From Escherichia phage JN02, in sequence record MT782071.1: a stretch of 64,000 bases of DNA. The stretch is one strand, 5' to 3'. This document shows, piece after piece, positions 1 through 64,000 of the stretch; positions within the stretch are counted from its first letter, which is position 1; every line of letters begins with the position of its first letter. The notes under the pieces are model-generated. The model did not search any database. It was not told the DNA's origin and saw nothing but the letters and a program-made list of their open reading frames with translations. The translations under genes were made by a program, and so were the position numbers.

Positions 1-17
1 TATTGTTTTAATTTATG

Positions 18-332
18 TTATTCTTTAGGGAAGTTTTTAGAGTATGCATCATAAAGTTTATTACCAATACGGCGGAAGACTTTAGCTGCAAAACGGTTTT
101 CAGGGTTTTTAATCATGATTTGCATCATGTAAGTTCCTGCATCCGAAAGAGCTTCTTCATAGTACCCGTTAATTTCTTTAAGAGTCCTACGTTTACCACC
201 AGGACCATCAACAGTAATTTTCCATTTACCTGTAGAAGTGCGGCTCGGTGGCTCAACTTGTTCAATCCAAATATAACCACCTTCAACGCGTTGGTTGGCG
301 GATTCTGCAATAAATTCTTTATACGTTTTCAT
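18..332 (-). CDS. Internal (capsid-packaged) protein candidate, 104 aa, N-terminus MKTYKEFIAE
   Basis: ORF in track; N-terminal decapeptide matches the T4 capsid targeting sequence (MKTYQEFIAE) cleaved by gp21 after IAE; sits next to denV/e as the ip genes do in T4. Confidence 0.6.
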   Translation of the reverse strand: MKTYKEFIAESANQRVEGGYIWIEQVEPPSRTSTGKWKITVDGPGGKRRTLKEINGYYEEALSDAGTYMMQIMIKNPENRFAAKVFRRIGNKLYDAYSKNFPKE

Positions 333-362
333 TTTTGTTTCCTTGTTTGTTTTGATAGAGTA

Positions 363-392
363 ATTATACCATATTAATACTTAAGCGTAAAC
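363..392 (-). promoter_or_regulatory. Early sigma70-type promoter (-35 GTTTAC, -10 TATAAT on minus strand)
   Basis: Minus-strand reading GTTTAC-N18-TATAAT, about 30 nt upstream of the ATG at 332. Confidence 0.5.
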
Positions 393-395
393 AAT

Positions 396-656
396 TTAAG
401 CTTTACCGCCAGAAATAATTCCGAAGTTGTTAAAATCGTATCCAATATCGTCAACATCTACTTTAGGGCTTGCTACAACATAAGCAATTTCACTACGTTT
501 TGCATAGGTGTTGATTTCTTTACCATCGCCACCTAAGAAAAAATACCCATTACGTTTTAATGAGCCAAAGTCTTCCGCATCACCAATGAAAGCTTTAACT
601 TTAAATTTAGGACCTTTGGCATCTGCTTCAGCGATAAATTCTTGATACATTTTCAT
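396..656 (-). CDS. Internal protein candidate, 86 aa, N-terminus MKMYQEFIAE
   Basis: ORF in track; capsid-targeting-like N-terminus; 6 nt downstream of denV stop. Confidence 0.6.
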   Translation of the reverse strand: MKMYQEFIAEADAKGPKFKVKAFIGDAEDFGSLKRNGYFFLGGDGKEINTYAKRSEIAYVVASPKVDVDDIGYDFNNFGIISGGKA

Positions 657-662
657 TTTTCC

Positions 663-1076
663 TTAGTAAATTGATTTACCATAGTATTTGTACCAAGTAG
701 GACGTTGAGCAATTTTTTCATCTAAGCGAGCTTGACTTATCGCAATGGATGCTTCGGACGGGACATAATTATTACGAAATTCTGCAGGGATGTCGGAAAT
801 ATCCTGGACAGTCGTGTCCTTGATTTTGAAACCACGTTTCACGCATTCAGCGATTAGCTCGATTTGACGTAAACGTAAAAATTCGAGTTTGTCGTAAAAG
901 AATGTTACGTGACCTGTGCCTAAGATAAATGTTGGAGAGATTTTAAAATCCTTTACACGTTTACCGTTTTGAACATGTTTACGGACTGCACCAAATACGC
1001 GTGGTAATTCACGATACTCAGCCATAAGATGTTGGTCGGTCAGTTCAGAAACAAGTGTTAAATTGATACGAGTCAT
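663..1076 (-). CDS. denV: Endonuclease V (pyrimidine dimer DNA glycosylase/AP lyase)
   Basis: Translation from [12 protein letters not shown] is near-identical to T4 DenV as I recall it; 137 aa from that Met (ORF track begins 4 codons earlier at 1088). Confidence 0.93.
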
Positions 1077-1103
1077 AATTTCCTCCAAGTAGTTGATGAA
1101 TGT

Positions 1104-1133
1104 ATAGTATCAAAGTCCTTGGAGGAAGTAAAC
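1104..1133 (-). promoter_or_regulatory. Early promoter cassette (-35 GTTTAC, -10 TACTAT) with inverted repeat around the -10
   Basis: Minus-strand GTTTAC-N18-TACTAT; cctccaag / cttggagg inverted repeat flanks the -10. Confidence 0.5.
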
Positions 1134-1134
1134 A

Positions 1135-1416
1135 CTATTTTTCTGAAGCTCCTGAAATATATTTTTCAAGACGTTGTTTCATCAGCGAGCCGTTCTTAGC
1201 GATTTCTTCCGGTTTATCGCACATACGTAACAAGGCTTCAAGCTTAGCGATATCGCTGGTACGTTCAAATTTGCGAGTATCTATCTTACTAGCAAGTTCA
1301 GAAATACGTGCTAATAGACTTTCGGCTTCAACCAAAGCTGCACCTAGCTTAGTTGCAAATGTGTCAGTAGCTTCGTTAAGAATAGATTCTGATAAAAATT
1401 CACTATATGTTTTCAT
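1135..1416 (-). CDS. Internal protein candidate, 93 aa from [10 protein letters not shown]
   Basis: ORF track 1135..1431; internal Met gives a capsid-targeting-like N-terminus; overlaps start of e by 4 nt. Confidence 0.55.
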
Positions 1417-1901
1417 ATATACGCTTTCCAAGTTCCTGTTTTAAATGTTGAGATTACGCGTTTCGCGCGATTAGGTGTCTGACGATACCATTTAGATTGG
1501 GCTAGATTTACTGCCGCTTCATCCCAACGTTTCTGTTGAAGCATACGAAGAGAATTAGTAAAACCAGCGACGCCTGCTACACCCATTTGGAAGACCATAT
1601 TGACCAATGCACATCGACGAACAGCATCTAAAGAATCATATACCGGTTTAAGTTTAGCATTACCTAAGATTCCGCGAACGGCTTTATCAACGTCTTCATT
1701 AAATAGCTTTTCAGCCTCATCAAGGGTAATTGTACCGTTGCATTTACGGCCGATCATTCTGTCAAGTTCAGCTTTAGCTACGGCTAAAGACGGGTTCTTT
1801 GTTACTAAATGGCCTATGCCAATCGTCCAAAAGCCTTCAGTGTCTTTGTATAAAGTCAGTCTAAGACCTTCGTCATTACGAAGCATTTCAAATATATTCA
1901 T
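1413..1901 (-). CDS. e: Lysozyme (endolysin), T4 e-type, 162 aa
   Basis: [32 protein letters not shown]... closely matches T4 lysozyme; start taken at MNIF, 4 codons into the track ORF. Confidence 0.95.
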
Positions 1902-1935
1902 AATACCTCCCACGTTTATAGGAGGTATTTATTAC

Positions 1936-2394
1936 TTATAGGATGGTAGTGAGCACCTTATATAATGATTTGCCCATTACATATTCCCATTGAGAAGGTT
2001 TAATTAAAGCGAATGCATCAAATTCAGGAATCTGTCGTCCGTCTGGGAATGTATGATAGGAATTACAAACACTGTTTCTGAATTGCTCGTGCTCTACAGG
2101 GATGGTATATAGGAACAGATGAATATTCTTATTGTCTGAGTAATGATGTTCACCTAGGTCTTTCAGGAAGGCAGGGTCGTATTGTGTAAACCCAGTTTCT
2201 TCTTCGCATTCACGAATAGCGGCTTCGATAGGAGATTCACCAGGCTCGACACGACCTTTAGGAATATCCCACCGATGAGCTAAAGAACCTTTAGGACGAG
2301 AACCAGTTACACGCCCCATGAATAATTCTTTATCTTCGGTAAGGAAAATAATACCGGCTGATAGTTCTTTCACTTTATTTTTCTTACTCATCAT
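1936..2394 (-). CDS. nudE: Nudix hydrolase
   Basis: Nudix box GRVEPGESPIEAAIRECEEETG; about 152 aa; directly downstream of e as in T4 (e.1). Confidence 0.85.
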   Translation of the reverse strand: MMSKKNKVKELSAGIIFLTEDKELFMGRVTGSRPKGSLAHRWDIPKGRVEPGESPIEAAIRECEEETGFTQYDPAFLKDLGEHHYSDNKNIHLFLYTIPVEHEQFRNSVCNSYHTFPDGRQIPEFDAFALIKPSQWEYVMGKSLYKVLTTIL

Positions 2395-2635
2395 CTCGGT
2401 CCCATGATTTGGCCATTAATTCGGACATAAATTCTTCAATGCGCGTTTCTTTAGATGGACTTTCACTATTAGAGACCGCAAGTTTGTAATCTGCAATAGG
2501 ACAGAACATATCAAGGTCCATATTAAGGTCGTCTTTGATTTTTTCTTCTGACACATCTTTATCGTATGTGTACAGATAGCTATCACATGATTCTGATTTA
2601 ATGTAAATTGCTATACTCATCTCAAATTCCTGCAT
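2384..2635 (-). CDS. Hypothetical protein (83 aa; may start at internal Met at 2620)
   Basis: ORF in track; AGGA Shine-Dalgarno 7 nt upstream of the internal ATG. Confidence 0.45.
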   Translation of the reverse strand: MQEFEMSIAIYIKSESCDSYLYTYDKDVSEEKIKDDLNMDLDMFCPIADYKLAVSNSESPSKETRIEEFMSELMAKSWDRDDE

Positions 2636-3108
2636 TCGGTAATAAAACGTTCAACTTCATTATTCTTGGCTTTTATCTTGTCTTTACGTTCCTGTAAACT
2701 ACTTTTAACAAGATTAATAATGATGCCTATAGTACCTCCACCAATAATACCACCAACAACACTTATGATACTAGATGCTAATAAGATAGCAATAATATCA
2801 ACAAAACCGAAAGAACTCACCTTAGTACTGAAAAACCATACCGACGGTACAAATATAATCCATCCTGTTATCCATTGGCACTTATTGAAAAACTTTTCAA
2901 GCTCAGCTTGAGTTGTTCGTATTACTTCATCGATAGGTTGATATCCATTAATGTATCTGTTCACGATAATACCTGCTGGCTGGTCGATTTTAAATTCTTG
3001 ACAAATATGTTTCACTAAGTAGGATGGACATCCTGTCCAATCTACTGAATAGTATGAAATACCTTCATTGCCATCGTCTATATTAGACCAATATGTTTTG
3101 TTAATCAT
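2617..3108 (-). CDS. Hypothetical membrane protein, 163 aa, C-terminus ...ERFITECRNLR
   Basis: ORF in track; hydrophobic helices (FVPSVWFF..., IISVVGGIIGGGTIGIIINL); C-terminal F-I-x-E-C-R motif. Confidence 0.55.
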   Translation of the reverse strand: MINKTYWSNIDDGNEGISYYSVDWTGCPSYLVKHICQEFKIDQPAGIIVNRYINGYQPIDEVIRTTQAELEKFFNKCQWITGWIIFVPSVWFFSTKVSSFGFVDIIAILLASSIISVVGGIIGGGTIGIIINLVKSSLQERKDKIKAKNNEVERFITECRNLR

Positions 3109-3794
3109 TACCAGCCTTCCATAGGGAATTCCAGATAAACTTGAGCATTGACACGAATTTCATTGGTAATCTTTTTAACTCGGTCTGTATTACGAGATAC
3201 ACGTCCGAACCAACGCCATCCATTACTAATTGCACGAGAACCAGTGTGCCATGTTTGCCAATCAAACTGAAGAAGAGTACGGTCCGGAGCTTCCCATTTC
3301 TCTAGTTCACCTTTTTCAATTTTTTCTAGGACTTCTTTGTGCCACTGGCGATAGATAAGTTCGCCATCAGGAATCTGACTGAACTCTGCAGTTCCTGTTG
3401 CAAAATGAGTAGGACACACATCAGCGTTAACAAGACCAAGAATATGTTCAGACAAATAGCGAGGATTGTCATAATCAGGTTGTCCTGCAGTAATAAAGTG
3501 TTGACCAACTGGAATATCAGGGCGTGGTACGTCATCATGGTGATATCCAGGAATAGCAGGATACCAACCAGGCATCAGCATGTGGACTCGTGAATCAAAT
3601 ACAACCTGGTCAGTGTTCCAATCATCTGGCAAGTTCATGATGAAGCTACGAGTAATTGGGCCGCCATTATTAAAAGCAAAATTCAAATCGCAGTTAAAGA
3701 ACATAGGCTCGTTTTTAATCCGATCGTTTTTAATCGCATGAGCAAAACCACCTACTGCACGAGCTTGACTATTAAACACTTTAGAACTATTCAT
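3108..3794 (-). CDS. Hypothetical protein, 228 aa
   Basis: ORF in track, tightly packed in the minus-strand operon. Confidence 0.6.
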   Translation of the reverse strand: MNSSKVFNSQARAVGGFAHAIKNDRIKNEPMFFNCDLNFAFNNGGPITRSFIMNLPDDWNTDQVVFDSRVHMLMPGWYPAIPGYHHDDVPRPDIPVGQHFITAGQPDYDNPRYLSEHILGLVNADVCPTHFATGTAEFSQIPDGELIYRQWHKEVLEKIEKGELEKWEAPDRTLLQFDWQTWHTGSRAISNGWRWFGRVSRNTDRVKKITNEIRVNAQVYLEFPMEGW

Positions 3795-3795
3795 A

Positions 3796-4101
3796 TTATT
3801 TTCCTCGACATTCTTTAATGAAATTTTCTAGATTGGTAGATTCAATAGCTTTTTTACGAGCTTCCGCGTGTTCTTCTTCGGACAATTTACGTTTATAATT
3901 GACCCAGACATTATGGTCGAAACCAGTCGTGGCATATAATAACAATGCTCCAACGAATAGCAAAAACGGCGATAAGAATACAAAACCAGGAACACCATCC
4001 ATATCGTAAGCCTTTTGTAATACTGCAACAGAAAGGGTTGCGTAAAAAGGCGATGCAAGTATTGTTAAAAGACCGATTCGATTGGTTTCTGTTAATTTCA
4101 T
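3796..4101 (-). CDS. Hypothetical small membrane protein, 101 aa, C-terminus ...ENFIKECRGK
   Basis: ORF in track; two hydrophobic segments; shared C-terminal motif. Confidence 0.55.
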   Translation of the reverse strand: MKLTETNRIGLLTILASPFYATLSVAVLQKAYDMDGVPGFVFLSPFLLFVGALLLYATTGFDHNVWVNYKRKLSEEEHAEARKKAIESTNLENFIKECRGK

Positions 4102-4126
4102 AATATTCTCCTCAAGTTGATAGGAC

Positions 4127-4156
4127 TACTATAACATGGCCCTATCAGTTTGTACA
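4127..4156 (-). promoter_or_regulatory. Early promoter cassette (-35 GTACAA, -10 TATAGT) with flanking inverted repeat
   Basis: ttgataggactactataacat element between ORFs. Confidence 0.5.
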
Positions 4157-4157
4157 C

Positions 4158-4358
4158 TTATTTTGACATTTCTTCGATGTCACGACGATACCCATCACGA
4201 ACTTCACGAAGAGCTTCAAGGCCACACATAGGCTCGATACCAGTAATGTGAACTTGATTAATCTGATACTCTACATCTTCTAACTGAGCGAAAACATAAC
4301 GACGTTCTGCTGCACAACCAGGTTTAGCTTTACCGAAACGTTTATTCAAAGTAGTCAT
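4158..4358 (-). CDS. Hypothetical protein, about 66 aa
   Basis: ORF track 4158..4376; internal Met (MTTLNKRF) has GGAG Shine-Dalgarno 8 nt upstream. Confidence 0.45.
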   Translation of the reverse strand: MTTLNKRFGKAKPGCAAERRYVFAQLEDVEYQINQVHITGIEPMCGLEALREVRDGYRRDIEEMSK

Positions 4359-4396
4359 TTTTATATCTCCATTCACTCATTTGTTTTGATAGGTCT

Positions 4397-4426
4397 ATAG
4401 TATCAACAACTACAGACCTTGTAAAC
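4397..4426 (-). promoter_or_regulatory. Early promoter cassette (-35 GTTTAC, -10 TACTAT)
   Basis: Minus-strand GTTTAC-N18-TACTAT; ggtctatag / ctacagacc inverted repeat. Confidence 0.5.
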
Positions 4427-4438
4427 TGTTTTGTGAAA

Positions 4439-5395
4439 TTATTTGAAAGGTTTTACCATATGGAAATTTTGTTTGAAACGTTTTACGTAATCGTTGTGTC
4501 CTAAGCTTTGGTACATACTTACAACTTTGCTGTAGTTTTCCCAGGCGTATTCACGGAACCAACCGGAGGTGATGCTTGTGCAGACTTTTTCTAATGCCAT
4601 CATGAAACTGGCTTCAGGGTTAATTTCAAAGTTATTAGGAATCTGAGAACGTTCTAACGCTAGTACACATGATTCTTCGTATACACCGGCCAATTTGACC
4701 ATTTCTGGTAATGATTCGAACTTCTCGCGTGAGGTCATGACTTCAGAACCATCTTTCATATAAAATGTATACGCTGGACGGTCTGTTAGCGCAATGGCTT
4801 CATGAATAGTATCATGGTCATATGTATAGATGTCATCTTTAAAGAACGCACTTTTAGAAGTGTCAAGAACTGGGTGAGCATAGTTCAAGGTTTCTTTCTG
4901 GCGTTTCAGCATAATTTCAGTAAGTTCATCGTTCAGTGTAACACCTTTACCACGAAGATACTGAATATGGTTCATAGTCTTTAAAAAGAATGGATTATTT
5001 TTCTTGAAACGATGAGACATCTTAATTGCAAGACATATCTCAGGAGTTGCCCAATAAAACCCGTTCAAACGGTCTTTAGTCAAATTTTTCTTGGCGTATT
5101 TTAAAAGGTCATAAGAAGACGTGAAATCTTCAGGAGTGAGTTCACCTACTAATTCACGGACATTAGTGATTGCCGGAACAATATATGCTTCAAAATGAGT
5201 TTCGCGTCCATTATGGAAGCATTTGAAAACTTGGACATCAGGGTTATCTTGATGAACATATACACCCATCATTTGATTTTTGAATGCATTCCAAGAACCT
5301 TGGTCTGCAATAAAGTCCCAGTCACTATTTTTGATAGCGTTAGAATCAATAAGACCGTGATAGTGAAGTGCACGAGAACCAATAACTAACATCAT
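4439..5395 (-). CDS. Hypothetical protein, 318 aa, with possible nucleotidyltransferase-like N-terminal motif
   Basis: ORF in track; N-terminal VIGSRALHYHG...SDWDF resembles the G[SG]...DxD signature of Pol-beta-like nucleotidyltransferases (weak, by eye only). Confidence 0.55.
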   Translation of the reverse strand: MMLVIGSRALHYHGLIDSNAIKNSDWDFIADQGSWNAFKNQMMGVYVHQDNPDVQVFKCFHNGRETHFEAYIVPAITNVRELVGELTPEDFTSSYDLLKYAKKNLTKDRLNGFYWATPEICLAIKMSHRFKKNNPFFLKTMNHIQYLRGKGVTLNDELTEIMLKRQKETLNYAHPVLDTSKSAFFKDDIYTYDHDTIHEAIALTDRPAYTFYMKDGSEVMTSREKFESLPEMVKLAGVYEESCVLALERSQIPNNFEINPEASFMMALEKVCTSITSGWFREYAWENYSKVVSMYQSLGHNDYVKRFKQNFHMVKPFK

Positions 5396-5423
5396 AATAT
5401 TTTCCTCGGATTAATTCATTAAC

Positions 5424-5663
5424 TTAAATTTCACGACATGCGATATTATATTCATCCCAGAGGTCATCATGTGAAGCCTCTACCAATGGAACGATTGTAC
5501 CATTTATGTCTTCATTATAAGGGCAAATTGTGCAGTGTGCATCTTCAAATCGGATGCCTTTGTGTTCAGATTTTTTATAACGCATATCGAATATCTTTGC
5601 AAACTTTTCACGAGTAACGGTTTTAGCAACCACTTCGGTTCCAATACTTTCGTAATAAATCAT
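5424..5663 (-). CDS. Hypothetical protein, 79 aa
   Basis: ORF in track; GGAG Shine-Dalgarno; early promoter immediately upstream. Confidence 0.5.
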   Translation of the reverse strand: MIYYESIGTEVVAKTVTREKFAKIFDMRYKKSEHKGIRFEDAHCTICPYNEDINGTIVPLVEASHDDLWDEYNIACREI

Positions 5664-5691
5664 TGTGGACTCCGTTTAATTTGATAGGACT

Positions 5692-5721
5692 ACTATAACA
5701 TAGTCCTATCTTGTTGTAAAC
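5692..5721 (-). promoter_or_regulatory. Early promoter cassette (-35 GTTTAC, -10 TATAGT) with perfect 9-bp inverted repeat around the -10
   Basis: gataggact...tatagt...agtcctatc. Confidence 0.55.
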
Positions 5722-5725
5722 TGTT

Positions 5726-5923
5726 TTAGCAAGAATAACTAGATGATACCCAGCCTTGAACAGTGATACTATTGTTGGATAATGATATCGCGTTCTGGAG
5801 ATTCAGACCTGCGTTATCTTCAATCCATAATGTAACTTCTTCGCGTTCTTCTGTTGCAATTTGGAACAGGTTTTCCAGGGCAGCTACTGCCGTACGTACA
5901 GCACAATCTAATTCACGAGACAT
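5726..5923 (-). CDS. Hypothetical small protein, 65 aa, paralog family member (C-terminus GWVSSSYSC)
   Basis: ORF in track; shares C-terminal motif with the two upstream ORFs. Confidence 0.5.
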   Translation of the reverse strand: MSRELDCAVRTAVAALENLFQIATEEREEVTLWIEDNAGLNLQNAISLSNNSITVQGWVSSSYSC

Positions 5924-5932
5924 ATGATTTCC

Positions 5933-6205
5933 TTAGCAAGTGTGAGAAGATGCAATCCAACCACCAGTTTCGAGGCTCAGGTTGTAGTCGTATTGGTAAA
6001 CGTCGGCCCATTCAGCATAGCCGTTTTTTGTACAACGTTCAAGATCGGCTTTAAGCTGTCCGGGTGAATGATAAGTTCCACCCATACCATAAGCTGGATA
6101 CAAGTCGAATGTTGTGTTTTGTTTATCAGCGATTTCTTTGGCAGCCTCAATAGCTGCATAGATTTTTGCTACAGCTTCAGCCAGTTCGGTTTGTTCTTTA
6201 GACAT
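5933..6205 (-). CDS. Hypothetical small protein, 90 aa, paralog (C-terminus GGWIASSHTC)
   Basis: ORF in track. Confidence 0.55.
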   Translation of the reverse strand: MSKEQTELAEAVAKIYAAIEAAKEIADKQNTTFDLYPAYGMGGTYHSPGQLKADLERCTKNGYAEWADVYQYDYNLSLETGGWIASSHTC

Positions 6206-6214
6206 AATGATTCC

Positions 6215-6520
6215 TTAGCACAAAGCAGAAGACGAAACCCAAGCACCTTCAGTAATAACGTAACCATTACCTTCACGCTTAACATCGCCACCATTATTTT
6301 CAATTTCATTTTTCATCCACTGGGATACGATTTCACCCTTAGGATAATAAGTACGACCGCTACCATAATCACCTACAGAAAATGATACGGCATATTGGTC
6401 TGCGATCTTTGTTGCTTCTTCTTCGATACGTTCAGCTTGATTCAGAAGTTTATAAATTGCATCTGAAGCGGATTTGGCATCGTTAAACTCTGGTACTTTA
6501 ATTTCAATAATCTTACTCAT
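6215..6520 (-). CDS. Hypothetical small protein, 101 aa, paralog (C-terminus GAWVSSSALC)
   Basis: ORF in track; start overlaps upstream stop (ATGA). Confidence 0.55.
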   Translation of the reverse strand: MSKIIEIKVPEFNDAKSASDAIYKLLNQAERIEEEATKIADQYAVSFSVGDYGSGRTYYPKGEIVSQWMKNEIENNGGDVKREGNGYVITEGAWVSSSALC

Positions 6521-6876
6521 TTTCTACATTCCTTAATAAAGTTTTCGATTGTTTCATTTTCACGTTTAGCTAGAAGTTCATTATAACTAACCATTTGAGA
6601 AGCGTAAACCTTTTTATTTTTCTTGTTATGGTTTATAAAATCGTAGTAAAAATAGACTACAGTACAAAATGATGCGATGGATGCAAAGGCTTGGGTATAC
6701 CGTAAGTCCTGCCATTGGTCTGTGAATCCATCGGTGTTCCCTATAAATCCTAACACAACGCCGTCAATAAGAAATCCAACTAATCCAAAGGCAAATCCCA
6801 TGCCAATACTCATAATAAAAATTAGAATGTTCTCACCAAGAGAAGGCCGTACGGTTAAGAGTTGAGGCTTTTGCAT
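6517..6876 (-). CDS. Hypothetical membrane protein, 119 aa, C-terminus ...ENFIKECRK
   Basis: ORF in track; hydrophobic segments; shared C-terminal motif. Confidence 0.55.
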   Translation of the reverse strand: MQKPQLLTVRPSLGENILIFIMSIGMGFAFGLVGFLIDGVVLGFIGNTDGFTDQWQDLRYTQAFASIASFCTVVYFYYDFINHNKKNKKVYASQMVSYNELLAKRENETIENFIKECRK

Positions 6877-7250
6877 CTTATTTCCTTAACGAATTCCATA
6901 GCTTCTTCGTATTCATACTTTTTAACAGCTTCATTATACTGAGCTTGGGCTTTTGCGCACTGAACTTTCCATTCTCTTAATCGGGCTCTGTGATGACGTC
7001 CTTGGTACCAATATCCTACCCAATTAATAGGCATTAATAAAAACGGTACAATAAGTGGTGCGACGAACATTAATGAAAATGTTGCGTCAGACGATATAAC
7101 TTCACTAGAATCTAAAACAGCTCCTATAATCATAAAGATTAAAAATGCTAAAGCTAAAATAGGGCCAAATAGTACTTCGTTTGGGATTAATTTACGCTTG
7201 TATTCATATGCCCAGGGCTTACTTGGCATGTACAGGGTTGGCTTTGACAT
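6855..7250 (-). CDS. Hypothetical membrane protein, about 131 aa (start uncertain), C-terminus ...EFVKEIRCKSLNS
   Basis: ORF track 6855..7280; start probably an internal Met to avoid long overlap with the upstream gene. Confidence 0.45.
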   Translation of the reverse strand: MSKPTLYMPSKPWAYEYKRKLIPNEVLFGPILALAFLIFMIIGAVLDSSEVISSDATFSLMFVAPLIVPFLLMPINWVGYWYQGRHHRARLREWKVQCAKAQAQYNEAVKKYEYEEAMEFVKEIRCKSLNS

Positions 7251-7815
7251 ATTCTCTACATTCCATAATAAATTGCTCAAGGATTAAATTGTTAGTGAAA
7301 TTAGGACTAACAACCATAGTTTCATAAAGCGCATCAATAGCACTTAAAGCATCAACTCTTTTAAGCAAAGGCTTGCCTTCATACATAGTTTCAGAATCGA
7401 TGATTAACGTAAAGTAATATTTTTTATTATCGACTAGAACTTCTGTATCGATATAAAACATATTAGACCTCAGAAGCTTATCTCTAAAACCATAATAATC
7501 TTCAGAGCGTTCGCTGATATATTCCAATTCAGTGTTTAAACAACAAACAGACCACGTAGGAGCAACGAAATCAGTGAATCTAATATCATGGTCTGCAACT
7601 AGTTTAGCAATAGCTCCGATATCATGAATCATAATACCTGGGGCTAATAAAGATTTTCGGTTATTTGCATATTCAGTTGTCTCATAAGAAGACGACCAGT
7701 ACCATTTACGTCCAGTTGCAACATATCGTAATGAATCAACTAAAGACGTAGGTGGATTTACCTTATTTCGGAACTCTTCGAACATTGAGTCAATATCATT
7801 ATTTTGGTTTCGCAT
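7219..7815 (-). CDS. Hypothetical protein, about 198 aa, containing ...EQFIMECREY... near the C-terminus
   Basis: ORF track 7219..7836; Met at 7815 has GGAG Shine-Dalgarno 6 nt upstream. Confidence 0.5.
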   Translation of the reverse strand: MRNQNNDIDSMFEEFRNKVNPPTSLVDSLRYVATGRKWYWSSSYETTEYANNRKSLLAPGIMIHDIGAIAKLVADHDIRFTDFVAPTWSVCCLNTELEYISERSEDYYGFRDKLLRSNMFYIDTEVLVDNKKYYFTLIIDSETMYEGKPLLKRVDALSAIDALYETMVVSPNFTNNLILEQFIMECREYVKANPVHAK

Positions 7816-7832
7816 GTTAACTCCTTTATTAT

Positions 7833-7856
7833 CCAAAAGGAGGACCGGAGTCCTCC
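7833..7856 (-). terminator. Rho-independent terminator (stem ggaggac / gtcctcc, tetraloop, T-tract on minus strand)
   Basis: Hairpin followed by TTTTGG on minus strand, downstream of ORF 7865..8473. Confidence 0.5.
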
Positions 7857-7864
7857 GTATTATT

Positions 7865-8473
7865 TTATTTCAAAGAGTTAATATATTCTTGTACATCAGC
7901 AGAAGTGGTTTCGACACCAGCTGGAGTGCCATTGAACGTTTCAACACGAGTCAGAGTGTCTTCGATATCAACCTTAGTCAGTGCAGCGATTTCAATTACA
8001 TCATCAGCCGTAGAGATACCAAGGGCATTGGCTGCTCGAGTTTCACGAATGTATTCGAGTTTGATTGCCAGGTTCTGACGAGCATCATCAAGTTCAACCA
8101 CCTTACGAGCAATTTCAATTCGCATAGCAGCATACCCATCAGCTTTTGTATTAAGTTGTTCGGCAGTTCGACGATACAGAAGACCAAGCTTAGCATGCAT
8201 GGTAACATCTTGTCCTTCAGCCATGAGCTTACGAATTTCACGTTCCTTAGAAGCGGCTTGTTTGTTCTTTTCATTAACAAGTTCGCGAATACGTTTTTCT
8301 TCATTAATAGATTTAACAGAAGCCGTTTTTAGTTCTTTGATCTGGGTAATCAACTTATCTGCAGCTGCGTTATACTGTTCTTCGACAGTCAGATTTTTAG
8401 CCATAGCAGTACCCAGTTTAGTGCGGATGAATTCAACAAGTTTCTTCAGTGTGTTCATATTATTACCTTTCAA
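7865..8473 (-). CDS. Hypothetical coiled-coil protein, about 200 aa
   Basis: ORF in track; charged, heptad-like composition. Confidence 0.55.
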
Positions 8474-8499
8474 TTGGTGGTTTATTATCCAATGAGAGC

Positions 8500-8528
8500 A
8501 TTATACTCTACTCTCAAGAGTTTGTACA
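8500..8528 (-). promoter_or_regulatory. Early promoter (-35 TGTACA, -10 TATAAT)
   Basis: Minus-strand TGTACA-N17-TATAAT upstream of ORF 7865..8473. Confidence 0.45.
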
Positions 8529-8529
8529 C

Positions 8530-8778
8530 TTATTTGTACGAATTAATAATCTCTTCCATTTTATCCAGAACATGGATATCGATTATACGAGGAAGTGCCG
8601 AAAGATTAGAACCGTCGAAAGATTTAAGGTCTTCCAAAATAATATTTTCAATGGCCTTTAAAGCTTCCGCAGATTCTGATGCAGAATTAAATTCAGGAAT
8701 TTCTCCAAAAAGACGTAAGAATGAACCAAAGTATTCTACGGCGATTTCTTTAGCTTGTTCGATATCAGACTTAAACAT
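8530..8778 (-). CDS. Hypothetical protein, about 82 aa
   Basis: ORF track 8530..8811; Met at 8778 has GAGGA Shine-Dalgarno. Confidence 0.5.
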   Translation of the reverse strand: MFKSDIEQAKEIAVEYFGSFLRLFGEIPEFNSASESAEALKAIENIILEDLKSFDGSNLSALPRIIDIHVLDKMEEIINSYK

Positions 8779-8806
8779 TTTGTTTTCCTCATTTGTTGGT
8801 GGAGTA

Positions 8807-8835
8807 ATCATATCACCATCCTTGGCGTTTGTACA
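8807..8835 (-). promoter_or_regulatory. Early promoter (-35 TGTACA, -10 TATGAT)
   Basis: Shares the caccatccttgg...ttgtaca element with the cassette at 9305..9334. Confidence 0.4.
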
Positions 8836-9063
8836 TTATTTTTTAATCAAGTTGACATAAAATTCTGCATCTTCAGGGTGCATGCCTTCGCAGTATTCTT
8901 CAACCATGAACTTCTTAACGGCTTCATAAGGACCACTCAGATTAAGCTCAGTTGTCCAGAACTTGGAATCTTGGACTGAATCGATACGAACTTCAGGGTG
9001 ACGGTTGCGAATAACTTCTTCGGTGTATTCATAATCAACGACATCAATACTAACTTTAGCCAT
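8836..9063 (-). CDS. Hypothetical protein, 75 aa
   Basis: ORF in track; AGAGGA Shine-Dalgarno. Confidence 0.5.
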   Translation of the reverse strand: MAKVSIDVVDYEYTEEVIRNRHPEVRIDSVQDSKFWTTELNLSGPYEAVKKFMVEEYCEGMHPEDAEFYVNLIKK

Positions 9064-9091
9064 TTTGTTTTCCTCTTGATTTGATAGGACT

Positions 9092-9121
9092 ACTATAACA
9101 TAAACTTACTTAGATGTAAAT
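9092..9121 (-). promoter_or_regulatory. Early promoter cassette (-10 TATAGT)
   Basis: ttgataggactactataacat element. Confidence 0.45.
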
Positions 9122-9274
9122 TATTTCAACGTCACCTTTAGCTGCTTTATAACCTTCAGCCCAAGATACAACAGAGTTTTTATCTGAGGATTCAAATTCA
9201 GGCATTGGACTTTCACCAATATTCACACAGTATGTTTCTTCATTTTCATCGAACCAAATAATTAAAGTAGTCAT
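9110..9274 (-). CDS. Hypothetical small protein, about 54 aa (below ORF-track cutoff)
   Basis: Hand-translated ORF MTTLIIWFDENEETYCVNIGESPMPEF...; strong AGGAG Shine-Dalgarno; own promoter upstream. Confidence 0.4.
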   Translation of the reverse strand: MTTLIIWFDENEETYCVNIGESPMPEFESSDKNSVVSWAEGYKAAKGDVEIIYI

Positions 9275-9304
9275 TTTGTTTACTCCTCTGTAGTTGATAA
9301 GTCT

Positions 9305-9334
9305 ATAGTATCACCATCCTTGGTGCTTGTACAT
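9305..9334 (-). promoter_or_regulatory. Early promoter cassette (-35 TGTACA, -10 TACTAT)
   Basis: Near-identical to the element at 45570..45599. Confidence 0.45.
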
Positions 9335-9341
9335 CATTATT

Positions 9342-9647
9342 TTAATTTTTCCAACTTAACAACTTGTAGTGTCCTTCATTCATACGTGGTTTATCCCAAG
9401 AAATACTAATATATGATTCACTGTCAATAGAAGTCGCCGGGTTTTTCTCTACCGTAAGACCTTCACTTTCCAGCCATTCAATAGTATTTGCGCATAAATC
9501 TGAAGAACACCTAATCGGAAACCGGCAAGATTTTTCACCTTTAGCTGCAGTGTTATACATCTTTTCTAAAATACGCTTTTGCACGTTTTTAAAAATAGTT
9601 TCAGCAGATTCTTCAGATTTTTTATTCAGTTCAGTGTAAAGACTCAT
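9342..9647 (-). CDS. Hypothetical protein, 101 aa
   Basis: ORF in track. Confidence 0.55.
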   Translation of the reverse strand: MSLYTELNKKSEESAETIFKNVQKRILEKMYNTAAKGEKSCRFPIRCSSDLCANTIEWLESEGLTVEKNPATSIDSESYISISWDKPRMNEGHYKLLSWKN

Positions 9648-9675
9648 AATATTCTCCCCATGTTTTGATAGGTCT

Positions 9676-9704
9676 ATAGTAACACATCTAGGGAAGAAGT
9701 AAAC
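9676..9704 (-). promoter_or_regulatory. Early promoter (-35 GTTTAC, -10 TACTAT)
   Basis: Minus-strand GTTTAC-N17-TACTAT. Confidence 0.5.
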
Positions 9705-9735
9705 AACTTTTTCAGTAAGTTATAGACCCCCTAAA

Positions 9736-9751
9736 GGGACCCGAAGGTCCC
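9736..9751 (-). terminator. Terminator-like hairpin (gggacc-cgaa-ggtccc)
   Basis: Perfect 6-bp stem with tetraloop just downstream of ORF 9758..10384; weak T-tract. Confidence 0.35.
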
Positions 9752-9757
9752 CATTCT

Positions 9758-10384
9758 TTACTTACGAGTTTTTGCATACTGAGCAGCGTCAGCAGCCAAA
9801 CGACCTGCCTGACGAAGTTTTTCTTTAATCGCATCGTGAAGTGGTTGAGTATACTTCAAACCTTCGATAGTCAAATAAAGACGATAAAGGTCTGGGGTAT
9901 CAAGGTTGTTGATATGTTGGCCATTGCGAAGAATATTGAATTCACGAACGAGTGAAGATGTATCGGATTCAATATCGCGAACAAGCGAAGATAGTTGTTT
10001 ATATTTTTTTTCCAGGCTAGAAGTATCAAACTTAAGAGCAGGAGCTTTAGGAGTTGCTTTTACTTCAGGCTTAGGCTCAGGTTTTGCTATTGCTTTAGGG
10101 GCCGCAGGTTTAGGAATGGTAGGAGCAGGTTTTACTTTAGGCGAACCAGATTTAGCAGGAACACCACCACTAACAATATCTTTGAATGCTTTAGAAGCTC
10201 TGTAATATTCTTTTTGGCTCGAAGTGTCGATACCGTACATGGCTTGAACGTTTTTGAAAAACTCTGTACTAGTTTTTGTACCAGAAATAGCATCATAAGC
10301 AGCTCGCCATTTCTCTTTTGTCATACGTACACCGGCTTCGGTGATTACTTCCGTTTCGGCTAAAAATTCATTAAAAGTATACAT
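9758..10384 (-). CDS. Candidate capsid-targeted protein, 208 aa, N-terminus MYTFNEFLAE, with Pro/Ala/Lys-rich linker
   Basis: ORF in track; capsid-targeting-like N-terminus; low-complexity linker GSPKVKPAPTIPKPAAPKAIAKPEPKPEVKATPKAP between two domains. Confidence 0.6.
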   Translation of the reverse strand: MYTFNEFLAETEVITEAGVRMTKEKWRAAYDAISGTKTSTEFFKNVQAMYGIDTSSQKEYYRASKAFKDIVSGGVPAKSGSPKVKPAPTIPKPAAPKAIAKPEPKPEVKATPKAPALKFDTSSLEKKYKQLSSLVRDIESDTSSLVREFNILRNGQHINNLDTPDLYRLYLTIEGLKYTQPLHDAIKEKLRQAGRLAADAAQYAKTRK

Positions 10385-10428
10385 CGATGGTCCTTAGAAA
10401 GTAGGTTTATTGTTTACTATATTTATAC

Positions 10429-10458
10429 AAAAAAAAGCCCCAACCTTTCGGAAGGGGC
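10429..10458 (-). terminator. Rho-independent terminator (hairpin followed by T8 on minus strand)
   Basis: gcccc...ggggc stem with inner GAAA-type loop; plus-strand A8 at 10429-10436 is U8 on the minus transcript. Confidence 0.6.
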
Positions 10459-10507
10459 TTTATACCTTGTCGGGGTTTCCACCTACTAGGTAAGTGTTTG
10501 TACGAAA

Positions 10508-10600
10508 CGCCGGGATTTGAACCCGGTTATTAAGTAGTTGACGCTACTCAATATTTTTAAAAGGCCATATCTCGACCATATCCGAACGTTCCGTCAAAAA
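10508..10600 (-). ncRNA. tRNA-like structured RNA candidate (canonical T-arm and 7-bp acceptor stem, non-canonical body)
   Basis: Minus strand has CCGGG-TTCAAAT-CCCGG T-arm and acceptor pairing cggaacg / cgtttcg, but D and anticodon arms do not fold canonically; sits in a 300-bp ORF-free region. Confidence 0.3.
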
Positions 10601-10761
10601 CGCCACTCGGCTTACGGCAAAGATATTTCCTCGAATCGATAATTCGGTGCGCCGTTTCTGCTGTGATGTAAGGGGATATTAACAAAACATAAAGATTTAT
10701 TAAGACCAGTCCTTACTCAGGGAACATCAGTCCGACGACTTGCCGGTAGCGACCCGGCTTC

Positions 10762-11106
10762 TTATTTTGGCATATCATCAATTTGCTCTCGACGCCGACG
10801 CCATAGATTAATCGCTTCATAAACACATTCAGCATTTGGTATATGGCGACAATAGTACAGTGATTCACGTTTCTGGAACCGATGTTGCAATGGGATTTCG
10901 TTTAAAAGGTCTTTACGGTCAAAGTATTCAAAACTAGTTAACCCGGAACGGTTTTTAAGAAACTTCCAATGGCCGAATTCATTTTGGAAATAAACGTAAT
11001 CAGCGTGTTGATATAACGAATTAATCAACCGGTCGGAAATAACTGTATCCTGTTCGTTAAAATAAAACGTTAAATCATGAACTACTAGATAAATATTGCC
11101 TTTCAT
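10762..11106 (-). CDS. Hypothetical protein, 114 aa
   Basis: ORF track uses a TTG start at 11154 that would overlap tRNA-Arg; ATG at 11106 with GAGG Shine-Dalgarno is more plausible. Confidence 0.5.
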   Translation of the reverse strand: MKGNIYLVVHDLTFYFNEQDTVISDRLINSLYQHADYVYFQNEFGHWKFLKNRSGLTSFEYFDRKDLLNEIPLQHRFQKRESLYYCRHIPNAECVYEAINLWRRRREQIDDMPK

Positions 11107-11124
11107 ATTTTCCTCACTTAAAGT

Positions 11125-11201
<77 letters not shown>

Positions 11202-11207
11202 AATATA

Positions 11208-11281
11208 TGACCCAGACCAGATTCGAACTGGTAACCTTTCCCTTATGAGGGGACTGCTGCTAACCATTGAGCTACAGGGCC
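11208..11281 (-). tRNA. tRNA with CAT anticodon (Met, or lysidine-modified Ile2-type)
   Basis: T-arm accag-TTCGAAT-ctggt, anticodon loop CTCATAA, acceptor with one wobble and one mismatch, D-arm imperfect; 6 nt from tRNA-Arg (dimeric precursor arrangement). Confidence 0.6.
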
Positions 11282-11360
11282 TAAATAACTTTCTATTATG
11301 AAAGGCACTTTAGAGCACCTTTGGTAATAGAGGGTATGAATTAATAATAACACATAATTC

Positions 11361-11876
11361 TTAAAGCAAATCAATCATTTTAACAGTCGGCAAAACAATT
11401 TCTTCTTCAATATAAGCGAATTCAACACGTTCAACTACACGCAAGAAATCATAATCATAATATTCAGAAGCATGGCCAAGAATATCAATGAGACCTTCAG
11501 ATATCTTATTACCATTCACAAAGAATAAGTCAAATACGCGTTCTTCATCTTCTTCGGATTTATTACCAAGGTCGACTTCAATATCAAAGACCTTTTTAAT
11601 GAATTCTGGATAAAGCTGGTCTGAGAACAGTCCTTCAACCAAGTATTCATAGATTAAAAGCGAGCAATCGCTGAACAGTGTATTACCACAGTAACGTTCA
11701 GCTTTAGTGCTAGAATGACGACTCTTAAATTTCTTCAAGAGATATTTAAACTGTTGGAGCTCATGCTCTTCTACACCAAATAATGTTTTGGTTTTATAGT
11801 TGTCGCCGTCATTTTCCCAAGTAGTGACATCAATTACGTAGCCCTTAGGAATTGTACTGCCTAAACGAATATTCAT
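11361..11876 (-). CDS. Hypothetical protein, 171 aa
   Basis: ORF in track. Confidence 0.6.
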   Translation of the reverse strand: MNIRLGSTIPKGYVIDVTTWENDGDNYKTKTLFGVEEHELQQFKYLLKKFKSRHSSTKAERYCGNTLFSDCSLLIYEYLVEGLFSDQLYPEFIKKVFDIEVDLGNKSEEDEERVFDLFFVNGNKISEGLIDILGHASEYYDYDFLRVVERVEFAYIEEEIVLPTVKMIDLL

Positions 11877-11880
11877 TTAA

Positions 11881-12171
11881 TCACCATACCATATTAATGT
11901 AAGTATACTCAATACATTCAAGATTTAAAGGATTCTTGAAAATATCATATTCAAGAGGGCCTTTTTCTGTTTCAATAAAGAAATCAAAGTTAACTGTGTT
12001 AAATTTATCGTCTTCGCAGAGTAATTTAACCTGTGAAGACGAACGGTCGATGTAAACCTTTTCAACTTCAAAATATGTTAAAATGCCATAATCATCGACT
12101 AGTGCTTTAGCTGCACGTTGATCGCTTTCATATCCATTCTCGACAGATTTTACTTTAGCATAAAGAATCAT
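11881..12171 (-). CDS. Hypothetical protein, 96 aa
   Basis: ORF in track. Confidence 0.55.
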   Translation of the reverse strand: MILYAKVKSVENGYESDQRAAKALVDDYGILTYFEVEKVYIDRSSSQVKLLCEDDKFNTVNFDFFIETEKGPLEYDIFKNPLNLECIEYTYINMVW

Positions 12172-12530
12172 GAGTGTTCCACCACTTCAAAAGTATGTGC
12201 ACTTACAATCTGGTACCAGTCAAAATTTTCTTCAGCATTTTTGTAGATTTCACGAAGAGCTTCAACAGTTTTTCCTGTAGCAACAAGATCATCAATACCG
12301 CCAAGAGGATAACAGTCGTAACCAGCAAACAGAAGGAAATTAATAGTTTCTGTAGGTTCTGGATGCAGTGTACCATTGTCATCGACTACTTCAAAGAACA
12401 TATAACCAGGCGATTTAGATTTAATCCAAGCCCATGCTTGAGCCGCTGAATCAAATGGTTTGCGTATCAAACGACAATCAGGGTCTTTAGAAGGATTTGC
12501 TTCAAAATCCGCATATACGTGATATTTCAT
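12168..12530 (-). CDS. Hypothetical protein, about 120 aa
   Basis: ORF track 12168..12548; Met at 12530 (MKYHVYADF) has AAGGTGAG Shine-Dalgarno. Confidence 0.55.
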   Translation of the reverse strand: MKYHVYADFEANPSKDPDCRLIRKPFDSAAQAWAWIKSKSPGYMFFEVVDDNGTLHPEPTETINFLLFAGYDCYPLGGIDDLVATGKTVEALREIYKNAEENFDWYQIVSAHTFEVVEHS

Positions 12531-12531
12531 T

Positions 12532-12738
12532 TTACTCACCTTTTGCAATTTTATCCATAACGATAGCGATTAAGCCGATTAGAAATGCTACTACCAATGA
12601 GATAGAATTTTCTGTTGTTGTCAGTAGTCCACAAATGAATCCTACAAACATCGAAAAACTAAAAGCCATTGAAGCAATTACTACAGCAACATTACGAATC
12701 AGTTCAGCGCGTTTCATTTTATTTCTCCATTTACTCAT
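12532..12738 (-). CDS. Hypothetical small membrane protein, 68 aa
   Basis: ORF in track; two hydrophobic helices. Confidence 0.5.
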   Translation of the reverse strand: MSKWRNKMKRAELIRNVAVVIASMAFSFSMFVGFICGLLTTTENSISLVVAFLIGLIAIVMDKIAKGE

Positions 12739-12754
12739 TTGATTTGATAGGACT

Positions 12755-12784
12755 ACTATATCATAGTCCTATCAGCATGTAAAC
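12755..12784 (-). promoter_or_regulatory. Early promoter cassette (-35 GTTTAC, -10 TATAGT) with perfect inverted repeat
   Basis: gataggact...agtcctatc around the -10. Confidence 0.55.
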
Positions 12785-12787
12785 TAC

Positions 12788-13075
12788 TTACAGAAGAGTT
12801 TTTGCAATAATTTTAAGCTGAGCTACAGAAATATGCTTAGCTTTAAACAGTGCAGTCTCTTCAGCAGGAGAGATAACAATAGTAGCGCCATCTTTCTTAG
12901 CAGACCATCCATCCCCTAAGTAAACAGTACCTTTTACTTCTTCGCCGTCAACCAGACTAATCATTGGTTTACCCTCACGTCCTTTATTTGCTTTAATAAC
13001 TTCGGAAGTAAGGGTTGCTTCGGTCAGAGTAGAAACGTTAGCATCAGGTGATATAAATTCTTTATAGGTTTTCAT
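12788..13075 (-). CDS. Internal protein I-like capsid-targeted protein, 95 aa precursor
   Basis: N-terminus MKTYKEFI...; L-T-E at residues 17-19 would give a 76-aa mature protein; position next to 57B matches ipI in T4. Confidence 0.55.
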   Translation of the reverse strand: MKTYKEFISPDANVSTLTEATLTSEVIKANKGREGKPMISLVDGEEVKGTVYLGDGWSAKKDGATIVISPAEETALFKAKHISVAQLKIIAKTLL

Positions 13076-13109
13076 TTTATTTCCTTGAGGTCGTTTATTT
13101 GATAGGATG

Positions 13110-13139
13110 ATAGTAACACGCCATCATCCTTATGTAAAC
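13110..13139 (-). promoter_or_regulatory. Early promoter cassette (-35 GTTTAC, -10 TACTAT)
   Basis: aggatgat / atcatcct inverted repeat around the -10. Confidence 0.5.
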
Positions 13140-13152
13140 TGTTTTGTGAAAA

Positions 13153-13838
<686 letters not shown>

Positions 13839-13842
13839 TTTA

Positions 13843-14577
13843 TTACCTTAAGGTTGTTTCAATTTTAGAATAAAGCTCTTCTAAAGAGCCGTCGTTTGTA
13901 ATAACTAAATCGCCTTCTTCAATAGGCAACCCAGCTTCTGTAATATGTTTATCGGTGGATTCCGTACCAGAGCGAACCACATGAATAACTGTAGCACCCA
14001 TCGCTCTAGCGGTTTCCATTTCATGGACTTGGCGTGTATCGGTTACAACATAGTAATCGAAATCACTTCCAATATAATCCATATAATTTAATGCAAAAAG
14101 TTTAACCCAATACATACGGTCAAATAAATTAACGACAACATCCGTACCGAGGGCTTGCATAAGACGGCGGATTGACCATGTGTCGTTGATATTATTTATA
14201 GCTTCACGCAGGGCTTCATATGGTTTAATATCTAGATATGAATACCCACCTTCTAATGATGATAATACTTTAACATTATTAATTGGTAAATATTGGCTTT
14301 GTAAATAAATTAGCGCTTCTTCCATTAATTCAATAACATCCAACTTATTGATATTTAATGGTGTTTCACGGTCGTATCCAACACCTTCAAAGTATTCATA
14401 TTTCAACTCAGTGAATACATCAGGGTTTTCGGCATGTCTACGTCCCCAGGCTATTGCTAGAGCGTCTTTAATCGGATATGCCAATTGGTATTTTACGGAT
14501 TTAAAGTTTGAATTGATGTAATCAGCAGTGGTGTCTTTACCACTACGTTTGATGCCGCTTAAAAAGATTAGCTCCAT
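13843..14577 (-). CDS. 1: Deoxynucleoside monophosphate kinase (gp1)
   Basis: MELIFLSGIKRSGKDTTADYI... P-loop-like motif and 244 aa match T4 gp1. Confidence 0.85.
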   Translation of the reverse strand: MELIFLSGIKRSGKDTTADYINSNFKSVKYQLAYPIKDALAIAWGRRHAENPDVFTELKYEYFEGVGYDRETPLNINKLDVIELMEEALIYLQSQYLPINNVKVLSSLEGGYSYLDIKPYEALREAINNINDTWSIRRLMQALGTDVVVNLFDRMYWVKLFALNYMDYIGSDFDYYVVTDTRQVHEMETARAMGATVIHVVRSGTESTDKHITEAGLPIEEGDLVITNDGSLEELYSKIETTLR

Positions 14578-14630
14578 AGGTTTTCCTCATATAATTTATG
14601 AGTGATTATAACATACGGAGCTAGAAGCGA

Positions 14631-15221
14631 TTAACGCAAGGAAGGGTGTCTAGAAATGGATTTAGATTCGACTGCTTGACGTGGTTGTTGAGATACAATG
14701 ACTTCGCCATCCTTTTCTATCGTCATATACGCGTAGTGAATAGTTGCTACGCACGTAACGGCAGGGTCAGAGTCTTCGGTGTAACTAAATTCAATTTCAC
14801 TCAAATCAGAAATCCATGGTTTATAGAAATTTGCCGTCAAAACTACTTCAGTCTTATTGTTGTTTAAAATGTGCAAAGTAACAAACTCAGGACCATCTGA
14901 GTGGGCCGTATTATGTCCGGTTATATAGTTATTAGTGCTGAGCATCCATTTATACATGTTCATCCAGGACGTCATGTCTTCATCAACTATAAATCGTACA
15001 ACAAAAGGGTCGTATTCAAATGTGGTGCCTGCACGCATTGCACGTCCTAACCCCATTGTGCCTGTAACAGTTTCAACAACAGGAATTCTCACACCTGGCA
15101 ATGGAGCCGTTTGGGCATTGAGCACAAAACCCGAAGTTCGTGTACTATCTGGGATATCCACAACAAAGTTTGTTATATTTGTTTGGTTAAAAATCTGTCT
15201 CGCTGGACGAGTCATAAGCAC
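14631..15221 (-). CDS. 3: Tail completion / sheath stabiliser protein gp3
   Basis: Position between gene 1 and gene 2 as in T4; 196 aa. Confidence 0.7.
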   Translation of the reverse strand: MLMTRPARQIFNQTNITNFVVDIPDSTRTSGFVLNAQTAPLPGVRIPVVETVTGTMGLGRAMRAGTTFEYDPFVVRFIVDEDMTSWMNMYKWMLSTNNYITGHNTAHSDGPEFVTLHILNNNKTEVVLTANFYKPWISDLSEIEFSYTEDSDPAVTCVATIHYAYMTIEKDGEVIVSQQPRQAVESKSISRHPSLR

Positions 15222-15317
15222 CTCAAAAACGCTTTAATAAAAATGCAGTATAATGGTTTTAGGTCTCTTCCATTAATCTGGTTCAACAGAATATCAGAAG
15301 AACAGAAGAGAATAGAA

Positions 15318-16139
15318 TTAAGATTTCCAAACAGTATTCGCAGAGAAACGTTTTCCTTTTGACATAAACTGCTGAGTAGGTAACATGATTATGTTAGCCC
15401 AGTCTTTAGGAGCTATTTCTGTTATTGTTCCTCTAATGTGGCCTGGCAGGTATGCTTTAATCATTTTGTCAGCACCTTGGAATCCTTTCACCTTGCTCCA
15501 GTCTATCTTCAACTTTGTGTTATTAGTAATAGTAGTTGTGCTAGCATATTGCTTCAGCAATTCTTCAAGAAACTGTTGACGTGCTTTAGGTGGGATATAG
15601 TGCAAGTTTAACCCGTACATCAAATTATGTTTACCTAATCCCAAATAAATAATCAAAGGATATCTGTCCCAATACGGCAGAGTATCTTTATGTTTAGCAT
15701 CATACACGTAAGTATAAATTTTGCCTGGTGTAGGCTTGACTACTTTATGACCTTTTACACTTTTCTTAATTGTTTCAACAAACCATTTAGATGATTTGTT
15801 GTTTACTGCTGCGCCTTCATTTCTAATCTTTTCTCGTATTGAACTGCGAAACGAGTTTATCATCAGAAGTTGACGTTCTTGCTTATTGAGTTTATTTTTA
15901 GGTTTAGATTCAAGCGTTTCAATTTTCTGTGCAGTCTTAATAGATGATGCATATCTAGACATTGCAGATGTAAACGACGAGTATTTTATTCCTTTTGATT
16001 CTGCAAATGCTTTTGCAGTGATTCCTTTCTCTTTAGCTTTCTTGTATTCTAATCCTATCTCAATCCATTTTCTTTCATTCATAGACTGAGCAATCTTAGG
16101 GGCTTGTACGCCTTCAGATATAATTTGGAATATGCTCAT
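15318..16139 (-). CDS. 2: DNA end protector protein gp2
   Basis: 273 aa (T4 gp2 is 274); conserved position. Confidence 0.8.
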
Positions 16140-16141
16140 AA

Positions 16142-16591
16142 TTACCCCTTGTATCCGAGTTTTCTAAGTCCGTCTTCGGTTAGAACTCGAAATTTTATAT
16201 TTCTCTTTTCAGCAACAGCTGAGGCAGCTTTCCATTTGTCACAGTTCACAGACCAGGTATATATTTCATTCATATAACGTTTCTTTGCTGCGGTAGTAAG
16301 ATTTACAGGCTTAATAGGTGGTTGAGTTTCTTTCTTTGGTTTTATTTCTACAAAGAACTCTTGACCTGATGCATCTTTCATCCATATATCCATAAAGTAT
16401 CGACGTTTTTTACCTTCAGCATTACAAAAATATGGAATTACTGCTGTTTCACTACCCCATGCAATAATTTCTGGATTTTTATCCAACCATTCGAAAAAGA
16501 ATTTTTCCCAGTTTGAACGATACGTTATTTTGGTATGGTCTCCACGGTATTTTTTTAAATTTTTTGGGACCCATTTACCAGAGTAGGCCAT
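16142..16591 (-). CDS. 4: Head completion protein gp4, 149 aa
   Basis: ORF track 16142..16735; internal Met ([12 protein letters not shown]) with AAGGAGG Shine-Dalgarno gives T4-like length; late promoter upstream. Confidence 0.8.
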
Positions 16592-16602
16592 GTTGTCCTC
16601 CT

Positions 16603-16610
16603 TATAAATA
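16603..16610 (+). promoter_or_regulatory. Late promoter TATAAATA (gene 53)
   Basis: Exact T4 late-promoter octamer about 43 nt upstream of gp53 ATG. Confidence 0.6.
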
Positions 16611-16617
16611 GTATTAT

Positions 16618-16625
16618 TATTTATA
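16618..16625 (-). promoter_or_regulatory. Late promoter TATAAATA on minus strand (gene 4)
   Basis: Plus-strand tatttata; divergent from the gp53 promoter. Confidence 0.55.
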
Positions 16626-16652
16626 CCAATTTCATATTGGAAGGAGACTATC

Positions 16653-17228
16653 TTGTTATTTACATTCTTCGACCCAATAGGATATAGTGCTAAAACAGTT
16701 GATAAGAATGCACCTACTATTCCTATGACAGACATATTTCGTAACTATAAAGAGTACTTTAAGCGTGTGGCTGCCAATTATAGATTACGTTCTTATTATA
16801 TTAAAGGCTCTCCGCGTCCTGAAGAACTAGCAAACATAATTTATGGCAACCCTCAATTATACTGGGTCCTTTTGATGTGTAATGACAACTATGATCCGTA
16901 TTATGGTTGGATTACATCTCAGGAAGCAGCGTATCAAGCTTCTATTCAGAAATATGCTAATGCTGGCGGCGACCAAGTTCTTTATCATATTAATGAAAAT
17001 CGTGAGAAATTTTACAATTTGGTTTCATATCCGGACGAGCCTTTAGTGTGGTATGATAAAGGTGATGAAGCTCGTAAGTATCCGCAATATAAAGGACCTT
17101 TAGCTGCAGTAGATACTTATGAAGCGGCAGTATTAGATAATGAAAAACTTCGTAAAATAAAAATTGTTGCAAAAGAAGATATAAACTCGTTTATCACAGA
17201 TTTGATTCGTGAGATGGAGATTGCATAA
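16653..17228 (+). CDS. 53: Baseplate wedge protein gp53
   Basis: MLFTFFDPIGYSAKTVDKNAPTIPMTDIFRNYK... near-identical to T4 gp53. Confidence 0.93.
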   Translation: MLFTFFDPIGYSAKTVDKNAPTIPMTDIFRNYKEYFKRVAANYRLRSYYIKGSPRPEELANIIYGNPQLYWVLLMCNDNYDPYYGWITSQEAAYQASIQKYANAGGDQVLYHINENREKFYNLVSYPDEPLVWYDKGDEARKYPQYKGPLAAVDTYEAAVLDNEKLRKIKIVAKEDINSFITDLIREMEIA

Positions 17229-18961
17229 TGGAAATGATTAGCAGTAGCCTTAATTGGTTCGTGGGTGTTGTCGAGGACAGAATGGACCCATTAAAACAAG
17301 GGCGAGTTCGAGTTCGAGTCGTTGGTCTTCATCCGGCACAGAGAGCACAAGGTGATGTACAAGGTATTCCTACAGAAAAACTTCCATGGATGACTGTTAT
17401 TCAACCTATTACGTCTGCATCAATGTCAGGTATTGGTGGTTCTGTTACAGGTCCTGTTGAAGGAACTCGAGTATATGGTCATTTCTTAGACAAATGGAAA
17501 ACAAACGGGATTGTACTTGGTACATATGGCGGAATTGTACGTGAAAAGCCTAATAGACTTGAAGGTTTTTCAGACCCGACAGGTCAGTATCCGCGACGTT
17601 TAGGTAATGATACGAACGTATTAAACCAAGGTGGTGAAGCTGGTTATTATTCGAACTCTAACGTAATTCAAGATAACAACTTGGATTATGGTATAAACCC
17701 AGACGACACAGATTTAGCAAATATTCCAGAAGATGATGACCCTAATTTTACAATAACAGAAATGTTACGTCGTGACGAAGGTCTTCGTGATAAAGTGTAT
17801 TGGGACCATCTCGGGTATCCTACAGTAGGTATTGGACACCTTATCGTAATGGAAAAGACCCGAGATATGTCTCGAATTAATAAATTGTTATCTGATCAAG
17901 TAGGGCGTGAAGTAACAGGAAATCCGGGAACTATTACATTAGAAGAAGCAACAGCGTTATTTGAGAAGGACCTTGCTAAGATGCAGAAAGACATTCGTTC
18001 TAATTCTAAAGTAGGTCCTGTTTACGCTAAAATGAACAGATCTCGCCAAATGGCATTAGAAAACATGTGCTTCCAGATGGGCGTTGGTGGTGTAGCAAAA
18101 TTCAATACTATGCTTAAAGCAATGGCCACAGGTGATTGGAAAACCGCATACAAATCCGGACGCGATTCATTATGGTTCCAACAGACTAAAGGGCGTGCTT
18201 CACGTGTAACAACAATTATTTTAACCGGTAACATGGAATCATACGGTGTTCCTGTTAAAACACCGCCTTCACCGGGAGTTGGTGCTGATTTAGTTACTAG
18301 AAATACCGATCCAGAAGACCCGGCTGGTCCTCCTGTTCCATTAGATTCACGTATCCTTTTTAAAGAACCGGAATCAAGTTATCGTGGTGAGTATCCATAC
18401 GTTCATGCTATGGAAACAGAAAGCGGTCATATCCAAGAATTTGACGATACTCCAGGTAATGAACGTTATCGCTTAGTTCATCCAACAGGGTCATATGAGG
18501 AAGTTTCTCCGTCTGGACGTCGTACTCGTAAAACTGTAGAAGACCTTTTTGACATTACTAATGGCGATGGGAACTTCTTGATTTCTGGTGATAAACTTGT
18601 TAACGTTGGTGCTAATGAAATATATTATAACATGGCAGACCGCCTCCATCAAATAGACGGCAATGACACAATCTTTATTCGTGGTAATCAAACTAAAACT
18701 GTTGAAGGCGATGGAACTCTTTACGTTAAGGGCAATATCAAAATAGTTGTCGACGGAAATGCAGATATTCTTGTTAAAGGTGATGCTAAAACTCAGGTCG
18801 AAGGGAATCATGATTACACCGTCAACGGAAACGTTAAATGGACTGTTAATGGTAATGTTGATATGACTGTTGCCGGGGATTGGGCAGAAACAATGTCTAC
18901 AATGAGCTCAGTAGCTTCAGGACAATACACTGTTGACGGATCTCGTATTGATATTGGGTAA
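17228..18961 (+). CDS. 5: Baseplate central spike with tail lysozyme domain, gp5
   Basis: 577 aa; lysozyme-like segment DEGLRDKVYWDHLGYPTVGIGHL and C-terminal VxGxxxxx beta-helix repeats. Confidence 0.95.
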   Translation: MEMISSSLNWFVGVVEDRMDPLKQGRVRVRVVGLHPAQRAQGDVQGIPTEKLPWMTVIQPITSASMSGIGGSVTGPVEGTRVYGHFLDKWKTNGIVLGTYGGIVREKPNRLEGFSDPTGQYPRRLGNDTNVLNQGGEAGYYSNSNVIQDNNLDYGINPDDTDLANIPEDDDPNFTITEMLRRDEGLRDKVYWDHLGYPTVGIGHLIVMEKTRDMSRINKLLSDQVGREVTGNPGTITLEEATALFEKDLAKMQKDIRSNSKVGPVYAKMNRSRQMALENMCFQMGVGGVAKFNTMLKAMATGDWKTAYKSGRDSLWFQQTKGRASRVTTIILTGNMESYGVPVKTPPSPGVGADLVTRNTDPEDPAGPPVPLDSRILFKEPESSYRGEYPYVHAMETESGHIQEFDDTPGNERYRLVHPTGSYEEVSPSGRRTRKTVEDLFDITNGDGNFLISGDKLVNVGANEIYYNMADRLHQIDGNDTIFIRGNQTKTVEGDGTLYVKGNIKIVVDGNADILVKGDAKTQVEGNHDYTVNGNVKWTVNGNVDMTVAGDWAETMSTMSSVASGQYTVDGSRIDIG

Positions 18962-18964
18962 TAT

Positions 18965-19480
18965 ATGGCACAAATACTTCCTTTAAATACCGACTTAGGA
19001 GAAGACATGGAAGGGGCGTCTATTGACGTCCTTTTTACTCCACAGTTAGAAACAACCGAAACTTTAGTGTCAATAAATATAACAGATTATGAACCGACAC
19101 AAGGCATTACGGTAGATGGTAATCGTTTATATGGAACATATGAAAGTGTGTTTAGCTTTTCTTCGGATGCATTGAAATATCGATTAAATGATGATTTTGA
19201 AACAGCATCTTCATGGGATGATTTACCAAAAGATGAATCCACACAGTTATATTTGTGGAGAGCTCCTCAGAATCTTCGTAAAGTGTTTAGTTATACGGTT
19301 GAAATGATTTATAACTACCAAGAAGAAAGTTCATCAGGCGATTCTAGAAGTGACTCTGGTACAGAACCTCCACCGGCTCCAGTACAAAAAACTCTTACTA
19401 AGGTTTATACAAAAACTATAGTAGGAAATTGGAGCAAATGGGCTCAACAATTACGAAACTATGTTTATGCGAGGCCGTGA
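18965..19480 (+). CDS. 5.1: gp5.1-like hypothetical protein
   Basis: 171-aa ORF between genes 5 and 5.4. Confidence 0.55.
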
Positions 19481-19482
19481 AA

Positions 19483-19776
19483 ATGTCTGGCTTAAGTTAC
19501 GACAAGTGCGTTACAACAGGTCATGAAGCATGGCCTCCTACTGTAATAAATGCTTCCCAATCTAAAGTATTCACCGGTGGTATTCCTGTTCTTGTGGCAG
19601 GAGACCAAATAACACCTCATACCGAAATTAAAAAACCATACGAGACTCATGGAGGTGTTACTGAACCTCGTACATCTAAAGTATACGTCACCGGTAAAAA
19701 GGCCGTTCAAATGGGTGACCCAATTTCATGCGGGGATACTGTTTCTCAGGCCTCGTCAAAAGTCTTTATAAAATAG
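19483..19776 (+). CDS. 5.4: Spike tip PAAR-repeat protein gp5.4, 97 aa
   Basis: [17 protein letters not shown]... matches T4 gp5.4 size and sequence; track ORF starts upstream at 19429. Confidence 0.85.
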
Positions 19777-19784
19777 GAATTAAA

Positions 19785-21758
19785 ATGGCAAACACTCCTG
19801 TAAATTATCAATTAACCCGAACAGCGAATGCTATTCCCGAGATTTTTATCGGGGGCACATTTGCCGAAATCAAACAGAACATTATCGAATGGCTCCATGG
19901 GCAGAATGAATTTCTTGATTATGATTTTGAAGGTTCGCGTTTAAACGTATTGTGTGACCTTTTAGCATATAACACTCTTTACATCCAACAGTTCAGTAAT
20001 AGTGCAGTGTATGAAAGTTTTATGCGTACTGCAAACTTGCGTAGTTCTGTCGTACAAGCGGCTCAGGATAACGGATATCTGCCTTCATCTAAATCAGCAG
20101 CACAAACAGAAATTATGCTCACATGTACGGATGCATTAAATAGAAACTATATCACCATTCCACGTGGCACTCGTTTCTTAGCATACGCTAAAGATACTTC
20201 TGTTAACCCGTATAACTTTGTTTCTACTGAAGATGTCATTGTAGTTAAAGACAAAAATAACCAATATTTCCCACGTCTTCGATTAGCTCAAGGACGTATT
20301 GTTCGCACTGAATTAACATTTGATAGATTAAAACCTATCATTATTCGTGATAAGAATATTGACCGTAATTTGGTTAAGTTGTATGTTGACGGAGCAGAAT
20401 GGATTAACTGGACTCGTAAGTCGATGGTTCACGCTGGTTCTACGTCAACAATCTATTATATGCGTGAAACGGTTGATGGGAACACCGAATTTTATTTTGG
20501 TGAAGGCGAAATCTCTATTAACACATCAGAAGGTGCGTTAACATCTAACTATATTGGTGGCCTTAAACCTGTTCAGGGTTCTAAAATCGTAATTGAGTAT
20601 ATTTCTACTAACGGCGCAGATGCTAACGGTGCTGTAGGATTTTCTTATGCTGATACATTAGCTAATATCACGGTAATCGATATTAACGAGAACCCTAGCA
20701 ATAACCCAGACTTTGTTGGGGCCGATGGTGGTGGCGACCCTGAAGATATTGAACGTATCCGCGAATTAGGCACAATTAAACGCGAAACTCAACAACGTTG
20801 TGTAACCGCTTCCGACTATGACACATTCGTCTCTGAGCGGTTTGGTTCTATTATTCAAGCGGTTCAAACATTCACAGATTCATCTAAACCAGGGTACGCA
20901 TATATTGCTGCTAAGCCTAAATCTGGATTGTATTTGACTTCTGTTCAACGTGATGATATCAAAAACTATTTGAATGATTATAACTTAGGGACTATTACAC
21001 CTGTTGTTATTTCGCCTGATTATTTGTTTATTAAAATGAATATCAAAGTTACATACGCGTTGAATAAACTCCAAGAATCAGAACAATATCTTGAAGGGCA
21101 AATTATTAATAAAATTGACCGATACTATATTGAAGATGTAGAAATTTTTAACTCATCGTTTGCAAAATCTAAAATGCTAACTTATGTCGATGATGCAGAT
21201 ATTTCTATTATTGGTTCTTCAGCTACTATTCAAATGGTTCGCGAAGTACAAAACTTCTATAAAACGCCTGAGGCCGGTATTAAATACAATAATCAGATTA
21301 AAGATAGATCGATGGAATCTAATATATTCTCGTTTGATTCACACAGACCTAATCCAGAAAATGCAAACGAAACTATTAAATACGGTGTTCGCATAGTATC
21401 TTCTGACCGTAATGACCGTGGCATAGGTCAAGTTATTATTGGTCCATTTGCGGACGGTGATGTTGTTGAAAACGAAAATATACAACCTTATACAGGTAAT
21501 GATTTTAATAAACTTACTGTTACTGACGGACGAAACAAATACTATTCAATCGGTGAAGTGAATTATCCTGCCGATTCGATTTATTGGAACATTGCTAAAA
21601 TTGACCTCACTTCAGACCGTTTTGAAGTTCAAACAATTGAACTTTATTCCGACCCTGCAGATGATATTATTTTTACAAAGGATGGTTCTTTAATCGTATT
21701 CGAAAATGACTTACGTCCTCAGTACTTAACTATAGATTTGGAGCCTATTTCACAATGA
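19785..21758 (+). CDS. 6: Baseplate wedge protein gp6
   Basis: Start at MANTPVNYQ (internal to track ORF); 657 aa. Confidence 0.9.
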   Translation: MANTPVNYQLTRTANAIPEIFIGGTFAEIKQNIIEWLHGQNEFLDYDFEGSRLNVLCDLLAYNTLYIQQFSNSAVYESFMRTANLRSSVVQAAQDNGYLPSSKSAAQTEIMLTCTDALNRNYITIPRGTRFLAYAKDTSVNPYNFVSTEDVIVVKDKNNQYFPRLRLAQGRIVRTELTFDRLKPIIIRDKNIDRNLVKLYVDGAEWINWTRKSMVHAGSTSTIYYMRETVDGNTEFYFGEGEISINTSEGALTSNYIGGLKPVQGSKIVIEYISTNGADANGAVGFSYADTLANITVIDINENPSNNPDFVGADGGGDPEDIERIRELGTIKRETQQRCVTASDYDTFVSERFGSIIQAVQTFTDSSKPGYAYIAAKPKSGLYLTSVQRDDIKNYLNDYNLGTITPVVISPDYLFIKMNIKVTYALNKLQESEQYLEGQIINKIDRYYIEDVEIFNSSFAKSKMLTYVDDADISIIGSSATIQMVREVQNFYKTPEAGIKYNNQIKDRSMESNIFSFDSHRPNPENANETIKYGVRIVSSDRNDRGIGQVIIGPFADGDVVENENIQPYTGNDFNKLTVTDGRNKYYSIGEVNYPADSIYWNIAKIDLTSDRFEVQTIELYSDPADDIIFTKDGSLIVFENDLRPQYLTIDLEPISQ

Positions 21759-24700
21759 CAGTAAAAGCGCCAGCAGTCACAAGTCTCAGAATATCCAAGT
21801 TGTCCGCTAACCAAGTTCAAATACGCTGGGATGACGTTGGTGCTAATTTCTACTATTTCGTAGAAATCGCTGAGACTAAAACGGCAGACGGGGAAATAAT
21901 TCCCCCTGCCAGCTACAGATGGATAAATTTAGGATATACTCCTAATAGCAACTGGTTCGAAAATAGCTTAGACCCATTAACTTCTTATATTATTCGTGTA
22001 TCAACTGCCGCCGAAGGCTTCGAGAGATCTGATTGGGTATATACCGAAATATTTGAATCATTTCAGACTAACGCGTATACATTTCAACATATGATTGAAA
22101 TGCAATTGGCTAACACTTTTATTAGAGAAAAATTTACAAATAACAACATGGCTTATGTCGATTTTAATAATGACACTATAATGGCTGCTCTAATGAATGA
22201 ATCGTTCCAATTTAGCCCTGCTTACGCGGATATTTCATCTATTAAAAATTTCATTATTGGCGAAAATGAGTATCATGAAATTCAAGGTTCGATTCAACAG
22301 GTGTGTCATGATATAAACCGTGTTTATTTGATGGAATCTGAAGGAATTCTTTATTTGTTTGAACGGTATCAGCCTGTGGTTAAAGTCTCTAATGATAAGG
22401 GACAAACCTGGAAATCGGTTAAATTGTTTAATGACCGTGTAGGGTACCCTGTATCAAGAACAGTGTATTACCAGACAGATTACACCACGTATGTTCTTGG
22501 GTATGATAAATTATTTTACGGCCGTAAATCAACAGACGTTCGTTGGTCTGCTGATGATGTGAGATTTAGTTCTCAAGATATAACATTTGCTAAAATTGGC
22601 GACCAGTTAAATTTAGGATTTGATGTAGAAATATTTGGTAACTACGCATCATTACCTGCTAACGTATCACGTATTGCAGAAGCTATCGTTTGCAATGACG
22701 ATTATGTATACGTTGCTGCTCGAGATAAAGTTCGTTTTATTAAAACTAGTAATGCCCCTATTGATTCAGACCCGTTATCTCCGACGTATTCCGAACGTTT
22801 GTTTGAACAAGAAACATTTAACATCACAGGTAACCCTAAGGCAGTTTGCTATAAAATGGATTCTGTCGGTGGTAAAATATTTGCACTGATTATCGGTGAA
22901 GTTGTTAATCTTAATGACGACCCGAGGACCACTCCTATTGTTGATTCTGCTGATAAGGGTATTTACGTTCTAGACCATGATGCTGGCACATTTAAACGTG
23001 TGTTTGGTAATACTGAAGAAGAACGCCGTCGTATTGAACCTGGGTACACCAGTATGTCTACTGATGGTGTTGAGTTATCTATTTCATCTAGTAATTTTAA
23101 ATTTTTAGAATCAGACATTGTTGATGACCCAAAAACACAAGTCAAGTACGGTTTAATCGGTGCTGTTAAATACGAGTATCCTCGCGAATGGTTGGCCGAT
23201 AAACATTATCATATGATGTCATTTATTTCAACTGAAGACTCTCAATGGGAATCGTTCACTCCTCAACCGATGGAATACTATGCTGAGCCATTCTTTAGTT
23301 ATTCTAGAAAGTCTGGTACTCGATGCTGGATTAATAACTCAGACAAGGCCGTTGTAATTTATTCTGATTTACTTTACACTAAGGTTATTGAGAATCATCC
23401 ACTTAGTTCTTCAGACCGTGAAGTTCATGAATATTGGAAGGACGGTGACTGTACAATAGTGATGCCTAACGTGGATTTCACCGGATTTAAAAAATATGCA
23501 TCTGGCATGATTTTCTATAAAGCATCAGGTGAGATTATTTCTTATTATGATTTTAGTTACCGTGTTAGAGATAATGTTTCTATAATTTGGAAGCCTACTA
23601 ATATATTCTTAACAGCATCGTTACAAAACCAAGAAAAAGATACCACATGGACTCCTGTGGAAGAGAATGGTATTGCGGACCCAGATTTACGTCCATTGCT
23701 CACTACAATGATGCCAGAGTCTTATCTTTTAGATAATACAAACTTCGAAGCATTCTGTGAGGCTTATATCCAGTATCTTTCTGACGGCTATGGGACCCAT
23801 TATAACAACCTTTTAAATCTTATTAAAAATCAATATCCGCGCGAAGAACATGCGTGGGAATATTTATGGTCTGAGATTTATAAACGAAACATTTACTTAA
23901 ACGCAGAAAAACGCGATTTAGTGTCTCGTTTCTTTGAATCAAGAAGTTATGACTTCTATTCGACTAAAGGAACTGAAGCATCATATAAATTCTTGTTTAA
24001 AGTGCTTTATAACGAAGATGTTGAAATTGAAATTGAATCTAGTTCCGGGACCGAATATGATATCGTCATTGAATCTGATTCGTTGACAGAAGATTTGGTC
24101 GGACAAACCATATACACCGCTACAGGACGTTGTAATGTGACGTATATCGAGAGAAGTTACTCTAAAGGTAAATTACAATGGACTGTAACAATTCACAACC
24201 TCTTAGGTCGTTTAATCCAAGGACAGGAAGTTAAAGCTGAAAGACTCCCTGGTTTTGAAGGTGAAATTGTTCGTGGTATTAAAGGTAAAGAGCTTTCTCA
24301 GAACAACATCGATTACATAAATCGTGGTAGAGCATACTACGTAATGAAGATTAAATCTAAACTTCCATCATCTCGTTGGAAATCAGACGTATTACGTTTT
24401 GTTCATCCGGTTGGATTTGGATTTATCGCAATTACCCTTCTCACAATGTTTATTAACACCGGATTAACACTTAAACATGTTGAAACCATTATTAATAAAT
24501 ACAAAAACTATAAGTGGGATTCTGGATTACCAACTAAATATGCAGACCGAGTGGCTAAATTAGACCCACAAGGAAATGTTGAGTTTGACCCTATTACAGG
24601 TAAAGCGATATATGAAATAGGCCCTATGGCTGGTCAAGATTATCCATTGCCTGAAGATTATAACGCTGAAAACAATAACTCCATATTTCAAGGTCAACTT

Positions 24701-24853
24701 CCATCGGAACGACGTAAACTGATGAGCCCATTATTTGATGCGTCCGGAACAACATTCTCTAGATTTAGAGATTTGGTTGAACAACGGTTAATCGATAATG
24801 TAGGAAATCCAAGAGACCCCGTGAATCCACCACAGGTTAAATTAGATGAATGA
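21755..24853 (+). CDS. 7: Baseplate wedge protein gp7
   Basis: 1032 aa, identical length to T4 gp7; ATGA overlap with gp6. Confidence 0.9.
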   Translation: MTVKAPAVTSLRISKLSANQVQIRWDDVGANFYYFVEIAETKTADGEIIPPASYRWINLGYTPNSNWFENSLDPLTSYIIRVSTAAEGFERSDWVYTEIFESFQTNAYTFQHMIEMQLANTFIREKFTNNNMAYVDFNNDTIMAALMNESFQFSPAYADISSIKNFIIGENEYHEIQGSIQQVCHDINRVYLMESEGILYLFERYQPVVKVSNDKGQTWKSVKLFNDRVGYPVSRTVYYQTDYTTYVLGYDKLFYGRKSTDVRWSADDVRFSSQDITFAKIGDQLNLGFDVEIFGNYASLPANVSRIAEAIVCNDDYVYVAARDKVRFIKTSNAPIDSDPLSPTYSERLFEQETFNITGNPKAVCYKMDSVGGKIFALIIGEVVNLNDDPRTTPIVDSADKGIYVLDHDAGTFKRVFGNTEEERRRIEPGYTSMSTDGVELSISSSNFKFLESDIVDDPKTQVKYGLIGAVKYEYPREWLADKHYHMMSFISTEDSQWESFTPQPMEYYAEPFFSYSRKSGTRCWINNSDKAVVIYSDLLYTKVIENHPLSSSDREVHEYWKDGDCTIVMPNVDFTGFKKYASGMIFYKASGEIISYYDFSYRVRDNVSIIWKPTNIFLTASLQNQEKDTTWTPVEENGIADPDLRPLLTTMMPESYLLDNTNFEAFCEAYIQYLSDGYGTHYNNLLNLIKNQYPREEHAWEYLWSEIYKRNIYLNAEKRDLVSRFFESRSYDFYSTKGTEASYKFLFKVLYNEDVEIEIESSSGTEYDIVIESDSLTEDLVGQTIYTATGRCNVTYIERSYSKGKLQWTVTIHNLLGRLIQGQEVKAERLPGFEGEIVRGIKGKELSQNNIDYINRGRAYYVMKIKSKLPSSRWKSDVLRFVHPVGFGFIAITLLTMFINTGLTLKHVETIINKYKNYKWDSGLPTKYADRVAKLDPQGNVEFDPITGKAIYEIGPMAGQDYPLPEDYNAENNNSIFQGQLPSERRKLMSPLFDASGTTFSRFRDLVEQRLIDNVGNPRDPVNPPQVKLDE

Positions 24854-25850
24854 TTCAAGTGTTATCTATCGTGCAATAGTTACATCAAAATTTAGAACAG
24901 AGAAAATGCTGAATTTTTATAATTCAGTTGGGGATGGAGATGATAAGAACTCCATTTATATTACGTTTGGACGTTCAGAGCCTTGGGCGTCAAATGAAAA
25001 TGAGGTGGGCTTCGCCCCACCTTATCCTACAGATTCTGTTCTTGGTGTTACTGATATGTGGACCCATATGATGGGTACAGTTAAAGTTTTACCTTCAATG
25101 TTAGATTCTGTTATTCCTAGACGTGATTGGGGAGATGTGCGATATCCAGACCCTTACACGTTTAGAATTAACGATATAGTCGCATGTAATACTGCTCCTT
25201 ACAACGCGACAGAAGTTGGGGCTGGTTGGTTAATTTACCGTTGTTTAGATGTCCCTGACGTAGGGCTCTGTTCAATAGAATCTTTAGATAATAAAGATGA
25301 ATGTCTTAAATTAGGTGGTAAATGGACTCCGTCTGTTCGTTCTATGTCTCCTCCTGAAGGCAGAGGCGATGCTAATGGGGTTATCGAAACCGGTGATGGA
25401 TATATTTGGGAATATCTTTATGAGATTCCTGCCGATGTGTCAATTAACCGTTGCACTAATGAATATCTTGTAGTTCCATGGCCGGAAGAAATTAAAGAAG
25501 ACCCCACCCGTTGGGGATATGAAAATAACTTAACTTGGCAACAAGACGACTACGGCTTGATTTACCGTGTTAAAGCCAATACGATGCGGTTTAAAGCATA
25601 TTTTGATTCTGTTTATTTCCCTGAGGCAGCTTTGCCTGGTAACAAGGGTTTTAGACAGATATCAATTATCGCAAACCCGTTAGAAGCTAAGAAAAATCCA
25701 AATGACCCTAATGTTAAAGCAGAAAAGGATTATTACGACCCTAGAGACCTGCAGCGTCATTCCGGTGAAATGATTTATATGGAAAACCGACCACCTGTTA
25801 TTATGGCAATGGACCAAACAGAAGAAATTAACATTTTGTTTATGTTTTAA
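24846..25850 (+). CDS. 8: Baseplate wedge protein gp8
   Basis: 334 aa as in T4. Confidence 0.9.
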   Translation: MNDSSVIYRAIVTSKFRTEKMLNFYNSVGDGDDKNSIYITFGRSEPWASNENEVGFAPPYPTDSVLGVTDMWTHMMGTVKVLPSMLDSVIPRRDWGDVRYPDPYTFRINDIVACNTAPYNATEVGAGWLIYRCLDVPDVGLCSIESLDNKDECLKLGGKWTPSVRSMSPPEGRGDANGVIETGDGYIWEYLYEIPADVSINRCTNEYLVVPWPEEIKEDPTRWGYENNLTWQQDDYGLIYRVKANTMRFKAYFDSVYFPEAALPGNKGFRQISIIANPLEAKKNPNDPNVKAEKDYYDPRDLQRHSGEMIYMENRPPVIMAMDQTEEINILFMF

Positions 25851-25853
25851 TTA

Positions 25854-25878
25854 GGGAGCCTTCGGGCTCCCATTTTTG
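25854..25878 (+). terminator. Rho-independent terminator (gggagcc-UUCG-ggctccc, T5)
   Basis: Perfect 7-bp stem with UUCG tetraloop and T-tract after gp8 stop. Confidence 0.7.
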
Positions 25879-25882
25879 TATC

Positions 25883-25890
25883 TATAAATA
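25883..25890 (+). promoter_or_regulatory. Late promoter TATAAATA (gene 9)
   Basis: Exact octamer 33 nt upstream of gp9 ATG. Confidence 0.65.
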
Positions 25891-25922
25891 GAATATAATA
25901 TAGGACAACAAAAGGCAGAATT

Positions 25923-26795
25923 ATGGCATTTTTTAAGCAAACTCCTAAACAATTAATCGATACCGGCGAAATTGGTAATGCCTCAACAGGTGATATCTTA
26001 TTCGACGGTGGTAATAAAATAAATGACGATATCAACGCTATTTACAACGCATTTGGCGATCAACGTAAAATGGCCGTAGCAGATGGAACCGGACCTACAG
26101 GTCAAACTATTCATGCCACAGGTTATTATCAAAAAGGAAAGGCGGTCGATTATCAAACTCCTATTAAACCCGGCACCATGCATGATATTGATGCCTCTGA
26201 TGGCGGTGTGATTGTTATTATTGACCGTCCTGAATTAGGTGACTCTGTAGAATTCATAAACTCTAATGGGTCTATTTCTGTTAACAATCCTTTAAGTATC
26301 CAAGTAACTGATGGTTCAATTAAAGGTGTTCTTAATAATCTTGTTATTTCCACCCCTTATACCCATGTTGTTCTTCGTTGTATTGAACTTAATGGGCCAA
26401 CTTCAGTATGGAATTATTCTACTGATAGCATGTTTGGGCAGAAAGAATCTCCTGTCGATGGGACTTGGAGCCTTACAGGAAACACCGTTTCTATTCCTCT
26501 GTTTTATCGCACAGATTATAACATGGCTAAATTGCTTGTTACATGCCAATCCGCTGACGGTAGAAAAATAAAAACATGCGAAATAAATATTCTAATAGAT
26601 ACAATTAACTCAGAAGTTCTTTCTACCGAATTTGCAGTAATGCGAGTTGGTAATGTAGATGAAACCGACGAGATTGCTAATATTAGCTTTAGTATTATTA
26701 ACAACTTTGCTACTATGACGATTACATCCGATATTATTGGATTACGTTCAGCAGTTAAAATTATCTCAACTCAGAAAATTGGGGTCGCTCAATAA
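25923..26795 (+). CDS. 9: Baseplate wedge / long tail fibre socket protein gp9
   Basis: 290 aa; conserved position. Confidence 0.9.
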   Translation: MAFFKQTPKQLIDTGEIGNASTGDILFDGGNKINDDINAIYNAFGDQRKMAVADGTGPTGQTIHATGYYQKGKAVDYQTPIKPGTMHDIDASDGGVIVIIDRPELGDSVEFINSNGSISVNNPLSIQVTDGSIKGVLNNLVISTPYTHVVLRCIELNGPTSVWNYSTDSMFGQKESPVDGTWSLTGNTVSIPLFYRTDYNMAKLLVTCQSADGRKIKTCEINILIDTINSEVLSTEFAVMRVGNVDETDEIANISFSIINNFATMTITSDIIGLRSAVKIISTQKIGVAQ

Positions 26796-28600
26796 TGAAA
26801 CAAAATATTAAAATTGGTAACGTCGTTGATGACGGACAAGGCGATTACCTTCGTCGAGGTGGTGAAAAAATAAATGAGAACTTCGACGAAATCTATTATG
26901 AATTAGGTGATGGTGAAGTTCCTTACGCCGCTGGCGCATGGAAGACTTATGATGCGGCTGATGGTCTTAATCTTAAGGCCGCTTGGGGTAAATCTTATGC
27001 AATTAATACTACTTCTGGACGAGTTTCAGTAAATCTTCCTAAAGGGACAATTGCAGACTATAATAAAGTTATTCGTGCTCGTGACGTATTTGCAACTTGG
27101 AACATTAACCCCGTTACTTTAATTCCGGCAAACGGAGACACGATTAAAGGTTCTTCATCTCCGGTAGAAATTAACGTTCAGTTCTCTGATTTAGAATTAG
27201 TTTATTGTGCTCCTGGACGTTGGGAATACATCAAGAACAAACAAATTGATAAAATAGTTAGCTCTGACATTAGTAATGTTGCTCGTAGAGAATATCTGGT
27301 TGAAACCCAAGGTCAGACCGATTTCATGGATGTTTTTAACGGGACCTCTTATAACGTTAACAACATTCGCGTAAAACATCGCGGTAACGAATTGTATTAT
27401 GGTGATGTATTCAGTGATAATAGTGATTTTGGTTCTCCGGGCGCTAATCCTGGTGAACTGGTTGCACTTGATGGATTTAATATTAGATTACGCCAACCAT
27501 GTAATGTTGGCGACACCGTACAAATTGAGACGTTCCTAGATGGTGTTTCTCAGTGGCGTAGTTCATATACTCGTCGCCAAGTTCGCATTTTAGATAGTAA
27601 ATTGACTGCTAAAAAGTCTATTGATGGAAGTATTTACGTCACTGATTTGAGTACGTTCCGGTCTATTCCATTTACAGCATTTGGTGTTAATCCTACGGAA
27701 CCACCTAACCCTAATTCGTTAGAAGTTCGCTTCAATGGTATTCTCCAAGAATTAGCTGGTACTGTTGGAACTCCTATTTTCCGTTGTGAAGGTGTGGATG
27801 CTGATTCTGAAGAGTCATGCGCTAATCTCGGTGGGACATGGACTCAATCGTATACAGATTATGCGATTGAATATACCGATAATATCCCTAGCGCAATTCT
27901 GTTTGACCGTCAATTTGAAGACCAAGACATTATTACCATCACATGGTTTAATAACGATTTAGGAACTCTTCTTGAAATGGAAGAAATCCTTGATGTCGCT
28001 GATGAGAAATATGTTTCTCAAGGGTCTAACATTGAAATTACTGGTGACGTTGCATTAACCGATTTCGATAAAATTGGATGGCCTAATGTAGAACCTGTTC
28101 CTAAATATGAACGTGAATTCTCAACTATCTCAGCAATATTTGATTCAATTTATCCTGTCGGGACTATTTACGAAAATGCGGTTAACCCTAATAATCCGGC
28201 AACTTATTTAGGTTTTGGTTCGTGGAAAATTTGGGGACAAGGCAAAGTATTAGCAGGTTGGAATGATGACGCGTCAGATCCTAATTTTGCATTAAATAAT
28301 AATGACCTTGACGTCAATGGTAACCCTACTCATACCGCAGGTGGGACCGTTGGTGTAACAACCATCACATTAGAAAATGCTGATTTACCAGCTACACAAA
28401 CCGATGAAAAGGTTCTTATTTCTGATGATAATGGTACAGTAATTATAGGCGGTTGTCAATATGACCCAGATGAAGAAGGACCTATTTACACTAAATATCG
28501 TGAAGACCATGCAAAGACTAATGGATCTCATGTTCCAGCGCGTTCTATAACTAATATTCAGCCATCTATAACTGTATACCGTTGGGTAAGGATTGCATAA
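26795..28600 (+). CDS. 10: Baseplate wedge protein gp10
   Basis: 601 aa. Confidence 0.9.
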
Positions 28601-29259
28601 TGACTGTACTTAATACAAAGGCGGGAGTTATTTCCCGTCATGCTGATTTTTTGAATTACAGAAAAAATCCAGCTCAAATTGATGTTTTAAACAACCAAGC
28701 TGTAGGTTCCGTGACTATTTCTCAGTTAGCTCGTGGTTTTTATGATGCTAACGTAGAATCTGCAATAAATGATGTCCATAATATGGCACGAGCTGATATT
28801 GGTACTGTTGTCACAAACACTTCAGGTGTATCGCCTGAAGGTGCAGCACAAGTTGATTATTGGACTTTTTCTGGTGATGTTCTCGACGATACTTTGGCCC
28901 CTGGAACGCCGGTCGTTATTAACGTATTTGGACTTGCTGTTAAAGCAACAATCGGTATGACTGATAACGAATTAACGGCACAAGTTCGTATAGCTTTACA
29001 AGAAGCCATTGCTAATCAAATCGCTATTTCTTCTTATAAAGACCATCCATCCGAAGGTAATAAACTTCAGGTGACATATTTAGATAACCAACGTCATGTG
29101 TTGCCAACATATGCTTCGTTTGGTGTAACAATTTCGCAAGAAATTTTGTCTGAAGCAAAATCCGGATACGGAACATGGAATTTATTAGGTGCCCAAACGG
29201 TTACTCTTGATAACCATGATACTCCTACCGTTTTCTACCACTTTGTGAGAGCCTCATGA
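28600..29259 (+). CDS. 11: Baseplate wedge / short tail fibre attachment protein gp11
   Basis: Start at MTVLNTKAG (ATG overlapping gp10 stop); 219 aa as in T4. Confidence 0.9.
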
Positions 29260-30839
29260 GTAATAACAATACATACCAACACGTTTCAAACGAATCAATT
29301 TACGTTGAATTCGACCCTACGGGGTCGAATTTTCCAGATACGATCACTAATGTCCAAGCCGCATTAGCTGCTATTTCTCCTTCGGGTGTTAACGGCGTCC
29401 CGGAAGCAACAACTACTACACCAGGAATTATTCAAATAGCTACTCCACAAGAAGTTATTGATGGATTAGATAATAGTAAAGCTGTTACTCCGGCATCACT
29501 GAATGCTCGTCTACAATATCCTAATGCAACCGAAACTCAATATGGCTTAACTCGTTATGCTACTGAAGACGAAGCAGTAACCGGAGCTATTGACGATGCA
29601 TCAATTACTCCGCTTAAATTGAATCAAAAAATAGACAATGTATTTCAGACAAAAGTGTCAACAGAAGCAACAAATGGTGTAATTAAAATTTCAACTTCTG
29701 CCGCGGCATTAGCCGGTTCTGACGATACGACGGCAATGACTCCGTTAAAAACGCAACAATTAGCAATTAAACTTATTTCGCAAATTGCTCCAAATAATAG
29801 TGACGCCACCGAATCTATTACAGGTGTTGTTCGTTTGGCTACAGTTGCTCAAGCACAACAAGGCACCCTGCGTGAAGGCTATGCAATTTCACCTTATACC
29901 TTTATGAATTCAGTAGCATCAGAAACTAATAAAGGTGTCGTTAAACTAGGGACACAGACTGAAGTAAATAGTAACAACTCTTCAGTTGTAGTGACAGGCG
30001 CAACATTAAACGGACGTGGGGCTACAACTTCTTTACGTGGAGTTGTTCGTTTAACTACACAAGCTGGTAGCCAATCAGGTGGCGATGGTTCTTCTGCCCT
30101 TGCTTGGAATGCTGATGTTATCCACCAACGAGGCGGACAAACTATTAATGGCACGCTTCGCATTAATAATACGTTGACGGTCGGTTCTGGTGGCGCTAAT
30201 ATAACTGGTAATGTCAATATGTCCGGTGGTTATATTCAAGGCAATCGTATTGTGACTCAAAATGAATTAGACCGAATTCTTCCAGTTGGCGCTATTACAA
30301 TGTGGGCTGCAGATAGTTTACCGAGTTCTGACTGGCGCTTCTGTCACGGTGGGACCGTTTCTGCTTCAGAATGTCCAGTATATGCTTCCAGAATTGGGAC
30401 ACGATATGGTGGTAGTTCTTCTAACCCAGGCTTGCCTGATATGCGTGGATTATTTGTTCGCGGCTCAGGACGTGGTAACCATTTAACTAACCCTAATGTT
30501 AATGGTAATGACCAATTCGGTAAGCCTCGTCTGGCGGTAGGTTGTACCGGTGGATATGTTGGTGAGGTGCAAAAACAACAGATGTCATATCATAAGCATG
30601 CTGGCGGTTTTGGTGAACATGACGATGCAGGAGCATTCGGTAATACTCGTCGTTCAAACTTTGTTGGTACTCGTAAAGGACTTGACTGGGATAACCGTTC
30701 GTATTTTACTAACGATGGATATGAAATTGATCCAGCGTCTCAGCGTAACTCTAAATATACCCTGAATCGTCCAGAATTAATTGGAAATGAAACTCGCCCA
30801 TGGAATATTTCTTTAAACTATATCATTAAGGTAAAATAA
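29256..30839 (+). CDS. 12: Short tail fibre protein gp12
   Basis: 527 aa as in T4; repetitive fibrous N-terminal region. Confidence 0.9.
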
Positions 30840-32287
30840 TGACTGATATAACTCTGGTAGATTTACCATATGTTGACGGCCCGCCAGACGCGGGTCAGAG
30901 TCGTATTGAATGGATTAAAAACGATGAAGAAATAACAGGTGCTGACACAAAATACGGTTCTGAAGGTGTAATGAACCGTCCTATTGTTGAAGTTCAACGT
31001 AACGTAGAAGCGTTAGATGTTAATATTAAAACTATAGCATCTTCTTTGAATACAGCCAATGAAGATATCAAAGCTATTCAAGGTATTTTAGATGTTTCTG
31101 GGGATGTTGATGCTCTTGCACAGATAGGCCAGAACACCCAAGATATCGATGTCATTAAAGTCACGGTTCAAACCCATGCTAGTGAATTGAATGATTTGAA
31201 TGAACATATTGATGCGAATACTGATGATATTGGTGTTTATAATCAGGAAACAGATTCAGTTTATAGAACGGTTCGTAACGACCTGCTTTGGATTAAAAAT
31301 GAATTAGGACAATATACCGGTCAAGATATTAATGGGGTTCCTACTCCAGGAAATGATAGCACTGGTATGAAACGCCGTATTATGACTAATAGCTCCGTAA
31401 TTGTTGACCACGGTGTTCGATTAACTGATTTAGAAACTAAATTTGCTGATTCTGACGTCGGCTCTTTAACTATTGAAGTCGAACACTTGCGCGAAGAAAT
31501 GGGGCCTCGCACTTCTTTCACTACTCCAGTGTTTAGTCGTCTTTCCGGTATTGATTTAACTTTGTCGCGTCAAAATGCTGACTTGGATGGCATTAAACAG
31601 TCTATTGGGTATCCTAATACGACTTCTATTATTACTACCACTAATGCAAATAGTTCAGCAATAAATGACATTAATCTTGAGCTCAATCAATCAGGCGGTA
31701 TTAAACCTCGTTTGACTACGGTAGAAACTGCCATTGGCGCTGATGATTTGCCTACTACAATCCAAGGACGTATTAAACTCAATACTGATGCTATCGGAGC
31801 ATTGAATACTGTTGTCGGCTCTGATTCTTCGTCAGGATTGCGTTTTAATGTGTCATGGTTAAATAACGTAGTTGGTGTTGACGCTTCAGGTGGTAAACCG
31901 GAACCAGACGGCTCTTTGCTTTATCGTACTCGAGAGCTTGAAGGAACTATCGGTGGGCTGAGTAATGACATTCAGAACATTCAAACTGATGTTGGGACTA
32001 ATTCCACAGGAATTAAGGGTTCTGTAAACACATTAAATACTCTTATAAATGGCACCAACCCAAATGGTTCGACTGTTGAAGAACGCGGTATATTGCCTAC
32101 AGTTAAAAGTCATGATACGACAATTAATGGTTTAACTTCTAGAATTGCTACTCTTGAAACTGATTTGGCCGCTGCAGAAGCTGAAATCCAAACTCTTAAG
32201 GACGCTGGATATATTGAAGATGCTCCTTCAGACGGTAAATTCTATGTTCGCAAAGATGGTGCATGGGTTGAACTTCCTACAGCTTAA
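30839..32287 (+). CDS. wac: Fibritin (whisker) protein
   Basis: 482 aa coiled-coil protein after gene 12. Confidence 0.9.
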   Translation: MTDITLVDLPYVDGPPDAGQSRIEWIKNDEEITGADTKYGSEGVMNRPIVEVQRNVEALDVNIKTIASSLNTANEDIKAIQGILDVSGDVDALAQIGQNTQDIDVIKVTVQTHASELNDLNEHIDANTDDIGVYNQETDSVYRTVRNDLLWIKNELGQYTGQDINGVPTPGNDSTGMKRRIMTNSSVIVDHGVRLTDLETKFADSDVGSLTIEVEHLREEMGPRTSFTTPVFSRLSGIDLTLSRQNADLDGIKQSIGYPNTTSIITTTNANSSAINDINLELNQSGGIKPRLTTVETAIGADDLPTTIQGRIKLNTDAIGALNTVVGSDSSSGLRFNVSWLNNVVGVDASGGKPEPDGSLLYRTRELEGTIGGLSNDIQNIQTDVGTNSTGIKGSVNTLNTLINGTNPNGSTVEERGILPTVKSHDTTINGLTSRIATLETDLAAAEAEIQTLKDAGYIEDAPSDGKFYVRKDGAWVELPTA

Positions 32288-32293
32288 TGAAAA

Positions 32294-32307
32294 GGGCCTT
32301 CGGGCCC
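32294..32307 (+). terminator. Terminator-like hairpin (gggcc-UUCG-ggccc)
   Basis: Stem-loop after wac stop; no clear T-tract. Confidence 0.35.
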
Positions 32308-32319
32308 TAAAGGATTTAT

Positions 32320-33246
32320 ATGTCAGGTTATAATGCACAAAACCCTAAAGAATTAAAGGATGTAATATTACGTCGTTTAGGCGCTCCTATTGTAAATGTT
32401 GAATTAACTACAGATCAAATTTATGATTGTATTTCACGAGCGTTAGAACTTTATGGCGAATACCATTTTGACGGGTTGAATAAAGGTTTCCATGTATTTT
32501 TTGTTGATGACGAAGAAAAATACCGTCACGGCGTATTTGATATGCGTGGTTCTAACGTATTTGCTGTAACAAGAATTATAAGAACAAACGTTGGCTCTAT
32601 TACTTCAATGGATGGTAATGCAACTTATCCATGGTTCACTGATTTCCTTTTAGGAATGGCCGGTGTTTCAGGTGGTATGGGTAGTAATTGCGGTAAATTC
32701 TACGGTCCGAACGCTTTTGGCGCTGATCTCGGGTATTATTCTCAATTAGTATCTTATATGGGTATGCTTCAAGATATGATTGCTCCTCTTCCAGATTTTT
32801 GGTTTAACTCTGCAAACGAGCAATTAAAAGTAATGGGTAACTTTAGACAGAAAGATGTCATTATCGTTGAATCGTATGTTCGCTCTTATATCGAGACCCA
32901 TAAGATGGTAGGAAATACAGTAGGGTACGGTCAAGTAGGTCCTCGTGATTCATGGTCTATTTCTGAACGTTATGATAATCCGGACCATAATTTGGTCGGA
33001 CGTCGAGTTGGTGAAGATCCTGCAACTAAACAAGGCGCATATAACAACCGCTGGGTTAAAGATTATGCAACTGCATTAGCTAAAGAGCTTAATGGACAAA
33101 TTCTTGCTAAACATCAAGGTATGATGTTACCCGGTGGTGTCACTGTTGATGGTGTTCGATTAATTGAAGAAGCTCGTTTAGAGAAAGAAGCTTTACGAGA
33201 AGAGTTATATTTACTGGACCCTCCTGCAGGTATTTTGGTAGGTTAA
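32320..33246 (+). CDS. 13: Neck protein gp13
   Basis: 308 aa; conserved position. Confidence 0.9.
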
Positions 33247-33247
33247 T

Positions 33248-34012
33248 ATGGCAACTTATGATAAAAATCTTTTCGCCAAACTAGAAAATCGTGGTGGGTA
33301 TTCTCAGACAAATGAGACTGAAATTCTCAATCCATTTGTCAATTTTAATAACTATGAGAATAGTCAGACATTAGCCGATGTTCTAGTGGCAGAAAGCATA
33401 CAGATGCGCGGTATTGAATGTTTTTATGTTCCACGTGAATATGTTGCCGTGGACCTTATCTTTGGTGAGGACCTTAAAAATAAATTTACTAAAGCATGGA
33501 AATTTGCTGCATATCTGAACTCTTTTGAAGGTTATGAAGGAGCGAAATCGTTCTTCAGCAACTTCGGAATGCAAGTTCAAGACGAAGTTACATTATCTAT
33601 TAACCCAGGTCTTTTCAAACACCAGGTCAACAATCAGGAGCCTAAGGAAGGTGATTTAATATACTTCCCAATGGACAACAGTTTGTTTGAGATTAACTGG
33701 GTTGAACCATATGACCCATTCTATCAAGTAGGTAAAAATGCGATTCGTAAAATTACTGCAGGCAAGTTTATTTACTCTGGTGAAGAAATCAATCCGGTGC
33801 TTCAGAAAAATGAAGGTATCAATATACCTGAATTTAGTGACTTGGAACTTAACCCTGTTAGAAATCTTGACGGTATCCATGACATTAATATCGATGAATA
33901 TTCTGAAGTTGAGCAAATCAATTCAGAGGCAAGTGAATACGTTGAGCCGTACGTAGTAGTTAACAACCGTGGTAGACAAAATTCACCATTTGACGATGGG
34001 TTTATGAATTAA
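33248..34012 (+). CDS. 14: Neck protein gp14
   Basis: 254 aa. Confidence 0.9.
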
Positions 34013-34064
34013 TAAATAGATAAGATAAAGCAAACACCGGTCGAAAGGCCGGTTAGGAGAAATG

Positions 34065-34886
34065 ATGTTTGGTTATTTTTACAACTCGTCGTTCAGGCGA
34101 TATATCACAATGATGGGCGATTTGTTTTCAAATATCCAAGTTAACCGTCAATTGTCTACAGGCAATAAATTAATTAGAGTTCCTATTACGTATGCATCTA
34201 AAGAGCACTTTATGATGAAACTTAATAAATGGACCTCTATAAACTCACAAGAAGATGTGGCTAAAGTCGAAACTATTCTACCACGTATAAATCTCCAAAT
34301 GGTAGATTTCGTTTATAACCCAACGTTTAAAACGAATATATTGAATAACTCTCTTTTGAGTAAATCGACTAAGGATATTGTAGACCAATACAACCCATCA
34401 CCAATTAAAATGATTTTTGAACTGAGCATCTTTACTCGTTATGAAGATGATATGTTCCAAATCGTTGAGCAAATTATTCCATATTTTCAGCCGCATTTTA
34501 ATACGACTATGATTGAGCAATATGGGCAGGATATTCCATTTGAAAGGGATATTAAAGTCGTATGGATGGCGGCCGCAATGGATGAACAAATAGACGGTGA
34601 TAATTTATCTCGTCGACGTTTAGAGTGGTCATTAACATTTGAAGTAAATGGATGGATGTATCCTCCGGTAGGCGCAGCTGAAGGCCTTATTAAAACGACT
34701 TATCTTGATTTTCATGCTAATGAACGAGACCTTCAAACAGCCGCCAGCGTTTTTGAATCAGTTGATACAGAAATTAAACCGAGAGACGTTGAAGCACAAG
34801 ATTGGAATGGTGAAGTTGAACAAACTTATACTCATGATATTCCAATCCCGACTCCACCAACCCCTCCTGGTCCTAGAAAACAATAA
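34065..34886 (+). CDS. 15: Tail sheath terminator protein gp15
   Basis: MFGYFYNSSFRRY... matches T4 gp15 N-terminus. Confidence 0.9.
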   Translation: MFGYFYNSSFRRYITMMGDLFSNIQVNRQLSTGNKLIRVPITYASKEHFMMKLNKWTSINSQEDVAKVETILPRINLQMVDFVYNPTFKTNILNNSLLSKSTKDIVDQYNPSPIKMIFELSIFTRYEDDMFQIVEQIIPYFQPHFNTTMIEQYGQDIPFERDIKVVWMAAAMDEQIDGDNLSRRRLEWSLTFEVNGWMYPPVGAAEGLIKTTYLDFHANERDLQTAASVFESVDTEIKPRDVEAQDWNGEVEQTYTHDIPIPTPPTPPGPRKQ

Positions 34887-37212
<2,326 letters not shown>

Positions 37213-37239
37213 AAATAAAGCAAATTAAGAGGAATTAAA

Positions 37240-39222
37240 ATGGCACTTCTCTCTCCGGGCGTTGAGCTCAAAGAAACTACCGTACAGAGTACTGTAGTTA
37301 ATAACTCCACTGGTACTGCTGCCCTGGCTGGAAAATTCCAATGGGGACCGGCATTCCAGATTAAACAAATCACTGATGAAGTTTCATTAGTTGATATGTT
37401 TGGTACTCCTAATACGGATACAGCAGATTATTTCATGTCTGCTATGAACTTCCTTCAGTATGGTAATGACCTTCGTGTTGTACGCGCAGTTGATCGTGAT
37501 ACTGCTAAGAACTCATCTCCTGTAGCAGGCAATATTGAATTCACAATCTCTGCTGCTGGTAGTAACTATGCAGTCGGTGATAAAATTATCGTTAAGTATT
37601 TGACCGAAACTGTTGAAGCAGATGGTTATGTCACTTCAGTTGATGTCGATGGTAAAATTCTTAACATTTATATCCCAACCGGTAAAATTATTGCTCGTGC
37701 AAAAGAAATTAATGAATATCCGGCATTGGGTTCTAACTGGACCGCCGAAGTTGCCAGTTCTTCTTCTGGTCTCTCTGGCGTTATTACAATTGGTTCTATC
37801 GTAACCGATTCGGGTATTCTGTTAACTGAAGTTGAAACTTCTGAAGAAGCTATTACTTCTCTAACTTTCCAAGAATCTATTAAAAAATACGGTGTCCCGG
37901 GCGTAGTTGCTCTTTATCCTGGTGAACTTGGCGACCAGATCGAAATTGAAATCGTATCTAAAGCAGACTATGACAAAGGTGCTTCAGCCCAGTTAAAAAT
38001 TTATCCTGATGGTGGTACTCGTGCATCTACGGCTAAAGCAATCTTTGGGTATGGTCCACAAACTGATGACCAATATGCAATTATCGTTCGTCGTAACGAT
38101 GCAGTAGTTCAGAGCGTAGTTCTTTCTACTAAACGTGGTGAACGCGATATCTATGGTAGTAATATCTTTATTGATGATTTCTTTGCTAAAGGCGCAAGCA
38201 ATTATATTTTCGCTACAGCACAAGGTTGGCCAAAAGGTTTCTCTGGCGTAATCAAACTGGGTGGTGGCTTATCATCTAATGAAACAGTTGACGCTGGTGA
38301 TTTAATGGAAGCTTGGGATTTGTTTGCCGACCGCGAATCTGTTAATGCGCAGTTGTTTATTGCCGGTTCTTGTGCAGGTGAATCTTTAGAAGTTGCTTCT
38401 ACAGTTCAGAAACATGTTGTAGCAATTGGTGATTCTCGCCAAGATTGTTTGGTTCTTTGCTCACCGCCACGTGCAACTATAGTCGGTATTCCTGTTAATC
38501 GTGCAGTTGATAATCTGGTTGATTGGCGTACTGCGTCAGGAACTTACACTGATAATAACTTTAATGTAAGTTCTACTTATGCTGCTATTGACGGTAACTA
38601 TAAATATCAATATGACAAATATAATGACGTGAATCGTTGGGTTCCATTAGCTGCTGATATTGCTGGTCTTTGTGCTCGCACAGACAATATTTCTCAGCCT
38701 TGGATGTCTCCTGCCGGTTATAACCGTGGACAAATTCTTAACGTTATTAAGCTTGCAATTGAAACTCGCCAAGCGCAGCGTGATCGTTTGTATCAGGAAG
38801 CTATTAACCCTGTTACTGGTACCGGTGGTGATGGGTATGTTCTGTACGGTGATAAAACTGCCACGTCTGTTCCTTCACCATTTGACCGTATTAACGTTCG
38901 TCGTTTGTTCAATATGGTTAAAACGAACATTGGATCAGCATCTAAATATCGCCTGTTTGAATTGAACAACGCATTTACCCGTTCTTCTTTCCGTACAGAG
39001 ACTTCTCAATATCTACAGGGTATTAAAGCTCTCGGTGGTGTATATAACTTTAAAGTTGTTTGTGATACTACCAATAACACCCCAGCAGTTATCGACCGTA
39101 ATGAATTTGTAGCTACTTTCTACTTACAACCTGCCCGCTCGATAAATTATATTACGTTGAACTTTGTAGCAACAGCAACTGGTGCCGATTTCGACGAACT
39201 AATTGGTGCTGTAGGTGGCTAA
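37240..39222 (+). CDS. 18: Tail sheath protein gp18
   Basis: 660 aa. Confidence 0.95.
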   Translation: MALLSPGVELKETTVQSTVVNNSTGTAALAGKFQWGPAFQIKQITDEVSLVDMFGTPNTDTADYFMSAMNFLQYGNDLRVVRAVDRDTAKNSSPVAGNIEFTISAAGSNYAVGDKIIVKYLTETVEADGYVTSVDVDGKILNIYIPTGKIIARAKEINEYPALGSNWTAEVASSSSGLSGVITIGSIVTDSGILLTEVETSEEAITSLTFQESIKKYGVPGVVALYPGELGDQIEIEIVSKADYDKGASAQLKIYPDGGTRASTAKAIFGYGPQTDDQYAIIVRRNDAVVQSVVLSTKRGERDIYGSNIFIDDFFAKGASNYIFATAQGWPKGFSGVIKLGGGLSSNETVDAGDLMEAWDLFADRESVNAQLFIAGSCAGESLEVASTVQKHVVAIGDSRQDCLVLCSPPRATIVGIPVNRAVDNLVDWRTASGTYTDNNFNVSSTYAAIDGNYKYQYDKYNDVNRWVPLAADIAGLCARTDNISQPWMSPAGYNRGQILNVIKLAIETRQAQRDRLYQEAINPVTGTGGDGYVLYGDKTATSVPSPFDRINVRRLFNMVKTNIGSASKYRLFELNNAFTRSSFRTETSQYLQGIKALGGVYNFKVVCDTTNNTPAVIDRNEFVATFYLQPARSINYITLNFVATATGADFDELIGAVGG

Positions 39223-39235
39223 TAAGACGCCTGAT

Positions 39236-39253
39236 GGGCTATTTCGGTAGCCC
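39236..39253 (+). terminator. Terminator-like hairpin after gene 18
   Basis: gggcta-tttcgg-tagccc stem-loop immediately followed by the gene 19 late promoter. Confidence 0.4.
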
Positions 39254-39254
39254 A

Positions 39255-39262
39255 TATAAATA
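39255..39262 (+). promoter_or_regulatory. Late promoter TATAAATA (gene 19)
   Basis: Exact octamer. Confidence 0.65.
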
Positions 39263-39335
39263 TAACCATATCGTTTAAAAATTAATTCTATGGGCATCTG
39301 GTTAATCCTAAGCCCATATTACTACAGAGGCTAAT

Positions 39336-39827
39336 ATGTTTGTAGATGACGTAACTCGTGCCTTCGAATCAGGTGATTTCGCTCGCCCTAACCTGTTCGA
39401 AGTAGAAATCTCTTATCTTGGGCAAAACTTTAGCTTCCAGTGTCGTGCTACGGCTCTTCCTGCTGCGATCGTTGAAAAGGTTCCTGTTTCTTATATGAAC
39501 CGTAAAATTAACGTGGCTGGTGATCGTACATTCGATGATTGGACTATTACAGTAATGAATGATGATGCTCATAGCATTCGTCAGAAATTTGTTGATTGGC
39601 AAGGTATTGCAGCAGGACAAGGTAATGAAATTACCGGTGGTAAACCTGCCGAATATAAAAAGACCGCTATCGTTCGTCAATTTGCTCGTGATGCTAAAAC
39701 GGTCACTAAAGAAGTTGAAATTGTTGGCTTGTGGCCTACTAACGTTGGTGAAGTATCTCTTGACTGGGACAGCAATAACGAGATTGAAACGTTCGAAGTA
39801 ACTCTTGCTCTTGATTGGTGGGAATAA
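39336..39827 (+). CDS. 19: Tail tube protein gp19
   Basis: 163 aa as in T4. Confidence 0.95.
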   Translation: MFVDDVTRAFESGDFARPNLFEVEISYLGQNFSFQCRATALPAAIVEKVPVSYMNRKINVAGDRTFDDWTITVMNDDAHSIRQKFVDWQGIAAGQGNEITGGKPAEYKKTAIVRQFARDAKTVTKEVEIVGLWPTNVGEVSLDWDSNNEIETFEVTLALDWWE

Positions 39828-39875
39828 TCTGGTTGGGGAGAAATCCCCAGCTTCCCGTGATGACGGAGAAGTCCA

Positions 39876-39883
39876 TATAAATA
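39876..39883 (+). promoter_or_regulatory. Late promoter TATAAATA (gene 20)
   Basis: Exact octamer 29 nt upstream of ATG. Confidence 0.65.
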
Positions 39884-39911
39884 TAACTATAATTCCCATT
39901 CGGAGAATACA

Positions 39912-41483
39912 ATGAAATTTAATATCTTAAGTTTGTTTGCTCCATGGGCAAAAATGGACGAACGTGATTACAAAGACCAAGAAAAAGAAAATTTAGAATC
40001 GATCACCACACCAAAATTGGACGATGGCGCTAAAGAATACGAAGTATCTGAAAATGAAGCACAGCAAACATATAATGCTATGTTTCAGAGAATGTTCGGT
40101 AGTCAAGAACCAGGGCTCAAATCAACCCGTGAATTAATCGATACGTATCGAAATTTGATGACGAACTATGAAGTGGATAACGCGGTCTCTGAAATAGTTT
40201 CCGATGCTATCGTATATGAAGATGATACAGAAGTCGTTTCTATAAATTTAGACAACACAAAATTTAGTCCAAATATCAAATCAATGATGTTGGATGAATT
40301 TAACGAAGTGTTAAATCATTTATCTTTCCAACGTAAAGGTTCAGATCATTTTAGACGTTGGTATGTGGATTCTCGAATTTTCTTCCATAAAATTATTGAC
40401 CCTAAACGCCCTAAAGAAGGTATTAAAGAGCTTCGTCGTTTAGACCCACGTCAAGTTCAATATGTCCGTGAAGTTATTACAACCACTGAAGCCGGTGTTA
40501 AAATAGTCAAGGGTTATAAAGAATATTTCATTTATGACACATCACACGAATCTTATGCTTGTGATGGCCGCATATATGAAGCTGGCACAAAAATAAAAAT
40601 CCCTAAAGCTGCGATTGTTTATGCCCATTCCGGTTTAGTTGATTGTTGTGGTAAAAATATCATCGGTTATTTGCATCGGGCTATTAAGCCAGCGAACCAA
40701 TTAAAACTTCTTGAAGATGCCGTTGTAATTTATCGTATTACTCGTGCTCCCGATCGTCGTGTATGGTACGTTGATACAGGTAATATGCCTTCAAGAAAAG
40801 CAGCAGAACATATGCAACATGTTATGAATACGATGAAAAACCGTATTGCATATGATGCTACTACAGGCAAGATTAAAAACCAGCAGCATATTATGTCGAT
40901 GACCGAAGATTATTGGTTACAACGACGTGATGGTAAAGCAGTAACAGAAGTTGACACATTACCAGGTGCAGATAATACCGGAAATATGGAAGATGTACGT
41001 TGGTTCCGTAATGCGCTTTATATGGCTTTACGTATTCCTATTACCCGTATTCCAAGTGACCAAGGTGGTATACAGTTTGATGCTGGTACTTCTATTACAC
41101 GAGATGAATTGTCATTTGGTAAATTTATTCGTGAGCTGCAACATAAATTTGAAGAGATATTCCTAGACCCGCTTAAAACTAATTTAATTCTTAAAGGAAT
41201 TATTACAGAAGATGAGTGGAATGATGAAATAAATAATATTAAGATAAAATTTCATCGGGATAGTTATTTCTCGGAATTAAAGGATGCTGAGATTCTGGAG
41301 CGTCGCATTAATATGCTTCAGATGGCCGAACCATTTATTGGTAAATATATTTCTCACAGAACAGCTATGAAAGATATTCTTCAGATGTCTGACGAGGAAA
41401 TTGAACAAGAGGCTAAGCAAATTGAAGAAGAGTCGAAAGAGGCTCGTTTCCAAGACCCCGACCAAGAACAAGAGGATTTTTAA
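39912..41483 (+). CDS. 20: Portal vertex protein gp20
   Basis: 523 aa. Confidence 0.95.
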
Positions 41484-41719
41484 TGGACGATTTAATTCAA
41501 GCTATTAAATCAAACGACCTCGTTGCTACTCGAAAGTTTTTTGAAAGTGCAATGGCAGAAAAAACGGTTCGTTTGATTGAAGCACGCAAAGCAGAAATCG
41601 CTTCTCAATTTTTGATTGAAGGCGAAGAACCTGAAGAAGAAAAGAAAGCTAAAGCTTCGGAAGATGACGCTGATGAAGGCGATGACGACGAAGACGAAGA
41701 TGATGAGGACGATGAATAA
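41483..41719 (+). CDS. 67: Prohead core protein gp67
   Basis: 78 aa with acidic D/E-rich C-terminus. Confidence 0.85.
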
Positions 41720-42144
41720 TGTATCTTATCCCTGAATCTTATGAATTGGTACTCGAAAATGTCGAAGCACTTATTCCTGAAGCACAGGGCCGAATCGATG
41801 CATTGTCTTCTGCTCTCGATATTGACGATATAAATACTATTATCGAGAACATGCTTGAAACTGAAACGGATTTAGCTGTTGCAATGGCTTCCATTATTAA
41901 TGAAGAACAGTTAAATGAGTTTATCGTTAAACATGTTTCTTCTCGTGGTGAAGTCACCCGCACTAAAGACCGTAAAACTCGTGAACGTAACGCGTTCCAA
42001 ACAACTGGTCTTTCTAAAGCAAAACGTAGACAAATCGCTCGTAAGGTCGTTAAAGCTAAAAAAGCTAACCCTTCAGGCCAAGTTAAAGGCTTGCGTAAGC
42101 GTAAAAAAGCTCTTAAACGTCGTAAAGCATTAGGATTAAGCTAA
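41719..42144 (+). CDS. 68: Prohead core protein gp68
   Basis: 141 aa as in T4. Confidence 0.85.
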
Positions 42145-42785
42145 TGAATAAACCCGAGTTACTTATTGAAACTTGGGGTCAACCCGGTGAGATTATTGAT
42201 GGCGTTCCAATGTTGGAATCTCATGATGGAAAAGATTCTGGCTTAAAACCAGGGCTTTATATAGAAGGTATTTTTCTTCAGGCAGAGGTTGTTAACCGAA
42301 ATAAACGTTTATATCCTAAACGCGTTTTGGAAAAAGCAGTAAGTGACTATATTAAAGAACAAGTCGAAACCAAACAAGCCCTTGGAGAATTAAACCATCC
42401 ACCTCGTGCAAATGTTGACCCTATGCAAGCCGCTATCATTATTGAAGATATGTGGTGGAAAGGAAACGATGTATATGGACGTGCTAGAATTATTGAAGGC
42501 GACCATGGTCCCGGTGATAAATTAGCTGCTAATATACGAGCTGGTTGGATTCCAGGTGTTTCCTCTCGTGGTCTTGGTTCTTTAACCGACACCAATAAAG
42601 GGTACCGTATCGTGAACGAAGGATTTAAATTAACCGTCGGCGTAGATGCCGTATGGGGACCTTCTGCTCCAGATGCTTGGGTTACTCCTAAACAAATATC
42701 AGAATCAGAAAATTCGGTGGAAATCACCAAAAACAGTGCTGATGAAGCATTTAAAGCTCTCGCAGAGAGTTTAAAAGCATTATAA
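42144..42785 (+). CDS. 21: Prohead core scaffold protease gp21
   Basis: 213 aa; conserved position. Confidence 0.9.
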   Translation: MNKPELLIETWGQPGEIIDGVPMLESHDGKDSGLKPGLYIEGIFLQAEVVNRNKRLYPKRVLEKAVSDYIKEQVETKQALGELNHPPRANVDPMQAAIIIEDMWWKGNDVYGRARIIEGDHGPGDKLAANIRAGWIPGVSSRGLGSLTDTNKGYRIVNEGFKLTVGVDAVWGPSAPDAWVTPKQISESENSVEITKNSADEAFKALAESLKAL

Positions 42786-42788
42786 ATA
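42781..42788 (+). promoter_or_regulatory. Late promoter TATAAATA (gene 22)
   Basis: Exact octamer overlapping gp21 stop. Confidence 0.6.
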
Positions 42789-42818
42789 ATAATGTAATCT
42801 AAACCACAGGACACTAAA

Positions 42819-43631
42819 ATGATCAAAGAACAACTTTTGAAAGAAGCTCAGAATATCGAGACTTCAGTTGCTCTTAATAGTGTTTTCGAATCAGTAGAAC
42901 TGTCTCCGGACGTTAAAGCTAATTTCAGCACTGTATTCGAAGCCACCGTTAAGCAGGAAGCAGTCAAACTAGCTGAATCTCATATCAAAGCTATCGCCGA
43001 AAAAGCCGAAGAAGAAGTTGAAAAGGCTAAAGAAGATGCTGAAGAGAAAGCTGATAAAAAATTGGCTGAACAAGCTTCTAAATTCCTGGACCATCTTGCA
43101 AAAGAATGGCTCGCAGAAAACCAAATCGCAGTTGATAAAGGCATTAAAGCTGATTTGTTCGAATCCATGCTTGGTGGTCTGAAAGAACTGTTTGTTGAAC
43201 ATAACGTTGTTGTTCCAGAAGAATCTGTAGATGTTGTAGCAGAAATGGAAGAAGAGCTGGCCGAACATAAAGAAGAAACCGCTCGTTTGTTCGAAGAAGT
43301 TACCAAACGTGATGCATATATCAATTACGTTCAGCGTGAAACCGCTATTAATGAAAGCGTAAAAGACCTGACTGAATCTCAGAAAGAAAAAGTTATTGGC
43401 CTGGTTGAAGGTATGGATTATTCTGACGCATTTGGTACTAAGTTAACTGCTATTGTAGAAATGGTTAAAGGTTCTACTAAAGAAGAAGCCGCTATTACCG
43501 AAAGTATAAATACAGTTGACAATGACGCTGCCGGTCTTAATTTTGTTGCCGAAGCAGTTGACACTACCACAACTCAGGTAGAACAGAATTCTAATGTAAG
43601 TTTATATGCGAAAGTCGCATCTCGTTTCTAA
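42819..43631 (+). CDS. 22: Prohead core scaffold protein gp22
   Basis: 270 aa, highly charged helical. Confidence 0.9.
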   Translation: MIKEQLLKEAQNIETSVALNSVFESVELSPDVKANFSTVFEATVKQEAVKLAESHIKAIAEKAEEEVEKAKEDAEEKADKKLAEQASKFLDHLAKEWLAENQIAVDKGIKADLFESMLGGLKELFVEHNVVVPEESVDVVAEMEEELAEHKEETARLFEEVTKRDAYINYVQRETAINESVKDLTESQKEKVIGLVEGMDYSDAFGTKLTAIVEMVKGSTKEEAAITESINTVDNDAAGLNFVAEAVDTTTTQVEQNSNVSLYAKVASRF

Positions 43632-43648
43632 TTTAAAGGTTAACACAA

Positions 43649-45217
43649 ATGACTACTATCAAAACTAAAGCTCAGCTCGTAGACAAATGGAAAGAACTGC
43701 TGGAAGGTGAAGGCCTGCCGGAAATCGCTAATAGCAAGCAGGCTATTATCGCTAAAATCTTCGAAAACCAGGAAAAAGATTTCGAAGTATCCCCTGAATA
43801 TAAAGACGAGAAAATCGCTCAGGCATTTGGTTCTTTCTTGACCGAAGCTGAAATTGGTGGTGACCACGGTTATAATGCTCAGAACATCGCAGCAGGTCAA
43901 ACCTCTGGTGCAGTAACCCAAATTGGGCCAGCAGTTATGGGTATGGTTCGTCGTGCTATTCCTAATCTGATCGCTTTTGATATTTGTGGTGTTCAGCCTA
44001 TGAACAGCCCTACCGGTCAGGTATTTGCTCTCCGTGCAGTATATGGTAAAGACCCTATCGCTGCTGGCGCTAAAGAAGCTTTCCATCCGATGTATGCCCC
44101 AGACGCGATGTTCTCTGGTCAGGGTGCTGCTAAGAAATTCCCAGCTCTGGCTGCTGACACTACTACTGTTGTAGGTGATATCTATACTCACTTCTTCCAA
44201 GAAACTGGTACTGTATATCTGCAAGCTTCTGCTGTAGTAACACTTGATTCTGGTGCAACTGATGCAGCTAAATTAGATGCCGAAGTTAAGAAACACATGG
44301 AAGCTGGTGCACTGGTAGAAATCGCTGAAGGTATGGCTACTTCTATCGCTGAACTTCAGGAAGGCTTCAATGGTTCTACCGACAACCCGTGGAACGAAAT
44401 GGGCTTCCGTATCGACAAACAAGTTATTGAAGCTAAATCTCGCCAGCTGAAAGCTGCTTACTCCATCGAATTGGCACAAGACCTCCGTGCAGTACACGGT
44501 ATGGATGCTGATGCTGAACTGAGCGGTATTCTTGCTACTGAAATTATGCTAGAAATCAACCGTGAAGTTGTTGATTGGATTAACTACTCGGCACAGGTTG
44601 GTAAATCTGGTATGACCCTGACTCCGGGTTCTAAAGCTGGCGTATTTGACTTCCAGGACCCGATTGATATCCGTGGTGCTCGTTGGGCCGGTGAAAGCTT
44701 TAAATCTCTGTTGTTCCAGATTGATAAAGAAGCAGTTGAAATTGCTCGTCAAACCGGTCGTGGTGAAGGTAACTTCATTATCGCTTCCCGTAACGTAGTT
44801 AACGTACTGGCTTCAGTTGACACTGGTATTTCTTACGCTGCACAGGGTCTGGCTTCTGGTTTTAATACCGACACTACTAAGTCTGTATTTGCCGGTGTAC
44901 TTGGTGGTAAATACCGCGTATACATCGACCAGTATGCTAAACAGGATTACTTCACCGTTGGTTACAAAGGCGCTAACGAAATGGATGCAGGTATTTACTA
45001 TGCTCCTTACGTTGCACTTACCCCACTGCGTGGTTCCGATCCTAAGAACTTCCAGCCGGTAATGGGCTTTAAAACTCGTTACGGTATCGGTGTTAACCCG
45101 TTTGCTGAAAGTTCCCTGCAGGCTCCAGGTGCTCGCATCCAGTCCGGTATGCCGTCTATCCTGAACAGCCTTGGTAAGAACGCTTACTTCCGCCGTGTAT
45201 ATGTAAAAGGCATCTAA
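43649..45217 (+). CDS. 23: Major capsid protein gp23
   Basis: 522 aa; MTTIKTKAQLVDKWKELLEGEGLPEIANS... as in T4 gp23. Confidence 0.95.
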   Translation: MTTIKTKAQLVDKWKELLEGEGLPEIANSKQAIIAKIFENQEKDFEVSPEYKDEKIAQAFGSFLTEAEIGGDHGYNAQNIAAGQTSGAVTQIGPAVMGMVRRAIPNLIAFDICGVQPMNSPTGQVFALRAVYGKDPIAAGAKEAFHPMYAPDAMFSGQGAAKKFPALAADTTTVVGDIYTHFFQETGTVYLQASAVVTLDSGATDAAKLDAEVKKHMEAGALVEIAEGMATSIAELQEGFNGSTDNPWNEMGFRIDKQVIEAKSRQLKAAYSIELAQDLRAVHGMDADAELSGILATEIMLEINREVVDWINYSAQVGKSGMTLTPGSKAGVFDFQDPIDIRGARWAGESFKSLLFQIDKEAVEIARQTGRGEGNFIIASRNVVNVLASVDTGISYAAQGLASGFNTDTTKSVFAGVLGGKYRVYIDQYAKQDYFTVGYKGANEMDAGIYYAPYVALTPLRGSDPKNFQPVMGFKTRYGIGVNPFAESSLQAPGARIQSGMPSILNSLGKNAYFRRVYVKGI

Positions 45218-45241
45218 TCTTAATTGATTAAATCTTATTTT

Positions 45242-45266
45242 GGGAGACTTCGGTCTCCCTTTTTTG
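45242..45266 (+). terminator. Rho-independent terminator after gene 23 (gggagac-UUCG-gtctccc, T6)
   Basis: Perfect stem, UUCG tetraloop, T-tract. Confidence 0.75.
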
Positions 45267-45269
45267 GTT

Positions 45270-45539
45270 TTATTTCTGTGCAATTTCGATGTAAGTTTTC
45301 AAAATATTTTGCCAATTAGGCATACCTTCTTGGACATATGCCGGAGAGCCGTCTTTGTTTTTGAATGACGCAAGTTTATCAGTGGCCCAATAACCTTTAG
45401 CTCGAGCTTCAGAATCAACTTTCATCCATACTTTGTTGAAGGCATTACCATTAACTTTTGCACCATATTTTTCTACTAACTTAACTGCTTCAGCTTCTAG
45501 AACTTTTAAAGTATCTCGTAAGAAACGTGCTTTAGTCAT
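45270..45539 (-). CDS. Hypothetical protein, 89 aa, between genes 23 and 24
   Basis: ORF in track; strong AGGAG Shine-Dalgarno and own early promoter. Confidence 0.5.
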   Translation of the reverse strand: MTKARFLRDTLKVLEAEAVKLVEKYGAKVNGNAFNKVWMKVDSEARAKGYWATDKLASFKNKDGSPAYVQEGMPNWQNILKTYIEIAQK

Positions 45540-45569
45540 TTTGTTTACTCCTCTGTAGTTGATAAGTCT

Positions 45570-45599
45570 ATAGTATCACATACCAAATACGTTGTAAAC
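45570..45599 (-). promoter_or_regulatory. Early promoter cassette (-35 GTTTAC, -10 TACTAT)
   Basis: About 40 nt identical to the cassette at 9278-9320. Confidence 0.5.
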
Positions 45600-45605
45600 A
45601 ATCTT

Positions 45606-45613
45606 TATAAATA
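45606..45613 (+). promoter_or_regulatory. Late promoter TATAAATA (gene 24)
   Basis: Exact octamer 28 nt upstream of gp24 ATG. Confidence 0.6.
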
Positions 45614-45640
45614 ATCTATATCACATAAGGAAAAAATGCA

Positions 45641-46924
45641 ATGAGTAAAATCCAAAAATTATTGCGTGAATCTACAACGTCTACTAGCAACTCAATTGGT
45701 CGCCCAAATCTCGTTGCTTTGACTCGCGCTACGACTAAATTAATATATTCTGACATTGTAGCAACACAAAGAACTAATCAGCCTGTTGCTGCTTTTTATG
45801 GTATCAAATATCTTAACCCAGATAACGAATTCACATTTAAAACTGGTGCTACTTATGCGGGTGAAGTTGGATATGTAGACCGAGAAAAAATTACTGAGCT
45901 CACAGAAGAATCAAAAGTCACACTAAATAAAGGCGATTTTTTCAAATATAATAATATCGTCTATAAAGTGTTAGAAGATACACCATTTGCAGATATTCAA
46001 GAAAGTGATCTAGAATTAGCTCTTCAGATTGCAGTCGTTCATTTAAAGGTACGGTTATTTTCAGATGCAGCGGTAACAAGCAAATTTGAAAGCTCTGATA
46101 GCGAAATTTCTGATGCAAGATTCCAGATTAATAAATGGCAAACTTCAGTCAAATCTCGTAAACTTAAAACTGGACTCACGGTTGAATTAGCGCAAGATTT
46201 GGAAGCGAATGGATTTGATGCCCCTAACTTCTTAGAAGATTTGCTTGCTACTGAAATGGCCGATGAAATTAATAAAGATATTCTTCAGTCTTTAATTACT
46301 GTATCGAAACGTTATAAAGTTACTGGAATTACTGACACCGGATTTATTGACTTGAGCTATGCATCCGCTCCAGAAGCAGGACGTTCATTATATCGAATGG
46401 TGTGTGAAATGGTATCACACATTCAAAAAGAGACAACTTATACTGCAACGTTTTGTGTAGCCTCAGCTCGTGCAGCTGCTATTCTTGCTGCTTCTGGTTG
46501 GTTAAAACATAAGCCAGAAGATGACAAGTATCTTTCACAAAATGCTTATGGATTCTTGGCAAATGGATTACCTCTTTACTGTGATACCAACAGTCCGTTA
46601 GATTATGTTATTGTGGGTGTTGTAGAAAATATCGGCGAAAAAGAAATTGTAGGGTCCATCTTTTATGCTCCATACACTGAAGGAGTAGATTTAGATGACC
46701 CGGAACATGTTGGTGCATTTAAAGTTGTAGTTGATCCAGAAAGCTTGCAACCGTCTATCGGATTATTGGTTAGATATGCTTTATCAGCAAATCCTTACAC
46801 AGTAGCAAAAGACGAAAAAGAAGCGAGAATAATTGATGGTGGGGACATGGATAAAATGGCAGGACGTTCAGACTTGTCTGTTTTACTCGGTGTTAAATTG
46901 CCTAAAATTATTATAGATGAATAA
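45641..46924 (+). CDS. 24: Head vertex protein gp24
   Basis: 427 aa as in T4. Confidence 0.9.
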   Translation: MSKIQKLLRESTTSTSNSIGRPNLVALTRATTKLIYSDIVATQRTNQPVAAFYGIKYLNPDNEFTFKTGATYAGEVGYVDREKITELTEESKVTLNKGDFFKYNNIVYKVLEDTPFADIQESDLELALQIAVVHLKVRLFSDAAVTSKFESSDSEISDARFQINKWQTSVKSRKLKTGLTVELAQDLEANGFDAPNFLEDLLATEMADEINKDILQSLITVSKRYKVTGITDTGFIDLSYASAPEAGRSLYRMVCEMVSHIQKETTYTATFCVASARAAAILAASGWLKHKPEDDKYLSQNAYGFLANGLPLYCDTNSPLDYVIVGVVENIGEKEIVGSIFYAPYTEGVDLDDPEHVGAFKVVVDPESLQPSIGLLVRYALSANPYTVAKDEKEARIIDGGDMDKMAGRSDLSVLLGVKLPKIIIDE

Positions 46925-46926
46925 AC

Positions 46927-46959
46927 AAAAAAAAGGGACCTTACGGTCCCTTTTTTTTT
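46927..46959. terminator. Bidirectional rho-independent terminator (A8-gggacc-ttac-ggtccc-T9)
   Basis: Perfect hairpin flanked by A-run and T-run between convergent gp24 and rnlB. Confidence 0.75.
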
Positions 46960-46960
46960 G

Positions 46961-47968
46961 TTATGATACTAATTCAATCCATGCAGGACGCAGAACATCT
47001 TGCACCATTCGGACTAATTCTTTCTTAACAAGATTCGGATTATCAGATGATGTTAATACAATACCTTCACGAGAAGTTTCTTCCAGAATATCTTGAACAG
47101 TCAATCCCATCACTTTACCAAAATCTTTTGGCGTTACAGTCCCAATCTTAGAAATCACATTATTAACACGATTTAATGTAACATAACAAGCTAGAACATC
47201 AAGCAGGTTTTTGTCAATTTCGGTTAATGGAACCTGAGTTTTAACAGGCTTATCAGACTTTTTCTTTTCACTGAATTTAGAGTTCTTGCACTTAATAGCT
47301 ACACGAGTACCGTTTGACAGCCATTTAGGGAAACAGGGCTTCAGAACATAACCTTCTGCTGTATTATCGCCAATAACATTAGCATCAAATACACAATTAT
47401 TTGCTTCTACAAGGTCTTCTGATGCAGTAGAATTATAAGCGGCTAAGACAGAATCAAGGTCATTTGGAATCATGATAAGAGAATCAAATGTTCCACGACC
47501 AAGCATTGGTGCCATTTTAAAACCAAACGTATTACAGAAATCTTGCATTTCGTAATCACTCATATAATAAGTATCATCACTTTCCGTGTTTATGATGATA
47601 TCGAACACATAAAAATCTTTTTCACCGTAGTCAACACCTTTCTGGATTCCACCACCAGCGAATTCACCAAAGACTTGATATGACACCGGCACTGAAGTTG
47701 AAATACTTTCCATGACTTCTTGAACGGCTTTAATAGCTTTATCATACTTCTTAAGTACGATTTCATAACCATAAAAATCTTCTGCTGGAAGAATAGGGCC
47801 TGTGCGCTTGGCGCATGTGACGTTGTCACGTTCAATTATTAACGAGAAGTTGGTCCCATGGATTTTCTCACGTGCTACCCAAACACCGGTAGTCAAACCA
47901 TTAGTGTAGAGTTTTTCAATAAACTTAGAGTTGTAGTGGTTTTCAAGACTGCTGTATTTCTTAAACAT
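46961..47968 (-). CDS. rnlB: RNA ligase 2
   Basis: [20 protein letters not shown]... matches T4 Rnl2 N-terminus; 335 aa. Confidence 0.9.
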
Positions 47969-48087
47969 AAATCACCATTATAAATAATAATATCAAAATA
48001 ATTAGCAGAGACTCTATCTCTGGCCCGATGTTTAATTTGAATGGATAGAACCTAGATTCATTATACCATCAAAAAATGTAAAGCATA

Positions 48088-48339
48088 CTAGAACTTGATT
48101 TCTATCCAATGCCCATCACGCTGGTCGTGATTAATTTTGTACTGAAAGCCGTTATCACGGAACCACTGCCCAATTTGCTCGGTGATAGTTAAATCATTCT
48201 TTGAGGGATAGTACGTAAATTGTGTCTGACCTTTGTCAGCGGCTTTCTCTGCCATCACAGAGAAGTTAGTAATAAAATCTTTCAACAAATTGGCTTTAGT
48301 GGCCAGGGCCCTTTCTCTTAATTCCTGTGCAAAACTCAT
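48088..48339 (-). CDS. Hypothetical protein (24.2-like position), 83 aa
   Basis: ORF in track. Confidence 0.5.
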   Translation of the reverse strand: MSFAQELRERALATKANLLKDFITNFSVMAEKAADKGQTQFTYYPSKNDLTITEQIGQWFRDNGFQYKINHDQRDGHWIEIKF

Positions 48340-48542
48340 TTCTTCACCTTTTTGTTAATCAAACGTTTACGGTATACAACTTTTTCTTTTGCTTTAAACT
48401 TTGACCGAGCTGTCTCGGCTTTAGTCCATAGTAATCCAACTTCTTTAGGTTGTAAACCAATTTTTTGAGCAATTTCTACGAATGAAAATCCCGCCTCATG
48501 TAATGTATAAACTTCAACTTCAGCTCTCATAATCAATCCCAT
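48336..48542 (-). CDS. Hypothetical protein (24.3-like position), 68 aa
   Basis: ORF in track. Confidence 0.5.
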   Translation of the reverse strand: MGLIMRAEVEVYTLHEAGFSFVEIAQKIGLQPKEVGLLWTKAETARSKFKAKEKVVYRKRLINKKVKK

Positions 48543-48600
48543 ATTATTTGGTTTGTGCCATTATATACATCAATCTCAAGTTGTGTTTTGTATGCTTTAA

Positions 48601-48626
48601 AAACGAAGAAAGGGGCCGAAGCCCCT
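48601..48626 (-). terminator. Terminator after hoc (aggggc-UUCG-gcccct on minus strand)
   Basis: Hairpin with T-rich tail on minus strand. Confidence 0.5.
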
Positions 48627-48631
48627 TACGA

Positions 48632-50050
48632 TTATGGATATGTATAGATGATACCAGTTTCTAAAGCAGTTTTATGGATGACGTATCCATTACGTGATTC
48701 TTGAACATCAACTTCCGGATAGTCTTTCATCATCTTCTGAAGTGTGTAACGATGCAAGTAGTACTTACTATCTGGATCTTCAGTTTTCCAATCTTTACCT
48801 TCTTCAGTCATTTTTTGGATTTCATCCATAACCCACCATCCGCACCAGATGTAAGCTGAAGTACGATGTGGAAGAGGATGAACATAAGGTAGTTCACCTT
48901 CTGGTTCTGGAGCAACTTTATCGGTTACCTGAACTTGACCTTCTGCTGTAATAGTTTTGCTATCGTAATCAGTTGCAGTAATAGTTGCAGTAACTTCAAT
49001 AGTTTGACTTCCAATAGATGAGGTATCAACAGTATATACATTAGTTGACCCTTCTACAGGAGAAGAATCTTTCTTCCACGAGTAAGTAATTTGTGCTGCG
49101 TCAGGTGCGCCAGTAACATTAGCAGTAAATGTAGCCGAAGCATCTTGTTGAACATTAATAGAAGGAGGAGTCAATGTAATCTGTGGATTCATTGTCTTCT
49201 TATTAACCGTTAATGATACTTCATTCGAAGTAACTTCCTTTGCATCATAATCTGTCGCTGTTACTTGGGCTACACACTTAATTTTTTTAACTCCACTTGT
49301 AGTTGGAGTATAGCTAAATGTAGAGTTAGTTTCTCCACCAACCTGTGAATCATCTACATACCACTGATACGTAGCAGACGCTCCAACCGGTTGAGAAGCT
49401 AAGGCAGCAGTAAATTGAACTTGGGTTCCAATTACTCCGGCCGAAGGACTATTGGGAGTTACTGCCAACGTAGTTGTCTGTGTCTTTTTATTAACAGTCA
49501 GTGACACTTCATTAGAAGTAACGCTTAGTGCATCATAATCTGCCGCAGTTACTTGAGCTACACACTTGATTTTTTTAACTCCGCTTGTAGAAGGAGTGTA
49601 ATTGAATGTAGCGGAAGTTGCTTCGCCAACAGGAGAATCATCTACATACCATTGATAAGTAGCGTTTGCGCCTGATGGCTGCGAAGCTAAAGCGGCAGTA
49701 AATTGAACTTGGGTTCCAATTACTCCAGCGTCAGGGCTATTAGGAGTTACAGCTAAGGTAGTCGTTTGTGTCTTGTTTTGAACTGTGATAGTTGTAGAAG
49801 CTTCTGCTGTTTCAGCTTCAGCTTCCGGAACTGTATTTGTTGCAACTACTTTAATAGTCTTTTGACCTGCAGGTCCTTTTAGTACATAACTAAAAGTTGC
49901 TTCAGCTCCATCTTGTGGAACATCATCTACAGTCCAAGCATATGTAATAGTTCCACCTCCAGTTTCACCACTGGGAGTAGCAGTAAACTGCTTAGTCTCA
50001 TCTATAACTCCAGTAGGTGTTTTAGGAGTTATATCAACTGTAAAAGCCAT
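48632..50050 (-). CDS. hoc: Highly immunogenic outer capsid protein Hoc with expanded Ig-like repeats
   Basis: 472 aa; tandem Ig-like domains; position between 24.x and inh as in T4. Confidence 0.85.
   Translation of the reverse strand: MAFTVDITPKTPTGVIDETKQFTATPSGETGGGTITYAWTVDDVPQDGAEATFSYVLKGPAGQKTIKVVATNTVPEAEAETAEASTTITVQNKTQTTTLAVTPNSPDAGVIGTQVQFTAALASQPSGANATYQWYVDDSPVGEATSATFNYTPSTSGVKKIKCVAQVTAADYDALSVTSNEVSLTVNKKTQTTTLAVTPNSPSAGVIGTQVQFTAALASQPVGASATYQWYVDDSQVGGETNSTFSYTPTTSGVKKIKCVAQVTATDYDAKEVTSNEVSLTVNKKTMNPQITLTPPSINVQQDASATFTANVTGAPDAAQITYSWKKDSSPVEGSTNVYTVDTSSIGSQTIEVTATITATDYDSKTITAEGQVQVTDKVAPEPEGELPYVHPLPHRTSAYIWCGWWVMDEIQKMTEEGKDWKTEDPDSKYYLHRYTLQKMMKDYPEVDVQESRNGYVIHKTALETGIIYTYP
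49202..49777 (-). repeat. Tandem duplication (2 x about 288 bp) of one Ig-like domain inside hoc
   Basis: Two consecutive 96-aa units nearly identical at protein and nucleotide level. Confidence 0.8.
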
Positions 50051-50059
50051 AAGTTATCC

Positions 50060-50728
50060 TTATTTTAATGTTACGAAAGAAGAATTACGAGTTTCACGAA
50101 TTAGAACTGATCCATCGCGATTAATATAATAAATTAAGCTAAATAATGTTTGGTGAGCAGAAGCATGCACAAAACTAGTTGGGCGAGATTTCCAATCTGG
50201 GGTTTCGGCTATCCATTGATAAATCCACCAAGGAACAGTAACATATCCTGGGCCTTTGCCTAATTTAATGAGTGTAGGACTAAAATTTTCAGGCAGAACA
50301 AATTTTACTTCTTTATTTACCTCTGCCTCAGGCTCTTTTTCAGATTCAACAACCTGAGTAATTGCTTCTTCGAATTTATCATGGTCGAATTCTTTTTCTT
50401 GTTCGACAACTTCTAATACTTCAACTTGTTCTGTTGGAGAATCAAACAACAGAATAGCTTCTTCTTTAACTTCTTCGTTGGTGAAATTAACACCGTCTAC
50501 ATCATCTGCGGCAGTAATTAAATCAGTGATAGATAATCCATCAGTTTCAGGTAATGGTTCATCAGCCAGTGCGTTAAGAGCTTCTTCGATATCAATAACA
50601 ATATTATCGAATGATTTTGATTTCTTAACACTAATGCCAAATTGTTCCGCATATTCAAACAGTTTAGCTTTGGCTTCCTTTTTATCAGAAAGAGCACGTA
50701 ACTCTTCAATATAGTCTTTATCGATCAT
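50060..50728 (-). CDS. inh: Inhibitor of prohead protease (Inh)-like protein
   Basis: 222 aa acidic protein downstream of hoc. Confidence 0.7.
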   Translation of the reverse strand: MIDKDYIEELRALSDKKEAKAKLFEYAEQFGISVKKSKSFDNIVIDIEEALNALADEPLPETDGLSITDLITAADDVDGVNFTNEEVKEEAILLFDSPTEQVEVLEVVEQEKEFDHDKFEEAITQVVESEKEPEAEVNKEVKFVLPENFSPTLIKLGKGPGYVTVPWWIYQWIAETPDWKSRPTSFVHASAHQTLFSLIYYINRDGSVLIRETRNSSFVTLK

Positions 50729-50741
50729 GATATTTCCTCAT

Positions 50742-50749
50742 TATAAATA
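50742..50749 (+). promoter_or_regulatory. Late promoter TATAAATA (uvsW)
   Basis: Exact octamer upstream of uvsW. Confidence 0.55.
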
Positions 50750-50778
50750 TAATTATATTTATTACATGGTAATTTGAC

Positions 50779-52293
50779 ATGACTGACATTAAAGTACACT
50801 TTTATGATTTTAGTCACGTGCGCATTGAATGCGACGAAAGTACGTTTTACGAACTTCGTGACTTTTTTAGCTTTGAAGCTGACGGGTATAAATTTAACCC
50901 AAAATATCGCTATGGGCAATGGGATGGTAGAATTCGACTTTTAGATTACAACCGTTTGTTACCATATGGACTTGTAGGACAAATAAAAAAGTTCTGTAAC
51001 AATATGAGTTATTCTGTATGGATTGATCCTAAAATCTTTGAGACCGAAGACCTTACCAGGGAAGATTTTGACGCATGGCTTTCTAAACAAGAAATTTATT
51101 CGGGCAACTCCAAAATCGAACCACATTGGTATCAAAAAGATGCGGTATATGAAGGTCTAGTTAATCGTCGTCGAATTTTAAACCTTCCGACATCAGCAGG
51201 TAAATCACTAATCCAAGCACTTTTAGCTCGATACTATCTAGAGAACTATGAAGGTAAAATTCTCATTATCGTCCCTACAACAGCATTGACAACCCAGATG
51301 GCTAATGATTTTGTTGATTATCGCTTGTTTAGTCATTCGATGATTAAGAAAATTGGCGGTGGTGCTGATAAAGCAGACAGAGCTAAAAACGACGCTCCAA
51401 TTATTGTTGGCACATGGCAAACGGTAGTTAAGCAGCCTAAAGAATGGTTCTCTCAGTTCGGTATGATGATGAACGATGAATGCCACTTAGCAACAGGCAA
51501 AAGTATTTCTTCAATCATCTCAGGATTAAATAATTGCATGTTTAAATTCGGTTTATCTGGCTCATTAAGAGACGGAAAAGCCAATGTAATGCAGTACGTA
51601 GGTATGTTCGGCGAAATCTTCCGTCCTGTTAGCACGTCTAAATTAATGGAAGACGGACAGGTAACTGAGCTTAAGATTAATAGTATTTTCCTTCGTTATC
51701 CGGACGAATTCACCGTTAAATTAAAAGGTAAAACATACCAAGAAGAAGTTAAAATTATTACCGGACTAAAACGACGTACAAAGTGGATTGCTCAACTTTC
51801 AGTCAAATTGGCTAAGAAAGACGAGAACGCCTTTGTAATGTTTAAACACGTTACACACGGTAAAGAAATATTTGAAGCTATTAAAGAGCTTGGATACGAA
51901 AAAGTTTATTACGTATCAGGTGAAGTTGATACTGAAACACGTAACGCGCTTAAAGTCATGGCAGAAAATGGTAAAGGCATTATTATTGTCGCATCATATG
52001 GAGTATTCTCTACTGGTATTTCAGTCAAGAATCTTCATCATGTTATTTTCGCCCATGGTGTTAAATCAAAAATTATCGTACTTCAAACCGTAGGTCGAGT
52101 GCTTCGTAAGCATGGTTCTAAAGCTGTTGCTACAGTTTGGGATCTCATCGATGACGCAGGTGTAAAACCTAAATCATTAAATACTAAAAAGAAGTATACT
52201 CATCTTAATTACTTGTTAAAACACGGTATTGATCGTATCCAACGTTACGCTGATGAGAAATTTAACTATGTAATGAAAACAATTAATTTATAA
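50779..52293 (+). CDS. uvsW: UvsW DNA/RNA helicase
   Basis: 504 aa; SF2 helicase-type motifs (TSAGKS, DECH). Confidence 0.9.
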   Translation: MTDIKVHFYDFSHVRIECDESTFYELRDFFSFEADGYKFNPKYRYGQWDGRIRLLDYNRLLPYGLVGQIKKFCNNMSYSVWIDPKIFETEDLTREDFDAWLSKQEIYSGNSKIEPHWYQKDAVYEGLVNRRRILNLPTSAGKSLIQALLARYYLENYEGKILIIVPTTALTTQMANDFVDYRLFSHSMIKKIGGGADKADRAKNDAPIIVGTWQTVVKQPKEWFSQFGMMMNDECHLATGKSISSIISGLNNCMFKFGLSGSLRDGKANVMQYVGMFGEIFRPVSTSKLMEDGQVTELKINSIFLRYPDEFTVKLKGKTYQEEVKIITGLKRRTKWIAQLSVKLAKKDENAFVMFKHVTHGKEIFEAIKELGYEKVYYVSGEVDTETRNALKVMAENGKGIIIVASYGVFSTGISVKNLHHVIFAHGVKSKIIVLQTVGRVLRKHGSKAVATVWDLIDDAGVKPKSLNTKKKYTHLNYLLKHGIDRIQRYADEKFNYVMKTINL

Positions 52294-52318
52294 GGGCTTC
52301 GGCCCTTAGGAGATAAAA

Positions 52319-52552
52319 ATGGTACTTGAATTTAAACAATTTTTATACGAAGCATCTATTGACGAATTCATGGGTAAAATTGCTAGTTGTCATACCTTAG
52401 AAGGGCTTGAAGAGTTGGAAGCTTATTATAAGAAACGTATAAAAGAAACGGAATTAAAAGATACAGATGATATTTCTGTCAGGGATGCCTTAGCAGGTAA
52501 GCGTGCCGAACTTGAAGGCGACGATGATGAGGATGAGGAAGAAGACTTCTAA
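52319..52552 (+). CDS. uvsW.1: UvsW.1-like small acidic protein
   Basis: 77 aa; AGGAG Shine-Dalgarno; immediately downstream of uvsW. Confidence 0.7.
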   Translation: MVLEFKQFLYEASIDEFMGKIASCHTLEGLEELEAYYKKRIKETELKDTDDISVRDALAGKRAELEGDDDEDEEEDF

Positions 52553-52568
52553 TTAAAAAAAGGCCCGA

Positions 52569-52595
52569 CCTTTTTGGAAGGGCCAAAACCATAGG
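52569..52595 (-). terminator. Terminator (hairpin followed by T7 on minus strand)
   Basis: ggccc...gggcc stem followed by plus-strand A7. Confidence 0.45.
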
Positions 52596-52619
52596 CAAAA
52601 AAGGTAACACTATAGTAAA

Positions 52620-52787
52620 AGTTGGGTTTCGTTCAATTGCTCTTCTGAACTTTCTGAAACCGGCATTTGTTGGACATAATTATAACAAGGCCCAGGATGT
52701 GCGGGACCTTTGTCTGTTTCAACAACCAATGCAGAATCGATTGGAGTTTTACAGACAACACAAATCTTATCTGACATGATTGCCTCC
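52620..52787 (-). CDS. Small Cys-rich protein (uvsY.-2 position), 55 aa
   Basis: Hand-translated ORF MSDKICVVCKTPIDS...; strong AGGAGG Shine-Dalgarno; below ORF-track cutoff. Confidence 0.45.
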
Positions 52788-52809
52788 TAAGTTGAAATTA
52801 CATATCTAT

Positions 52810-53034
52810 TTATACCACTCGCATGCACATATCGATACCCATATCTTTTGTATAAAAATACTCGTCGATGTATCCAGCAAACTTCCCTTTAATATAAAGG
52901 ACGTCTTCGCCACAAGGATGGTCTGCCAGAATACGAATGTCCTGGCGACGTAGACGATACTTTTCCATTAAGAATTTAATTTCGGTTTCAAATTCTTCAT
53001 CATTATTAAAGGCATCTTCAATTGAATAACGCAT
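52810..53034 (-). CDS. Hypothetical protein (uvsY.-1 position), 74 aa
   Basis: ORF in track. Confidence 0.55.
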   Translation of the reverse strand: MRYSIEDAFNNDEEFETEIKFLMEKYRLRRQDIRILADHPCGEDVLYIKGKFAGYIDEYFYTKDMGIDMCMRVV

Positions 53035-53447
53035 TATTGCCCCGCTTCAAATTCTCGCATATCTTGGATATGTTTAAGTGCAAAACTACGAGACTTAACT
53101 GCGTCAAGTGCACCACTACAGAACTCAAGTAAAATTCCCCAGTATTGTAAAGTGGTCTCTATTTTAAGCACGTCTTTATCTGCAGCCAGGACAGTTTTCA
53201 TTTCAGATTTCTCGTATCGGTCCATACTGAATTCATCACCGTCACCTCGTCCCGAGTAGTAGTCTAATCTTGCTTTTAGAGCAGTTTTCTTCTGAGTCTC
53301 TATACGCAACATTTCTTTACGAATAAATGAGTGCTTACGTAGCCATTTGCTGTATAACTTAACATTATTCGCCGTCTCATATTGCAACTTTGTCATATCA
53401 ATAGCTAAGTCTGCGTCTAACTCTTCCTGTAAATCTTCCAGCTTCAT
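53034..53447 (-). CDS. uvsY: Recombination mediator UvsY
   Basis: From MKLEDLQEEL, 137 aa, closely matching T4 UvsY; track ORF begins further upstream. Confidence 0.88.
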   Translation of the reverse strand: MKLEDLQEELDADLAIDMTKLQYETANNVKLYSKWLRKHSFIRKEMLRIETQKKTALKARLDYYSGRGDGDEFSMDRYEKSEMKTVLAADKDVLKIETTLQYWGILLEFCSGALDAVKSRSFALKHIQDMREFEAGQ

Positions 53448-53527
53448 AATGTTCTCTCTTTTAACTAATAATCTCCCGGCTGTATCGGAAGGACCTAAAA
53501 CCATTATACATAGGTTGCCTTGAAGCA

Positions 53528-53926
53528 TTACACTCTATTGCTTGACGCTAGCTGAAGTTTAATTTGTTCAATATCGTCAGGGTTGTCTACGACCGAAAAT
53601 CTAATCTCTACTATAACCGTATAGTCATCATATACTGGCGTTACACTCACAGAAAGTTTGTCGATGCGTGGCTCATAGTTACGAACAGCTGCCTGGATAT
53701 TACGCTCAATCGTATCGGCTGTAAGTGGTGTCATGTTCTCGAAAAGTTCATCAACCAAATCGCATCCAAATTCAGGGTCGAAGGGGCGTGAGCCTTTTCT
53801 AGTTGTCACTATGCCAAGAAGACTATTTTTAATAGAACGAAGTCCTACAGAACGAGCAACGTCCTTGTTCCAATCCATACGCATTTCTGGGTCGATATCT
53901 GAATAAAGTTTATTGATATTAGACAT
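53528..53926 (-). CDS. 25: Baseplate wedge protein gp25
   Basis: 132 aa as in T4. Confidence 0.9.
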   Translation of the reverse strand: MSNINKLYSDIDPEMRMDWNKDVARSVGLRSIKNSLLGIVTTRKGSRPFDPEFGCDLVDELFENMTPLTADTIERNIQAAVRNYEPRIDKLSVSVTPVYDDYTVIVEIRFSVVDNPDDIEQIKLQLASSNRV

Positions 53927-54552
53927 TATAGTAACTCAAAGAATTCTTTGAGGCCTCGTATTGTGTGAACGTGTGACGCCCCACATTTGGGACATTTAAT
54001 AGGGGTTGCCAGATAAATTGATGGCGATACTAAAAGATTTTTAATATTGATCATGTCATCTTCTGTTATAAGGCCGTAAAGGTCGTTTATTTCTGCTTCA
54101 GTTAAATCTTCAACAGGGATGGACTCTCCATTGACAAAAACGGCCTCAATACATGAAGCAATCATTAATGCGATATTTTTATCGTCAAATAATTTAGGTT
54201 GACGGAACTTAATTTTAATACCACTGAACGAATACCAGGGATCGGCCTGTTCATCTAATTGAGTGTGCAATAAATTCATATAGACTTGAAATGAATGCCC
54301 ACAGGAACAATTCCAGGTGTGTTCTTGATTCACTTCACCTAATGAATGTGCCCACAGATTTACCAACAATAACTCGGCTTCTTGTTTAGTCAAGTTTTTA
54401 GCGTTAGAGCAATTAGTGATAATATTGTTCACTGCTGATTCAATAGTACCAGTAGCTCGCGCACCTATGAGTCCTAAATATTCTTTTAAAGTAAAGGCTC
54501 TACAATTCACTTCTTTATCGCCTAAACGTACGGTAAACGTATATTTGTACAT
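53926..54552 (-). CDS. 26: Baseplate hub protein gp26
   Basis: 208 aa as in T4. Confidence 0.85.
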   Translation of the reverse strand: MYKYTFTVRLGDKEVNCRAFTLKEYLGLIGARATGTIESAVNNIITNCSNAKNLTKQEAELLLVNLWAHSLGEVNQEHTWNCSCGHSFQVYMNLLHTQLDEQADPWYSFSGIKIKFRQPKLFDDKNIALMIASCIEAVFVNGESIPVEDLTEAEINDLYGLITEDDMINIKNLLVSPSIYLATPIKCPKCGASHVHTIRGLKEFFELL

Positions 54553-54570
54553 GTTAACTCCTTTATTGTG

Positions 54571-54578
54571 TATTTATA
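54571..54578 (-). promoter_or_regulatory. Late promoter TATAAATA on minus strand (gene 26)
   Basis: Plus-strand tatttata overlapping the gene 51 promoter. Confidence 0.5.
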
Positions 54579-54582
54579 AATA
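54575..54582 (+). promoter_or_regulatory. Late promoter TATAAATA (gene 51)
   Basis: Exact octamer 18 nt upstream of ATG. Confidence 0.6.
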
Positions 54583-54599
54583 ATAGAAAAGGAGTAATT

Positions 54600-55352
54600 A
54601 TGGCTAATATAATTCGTTGTAAATTACCGGATGGTGTTCATCGTTTTAAGCCGTTCACTGTGGCGGATTATAGAGACTTTTTACTAGTTAGAAATGATAT
54701 CGAACATCGTTCGCCGCAAGAACAAAAAGAAATAATTGCCGATCTGATTGATGATTATTTTGGCGAGTACCCTAAAACATGGCAACCATTTATATTCCTG
54801 CAAGTTTTTGCAGGCTCTATAGGCAAAACAAAAGTTCCTGTTATTTTCACTTGCCCTAAATGCTCTAAAGAAAAAACCGCACCATTTGAGATATATCAAA
54901 AAGAACTAGTCGAACCTGAACTTGATGTTGCTGGTATAAAAATACGTTTTTCTTTCCCTGAAAAGTTTTATGACAATAAAGCATTAATGATAAGTGAAAA
55001 CATAAAAGAAATATATTATAATGATGAATGGTACCCATGGAATGATTTGACTGAAGAGAACCAAATCCAAGTAATAGAAGCAATAGACATTGACTCGCTC
55101 GAGAAGGTTATTGCTTCTATGAACCCTATTAATTTGACCCTTAGATTAGGTTGTTGTGAACGTCATGTTAAAACATATACTGATATCTTAGAGGTTTTTA
55201 AATTGTTAGTTAACCCTGATGAGATTTTTACATTCTATCAGATAAACCATTCACTAGTAAAGAGTCAATACACATTGGATTCTATTATGCAAATGATTCC
55301 TGTTGAACGTGGTATTGCTTTAACATTAGTAGAAAAGGACCATAAAAAATGA
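54600..55352 (+). CDS. 51: Baseplate hub assembly protein gp51
   Basis: 250 aa. Confidence 0.85.
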
Positions 55353-56521
55353 CAGTATTCCAACGTCCAGGATATCCTAACTTAAGCGTTAAATTATACC
55401 AAGATTATTCGGCTTGGCAAGAAAATAGATACGTTGAACTCGCAGCAACAATAACAACTTTAACCATGCGAGATTCGCTATATGGAAGAAATGAAGGGAT
55501 TCTTCAATTTTATGACACTAAAAACATCCACACTAAAATGGACGGTAGACAGATAGTCCAAATCTCTGTTTCAAATTCAAACACACCTCTCCAAGTTAGA
55601 ACTCGAATTTACGGATGTAGACATTATTCTGTGTCTGTGGACTCAAAAGGTGACAATATTATTGCAATTGAGCTTGGAACAATACATTCTATAGAGAACC
55701 TTAAATTTGGGCGACCATTCTTCTCAGACGCAGGAGAATCTATACGTGAAATGTTAGGTGTCATATATAAAGACCGTACGTTAATTACTCCGCCAATAAA
55801 CACTATTAACGCTTATGTTCCTGATATTCCTTGGACAAGCACATTTGATGATTATTTGGCATATGTCAGAGAATTAGGACTTGCTACAGCGAGTGATAAG
55901 TTCGTATTCGTATGGCAAGATATTTTAGGCGTAAACATGATTGACTATGATACTCTTATTGGTCAGGAAGGCATTAAGATGATTGTAGGCGAGCCAAATA
56001 CTGTAGGTCAGTATATTCAAGAGCTTGAGTATCCATTAGTATGGGATTTCACCTGGATGACTAAAGCTAACCAATTTACAAGAGACCCTATTAAAAACGC
56101 CACGATATTCGCTCATTCATTTTTAGATACATCTATTCCGGTTATTGTTACAGGTGATGGTGATAATGCTATTCTTGTGTCAAGATCTGGTGGATATTCC
56201 GAAATGACCTATCGTAATGGATTTGAAGAAGCAAGTCGTCTTCAGACAATGGCTCAATATGATGGATATGCTAAATGCACTACTACAGGTAATTTTAACA
56301 TAACGCCTGCTACTAAAATTATATTTGTTGACCAAAAGAACCAATTCAAATCCGAATTTTACGTCGATGAAGTTATTCATGAGTTATCAAATAATAACTC
56401 ACAAACTCATCTGTACATGTTTACCAACTCAATGGTGTTAGAACCTGTTAACCCAGTTAAGGTTAAAAATGAACTTAAATCTGATTCTACCTCTAAAGAA
56501 AATAATTCTACCACAGTCTAA
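55349..56521 (+). CDS. 27: Baseplate hub protein gp27
   Basis: 390 aa. Confidence 0.9.
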
Positions 56522-57002
56522 TAAAAAGGTAATGATTCCTAAATTAGGGCTCAAACATTATAATCTTTTAAAGGACGTTAAAGGTCCTGACGAAAACATG
56601 AAAATCTTAGCCGATTCTATTTGTAAAAATATGAGTCCTGCAGATTTTGATTTTGCATGTCTACACATATTGGAATTTAATAACAAACTTAAGTCTGAAG
56701 TTGAAAAAGACGGATTCACTTATAAACTAGATGACGTCTATGTATGCCAACGAACAGAATTCCAATTTCAAGGTAATACTTTTTATTTTAGACCCCCAGG
56801 CAAATTTGAACAATTCGCTACAATCAGTGAAATGCTATCAAATTGCTTAATAAAAGTTAATGACGAAGAGAAAGAAATTTCTTTCCTTGAGATGCCTGCT
56901 TTTGTAATCAAATGGGCAGAAGACCTTTCGACAACTATTGCTATTCCAGGCCCTAATGGCCCTATTAAGGGTATAGCAGAAATTATTGGATTGCTTGAAT
57001 GA
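56469..57002 (+). CDS. 28: Baseplate distal hub protein gp28
   Basis: 177 aa as in T4; overlaps gp27 by 53 nt. Confidence 0.85.
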
Positions 57003-58771
57003 AACCTGAAGAAATGAAATCCATGCGTAGAAATAAGGTCATTGCCGATAATAAACCACAAAAAGTAGCTGCAACAGCAGCTACTGATTCATTAGAAGCA
57101 TTGAATGACATTTCATCAAAACTAGACGATGTCCAAGCCGCGTCTGAACTCACATCACAAAGTGTAGAAGATAAAGGCAATGGAATTATTGAATCAATTG
57201 GAGACTTAAAGAATTCGACAGATAATACTGCTGAAGGCACAGAGCTTATCGCAGAAGTTATTGAAAAACAAACTGAAGTCGCTAAAAGTATAAACGAAGT
57301 TTCTAGTGCAATAAGCTCTAAGTTAGACCGATTAGCTACATTATTAGAGCAAAAATTACAAACATCTACCGCTATTCAAAATACAGGAGGCACCTCTCTT
57401 GAAGTAATTGAGAACGCAATACCTGTTAAAGTGGTTGAGAATGAAACTTCTGATGAGCTGTTTAAAGCATTACCTACACCTGAAAAGATTGATAATAAGC
57501 CAGACGAAGATTTCTTCCCAACCCCGGTTCAAGAAAGTGCTAATTCTACTTCCGATTCTAAAGGTGGAATTAGCTTTAAATTGAGCGATAAAATTGCAAT
57601 GCTCACCAAAACAGTTCAAACCGGGTTTAATAAATCAATATCAATTTCAGACAGAATTGCTGGAATGCTTTTCAAATACACTATAACGGCTGCTATTGAA
57701 GCAGCAAAAATGGCCGCACTTATTCTTGGTATTGTTATCGGTATTGATTTATTGATAGTCCATTTCAAATATTGGACAGACAAGTTCACTTCTGCCTGGG
57801 ATTTATTTGATGAAAACTTTACTAAATTCTCCGATGAAGCTAAAGAGTGGGGTAAATTCTTAAGTGATATATTCACTTCTATTGACTCGATAAAACAATT
57901 GTGGGAAGCTGGAGACTGGGGTGGTTTAACAGTTGCTATTGTCAAAGGTGTAGGAACAGCATTAATGAACTTAGGCGAACTAATTCAATTAGGAATGGCT
58001 AAACTCTCCGCGTCTATATTGCGTGCTATAGGTTTTGGTGATACCGCAGACGAAATAGAAGGACGTGCTTTAGAAGGATTCCAAGAAACTACTGGGAACA
58101 AATTAAAGAAAGAAGACCAAGAGAAAGTCGCTAAATATCAAATGAAACGTGACGATGGGGAATTAGGAACCGTTTCTAAAGGTCTTGATATGTTACAACG
58201 CGGCAAAACATTCGTTACTAACTGGGTTCGTGGTAATGACAATAAAGAAGAGTTTAGTACAAGCGATGAGCGTGCTGCGGAATCAGCAAAATTAAAAGAG
58301 TTACCTGAAGAGGAGCGTAAAGAGGCGTATATAAAAGCTAATGAAACTCGTGCGGCACTGGTTAGATTTGAGGATTATATCGATAAAATCGATATGACTA
58401 ATCCGGAAAATGCTAAAAACGTCGAGAAGTCTTATGCTGATTTAAGTAAACTTATTAAAGACCCTGAACTTAATAAAACTCCTGTTGTTAAAAAGGAATT
58501 AGATGCTAGATTTGAAAAGCTAAATAATAAAATGGCTGAAGCCAAAAAGGCTCAGACAACAGTTAAGCCTGAATCTTCGACTAAATCTCCGGAAGCAAAA
58601 CAAGTTCAGTCAATAGAGAAAGGACGTGCTTCTGAATCTAAACAACAGCAACCGGTAGCGGCGATTAGTAACACAAATAATGTCGTCAAAAAGAATACCG
58701 TAGTCCAGAATATGACCCCTGTAACAAGTACAACGGCTCCTGGAATTTTCCATGCCACCGGTGTTAATTAA
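56999..58771 (+). CDS. 29: Tail length tape-measure / baseplate hub protein gp29
   Basis: 590 aa as in T4. Confidence 0.9.
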   Translation: MKPEEMKSMRRNKVIADNKPQKVAATAATDSLEALNDISSKLDDVQAASELTSQSVEDKGNGIIESIGDLKNSTDNTAEGTELIAEVIEKQTEVAKSINEVSSAISSKLDRLATLLEQKLQTSTAIQNTGGTSLEVIENAIPVKVVENETSDELFKALPTPEKIDNKPDEDFFPTPVQESANSTSDSKGGISFKLSDKIAMLTKTVQTGFNKSISISDRIAGMLFKYTITAAIEAAKMAALILGIVIGIDLLIVHFKYWTDKFTSAWDLFDENFTKFSDEAKEWGKFLSDIFTSIDSIKQLWEAGDWGGLTVAIVKGVGTALMNLGELIQLGMAKLSASILRAIGFGDTADEIEGRALEGFQETTGNKLKKEDQEKVAKYQMKRDDGELGTVSKGLDMLQRGKTFVTNWVRGNDNKEEFSTSDERAAESAKLKELPEEERKEAYIKANETRAALVRFEDYIDKIDMTNPENAKNVEKSYADLSKLIKDPELNKTPVVKKELDARFEKLNNKMAEAKKAQTTVKPESSTKSPEAKQVQSIEKGRASESKQQQPVAAISNTNNVVKKNTVVQNMTPVTSTTAPGIFHATGVN

Positions 58772-58779
58772 GGATTATT

Positions 58780-59889
58780 ATGATTAGTGTAAAAGAAATA
58801 GTAGTAGATGCAAAGGATTTAAATAAAGCAATCCCAGTCTCAGAAAGTGCTGGGCAAAGCACTAAAACCGAAACAACTACTAAAACTTATGTTGCTCAAT
58901 TTCCTACAGGAAGAGCAGCCGGAAATGACTCCACAGGAGACTTCCAGGTAACAGACCTTTATAAGAATGGATTATTATTTACCGCGTACAATATGTCTGC
59001 ACGCGATTCAGGATCCCTCAGGAATTTACGCCCGGCATATGCCGGCACTTCATCTAATGGTATCATATCAGATTTAACTGATAATGTGAAAGATGCAGTG
59101 ACTAAATTCTCTAATGGGTTGCTTCCTGCTGGAGCTAATAAACCTACTATAAATAAAACTCCTGTTGCTAATATACTTTTGCCACGTTCCAAATCTGATG
59201 TTGATACAACTTCACATCGTTTTAATGATATCGGCGATAGCCTTATTACTAAAGGTGGAGGTACTGCTACGGGTGTTTTAAGTAACATTGCTTCTACTGC
59301 AGTTTTTGGTGCATTAGATTCTATTACTCAAGGGCTTATGGCTGATAATAACGAACAGATTTATACGACTTCTCGTAGTATGTATGGCGGTGCTGAGAAC
59401 CGTACTAAAGTCTTTACATGGGATTTAACTCCGCGTTCAACTGAAGACCTTATGGCTATTATAAACATTTACCAGTATTTTAACTATTTCTCATATGGTG
59501 AGACCGGTAAATCACAGTACGCCCAAGAGATTAAAAGTTATTTAGACGAATGGTACCGTTCAACGTTTATTGAGCCTATGACACCAGATGATGCGGTAAA
59601 AAATAAGACATTGTTTGAAAAGATTACTGCGTCATTAACAAACGTATTAGTTGTAAGCAACCCTACAATTTGGATGGTTAAAAACTTTGGTTATACGTCT
59701 AAATTTGATGGATTAACTGACGTATTTGGCCCATGTCAAATTCAAAGCGTACGTTTTGATAAAACTCCAAATGGACAATTTAATGGTCTCGCTGTTGCTC
59801 CTAACTTACCGTCAACATTTACGTTAGAGATAACAATGCGAGAAATTATTACATTAAACCGTTCTTCACTTTATGCGGGGACTTTCTAA
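58780..59889 (+). CDS. 48: Baseplate tail tube cap protein gp48
   Basis: 369 aa. Confidence 0.9.
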   Translation: MISVKEIVVDAKDLNKAIPVSESAGQSTKTETTTKTYVAQFPTGRAAGNDSTGDFQVTDLYKNGLLFTAYNMSARDSGSLRNLRPAYAGTSSNGIISDLTDNVKDAVTKFSNGLLPAGANKPTINKTPVANILLPRSKSDVDTTSHRFNDIGDSLITKGGGTATGVLSNIASTAVFGALDSITQGLMADNNEQIYTTSRSMYGGAENRTKVFTWDLTPRSTEDLMAIINIYQYFNYFSYGETGKSQYAQEIKSYLDEWYRSTFIEPMTPDDAVKNKTLFEKITASLTNVLVVSNPTIWMVKNFGYTSKFDGLTDVFGPCQIQSVRFDKTPNGQFNGLAVAPNLPSTFTLEITMREIITLNRSSLYAGTF

Positions 59890-60851
59890 TGTACTCTTTA
59901 GAAGAATTTAATAACCAAGCTATAAATGCAGATTTCCAACGAAACAATATGTTTAGTTGTGTATTTGCTACTACACCATCGACTAAATCATCTTCACTAA
60001 TTTCGTCAATTGGTAGTTTTGCTTATAATAACTTAGGGTTGAATTCTGATTGGTTAGGATTGACTCAAGGTGATATCAATCAGGGCGTAACAACCCTGAT
60101 TACAGCAGGAACACAGAAATTAATTCGAAAATCAGGTGTAAGTAAATATCTGATTGGAGCAATGAGTCAACGTACGGTACAAAGCTTGTTAGGTGAGTTC
60201 ACAGTAGGAGCTTATCTGATAGACTTCTTCAATATGGCATATAATAATACAGGTTTAATGATTTATTCTGTAAAAATGCCTGAGAACCGATTATCTTATG
60301 AAACGGATTTCAACTATAACTCACCGAACATCCGAATTACCGGTCGTGAAATGGACCCGTTAGTAATAAGCTTTAGAATGGATTCTGAGGCATCTAACTT
60401 TAGAGCAATGCAAGACTGGGTAAACTCAGTCCAAGACCCTGTAACAGGTCTTCGTGCTTTACCACAAGACGTCGAAGCAGATATTCAGGTTAATTTACAT
60501 GCACGAAATGGTTTACCACATACCGCTGTCATGTTCACCGGATGTATTCCTGTTAGTGTCTCTTCTCCTGAGTTAACGTATGATGGTGATAATCAGATAA
60601 CAGTTTTTGATGTAACATTTGCTTATCGCGTTATGCAATCAGGTGCTGTAAATAGACAGGCTGCTTTAGAATGGCTGGAATCAGGACTTATTAGTAGTGT
60701 TTCAGGAATGTTTGGAAATAATCAGAATGATTCTGGTCTAGGAAGCGCAGTATCAAGACTTTCTAGATTAGGTGGGACTGCTGGAGGTGTGTCTAATATA
60801 AACACATTGACAGGTGTGGTGAATTCTGCGTCAAGAGTTTTAGGACTATAA
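59889..60851 (+). CDS. 54: Baseplate tail tube initiator protein gp54
   Basis: 320 aa as in T4. Confidence 0.9.
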   Translation: MYSLEEFNNQAINADFQRNNMFSCVFATTPSTKSSSLISSIGSFAYNNLGLNSDWLGLTQGDINQGVTTLITAGTQKLIRKSGVSKYLIGAMSQRTVQSLLGEFTVGAYLIDFFNMAYNNTGLMIYSVKMPENRLSYETDFNYNSPNIRITGREMDPLVISFRMDSEASNFRAMQDWVNSVQDPVTGLRALPQDVEADIQVNLHARNGLPHTAVMFTGCIPVSVSSPELTYDGDNQITVFDVTFAYRVMQSGAVNRQAALEWLESGLISSVSGMFGNNQNDSGLGSAVSRLSRLGGTAGGVSNINTLTGVVNSASRVLGL

Positions 60852-60852
60852 G

Positions 60853-60880
60853 AAAAAAGGGAGACGTTGTCTCCCTTTAG
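60853..60880. terminator. Bidirectional terminator (A6-gggagac-gtt-gtctccc-TTT)
   Basis: Perfect 7-bp hairpin between convergent gp54 and minus-strand ORF. Confidence 0.65.
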
Positions 60881-60884
60881 GGGT

Positions 60885-61178
60885 TTATTTACGGAATGAA
60901 AGGAATGCTGGTGCTCGGAATGGAGTATCATCTTTAGAGTATTTAACTAATACGACCATTGGTACCTCTGTTTCTAAATGACCTGTCACTACACCGATAA
61001 AAATTTGATCGGTGTGTTCAGGGTCACGAAAGTTTTTAAGAGGTTCCATAGCAATATGGAATGCACCTGGGAATACTCGATTCAATTCGTCAATCACAGC
61101 TTCGTTAAAAACATCATCCGCTGGGATAGCATCTTCAACTACTAGTTCTTGACCATTAAAGCGAAGCATAGATTTCAT
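60885..61178 (-). CDS. Hypothetical protein, about 97 aa, downstream of alt
   Basis: ORF track 60885..61250; Met at 61178 has AGGAAA Shine-Dalgarno and leaves room for the promoter at 61208..61237. Confidence 0.5.
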   Translation of the reverse strand: MKSMLRFNGQELVVEDAIPADDVFNEAVIDELNRVFPGAFHIAMEPLKNFRDPEHTDQIFIGVVTGHLETEVPMVVLVKYSKDDTPFRAPAFLSFRK

Positions 61179-61207
61179 AACGTTTTCCTCATGTTGTTGA
61201 TGGGATG

Positions 61208-61237
61208 ATAGTATCACACATCCATGTGTTTGTAAAC
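61208..61237 (-). promoter_or_regulatory. Early promoter cassette (-35 GTTTAC, -10 TACTAT)
   Basis: Minus-strand GTTTAC-N18-TACTAT. Confidence 0.5.
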
Positions 61238-63324
61238 TATCCTTGGACAAATTTAAACGGAACTGATTCTAAATCCATTAAAGATGCTAACAATTTCAAT
61301 CCTTTAGGAGCACTAGTTTTTTCTACAAATGAGGAGAACGATACCGGCTCATCTGATTCGATTTCACCCGTCATAGCAACCACCTCGCCTGTTTCCATGA
61401 GAACATCACCATCGTAAATGACAGCTTCGTCCAACTGGTCCGAGGACATGACTTCAGCTTGAATAAATTTAAGGTTGGATTCTAAACCTGCACCAGTGTC
61501 AGATGACGCATCTGTAATTTTATTTATCTGCAAGAGAATGCCTCTAGGCAAAATAATTTCTTGCTCATTAGGGTGATTACTCAACTGGCCGGGATAAATC
61601 ACGTTAACTTTATGGGCGCCATCAATAGCCCATCCAACGTTAACACGGATTTGTTCTGGTGCATGCATAGCTGTTCTTACTTGGCTAGGAGAAATAGTAA
61701 CACCTTCGTCATTATTATCAATGTTAAGCTCTTTGCGAACTTCTTCAGGAGCAAGTCCAAGGGCAACGTTCTCTTTAAACCCACCGAAAATAATAGGAGC
61801 TAGTGAAGTGGAAACATAGTTTCTGAAGTAGAATACCTTATTTTTAACCATTGCTTCGTAAATAGGCATTCTGATAGACTGAGCTCTATATAACGTTAGT
61901 CCTTCAGGTAAACGATCTCCATTTAAAAACGCTGAATCAAGACCATCAATAGCGCGTTTAACTTCATCTTCATCTGCAACATCGTAAAAATCTGGTTTAT
62001 AACGACCTAACAACATATTATTAATATCGATATATGCAGAAGAGGCATATTCACGAATAGCTCGTTTTTCAGCAACAGAGTATTGTTTAGGGTCCCGATT
62101 CATTGTTATATTAAAGGTGCCTCTAGCCGATTCTCGTGCATAAGTATACATCACATTAGACAAGAACGCTGATTTACGTTGTTTCCAAGTTCTTTCAGAT
62201 ACTTCAGCTAAAACGTCGTCGGGCAGTTGGAAATTATCACGTCTAAAATCTTCAAACCATTCGTCTTTAATAGAGTCTGCAATTTCATTTGCAGCTTCAA
62301 CAAAAGCAGCTAATGCTTTAACAGATGTTGTTTTTTCTGTTTTAATTTTCTTAGCAAACTTTTCTAAAGTTGGCTTAATAACACCACCATAAGAAACTTC
62401 ATCAGCAAATCTAAAGGATTCATCAATACGATTATAAATCTTATTTTCGATATCAGCAACTAAAGTGCCTTTTGCTGTGGACGATGCTTGGGCTAGTACG
62501 ATTTCATATGCTTCAGGAAGTAATTCGGCCGTAGCTGGGCCACTAACTTCTTTAGCAGAATTTTCGTATTTCTGGAATAACTCACCTTCTTGGCGGTCAG
62601 CTTCTAAAGATTGACTTGCTGCAATAGCACGACGAGAAATTTTAGTACGAGCAATAACAGGCTTATCTTTACGTTTTTCTTCTACAGCAGCAATAGAACC
62701 AGCAATAGCCGTTTCTTTGGTGACCTTTTCGCCAGTCTTTTTACTCACATAAACTTCGCCAACATCAGAATCTACTTTCGTGTACAACTCTGTGTTAATG
62801 TTAGGGATGCCTTTAATATCTTCAATGTTGGCATTTTTACGGACCATCATCACATAGGTGTGTTTACCTGTGAATTGATACATTGCCGACAATACTTTAA
62901 AACGACCACCGGTTTTAGTAGAAACTAAACGAGCAAGAAGAGTTTGAAGTTGCTGTCCGCGTCCTTTCAATTTCTTGGTAGGGAATCGGAACAGAACTGC
63001 ATCCATACGAAGAGCTTTAACCTGCTCATATACTGTATTGAAAATGGTGTTGATTGCATCAATAGGAGCAGGACCAAGGCCATTTTTCAATTCAGCGAGA
63101 TTACCCTTTTCAGACAGACTCATAATAACAACATGAGCGTATTTGTCGCCAAGTTTAACTTGTTTTACAGCATCGCCTTCAGAAAGGTAAGAGAATAAGC
63201 GAACTACGATGTTTGTATCAACATCACCAATTTTCCAGACTTGTGGAACTTTAGCTTTAGGGTTCAAATTGACGACAGGAAGACTGCCTTCAGATTCAAA
63301 CACTTCATTTAATTGTTCGGACAT
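61237..63324 (-). CDS. alt: ADP-ribosyltransferase Alt (capsid-packaged, injected)
   Basis: 695 aa; ART-like R/STS/ExE signature by eye (YRAQSIR, YVSTS, EQEIILPRG); position after gene 54 as in T4. Confidence 0.85.
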   Translation of the reverse strand: MSEQLNEVFESEGSLPVVNLNPKAKVPQVWKIGDVDTNIVVRLFSYLSEGDAVKQVKLGDKYAHVVIMSLSEKGNLAELKNGLGPAPIDAINTIFNTVYEQVKALRMDAVLFRFPTKKLKGRGQQLQTLLARLVSTKTGGRFKVLSAMYQFTGKHTYVMMVRKNANIEDIKGIPNINTELYTKVDSDVGEVYVSKKTGEKVTKETAIAGSIAAVEEKRKDKPVIARTKISRRAIAASQSLEADRQEGELFQKYENSAKEVSGPATAELLPEAYEIVLAQASSTAKGTLVADIENKIYNRIDESFRFADEVSYGGVIKPTLEKFAKKIKTEKTTSVKALAAFVEAANEIADSIKDEWFEDFRRDNFQLPDDVLAEVSERTWKQRKSAFLSNVMYTYARESARGTFNITMNRDPKQYSVAEKRAIREYASSAYIDINNMLLGRYKPDFYDVADEDEVKRAIDGLDSAFLNGDRLPEGLTLYRAQSIRMPIYEAMVKNKVFYFRNYVSTSLAPIIFGGFKENVALGLAPEEVRKELNIDNNDEGVTISPSQVRTAMHAPEQIRVNVGWAIDGAHKVNVIYPGQLSNHPNEQEIILPRGILLQINKITDASSDTGAGLESNLKFIQAEVMSSDQLDEAVIYDGDVLMETGEVVAMTGEIESDEPVSFSSFVEKTSAPKGLKLLASLMDLESVPFKFVQG

Positions 63325-63360
63325 AGTGTTTTCCTTTTAGTAATAATTTATATTTATGCC

Positions 63361-63380
63361 AAAAAGAGCCCGAAGGCTCT
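63361..63380 (-). terminator. Terminator (agagcc-UUCG-ggctct, T5 on minus strand)
   Basis: Hairpin and T-tract immediately downstream of ORF 63380..63610. Confidence 0.55.
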
Positions 63381-63568
63381 TAATCTACAATCGGGAGCAA
63401 AGTACGATAAACTTCAAAATTAGGGCCTTTTTCGTACTTATCAAAATTGTCCATAAAAATATGATAGGAATCGTTATTAGGAAAATCTAATACAATTTGG
63501 GAACAAGAGGTGGAAACATTGCGTCCATCTTTATTAGCGACAACTACTGTTTCTAAATAAGCTTTCAT
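63380..63568 (-). CDS. Hypothetical small protein, about 62 aa
   Basis: ORF track 63380..63610; start likely the internal Met just after the upstream stop. Confidence 0.45.
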   Translation of the reverse strand: MKAYLETVVVANKDGRNVSTSCSQIVLDFPNNDSYHIFMDNFDKYEKGPNFEVYRTLLPIVD

Positions 63569-63569
63569 A

Positions 63570-64000
63570 TTATAGACCAGTTTGAGACCAATCACCAAAT
63601 ACATCTTCAAATGAATCGGCCTCTGTTTTATCGAAACGCCAACCTTTAATAGTTGGAAGGAAAATACCTACAGTGCCTTCACGTCCTTTAGAATGAACCC
63701 AACCATTGCATTCACAATCAGCAATACGTCCAATCAATTTACCTTCACGAGCTTCAGACATTAATCGTTCGCGGTCCAAATCATGACGCTCATCTAAAGG
63801 AATAAGAACCTTTACACCATCAACTGTTTTATGAGTTGTATCTTTAAACCCTGAACCACAATCAGTTGTAATACGACGACAACGTGATACGAGTTCGACA
63901 CCACCTAATTTGTTAGGGTCTTTAGAGTGTTCATAGTATCCTACAACTTCTAAAGCGATATCAATAACTTCTTTAAATTTAATTAGGTTCTTAGAGCGTT
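63570..64000 (-). CDS. Hypothetical protein, C-terminal 143 codons only (5' end beyond window)
   Basis: Reading frame is open on the minus strand from the window edge to the stop at 63570 (checked codon by codon); the track's 63570..63779 ORF is its C-terminal part. Confidence 0.5.
   Translation of the reverse strand, partial: RSKNLIKFKEVIDIALEVVGYYEHSKDPNKLGGVELVSRCRRITTDCGSGFKDTTHKTVDGVKVLIPLDERHDLDRERLMSEAREGKLIGRIADCECNGWVHSKGREGTVGIFLPTIKGWRFDKTEADSFEDVFGDWSQTGL

Follow-up and report, generated by a model that had tools for sequence, protein, structure and literature searches.

In bacteriophage T4 the minus strand between genes 23 and 24 carries segD, a free-standing GIY-YIG homing endonuclease gene; a review of T4 mobile elements from 2010 states that a promoter specific to segD could not be identified (PMC2988022). 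Other T4-type phages have members of the PHROG 6003 protein family in the same slot, position and orientation as the gene described here, annotated as RB69ORF188c and RB69ORF189c in RB69, as ‘similar to VR7 gp190’ in VR20 and as gp177 in QL01. For the orthologous position in RB69 an early promoter (Pe:109605, score 29.9 in the HMM set) was predicted by Nolan et al. in 2006, as well as a late promoter (Pl:109573) at the position orthologous to the TATAAATA box of gene 24. Two more general descriptions are relevant to this locus. The PeSL elements of PST and other T4-type phages have the promoter consensus TTTACW-N17-TAYWAT (PMC2839356; PMC4122927), and phage accessory genes that are variable, non-essential and exchanged horizontally often act against the defences of the host (Silas et al., bioRxiv 10.1101/2023.04.06.535777).

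We analyzed a stretch of 64,000 nucleotides (the window) from Escherichia phage JN02 (MT782071.1), in which an 89-aa minus-strand open reading frame (ORF) lies between genes 23 and 24. The source of this 64-kb window is an RB69-like T4-type coliphage of the genus Mosigvirus; the taxonomy given for an annotated relative is Straboviridae; Tevenvirinae; Mosigvirus, and the 461 nt around the ORF match about 120 Mosigvirus records over their full length at 95-99.8% identity. Compared with its PHROG 6003 kin the ORF shows no difference in kind: its allele is of the Mosigvirus-type and intact, in contrast to the frameshifted copy of the RB69 reference. The ORF is an ordinary, already annotated accessory gene and not a new kind of element. 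All of the parts that the initial annotation had seen here, a minus-strand ORF with a strong ribosome-binding site and an early promoter, bounded by the gp23 terminator and the late promoter of gene 24, could be located:

45242..45265, plus strand: gene 23 intrinsic terminator, with a hairpin at 45242-45259 (GGGAGAC-TTCG-GTCTCCC) followed by a T-run; left boundary of the slot
45270..45539, minus strand: 89-aa ORF of the PHROG 6003 family, ATG start, 270 nt; product basic, soluble and modelled as a three-helix bundle with a beta-hairpin
45553..45548, minus strand: Shine-Dalgarno sequence GAGGAG, 8 nt 5' of the ATG, read from the sequence
45570..45599, minus strand: predicted T4-type early (sigma-70) promoter GTTTACA-N17-TACTAT with TGn, from a pattern scan
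45606-45613, plus strand: gene 24 late promoter box TATAAATA, 27 nt ahead of the start codon of that gene (ATG at 45641); right boundary of the slot

The hairpin is homologous to the gp23 terminator found in the T4 and RB27 slots. On the other side the late box lies only 6 bp from the G of GTTTACA, with the early and late promoters standing back-to-back. The translated protein has a computed mass of 10.1 kDa, a pI of 9.6 and no cysteine. Its mRNA folds without unusual structure (z = -0.75), and the Shine-Dalgarno sequence is unpaired in the centroid fold and accessible.

The predicted early promoter consists of TTTACA (45598..45593), a 17-nt spacer and TACTAT (45575..45570) on the minus strand, with TG ahead of the -10 box, and would start transcription near 45563. 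It shows the sequence hallmarks of a T4-type early promoter, namely the -35 box, the 17-nt spacer, TAnnAT with TG, an A/T-rich upstream region and an orientation that places it before the ORF. The strict pattern GTTTACA-N17-TANNAT occurs five times in the window, always on the minus strand, against 0.14 occurrences expected by chance. The early promoter sequence of the ORF is identical in RB69 and in the window.

The ORF had been described as delivered on a cassette nearly identical to one at 9278-9320. The resemblance is genuine and amounts to an exact repeat of 47 nt, the longest exact direct repeat in the window:

45579..45533, minus strand: 47-nt module GTGATACTATAGACTTATCAACTACAGAGGAGTAAACAAAATGACTA (extended -10, leader, Shine-Dalgarno sequence and ATGACTA), exact repeat of 9314..9268
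9314..9268, minus strand: second 47-nt copy, ahead of a 54-aa ORF at 9110-9274, the orthologue of RB69ORF145c
1104-1132, 4397-4425, 9305-9333, 9676-9703, 13110-13138, 45570-45598 and 61208-61236, minus strand: sites sharing the promoter-plus-leader module

Identity between the two copies runs from the extended -10 box to 4 nt past the ATG, and their -35 regions differ. In RB69 the 23/24 leader copy carries 3 substitutions and the ORF145c leader copy is unchanged. The consensus TACTAT-AGACYTATCAA recurs at several other early genes in the window and a leader of this type also precedes the orthologue of the ORF in Dhakavirus, so that the module is best described as the local early promoter/leader consensus. 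The "cassette" is largely this genome-wide consensus, with the two 47-nt copies as its identical extreme; their identity probably arose by duplication or gene conversion. Delivery on a cassette is not supported by these data: the -35 box and what lies upstream of it are locus-specific and common to orthologous slots elsewhere and to T4 segD, and part of the identity is general consensus. More broadly, Mosigvirus early promoters have TACTAT followed by AGACYTATCAA or CATCCYATCAA, with the Shine-Dalgarno sequence about 10-25 nt further on, in a module of about 60-80 nt.

Two side observations belong here. The window has only one other exact direct repeat of at least 25 nt, a 32-nt sequence at 49407-49438 and 49695-49726; both copies lie inside a long minus-strand ORF (48635-50053), where RB69 has hoc annotated, and are probably an internal domain repeat. 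In the e/tRNA/ip region the second module copy is adjoined by a 208-aa minus-strand ORF (9758-10384) with the N-terminus MYTFNEFLAETEV, a start that we take to resemble the capsid-targeting leader of T4 internal proteins.

The early promoter invites comparison with PeSL elements. TTTACA-17-TACTAT fits their consensus and, as in a PeSL, a repeated module stands ahead of a variable, non-essential ORF; the second 47-nt copy may serve as a recombination substrate. The differences lie in the arrangement. Directly upstream of the promoter there is the gene 24 late promoter instead of a stem-loop or terminator, the only predicted terminator being the plus-strand gp23 hairpin downstream of the ORF, and the repeated part comprises the -10 box, leader, Shine-Dalgarno sequence and ATG, not a terminator plus promoter. 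Since the upstream stem-loop is lacking, the locus is not a PeSL in the strict sense, but its promoter/leader module could play the same recombinogenic part, of which the identical second copy of 47 nt and the allele swap at the slot are indirect signs.

To see how widely the gene is distributed we used tblastn with the 89-aa protein, which retrieved 239 phage records, about 120 of them at 80% identity or above (Mosigvirus) and 119 below 60%; the ORF is full length in 237 of the 239. With 117 records at 95% protein identity or above it is near-universal in Mosigvirus, and about 120 records of this genus have it annotated as "hypothetical protein". The protein matches the PHROG 6003 HMM with an E-value of 2.1e-45, residues 1-89 aligning to profile positions 1-90 of 90. 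That the ORF might be a cargo peculiar to this genome is contradicted by its near-universal presence in Mosigvirus, its membership in PHROG 6003, its existing annotation and a promoter prediction that dates from 2006. In Dhakavirus and Gaprivervirus this slot is taken by orthologues with 27-38% identity; in the distant members inspected (Gaprivervirus VR20; Dhakavirus QL01, 04086 and ABTNLS3) place and orientation are the same, and metagenomic T4-type contigs with alleles of 34%, 61% and 70% identity have the same arrangement.

Many other T4-type phages lack the gene. Empty slots measure 80-93 nt. One occurs in Tequatrovirus RB27, and most of the T4-like records at 95-99% identity, which number several hundred, have one too, their gap being about 730 nt shorter than that of T4. 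In RB27 the late-promoter box is followed by 17 nt and then by the terminator hairpin, and the early promoter is absent. Short gaps with no annotated gene were also found in a Klebsiella T4-type phage (81 nt), Winklervirus CHI14 (88 nt), Pseudotevenvirus EC-W2 (93 nt) and Moonvirus CF1 (80 nt). Most of the segD region is present in only 53 records, T4 and 52 others. This comparison of occupancy across T4-type phages indicates that the slot has at least four states: empty, filled by segD, or filled by either of two divergent alleles of the ORF family. Thus the earlier description of the 23/24 gap as a variable slot holds, empty in most relatives of T4, with segD in T4 and the ORF family in Mosigvirus, Dhakavirus and Gaprivervirus, and the 23/24 region compared across T4-type genomes does not show the ORF as a core gene of most of them. 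Broken copies also occur. The RB69 reference gene (RB69 109291-109531) carries two indels (+1 and -1) and is annotated in two fragments, ORF188c and ORF189c; the indels may be real or may be sequencing errors from 2003. The gene is also split in phage mogra. A literature search for the RB69 gene found no work on it, matches to "ORF188c" being only to unrelated 44RR and RB49 ORFs.

The initial annotation was right about the T4 occupant, segD being on the minus strand between genes 23 and 24. Like the ORF it is antisense in the same slot, flanked by a homologous terminator hairpin on one side and by the late promoter of gene 24 on the other, and it is preceded by a homologous promoter-like module, TATTTATAAAG..TTTACA-17-TA(T/C)TAT with TGn upstream. 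Indeed, in a scan of the T4 slot the best promoter-like site was TTTACA-17-TATTAT with TGn at the homologous position (T4 NC_000866 107253-107281, minus strand; 1254-1282 of locus L005). All occupied slots, including that of T4 segD, have the junction TATTTATAAA(G/A)-N2-4-(G/A)T(T/G)TACA. In contrast the proteins are unrelated (223 aa for segD, 89 aa here) and the ORF has neither a nuclease motif nor similarity to segD; segD is also rare, with its 53 records, whereas the family of the 89-aa ORF is fixed in three genera. The common junction and the T4 site at the homologous position suggest a single promoter module behind which either segD or the ORF may stand, with the terminator, promoter and capsid genes as recombination arms. 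Comparing the slots further points to a promoter of sigma-70-type for T4 segD, for which the 2010 review reported none.

From a wider point of view the locus resembles the accessory regions described by Silas et al. (bioRxiv 10.1101/2023.04.06.535777) in being variable, located between core genes, non-essential, fast-evolving and exchanged. It differs from them in that it is a single-gene slot and not a cluster, and a counter-defence or trigger role of its gene is putative.

The ORF appears to have a history of its own. Twenty-three family members cluster into four subfamilies, a Mosigvirus-type, a Dhaka/Gapri-type, a Vequintavirinae-type and a siphovirus-type. Identity to the window in Dhaka/Gapri phages is 33-35% for the ORF, 83% for gp23, and about 70% for gp22 and gp24. 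In one metagenomic contig (L021) gp23 and gp24 are 92-93% identical to those of VR20 and QL01, i.e. Dhaka/Gapri-type, whereas the ORF is 61% identical to that of the window and only 27-28% to those of VR20 and QL01. The history of this ORF is therefore at odds with that of its flanks, so that either alleles were exchanged between T4-type lineages or an old polymorphism was sorted. The family also extends beyond T4-type phages. A member is present in the Vequintavirinae phage ABPH49; members on contigs of 75-141 kb lie within long runs of small co-directional genes; on a contig of about 50 kb a member adjoins a primase-polymerase/DUF5906 gene, NinX and Ead/Ea22; and on a siphovirus-like contig one follows directly after the tail-tip genes. 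PHROG scans of the neighbors in these non-T4 contexts gave matches only to families of unknown function. No relatives of the siphovirus-type member (P0026) were found in representative bacterial genomes, and when six-frame ORFs were scanned with the family HMM no paralogue turned up in the window, in two RB69 segments or in T4 (bases 1-50000 and 106-118 kb).

The ORF is a real protein under conservation. The ratio dN/dS is 0.13-0.15 between diverged alleles, which indicates purifying selection, and compared with phage G53 there are 0 nonsynonymous changes at a pS of 0.054. Family members are 83-93 aa long, 22 of the 23 are basic (pI 9.2-9.9, net charge +3 to +9), and K3, F6, G31, N32, N35 and Q70 are invariant. 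An AlphaFold model from the 23-sequence alignment reached a pLDDT of 94.1 and a pTM of 0.80 and shows a three-helix bundle with a beta-hairpin (an earlier model from 5 close sequences, with a pLDDT of 68 and no Foldseek hit against the PDB below E 0.7, was discarded). A search with the confident model returned no informative structural relative, and comparison with anti-defence and host-takeover folds in the PDB showed nothing more specific than a generic helical bundle. Nor was there a consistent match in PADLOC, a library of defence-system proteins. At 89 aa the ORF is well below the size of about 200 aa or more expected of a GIY-YIG homing endonuclease, and none of the 23 members has a Pfam nuclease match; with no Pfam match above threshold the initial view that this is not a homing endonuclease stands.

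Some candidate similarities were set aside. Pfam DUF4859 (E 0.0029) fell under its gathering score and appeared in 2 of the 23 members only; we took it as chance. HMM matches to a 655-aa cytochrome-b5-like repeat protein and to an Ig-repeat protein of 835 aa were rejected, since repeats account for their E-values and the underlying motif of about 30 residues came from a query profile of the Mosigvirus-type only. A complete cytochrome b5-like/MAPR domain for haem or steroid binding was likewise rejected: the likeness to the repeat protein (P0013) is local, about 30 residues, the other subfamilies differ there and there is no Pfam match.

Tentatively, we take the product for an accessory protein, made early and not essential, that works by binding and probably serves host takeover or counter-defence. 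Tequatrovirus and at least four further T4-type groups lack the gene, and it is broken in the RB69 reference and in mogra. It has the accessory traits that fit a gene lost without obvious cost, fast-evolving, horizontally exchanged and present in unrelated virulent enterobacterial phages. A small, basic, early protein that evolves fast and is exchanged leads us to read it in terms of host takeover or counter-defence, which would be its likeliest roles. A binder rather than an enzyme is suggested by the length of 83-93 aa, the lack of a match to a catalytic family and the basic sequences of 22 of the 23 members. The ORF would be a monocistronic early accessory gene in a small variable slot within the capsid gene cluster, and host sigma-70 RNA polymerase would transcribe it right after infection, antisense to the late capsid genes. 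The resulting 10-kDa basic, soluble, non-enzymatic protein would bind a macromolecule of the host (or of a competitor) stoichiometrically, with the conserved polar patch N30-G31-N32, N35 and Q70 as the candidate binding surface. Homologous recombination through the flanks, which are highly conserved, would keep the gene in place or swap it. It is possible, though rather doubtful as a whole, that these proteins are an uncharacterised counter-defence/host-takeover family with its own fold, common to T4-type, Vequintavirinae and siphovirus-like enterobacterial phages, that the 23/24 gap is a one-gene accessory slot whose content (either ORF allele, segD or nothing) is exchanged by recombination via the conserved terminator and the back-to-back promoter module, and that segD took over both the slot and an early promoter that was originally this gene's.

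The main rival to an accessory protein directed at the host is a small regulator that would bind nucleic acid and act on the programme of the phage itself (transcription, translation, DNA/RNA metabolism). The basic pI and charge of 22 of the 23 members and the Asn, Gln and Lys among the invariant residues are in its favor, and the modelled compact helical bundle with a hairpin would suit such a protein; we consider it unlikely. One could also see the early antisense transcript as the main function, an ‘anti-late’ RNA damping premature capsid expression with the ORF secondary. Early anti-late RNA occurs in T4. Here the promoter faces the 3' end of gene 23 and no terminator-like site is predicted on the minus strand, where the hairpin is followed by AAAAUAAGAUUU. 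The strong purifying selection on the protein and its confident, co-varying fold nevertheless make this explanation very unlikely, as does the fact that the Vequintavirinae and siphovirus-like members are not opposite a capsid gene, while most T4-type phages have no promoter at the slot at all.

Position is also what would recommend a capsid-related factor, i.e. a chaperone or regulator of gp23/gp24: the ORF lies between genes 23 and 24 in three genera and co-occurs with a tandem duplication of gene 24 in Dhakavirus and Gaprivervirus. Yet its promoter is an early sigma-70 one and it runs against the late head genes, the copy in RB69, a laboratory phage that is viable, is frameshifted, T4 and many genera with the same capsid lack the gene, and its siphovirus-like and Vequintavirinae relatives sit away from head genes, all of which renders such a factor highly improbable. 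We give the least credence to a selfish passenger or mobile-element remnant without function for the phage, for example a degraded homing-endonuclease cassette. That idea draws on the free-standing GIY-YIG gene in the T4 slot and on the promoter module that the region upstream of segD has in common with the ORF, but a remnant would hardly have a dN/dS of about 0.13, remain full length in nearly all of the phage records and belong to an independent family of four subfamilies with constant length, and the protein bears no likeness to GIY-YIG or any other nuclease.

As a hypothetical gene in more than 200 phage genomes, with a promoter predicted in 2006, the ORF was known and matters little by itself. 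What our analysis adds is the description of a slot with four states, the evidence for allele exchange, the wider distribution among phages and a confidently modelled fold that has no relatives. As the only gene in a clean slot, with two divergent alleles and a presence in several unrelated phage groups, the ORF is a well-defined candidate for functional screens of phage accessory genes, for which RB69 and mogra are natural knock-outs and the T2-, T4- and T6-type phages natural empty relatives.

Gene 24, which encodes the capsid vertex protein, is a tandem duplicate in Gaprivervirus, in Dhakavirus QL01 and in related metagenomic contigs, and single in the window, T4, locus L022 and phage 04086. 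The duplications lie at the following positions of the loci compared:

L002, 330-2894: gene 24 duplication
L003, 336-2899: gene 24 duplication
L011, 1338-3897: gene 24 duplication
L021, 837-3401: gene 24 duplication

The family member of the last of these contigs (P0006, 90 aa, L021 3501-3773) is named ‘NADPH-dependent curcumin reductase CurA’ in one public source, an evident mis-annotation.

Follow-up and report, generated by a model that had tools for sequence, protein, structure and literature searches.

The stretch of DNA analysed here (the window) covers 64,000 nucleotides of Escherichia phage JN02 (MT782071.1). Over region 38000-62000 it shares 98-99% identity with T-even phages of the Mosigvirus type, among them NHEP10, Ec3-ASingh, JS09 and moskry, and it belongs itself to a phage of this type. 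It contains an intact hoc gene, together with gene 23 for the major capsid protein (Table 1). Hoc proteins of the T4 type are present in 155 copies per capsid. Hoc is a phage surface molecule that has been implicated in mucus adherence and is also a display scaffold of T4-based vaccines. The hoc ORF matched T4 Hoc among the PDB sequences (5vf3_Z, E=9e-236) and the PHROG family 1149, 'Hoc-like head decoration' (E=1.6e-141), and the gene order rnlB (46961-47968), 24.2, 24.3, hoc, inh (50060-50728) and uvsW, which places hoc in the late head-gene cluster, is the same as in T4. Two homing endonuclease genes of T4 are missing from the surroundings, namely segD, which in T4 is located between genes 23 and 24 (gap at 45218-45640), and segE, which in T4 lies between inh and uvsW (gap at 50729-50778); neither gap has room for such a gene. 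For the late-promoter motif of T4, TATAAATA, 19 occurrences were counted in the window, where 7.7 ± 2.5 are expected, mostly on the plus strand and upstream of structural genes. Just upstream of hoc or inh, the minus strand contains no exact copy of it. Adjacent genes for tRNA-Arg(TCT) and tRNA-Met(CAT) were also detected at 11125-11281 of the window, on the minus strand.

Table 1. Features of the hoc locus and of the gene for its docking partner (positions in the window).
Feature	Position	Strand	Remarks
hoc, coding for a head decoration (outer capsid) protein of 472 aa, highly immunogenic	48632..50050	-	intact ORF
Ig-like domain 1 (D1), aa 1-95	49766..50050	-	84/95 aa shared with domain 1 of T4 Hoc; AF2 beta-sandwich, pLDDT about 90
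Unit alpha, aa 96-191, extra Ig-like/PKD domain	49478..49765	-	Pfam PKD match at aa 99-158; promoter-proximal
Unit beta, aa 192-287, orthologous to Ig-like domain 2 of T4 Hoc	49190..49477	-	promoter-distal
Ortholog of T4 Hoc domain 3 (D3), aa 288-376	48923..49189	-	75/89 aa identical to T4 residues 192-280; Pfam Ig_3 and I-set at aa 289-373
C-terminal capsid-binding domain, aa 377-472	48635..48922	-	92/96 aa identical to T4 Hoc 281-376
Converted tract in alpha, gene nt 325-356	49695..49726	-	32-nt run identical to 49407-49438
Converted tract in beta, gene nt 613-644	49407..49438	-	32-nt run identical to 49695-49726
Putative terminator-like GC hairpin and T-run, just 3' of the hoc stop codon	48610..48627	-	consensus scan, sequence
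Gene 23, major capsid protein, Hoc docking partner	43649..45217	+	95% aa identity to T4 gp23

The hoc gene carries two in-frame 288-nt units, alpha and beta, which are arranged head to tail on the minus strand. TRF located the array at 49193-49774, inside the 472-aa ORF (period 288, 2.0 copies, 80% matches, 0% indels, score 763), and a second repeat search paired 49193-49480 with 49481-49768 at 80%. The tandem repeat is thus found where the original prediction had placed it, and it is the sole long-period tandem repeat in the 64-kb window. A much smaller repeat (12 nt, 2.3 copies, 48965-48993) is located in the domain 3 ortholog, where it encodes T-A-T-I-T-A-T-D; the equivalent spot is annotated as repeat_region in moskry and mobillu. 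Alpha and beta are identical at 229 of 288 nt (79.5%) and at 82 of 96 residues. When alpha was compared with all other 288-nt segments of the window, 74.5 ± 8.3 matches were obtained, with a maximum of 114, and the likeness of the two units is therefore far beyond chance. At the protein level they share 85% identity, against 28-40% for any other pair of Hoc Ig domains, as had been anticipated. The predicted length of T4 Hoc, 376 aa, was also confirmed, and it differs from that of the window Hoc by exactly one 96-aa unit. These results support the view that the gene is hoc and that the additional 96 aa relative to T4 are an Ig-like (PKD-type) domain which arose by tandem duplication of domain 2, in agreement with the Ig-like nature and tandem origin proposed earlier.

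The units had further been described as nearly identical, in protein and in DNA, apart from a handful of positions. This description does not hold: 14 residues out of 96 are different, and so are 59 nt out of 288. The identical sites number 85, 85 and 59 of 96 at codon positions 1, 2 and 3, respectively, so that 37 of 96 third positions differ, and the longest run shared by alpha and beta is 32 nt. Such divergence also bears on the concern that the array might be an assembly artefact, produced by expansion of a single domain or by the joining of reads that stem from a mixture of phages. Assembly errors are often caused by repeats, although nothing specific points to one here, and there is a likely sequencing error within the repeat of the close relative NHEP10. 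However, with copies that are 20% diverged and share no identical run above 32 nt, short reads resolve the array trivially; the ORF is intact, and the identical 472-aa layout recurs in at least 29 clusters of 90% identity and in numerous isolates obtained independently in Denmark, India, Germany and other places. An artefact is hardly conceivable under these circumstances. As regards NHEP10, each window unit contains an A7 run encoding Lys-Lys (49282-49288, gene nt 763-769, in beta, and 49570-49576). In NHEP10 (PQ511148.1, locus 601-2020), which is the closest relative with an annotation, A8 stands for the window A7 in beta, and hoc is split into two overlapping CDSs. This A8 is probably a homopolymer sequencing error, while slippage at the run is conceivable.

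In order to know which copy is the additional one, each unit was compared with its counterparts in other phages. Beta shares 91% of its nucleotides and 93% of its residues with domain 2 of T4 Hoc, and 96% and 98%, respectively, with the only unit in the 376-aa Hoc of JS09. For alpha, the nucleotide identity is 92-94% with unit 1 of moskry, Ec3 and F31, compared with 80% with its neighbour beta and 82% with T4 domain 2. More generally, each copy shares 91-98% identity with the unit in the same position in other phages of Mosigvirus and Tequatrovirus, and 74-82% with the opposite copy. On these sequence comparisons, including the alignment with the T4 Hoc domains suggested in the original prediction, beta can be assigned as the ortholog of T4 domain 2 and alpha as the extra unit.

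A tree was built from 27 units of 14 genes containing one, two or three units, from Mosigvirus, Tequatrovirus and metagenomic contigs. It consisted of two clades, one with all first-position units and the other with all the rest, at a bootstrap support of 200/200 (199/200 with third positions alone). The alpha and beta classes are split by 27-31 diagnostic sites; the window alpha bears the alpha state at 25 of 27 of these and the window beta the beta state at 26 of 27. By the Nei-Gojobori method, alpha and beta of the window are separated by a dS of 0.83 (dN/dS 0.14). The corresponding dS values between the window and T4 are 0.27 for beta and domain 2 (dN/dS 0.20) and 0.30-0.37 for the flanking domains. 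The alpha-beta dS is therefore about three times that between the window hoc and T4 hoc (0.27-0.37), a ratio which gives the age approximately since a dS of 0.8 is near saturation. Because the alpha and beta clades are recovered in 200/200 replicates across Mosigvirus and Tequatrovirus, the duplication must be older than the divergence of the phages compared and is not recent.

The original prediction had favoured a recent, lineage-specific tandem duplication, with near-identical copies and a copy number that may be unstable or mis-assembled. The much greater likeness of the two units than of other Hoc Ig domains is in line with it, and so is the fact that their protein identity (0.854) is the highest within-gene value among the 30 two-unit proteins compared. 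Against it stand the nucleotide identity of 79.5%, the dS of 0.83 with only 59 of 96 third positions conserved, the closeness of each unit to its positional counterparts in other genera, the 200/200 split of the tree by position and the occurrence of the same architecture in about a third of the related records. A recent event is thus refuted by synonymous divergence and unit phylogeny, and we consider it extremely improbable.

Both copies have been maintained under purifying selection, as judged from the low dN/dS between them and from values of 0.07-0.30 between unit orthologs. Positive selection was considered and rejected, all pairwise dN/dS being at or below 0.30. Of the population-variable residues, 8/17 fall in predicted strands, against a strand background of 58%, and a loop enrichment is not clear. 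As the variation is concentrated at a few positions, the array was also considered as the target of a diversity-generating retroelement; this candidate was discarded, as a third copy of the unit is absent from the 64-kb window and the differences are mainly synonymous (dN/dS 0.14). In all comparisons with close relatives (loci L001 and L026-L029), alpha was the part of hoc that had diverged most. The identities between the window and Ec3, for instance, are 98.6% for D1, 92.0% for alpha, 96.2% for beta and 98.1% for D3.

The distribution of hoc forms was then established. The best 120 protein matches, which are representatives of 90%-identity clusters, comprise 80 Hocs of 376 aa, 29 of 472 aa, 8 of about 568 aa and 3 of odd length (468, 377 and 567 aa). 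Among 116 Hoc cluster representatives, with A and B standing for alpha and beta, the architectures are B (52), A-like (26), AB (24, and 4 more with an ambiguous first unit), ABB (7) and BB (1), and the order alpha then beta is nearly universal. An even-step sample of 60 out of 656 matching phage records contained the 1419-bp gene 19 times and the 1131-bp gene 33 times. The two-unit gene is found both in Mosigvirus (moskry, F31, mobillu) and in Tequatrovirus (teqskov), and the GenBank record of moskry already lists the repeat as a repeat_region. JS09 has a one-unit gene although its hoc flanks are 98-99% identical to those of the window, which indicates that the presence of alpha is polymorphic even between phages with nearly the same hoc flanks. 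An exact-sequence look-up of the window Hoc in a collection of 15 billion sequences gave no match, and in the literature searched neither the duplication of domain 2 nor the distinction between alpha and beta was found to be explicitly described. The window hoc is nevertheless ordinary, as it adds a further allele to a four-Ig class that is common and present in public records.

The units also bear traces of recombination. Within a 32-nt tract (Table 1), the window alpha has beta-type bases at unit nt 54, 58 and 61, where other alphas differ. Moreover, both window units contain a private C56A change (Pro to Gln, 'GTQVQF') that is present in 0/25 of the other units compared, and absent from the closest relatives NHEP10, Ec3, F31 and moskry. 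As the tract combines beta-type bases in alpha with a private change shared by both units, it bears the signature of a short gene conversion in the window lineage. Small patches of the opposite class are seen in other phages as well. Domain 2 of T4 Hoc (NC_000866), for example, is of the beta class, but at six diagnostic sites next to each other (unit nt 238-243, the 'ALS' patch) its bases are those of alpha, which suggests a past exchange with an alpha unit. A reciprocal beta patch was observed at the same place in the alpha unit of L003.

Single-unit genes gave a related picture. Those of L004, L044, L041 and JK38 show one switch from alpha (5') to beta (3'), at four different positions, and those of L042, L043 and PNJ-6 are more complex mosaics with beta at the 3' end. 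The single units of JS09 and L040 are pure beta. L006, which is of alpha type nearly to its 3' end, is the sole exception among the single-unit genes that contain alpha sequence, of which 7/8 have a beta-type 3' end at the DNA level. Neither a pure alpha unit nor a clean chimera with a beta 5' part and an alpha 3' part was seen among the single-unit genes examined. This small DNA-level sample comprises about 25 mutually related genes, and the orientation bias of the chimeras is an apparent one. The chimeric units are consistent with, though not proof of, repeated collapse of alpha-beta arrays by unequal crossing-over. The recombination hotspot announced in the original prediction can thus be retained in an evolutionary sense, from one short conversion tract in the window and chimeric single units elsewhere, but not as the site of a high-frequency event.

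At each of the junctions D1/alpha, alpha/beta and beta/D3, the preceding Ig-like domain ends with AAGACA (Lys-Thr), and this motif is plausibly the site of the original out-of-register exchange. The microhomology could equally have served another route, by which alpha and beta diverged as alleles of domain 2 in separate phages and were joined by an out-of-register crossover at AAGACA during co-infection. T-even phages recombine freely, and mostly alpha-type single-unit genes do exist (L006, L041, JK38, PNJ-6). Such a fusion fits less well with the predominance of beta 3' ends (7/8) and the four single switches among the alpha-containing single units, which look like the footprint of array collapse, with the lack of pure alpha units and of clean beta-5'/alpha-3' chimeras among those seen, and with the nearly universal alpha-then-beta order. 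Fusion and in-situ duplication followed by divergence are not cleanly separable, but fusion is disfavoured and in our opinion unlikely.

The consequences for the protein were examined with an AF2 model built from 30 homologs, which contains four beta-sandwich domains with a pLDDT of about 88-96; the C-terminal domain of the model is unusable (pLDDT below 50), so that its membership assignment rests on sequence. A Foldseek search of the PDB gave as best matches the four-Ig strings of Sidekick, ICAM-5 and Dscam (E about 1e-12). Their global TM-scores are 0.2-0.3 because the inter-domain angles differ, and these matches were taken only as evidence of a string of Ig folds. Pfam matches of Hoc to PKD, Ig_3, Ig_2 and I-set were all above the cut-offs.

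In T4, Hoc is a monomer at the centre of the gp23* hexamer, forming a fibre of ~180 Angstrom with three Ig domains (PMC10385173). The residues of T4 Hoc that contact gp23 or are conserved are Y293, H295, H299, R300, Y304, W306, W309, W310, D313, Q354, ESRNG 355-359 and Y360 (PMC10385173). All of them (16/16) are unchanged in the window Hoc, at positions shifted by +96 relative to T4, and the Hoc-binding loop of gp23 (T4 residues 326-344, GSKAGVFDFQDPIDIRGAR) is identical to that of T4. The window therefore encodes a full-length, intact Hoc whose docking domain and docking site are unchanged, and which possesses one extra Ig-like domain under purifying selection. By analogy with T4, one Hoc monomer would be docked per gp23* hexamer through the C-terminal domain. 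Its most likely function is that of a longer, four-Ig capsid fibre anchored by this unchanged domain; the additional domain would lengthen the T4-type ~180-Angstrom fibre by about one Ig domain, i.e. roughly 40-50 Angstrom.

Besides length, the extra domain would bring more negative charge and a second domain-2 surface. Hoc is an acidic protein with a pI of about 4-5 (PMC10385173); the window Hoc has a pI of 4.57 and a net charge of -21 at pH 7, compared with -14 for T4 Hoc. The putative second surface includes an S-L-T motif, which is kept in both units (residues 183-185 in alpha and 279-281 in beta). Hoc binds fucosylated glycans (PMC9271167), and in PNJ-9 residues S183/L184/T185 of Hoc domain 2 are needed for the binding of fucosylated MUC2 (PMC11853027). 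The motif is, on the other hand, also conserved in phages which differ in adhesion (PMC13390416). Single-residue variants of Hoc alter glycan binding and mucus retention (PMC9271167, PMC13390416). It is therefore plausible, as the original prediction proposed, that the extra domain changes adhesion or immunogenicity.

The extra domain could instead be a functionally neutral spacer, that is, a tolerated length polymorphism of a non-essential protein. Hoc is dispensable in the laboratory (PMC9958956), and forms with one, two and three units coexist in one genus with almost identical flanks. Yet both units are under purifying selection (dN/dS 0.14 between them and 0.07-0.30 between orthologs), they remain intact across genera despite a recombination route to their loss, and small changes in Hoc shift mucus adhesion in published experiments (PMC11853027, PMC13390416, PMC9271167). 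A neutral spacer is thus quite unlikely.

Taken together, these features are probably best explained by an old tandem duplication of domain 2, which would have given rise to two diverged classes of units in a recombining array and to a longer capsid fibre. In this history, the endpoints of the duplication would lie in the short AAGACA motif found at the end of Ig-like domains 1 to 3. The copies would then have diverged into the promoter-proximal alpha and the promoter-distal beta, both under purifying selection. The array is polymorphic in Tequatrovirus and Mosigvirus, occurring as beta, alpha-beta, alpha-beta-beta and single chimeric units, and homologous recombination between units and between co-infecting phages would occasionally collapse, expand or patch it. 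Re-analysis of the locus thus replaces a fresh event by an old duplication, which is sufficiently stable for assembly and owes its polymorphism to recombination. A more speculative version, which we regard as possible rather than probable, is that the alpha-beta array is the older state of hoc in Tequatrovirus and Mosigvirus. Many 376-aa Hocs, perhaps including that of T4 with the six-site alpha-type patch in its domain 2, would then be independent collapses by unequal crossing-over. Selection of a diversifying or frequency-dependent kind, exerted on the capsid surface by mucosal glycans or antibodies, would keep alpha and beta together, with ongoing gene conversion. If this were true, the textbook three-Ig Hoc would be a derived form in many phages. 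The natural four-Ig alleles offer comparison material for studying how fibre length or domain valency relates to mucin binding, aggregation and antigenicity.

Among the closest known systems is T4 Hoc (376 aa; PDB 5VF3, 8T1X, 8T9R), which is encoded at the same gene position. Its protein identity to the window Hoc is 88% in domain 1, 93% between domain 2 and beta, 84% in domain 3 and 96% in the C-terminal domain, and its capsid-contact residues and gp23 docking loop are the same. The window Hoc differs from it by the extra 96-aa Ig-like unit alpha between domains 1 and 2 and by its more acidic character (-21 versus -14). The 472-aa Hocs of other T-even phages, among them moskry, F31, mobillu, teqskov, NHEP10 and Ec3-ASingh, have the same D1-alpha-beta-D3-C layout and 93-97.5% nucleotide identity over the whole gene, but do not have the Pro to Gln change that is copied into both units of the window. 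The 568-570-aa Hocs of UGKSEcP1, UGKSEcP2 and metagenomic contigs have the same flanks and also begin with alpha, but their alpha-beta-beta array brings the number of Ig-like domains to five. In four of the 568-aa loci (L030-L033, UGKSEcP1 and metagenomic or assembly contigs), the two beta-class units come from different beta sub-clades. In a distant T4-like lineage, domain 3 is duplicated instead. The Hocs of the IMG/VR contigs L007 and L008 (471-472 aa), compared with L009 (377 aa), carry this duplication, with a Hoc identity of about 48%; the expansion arose independently and in parallel. Variation by whole domains is also known from other Hoc homologs, in which 1 to 10 Ig domains are borne on a conserved C-terminal anchor, as in Serratia phage Muldoon (PMC10385173), and the Hoc of the T4-like phage PNJ-9 is without one domain (PMC11853027). 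The window Hoc shares this organization of a C-terminal anchor with a variable Ig string, but its change is a single step, whose origin in domain 2 and relative age can be traced.
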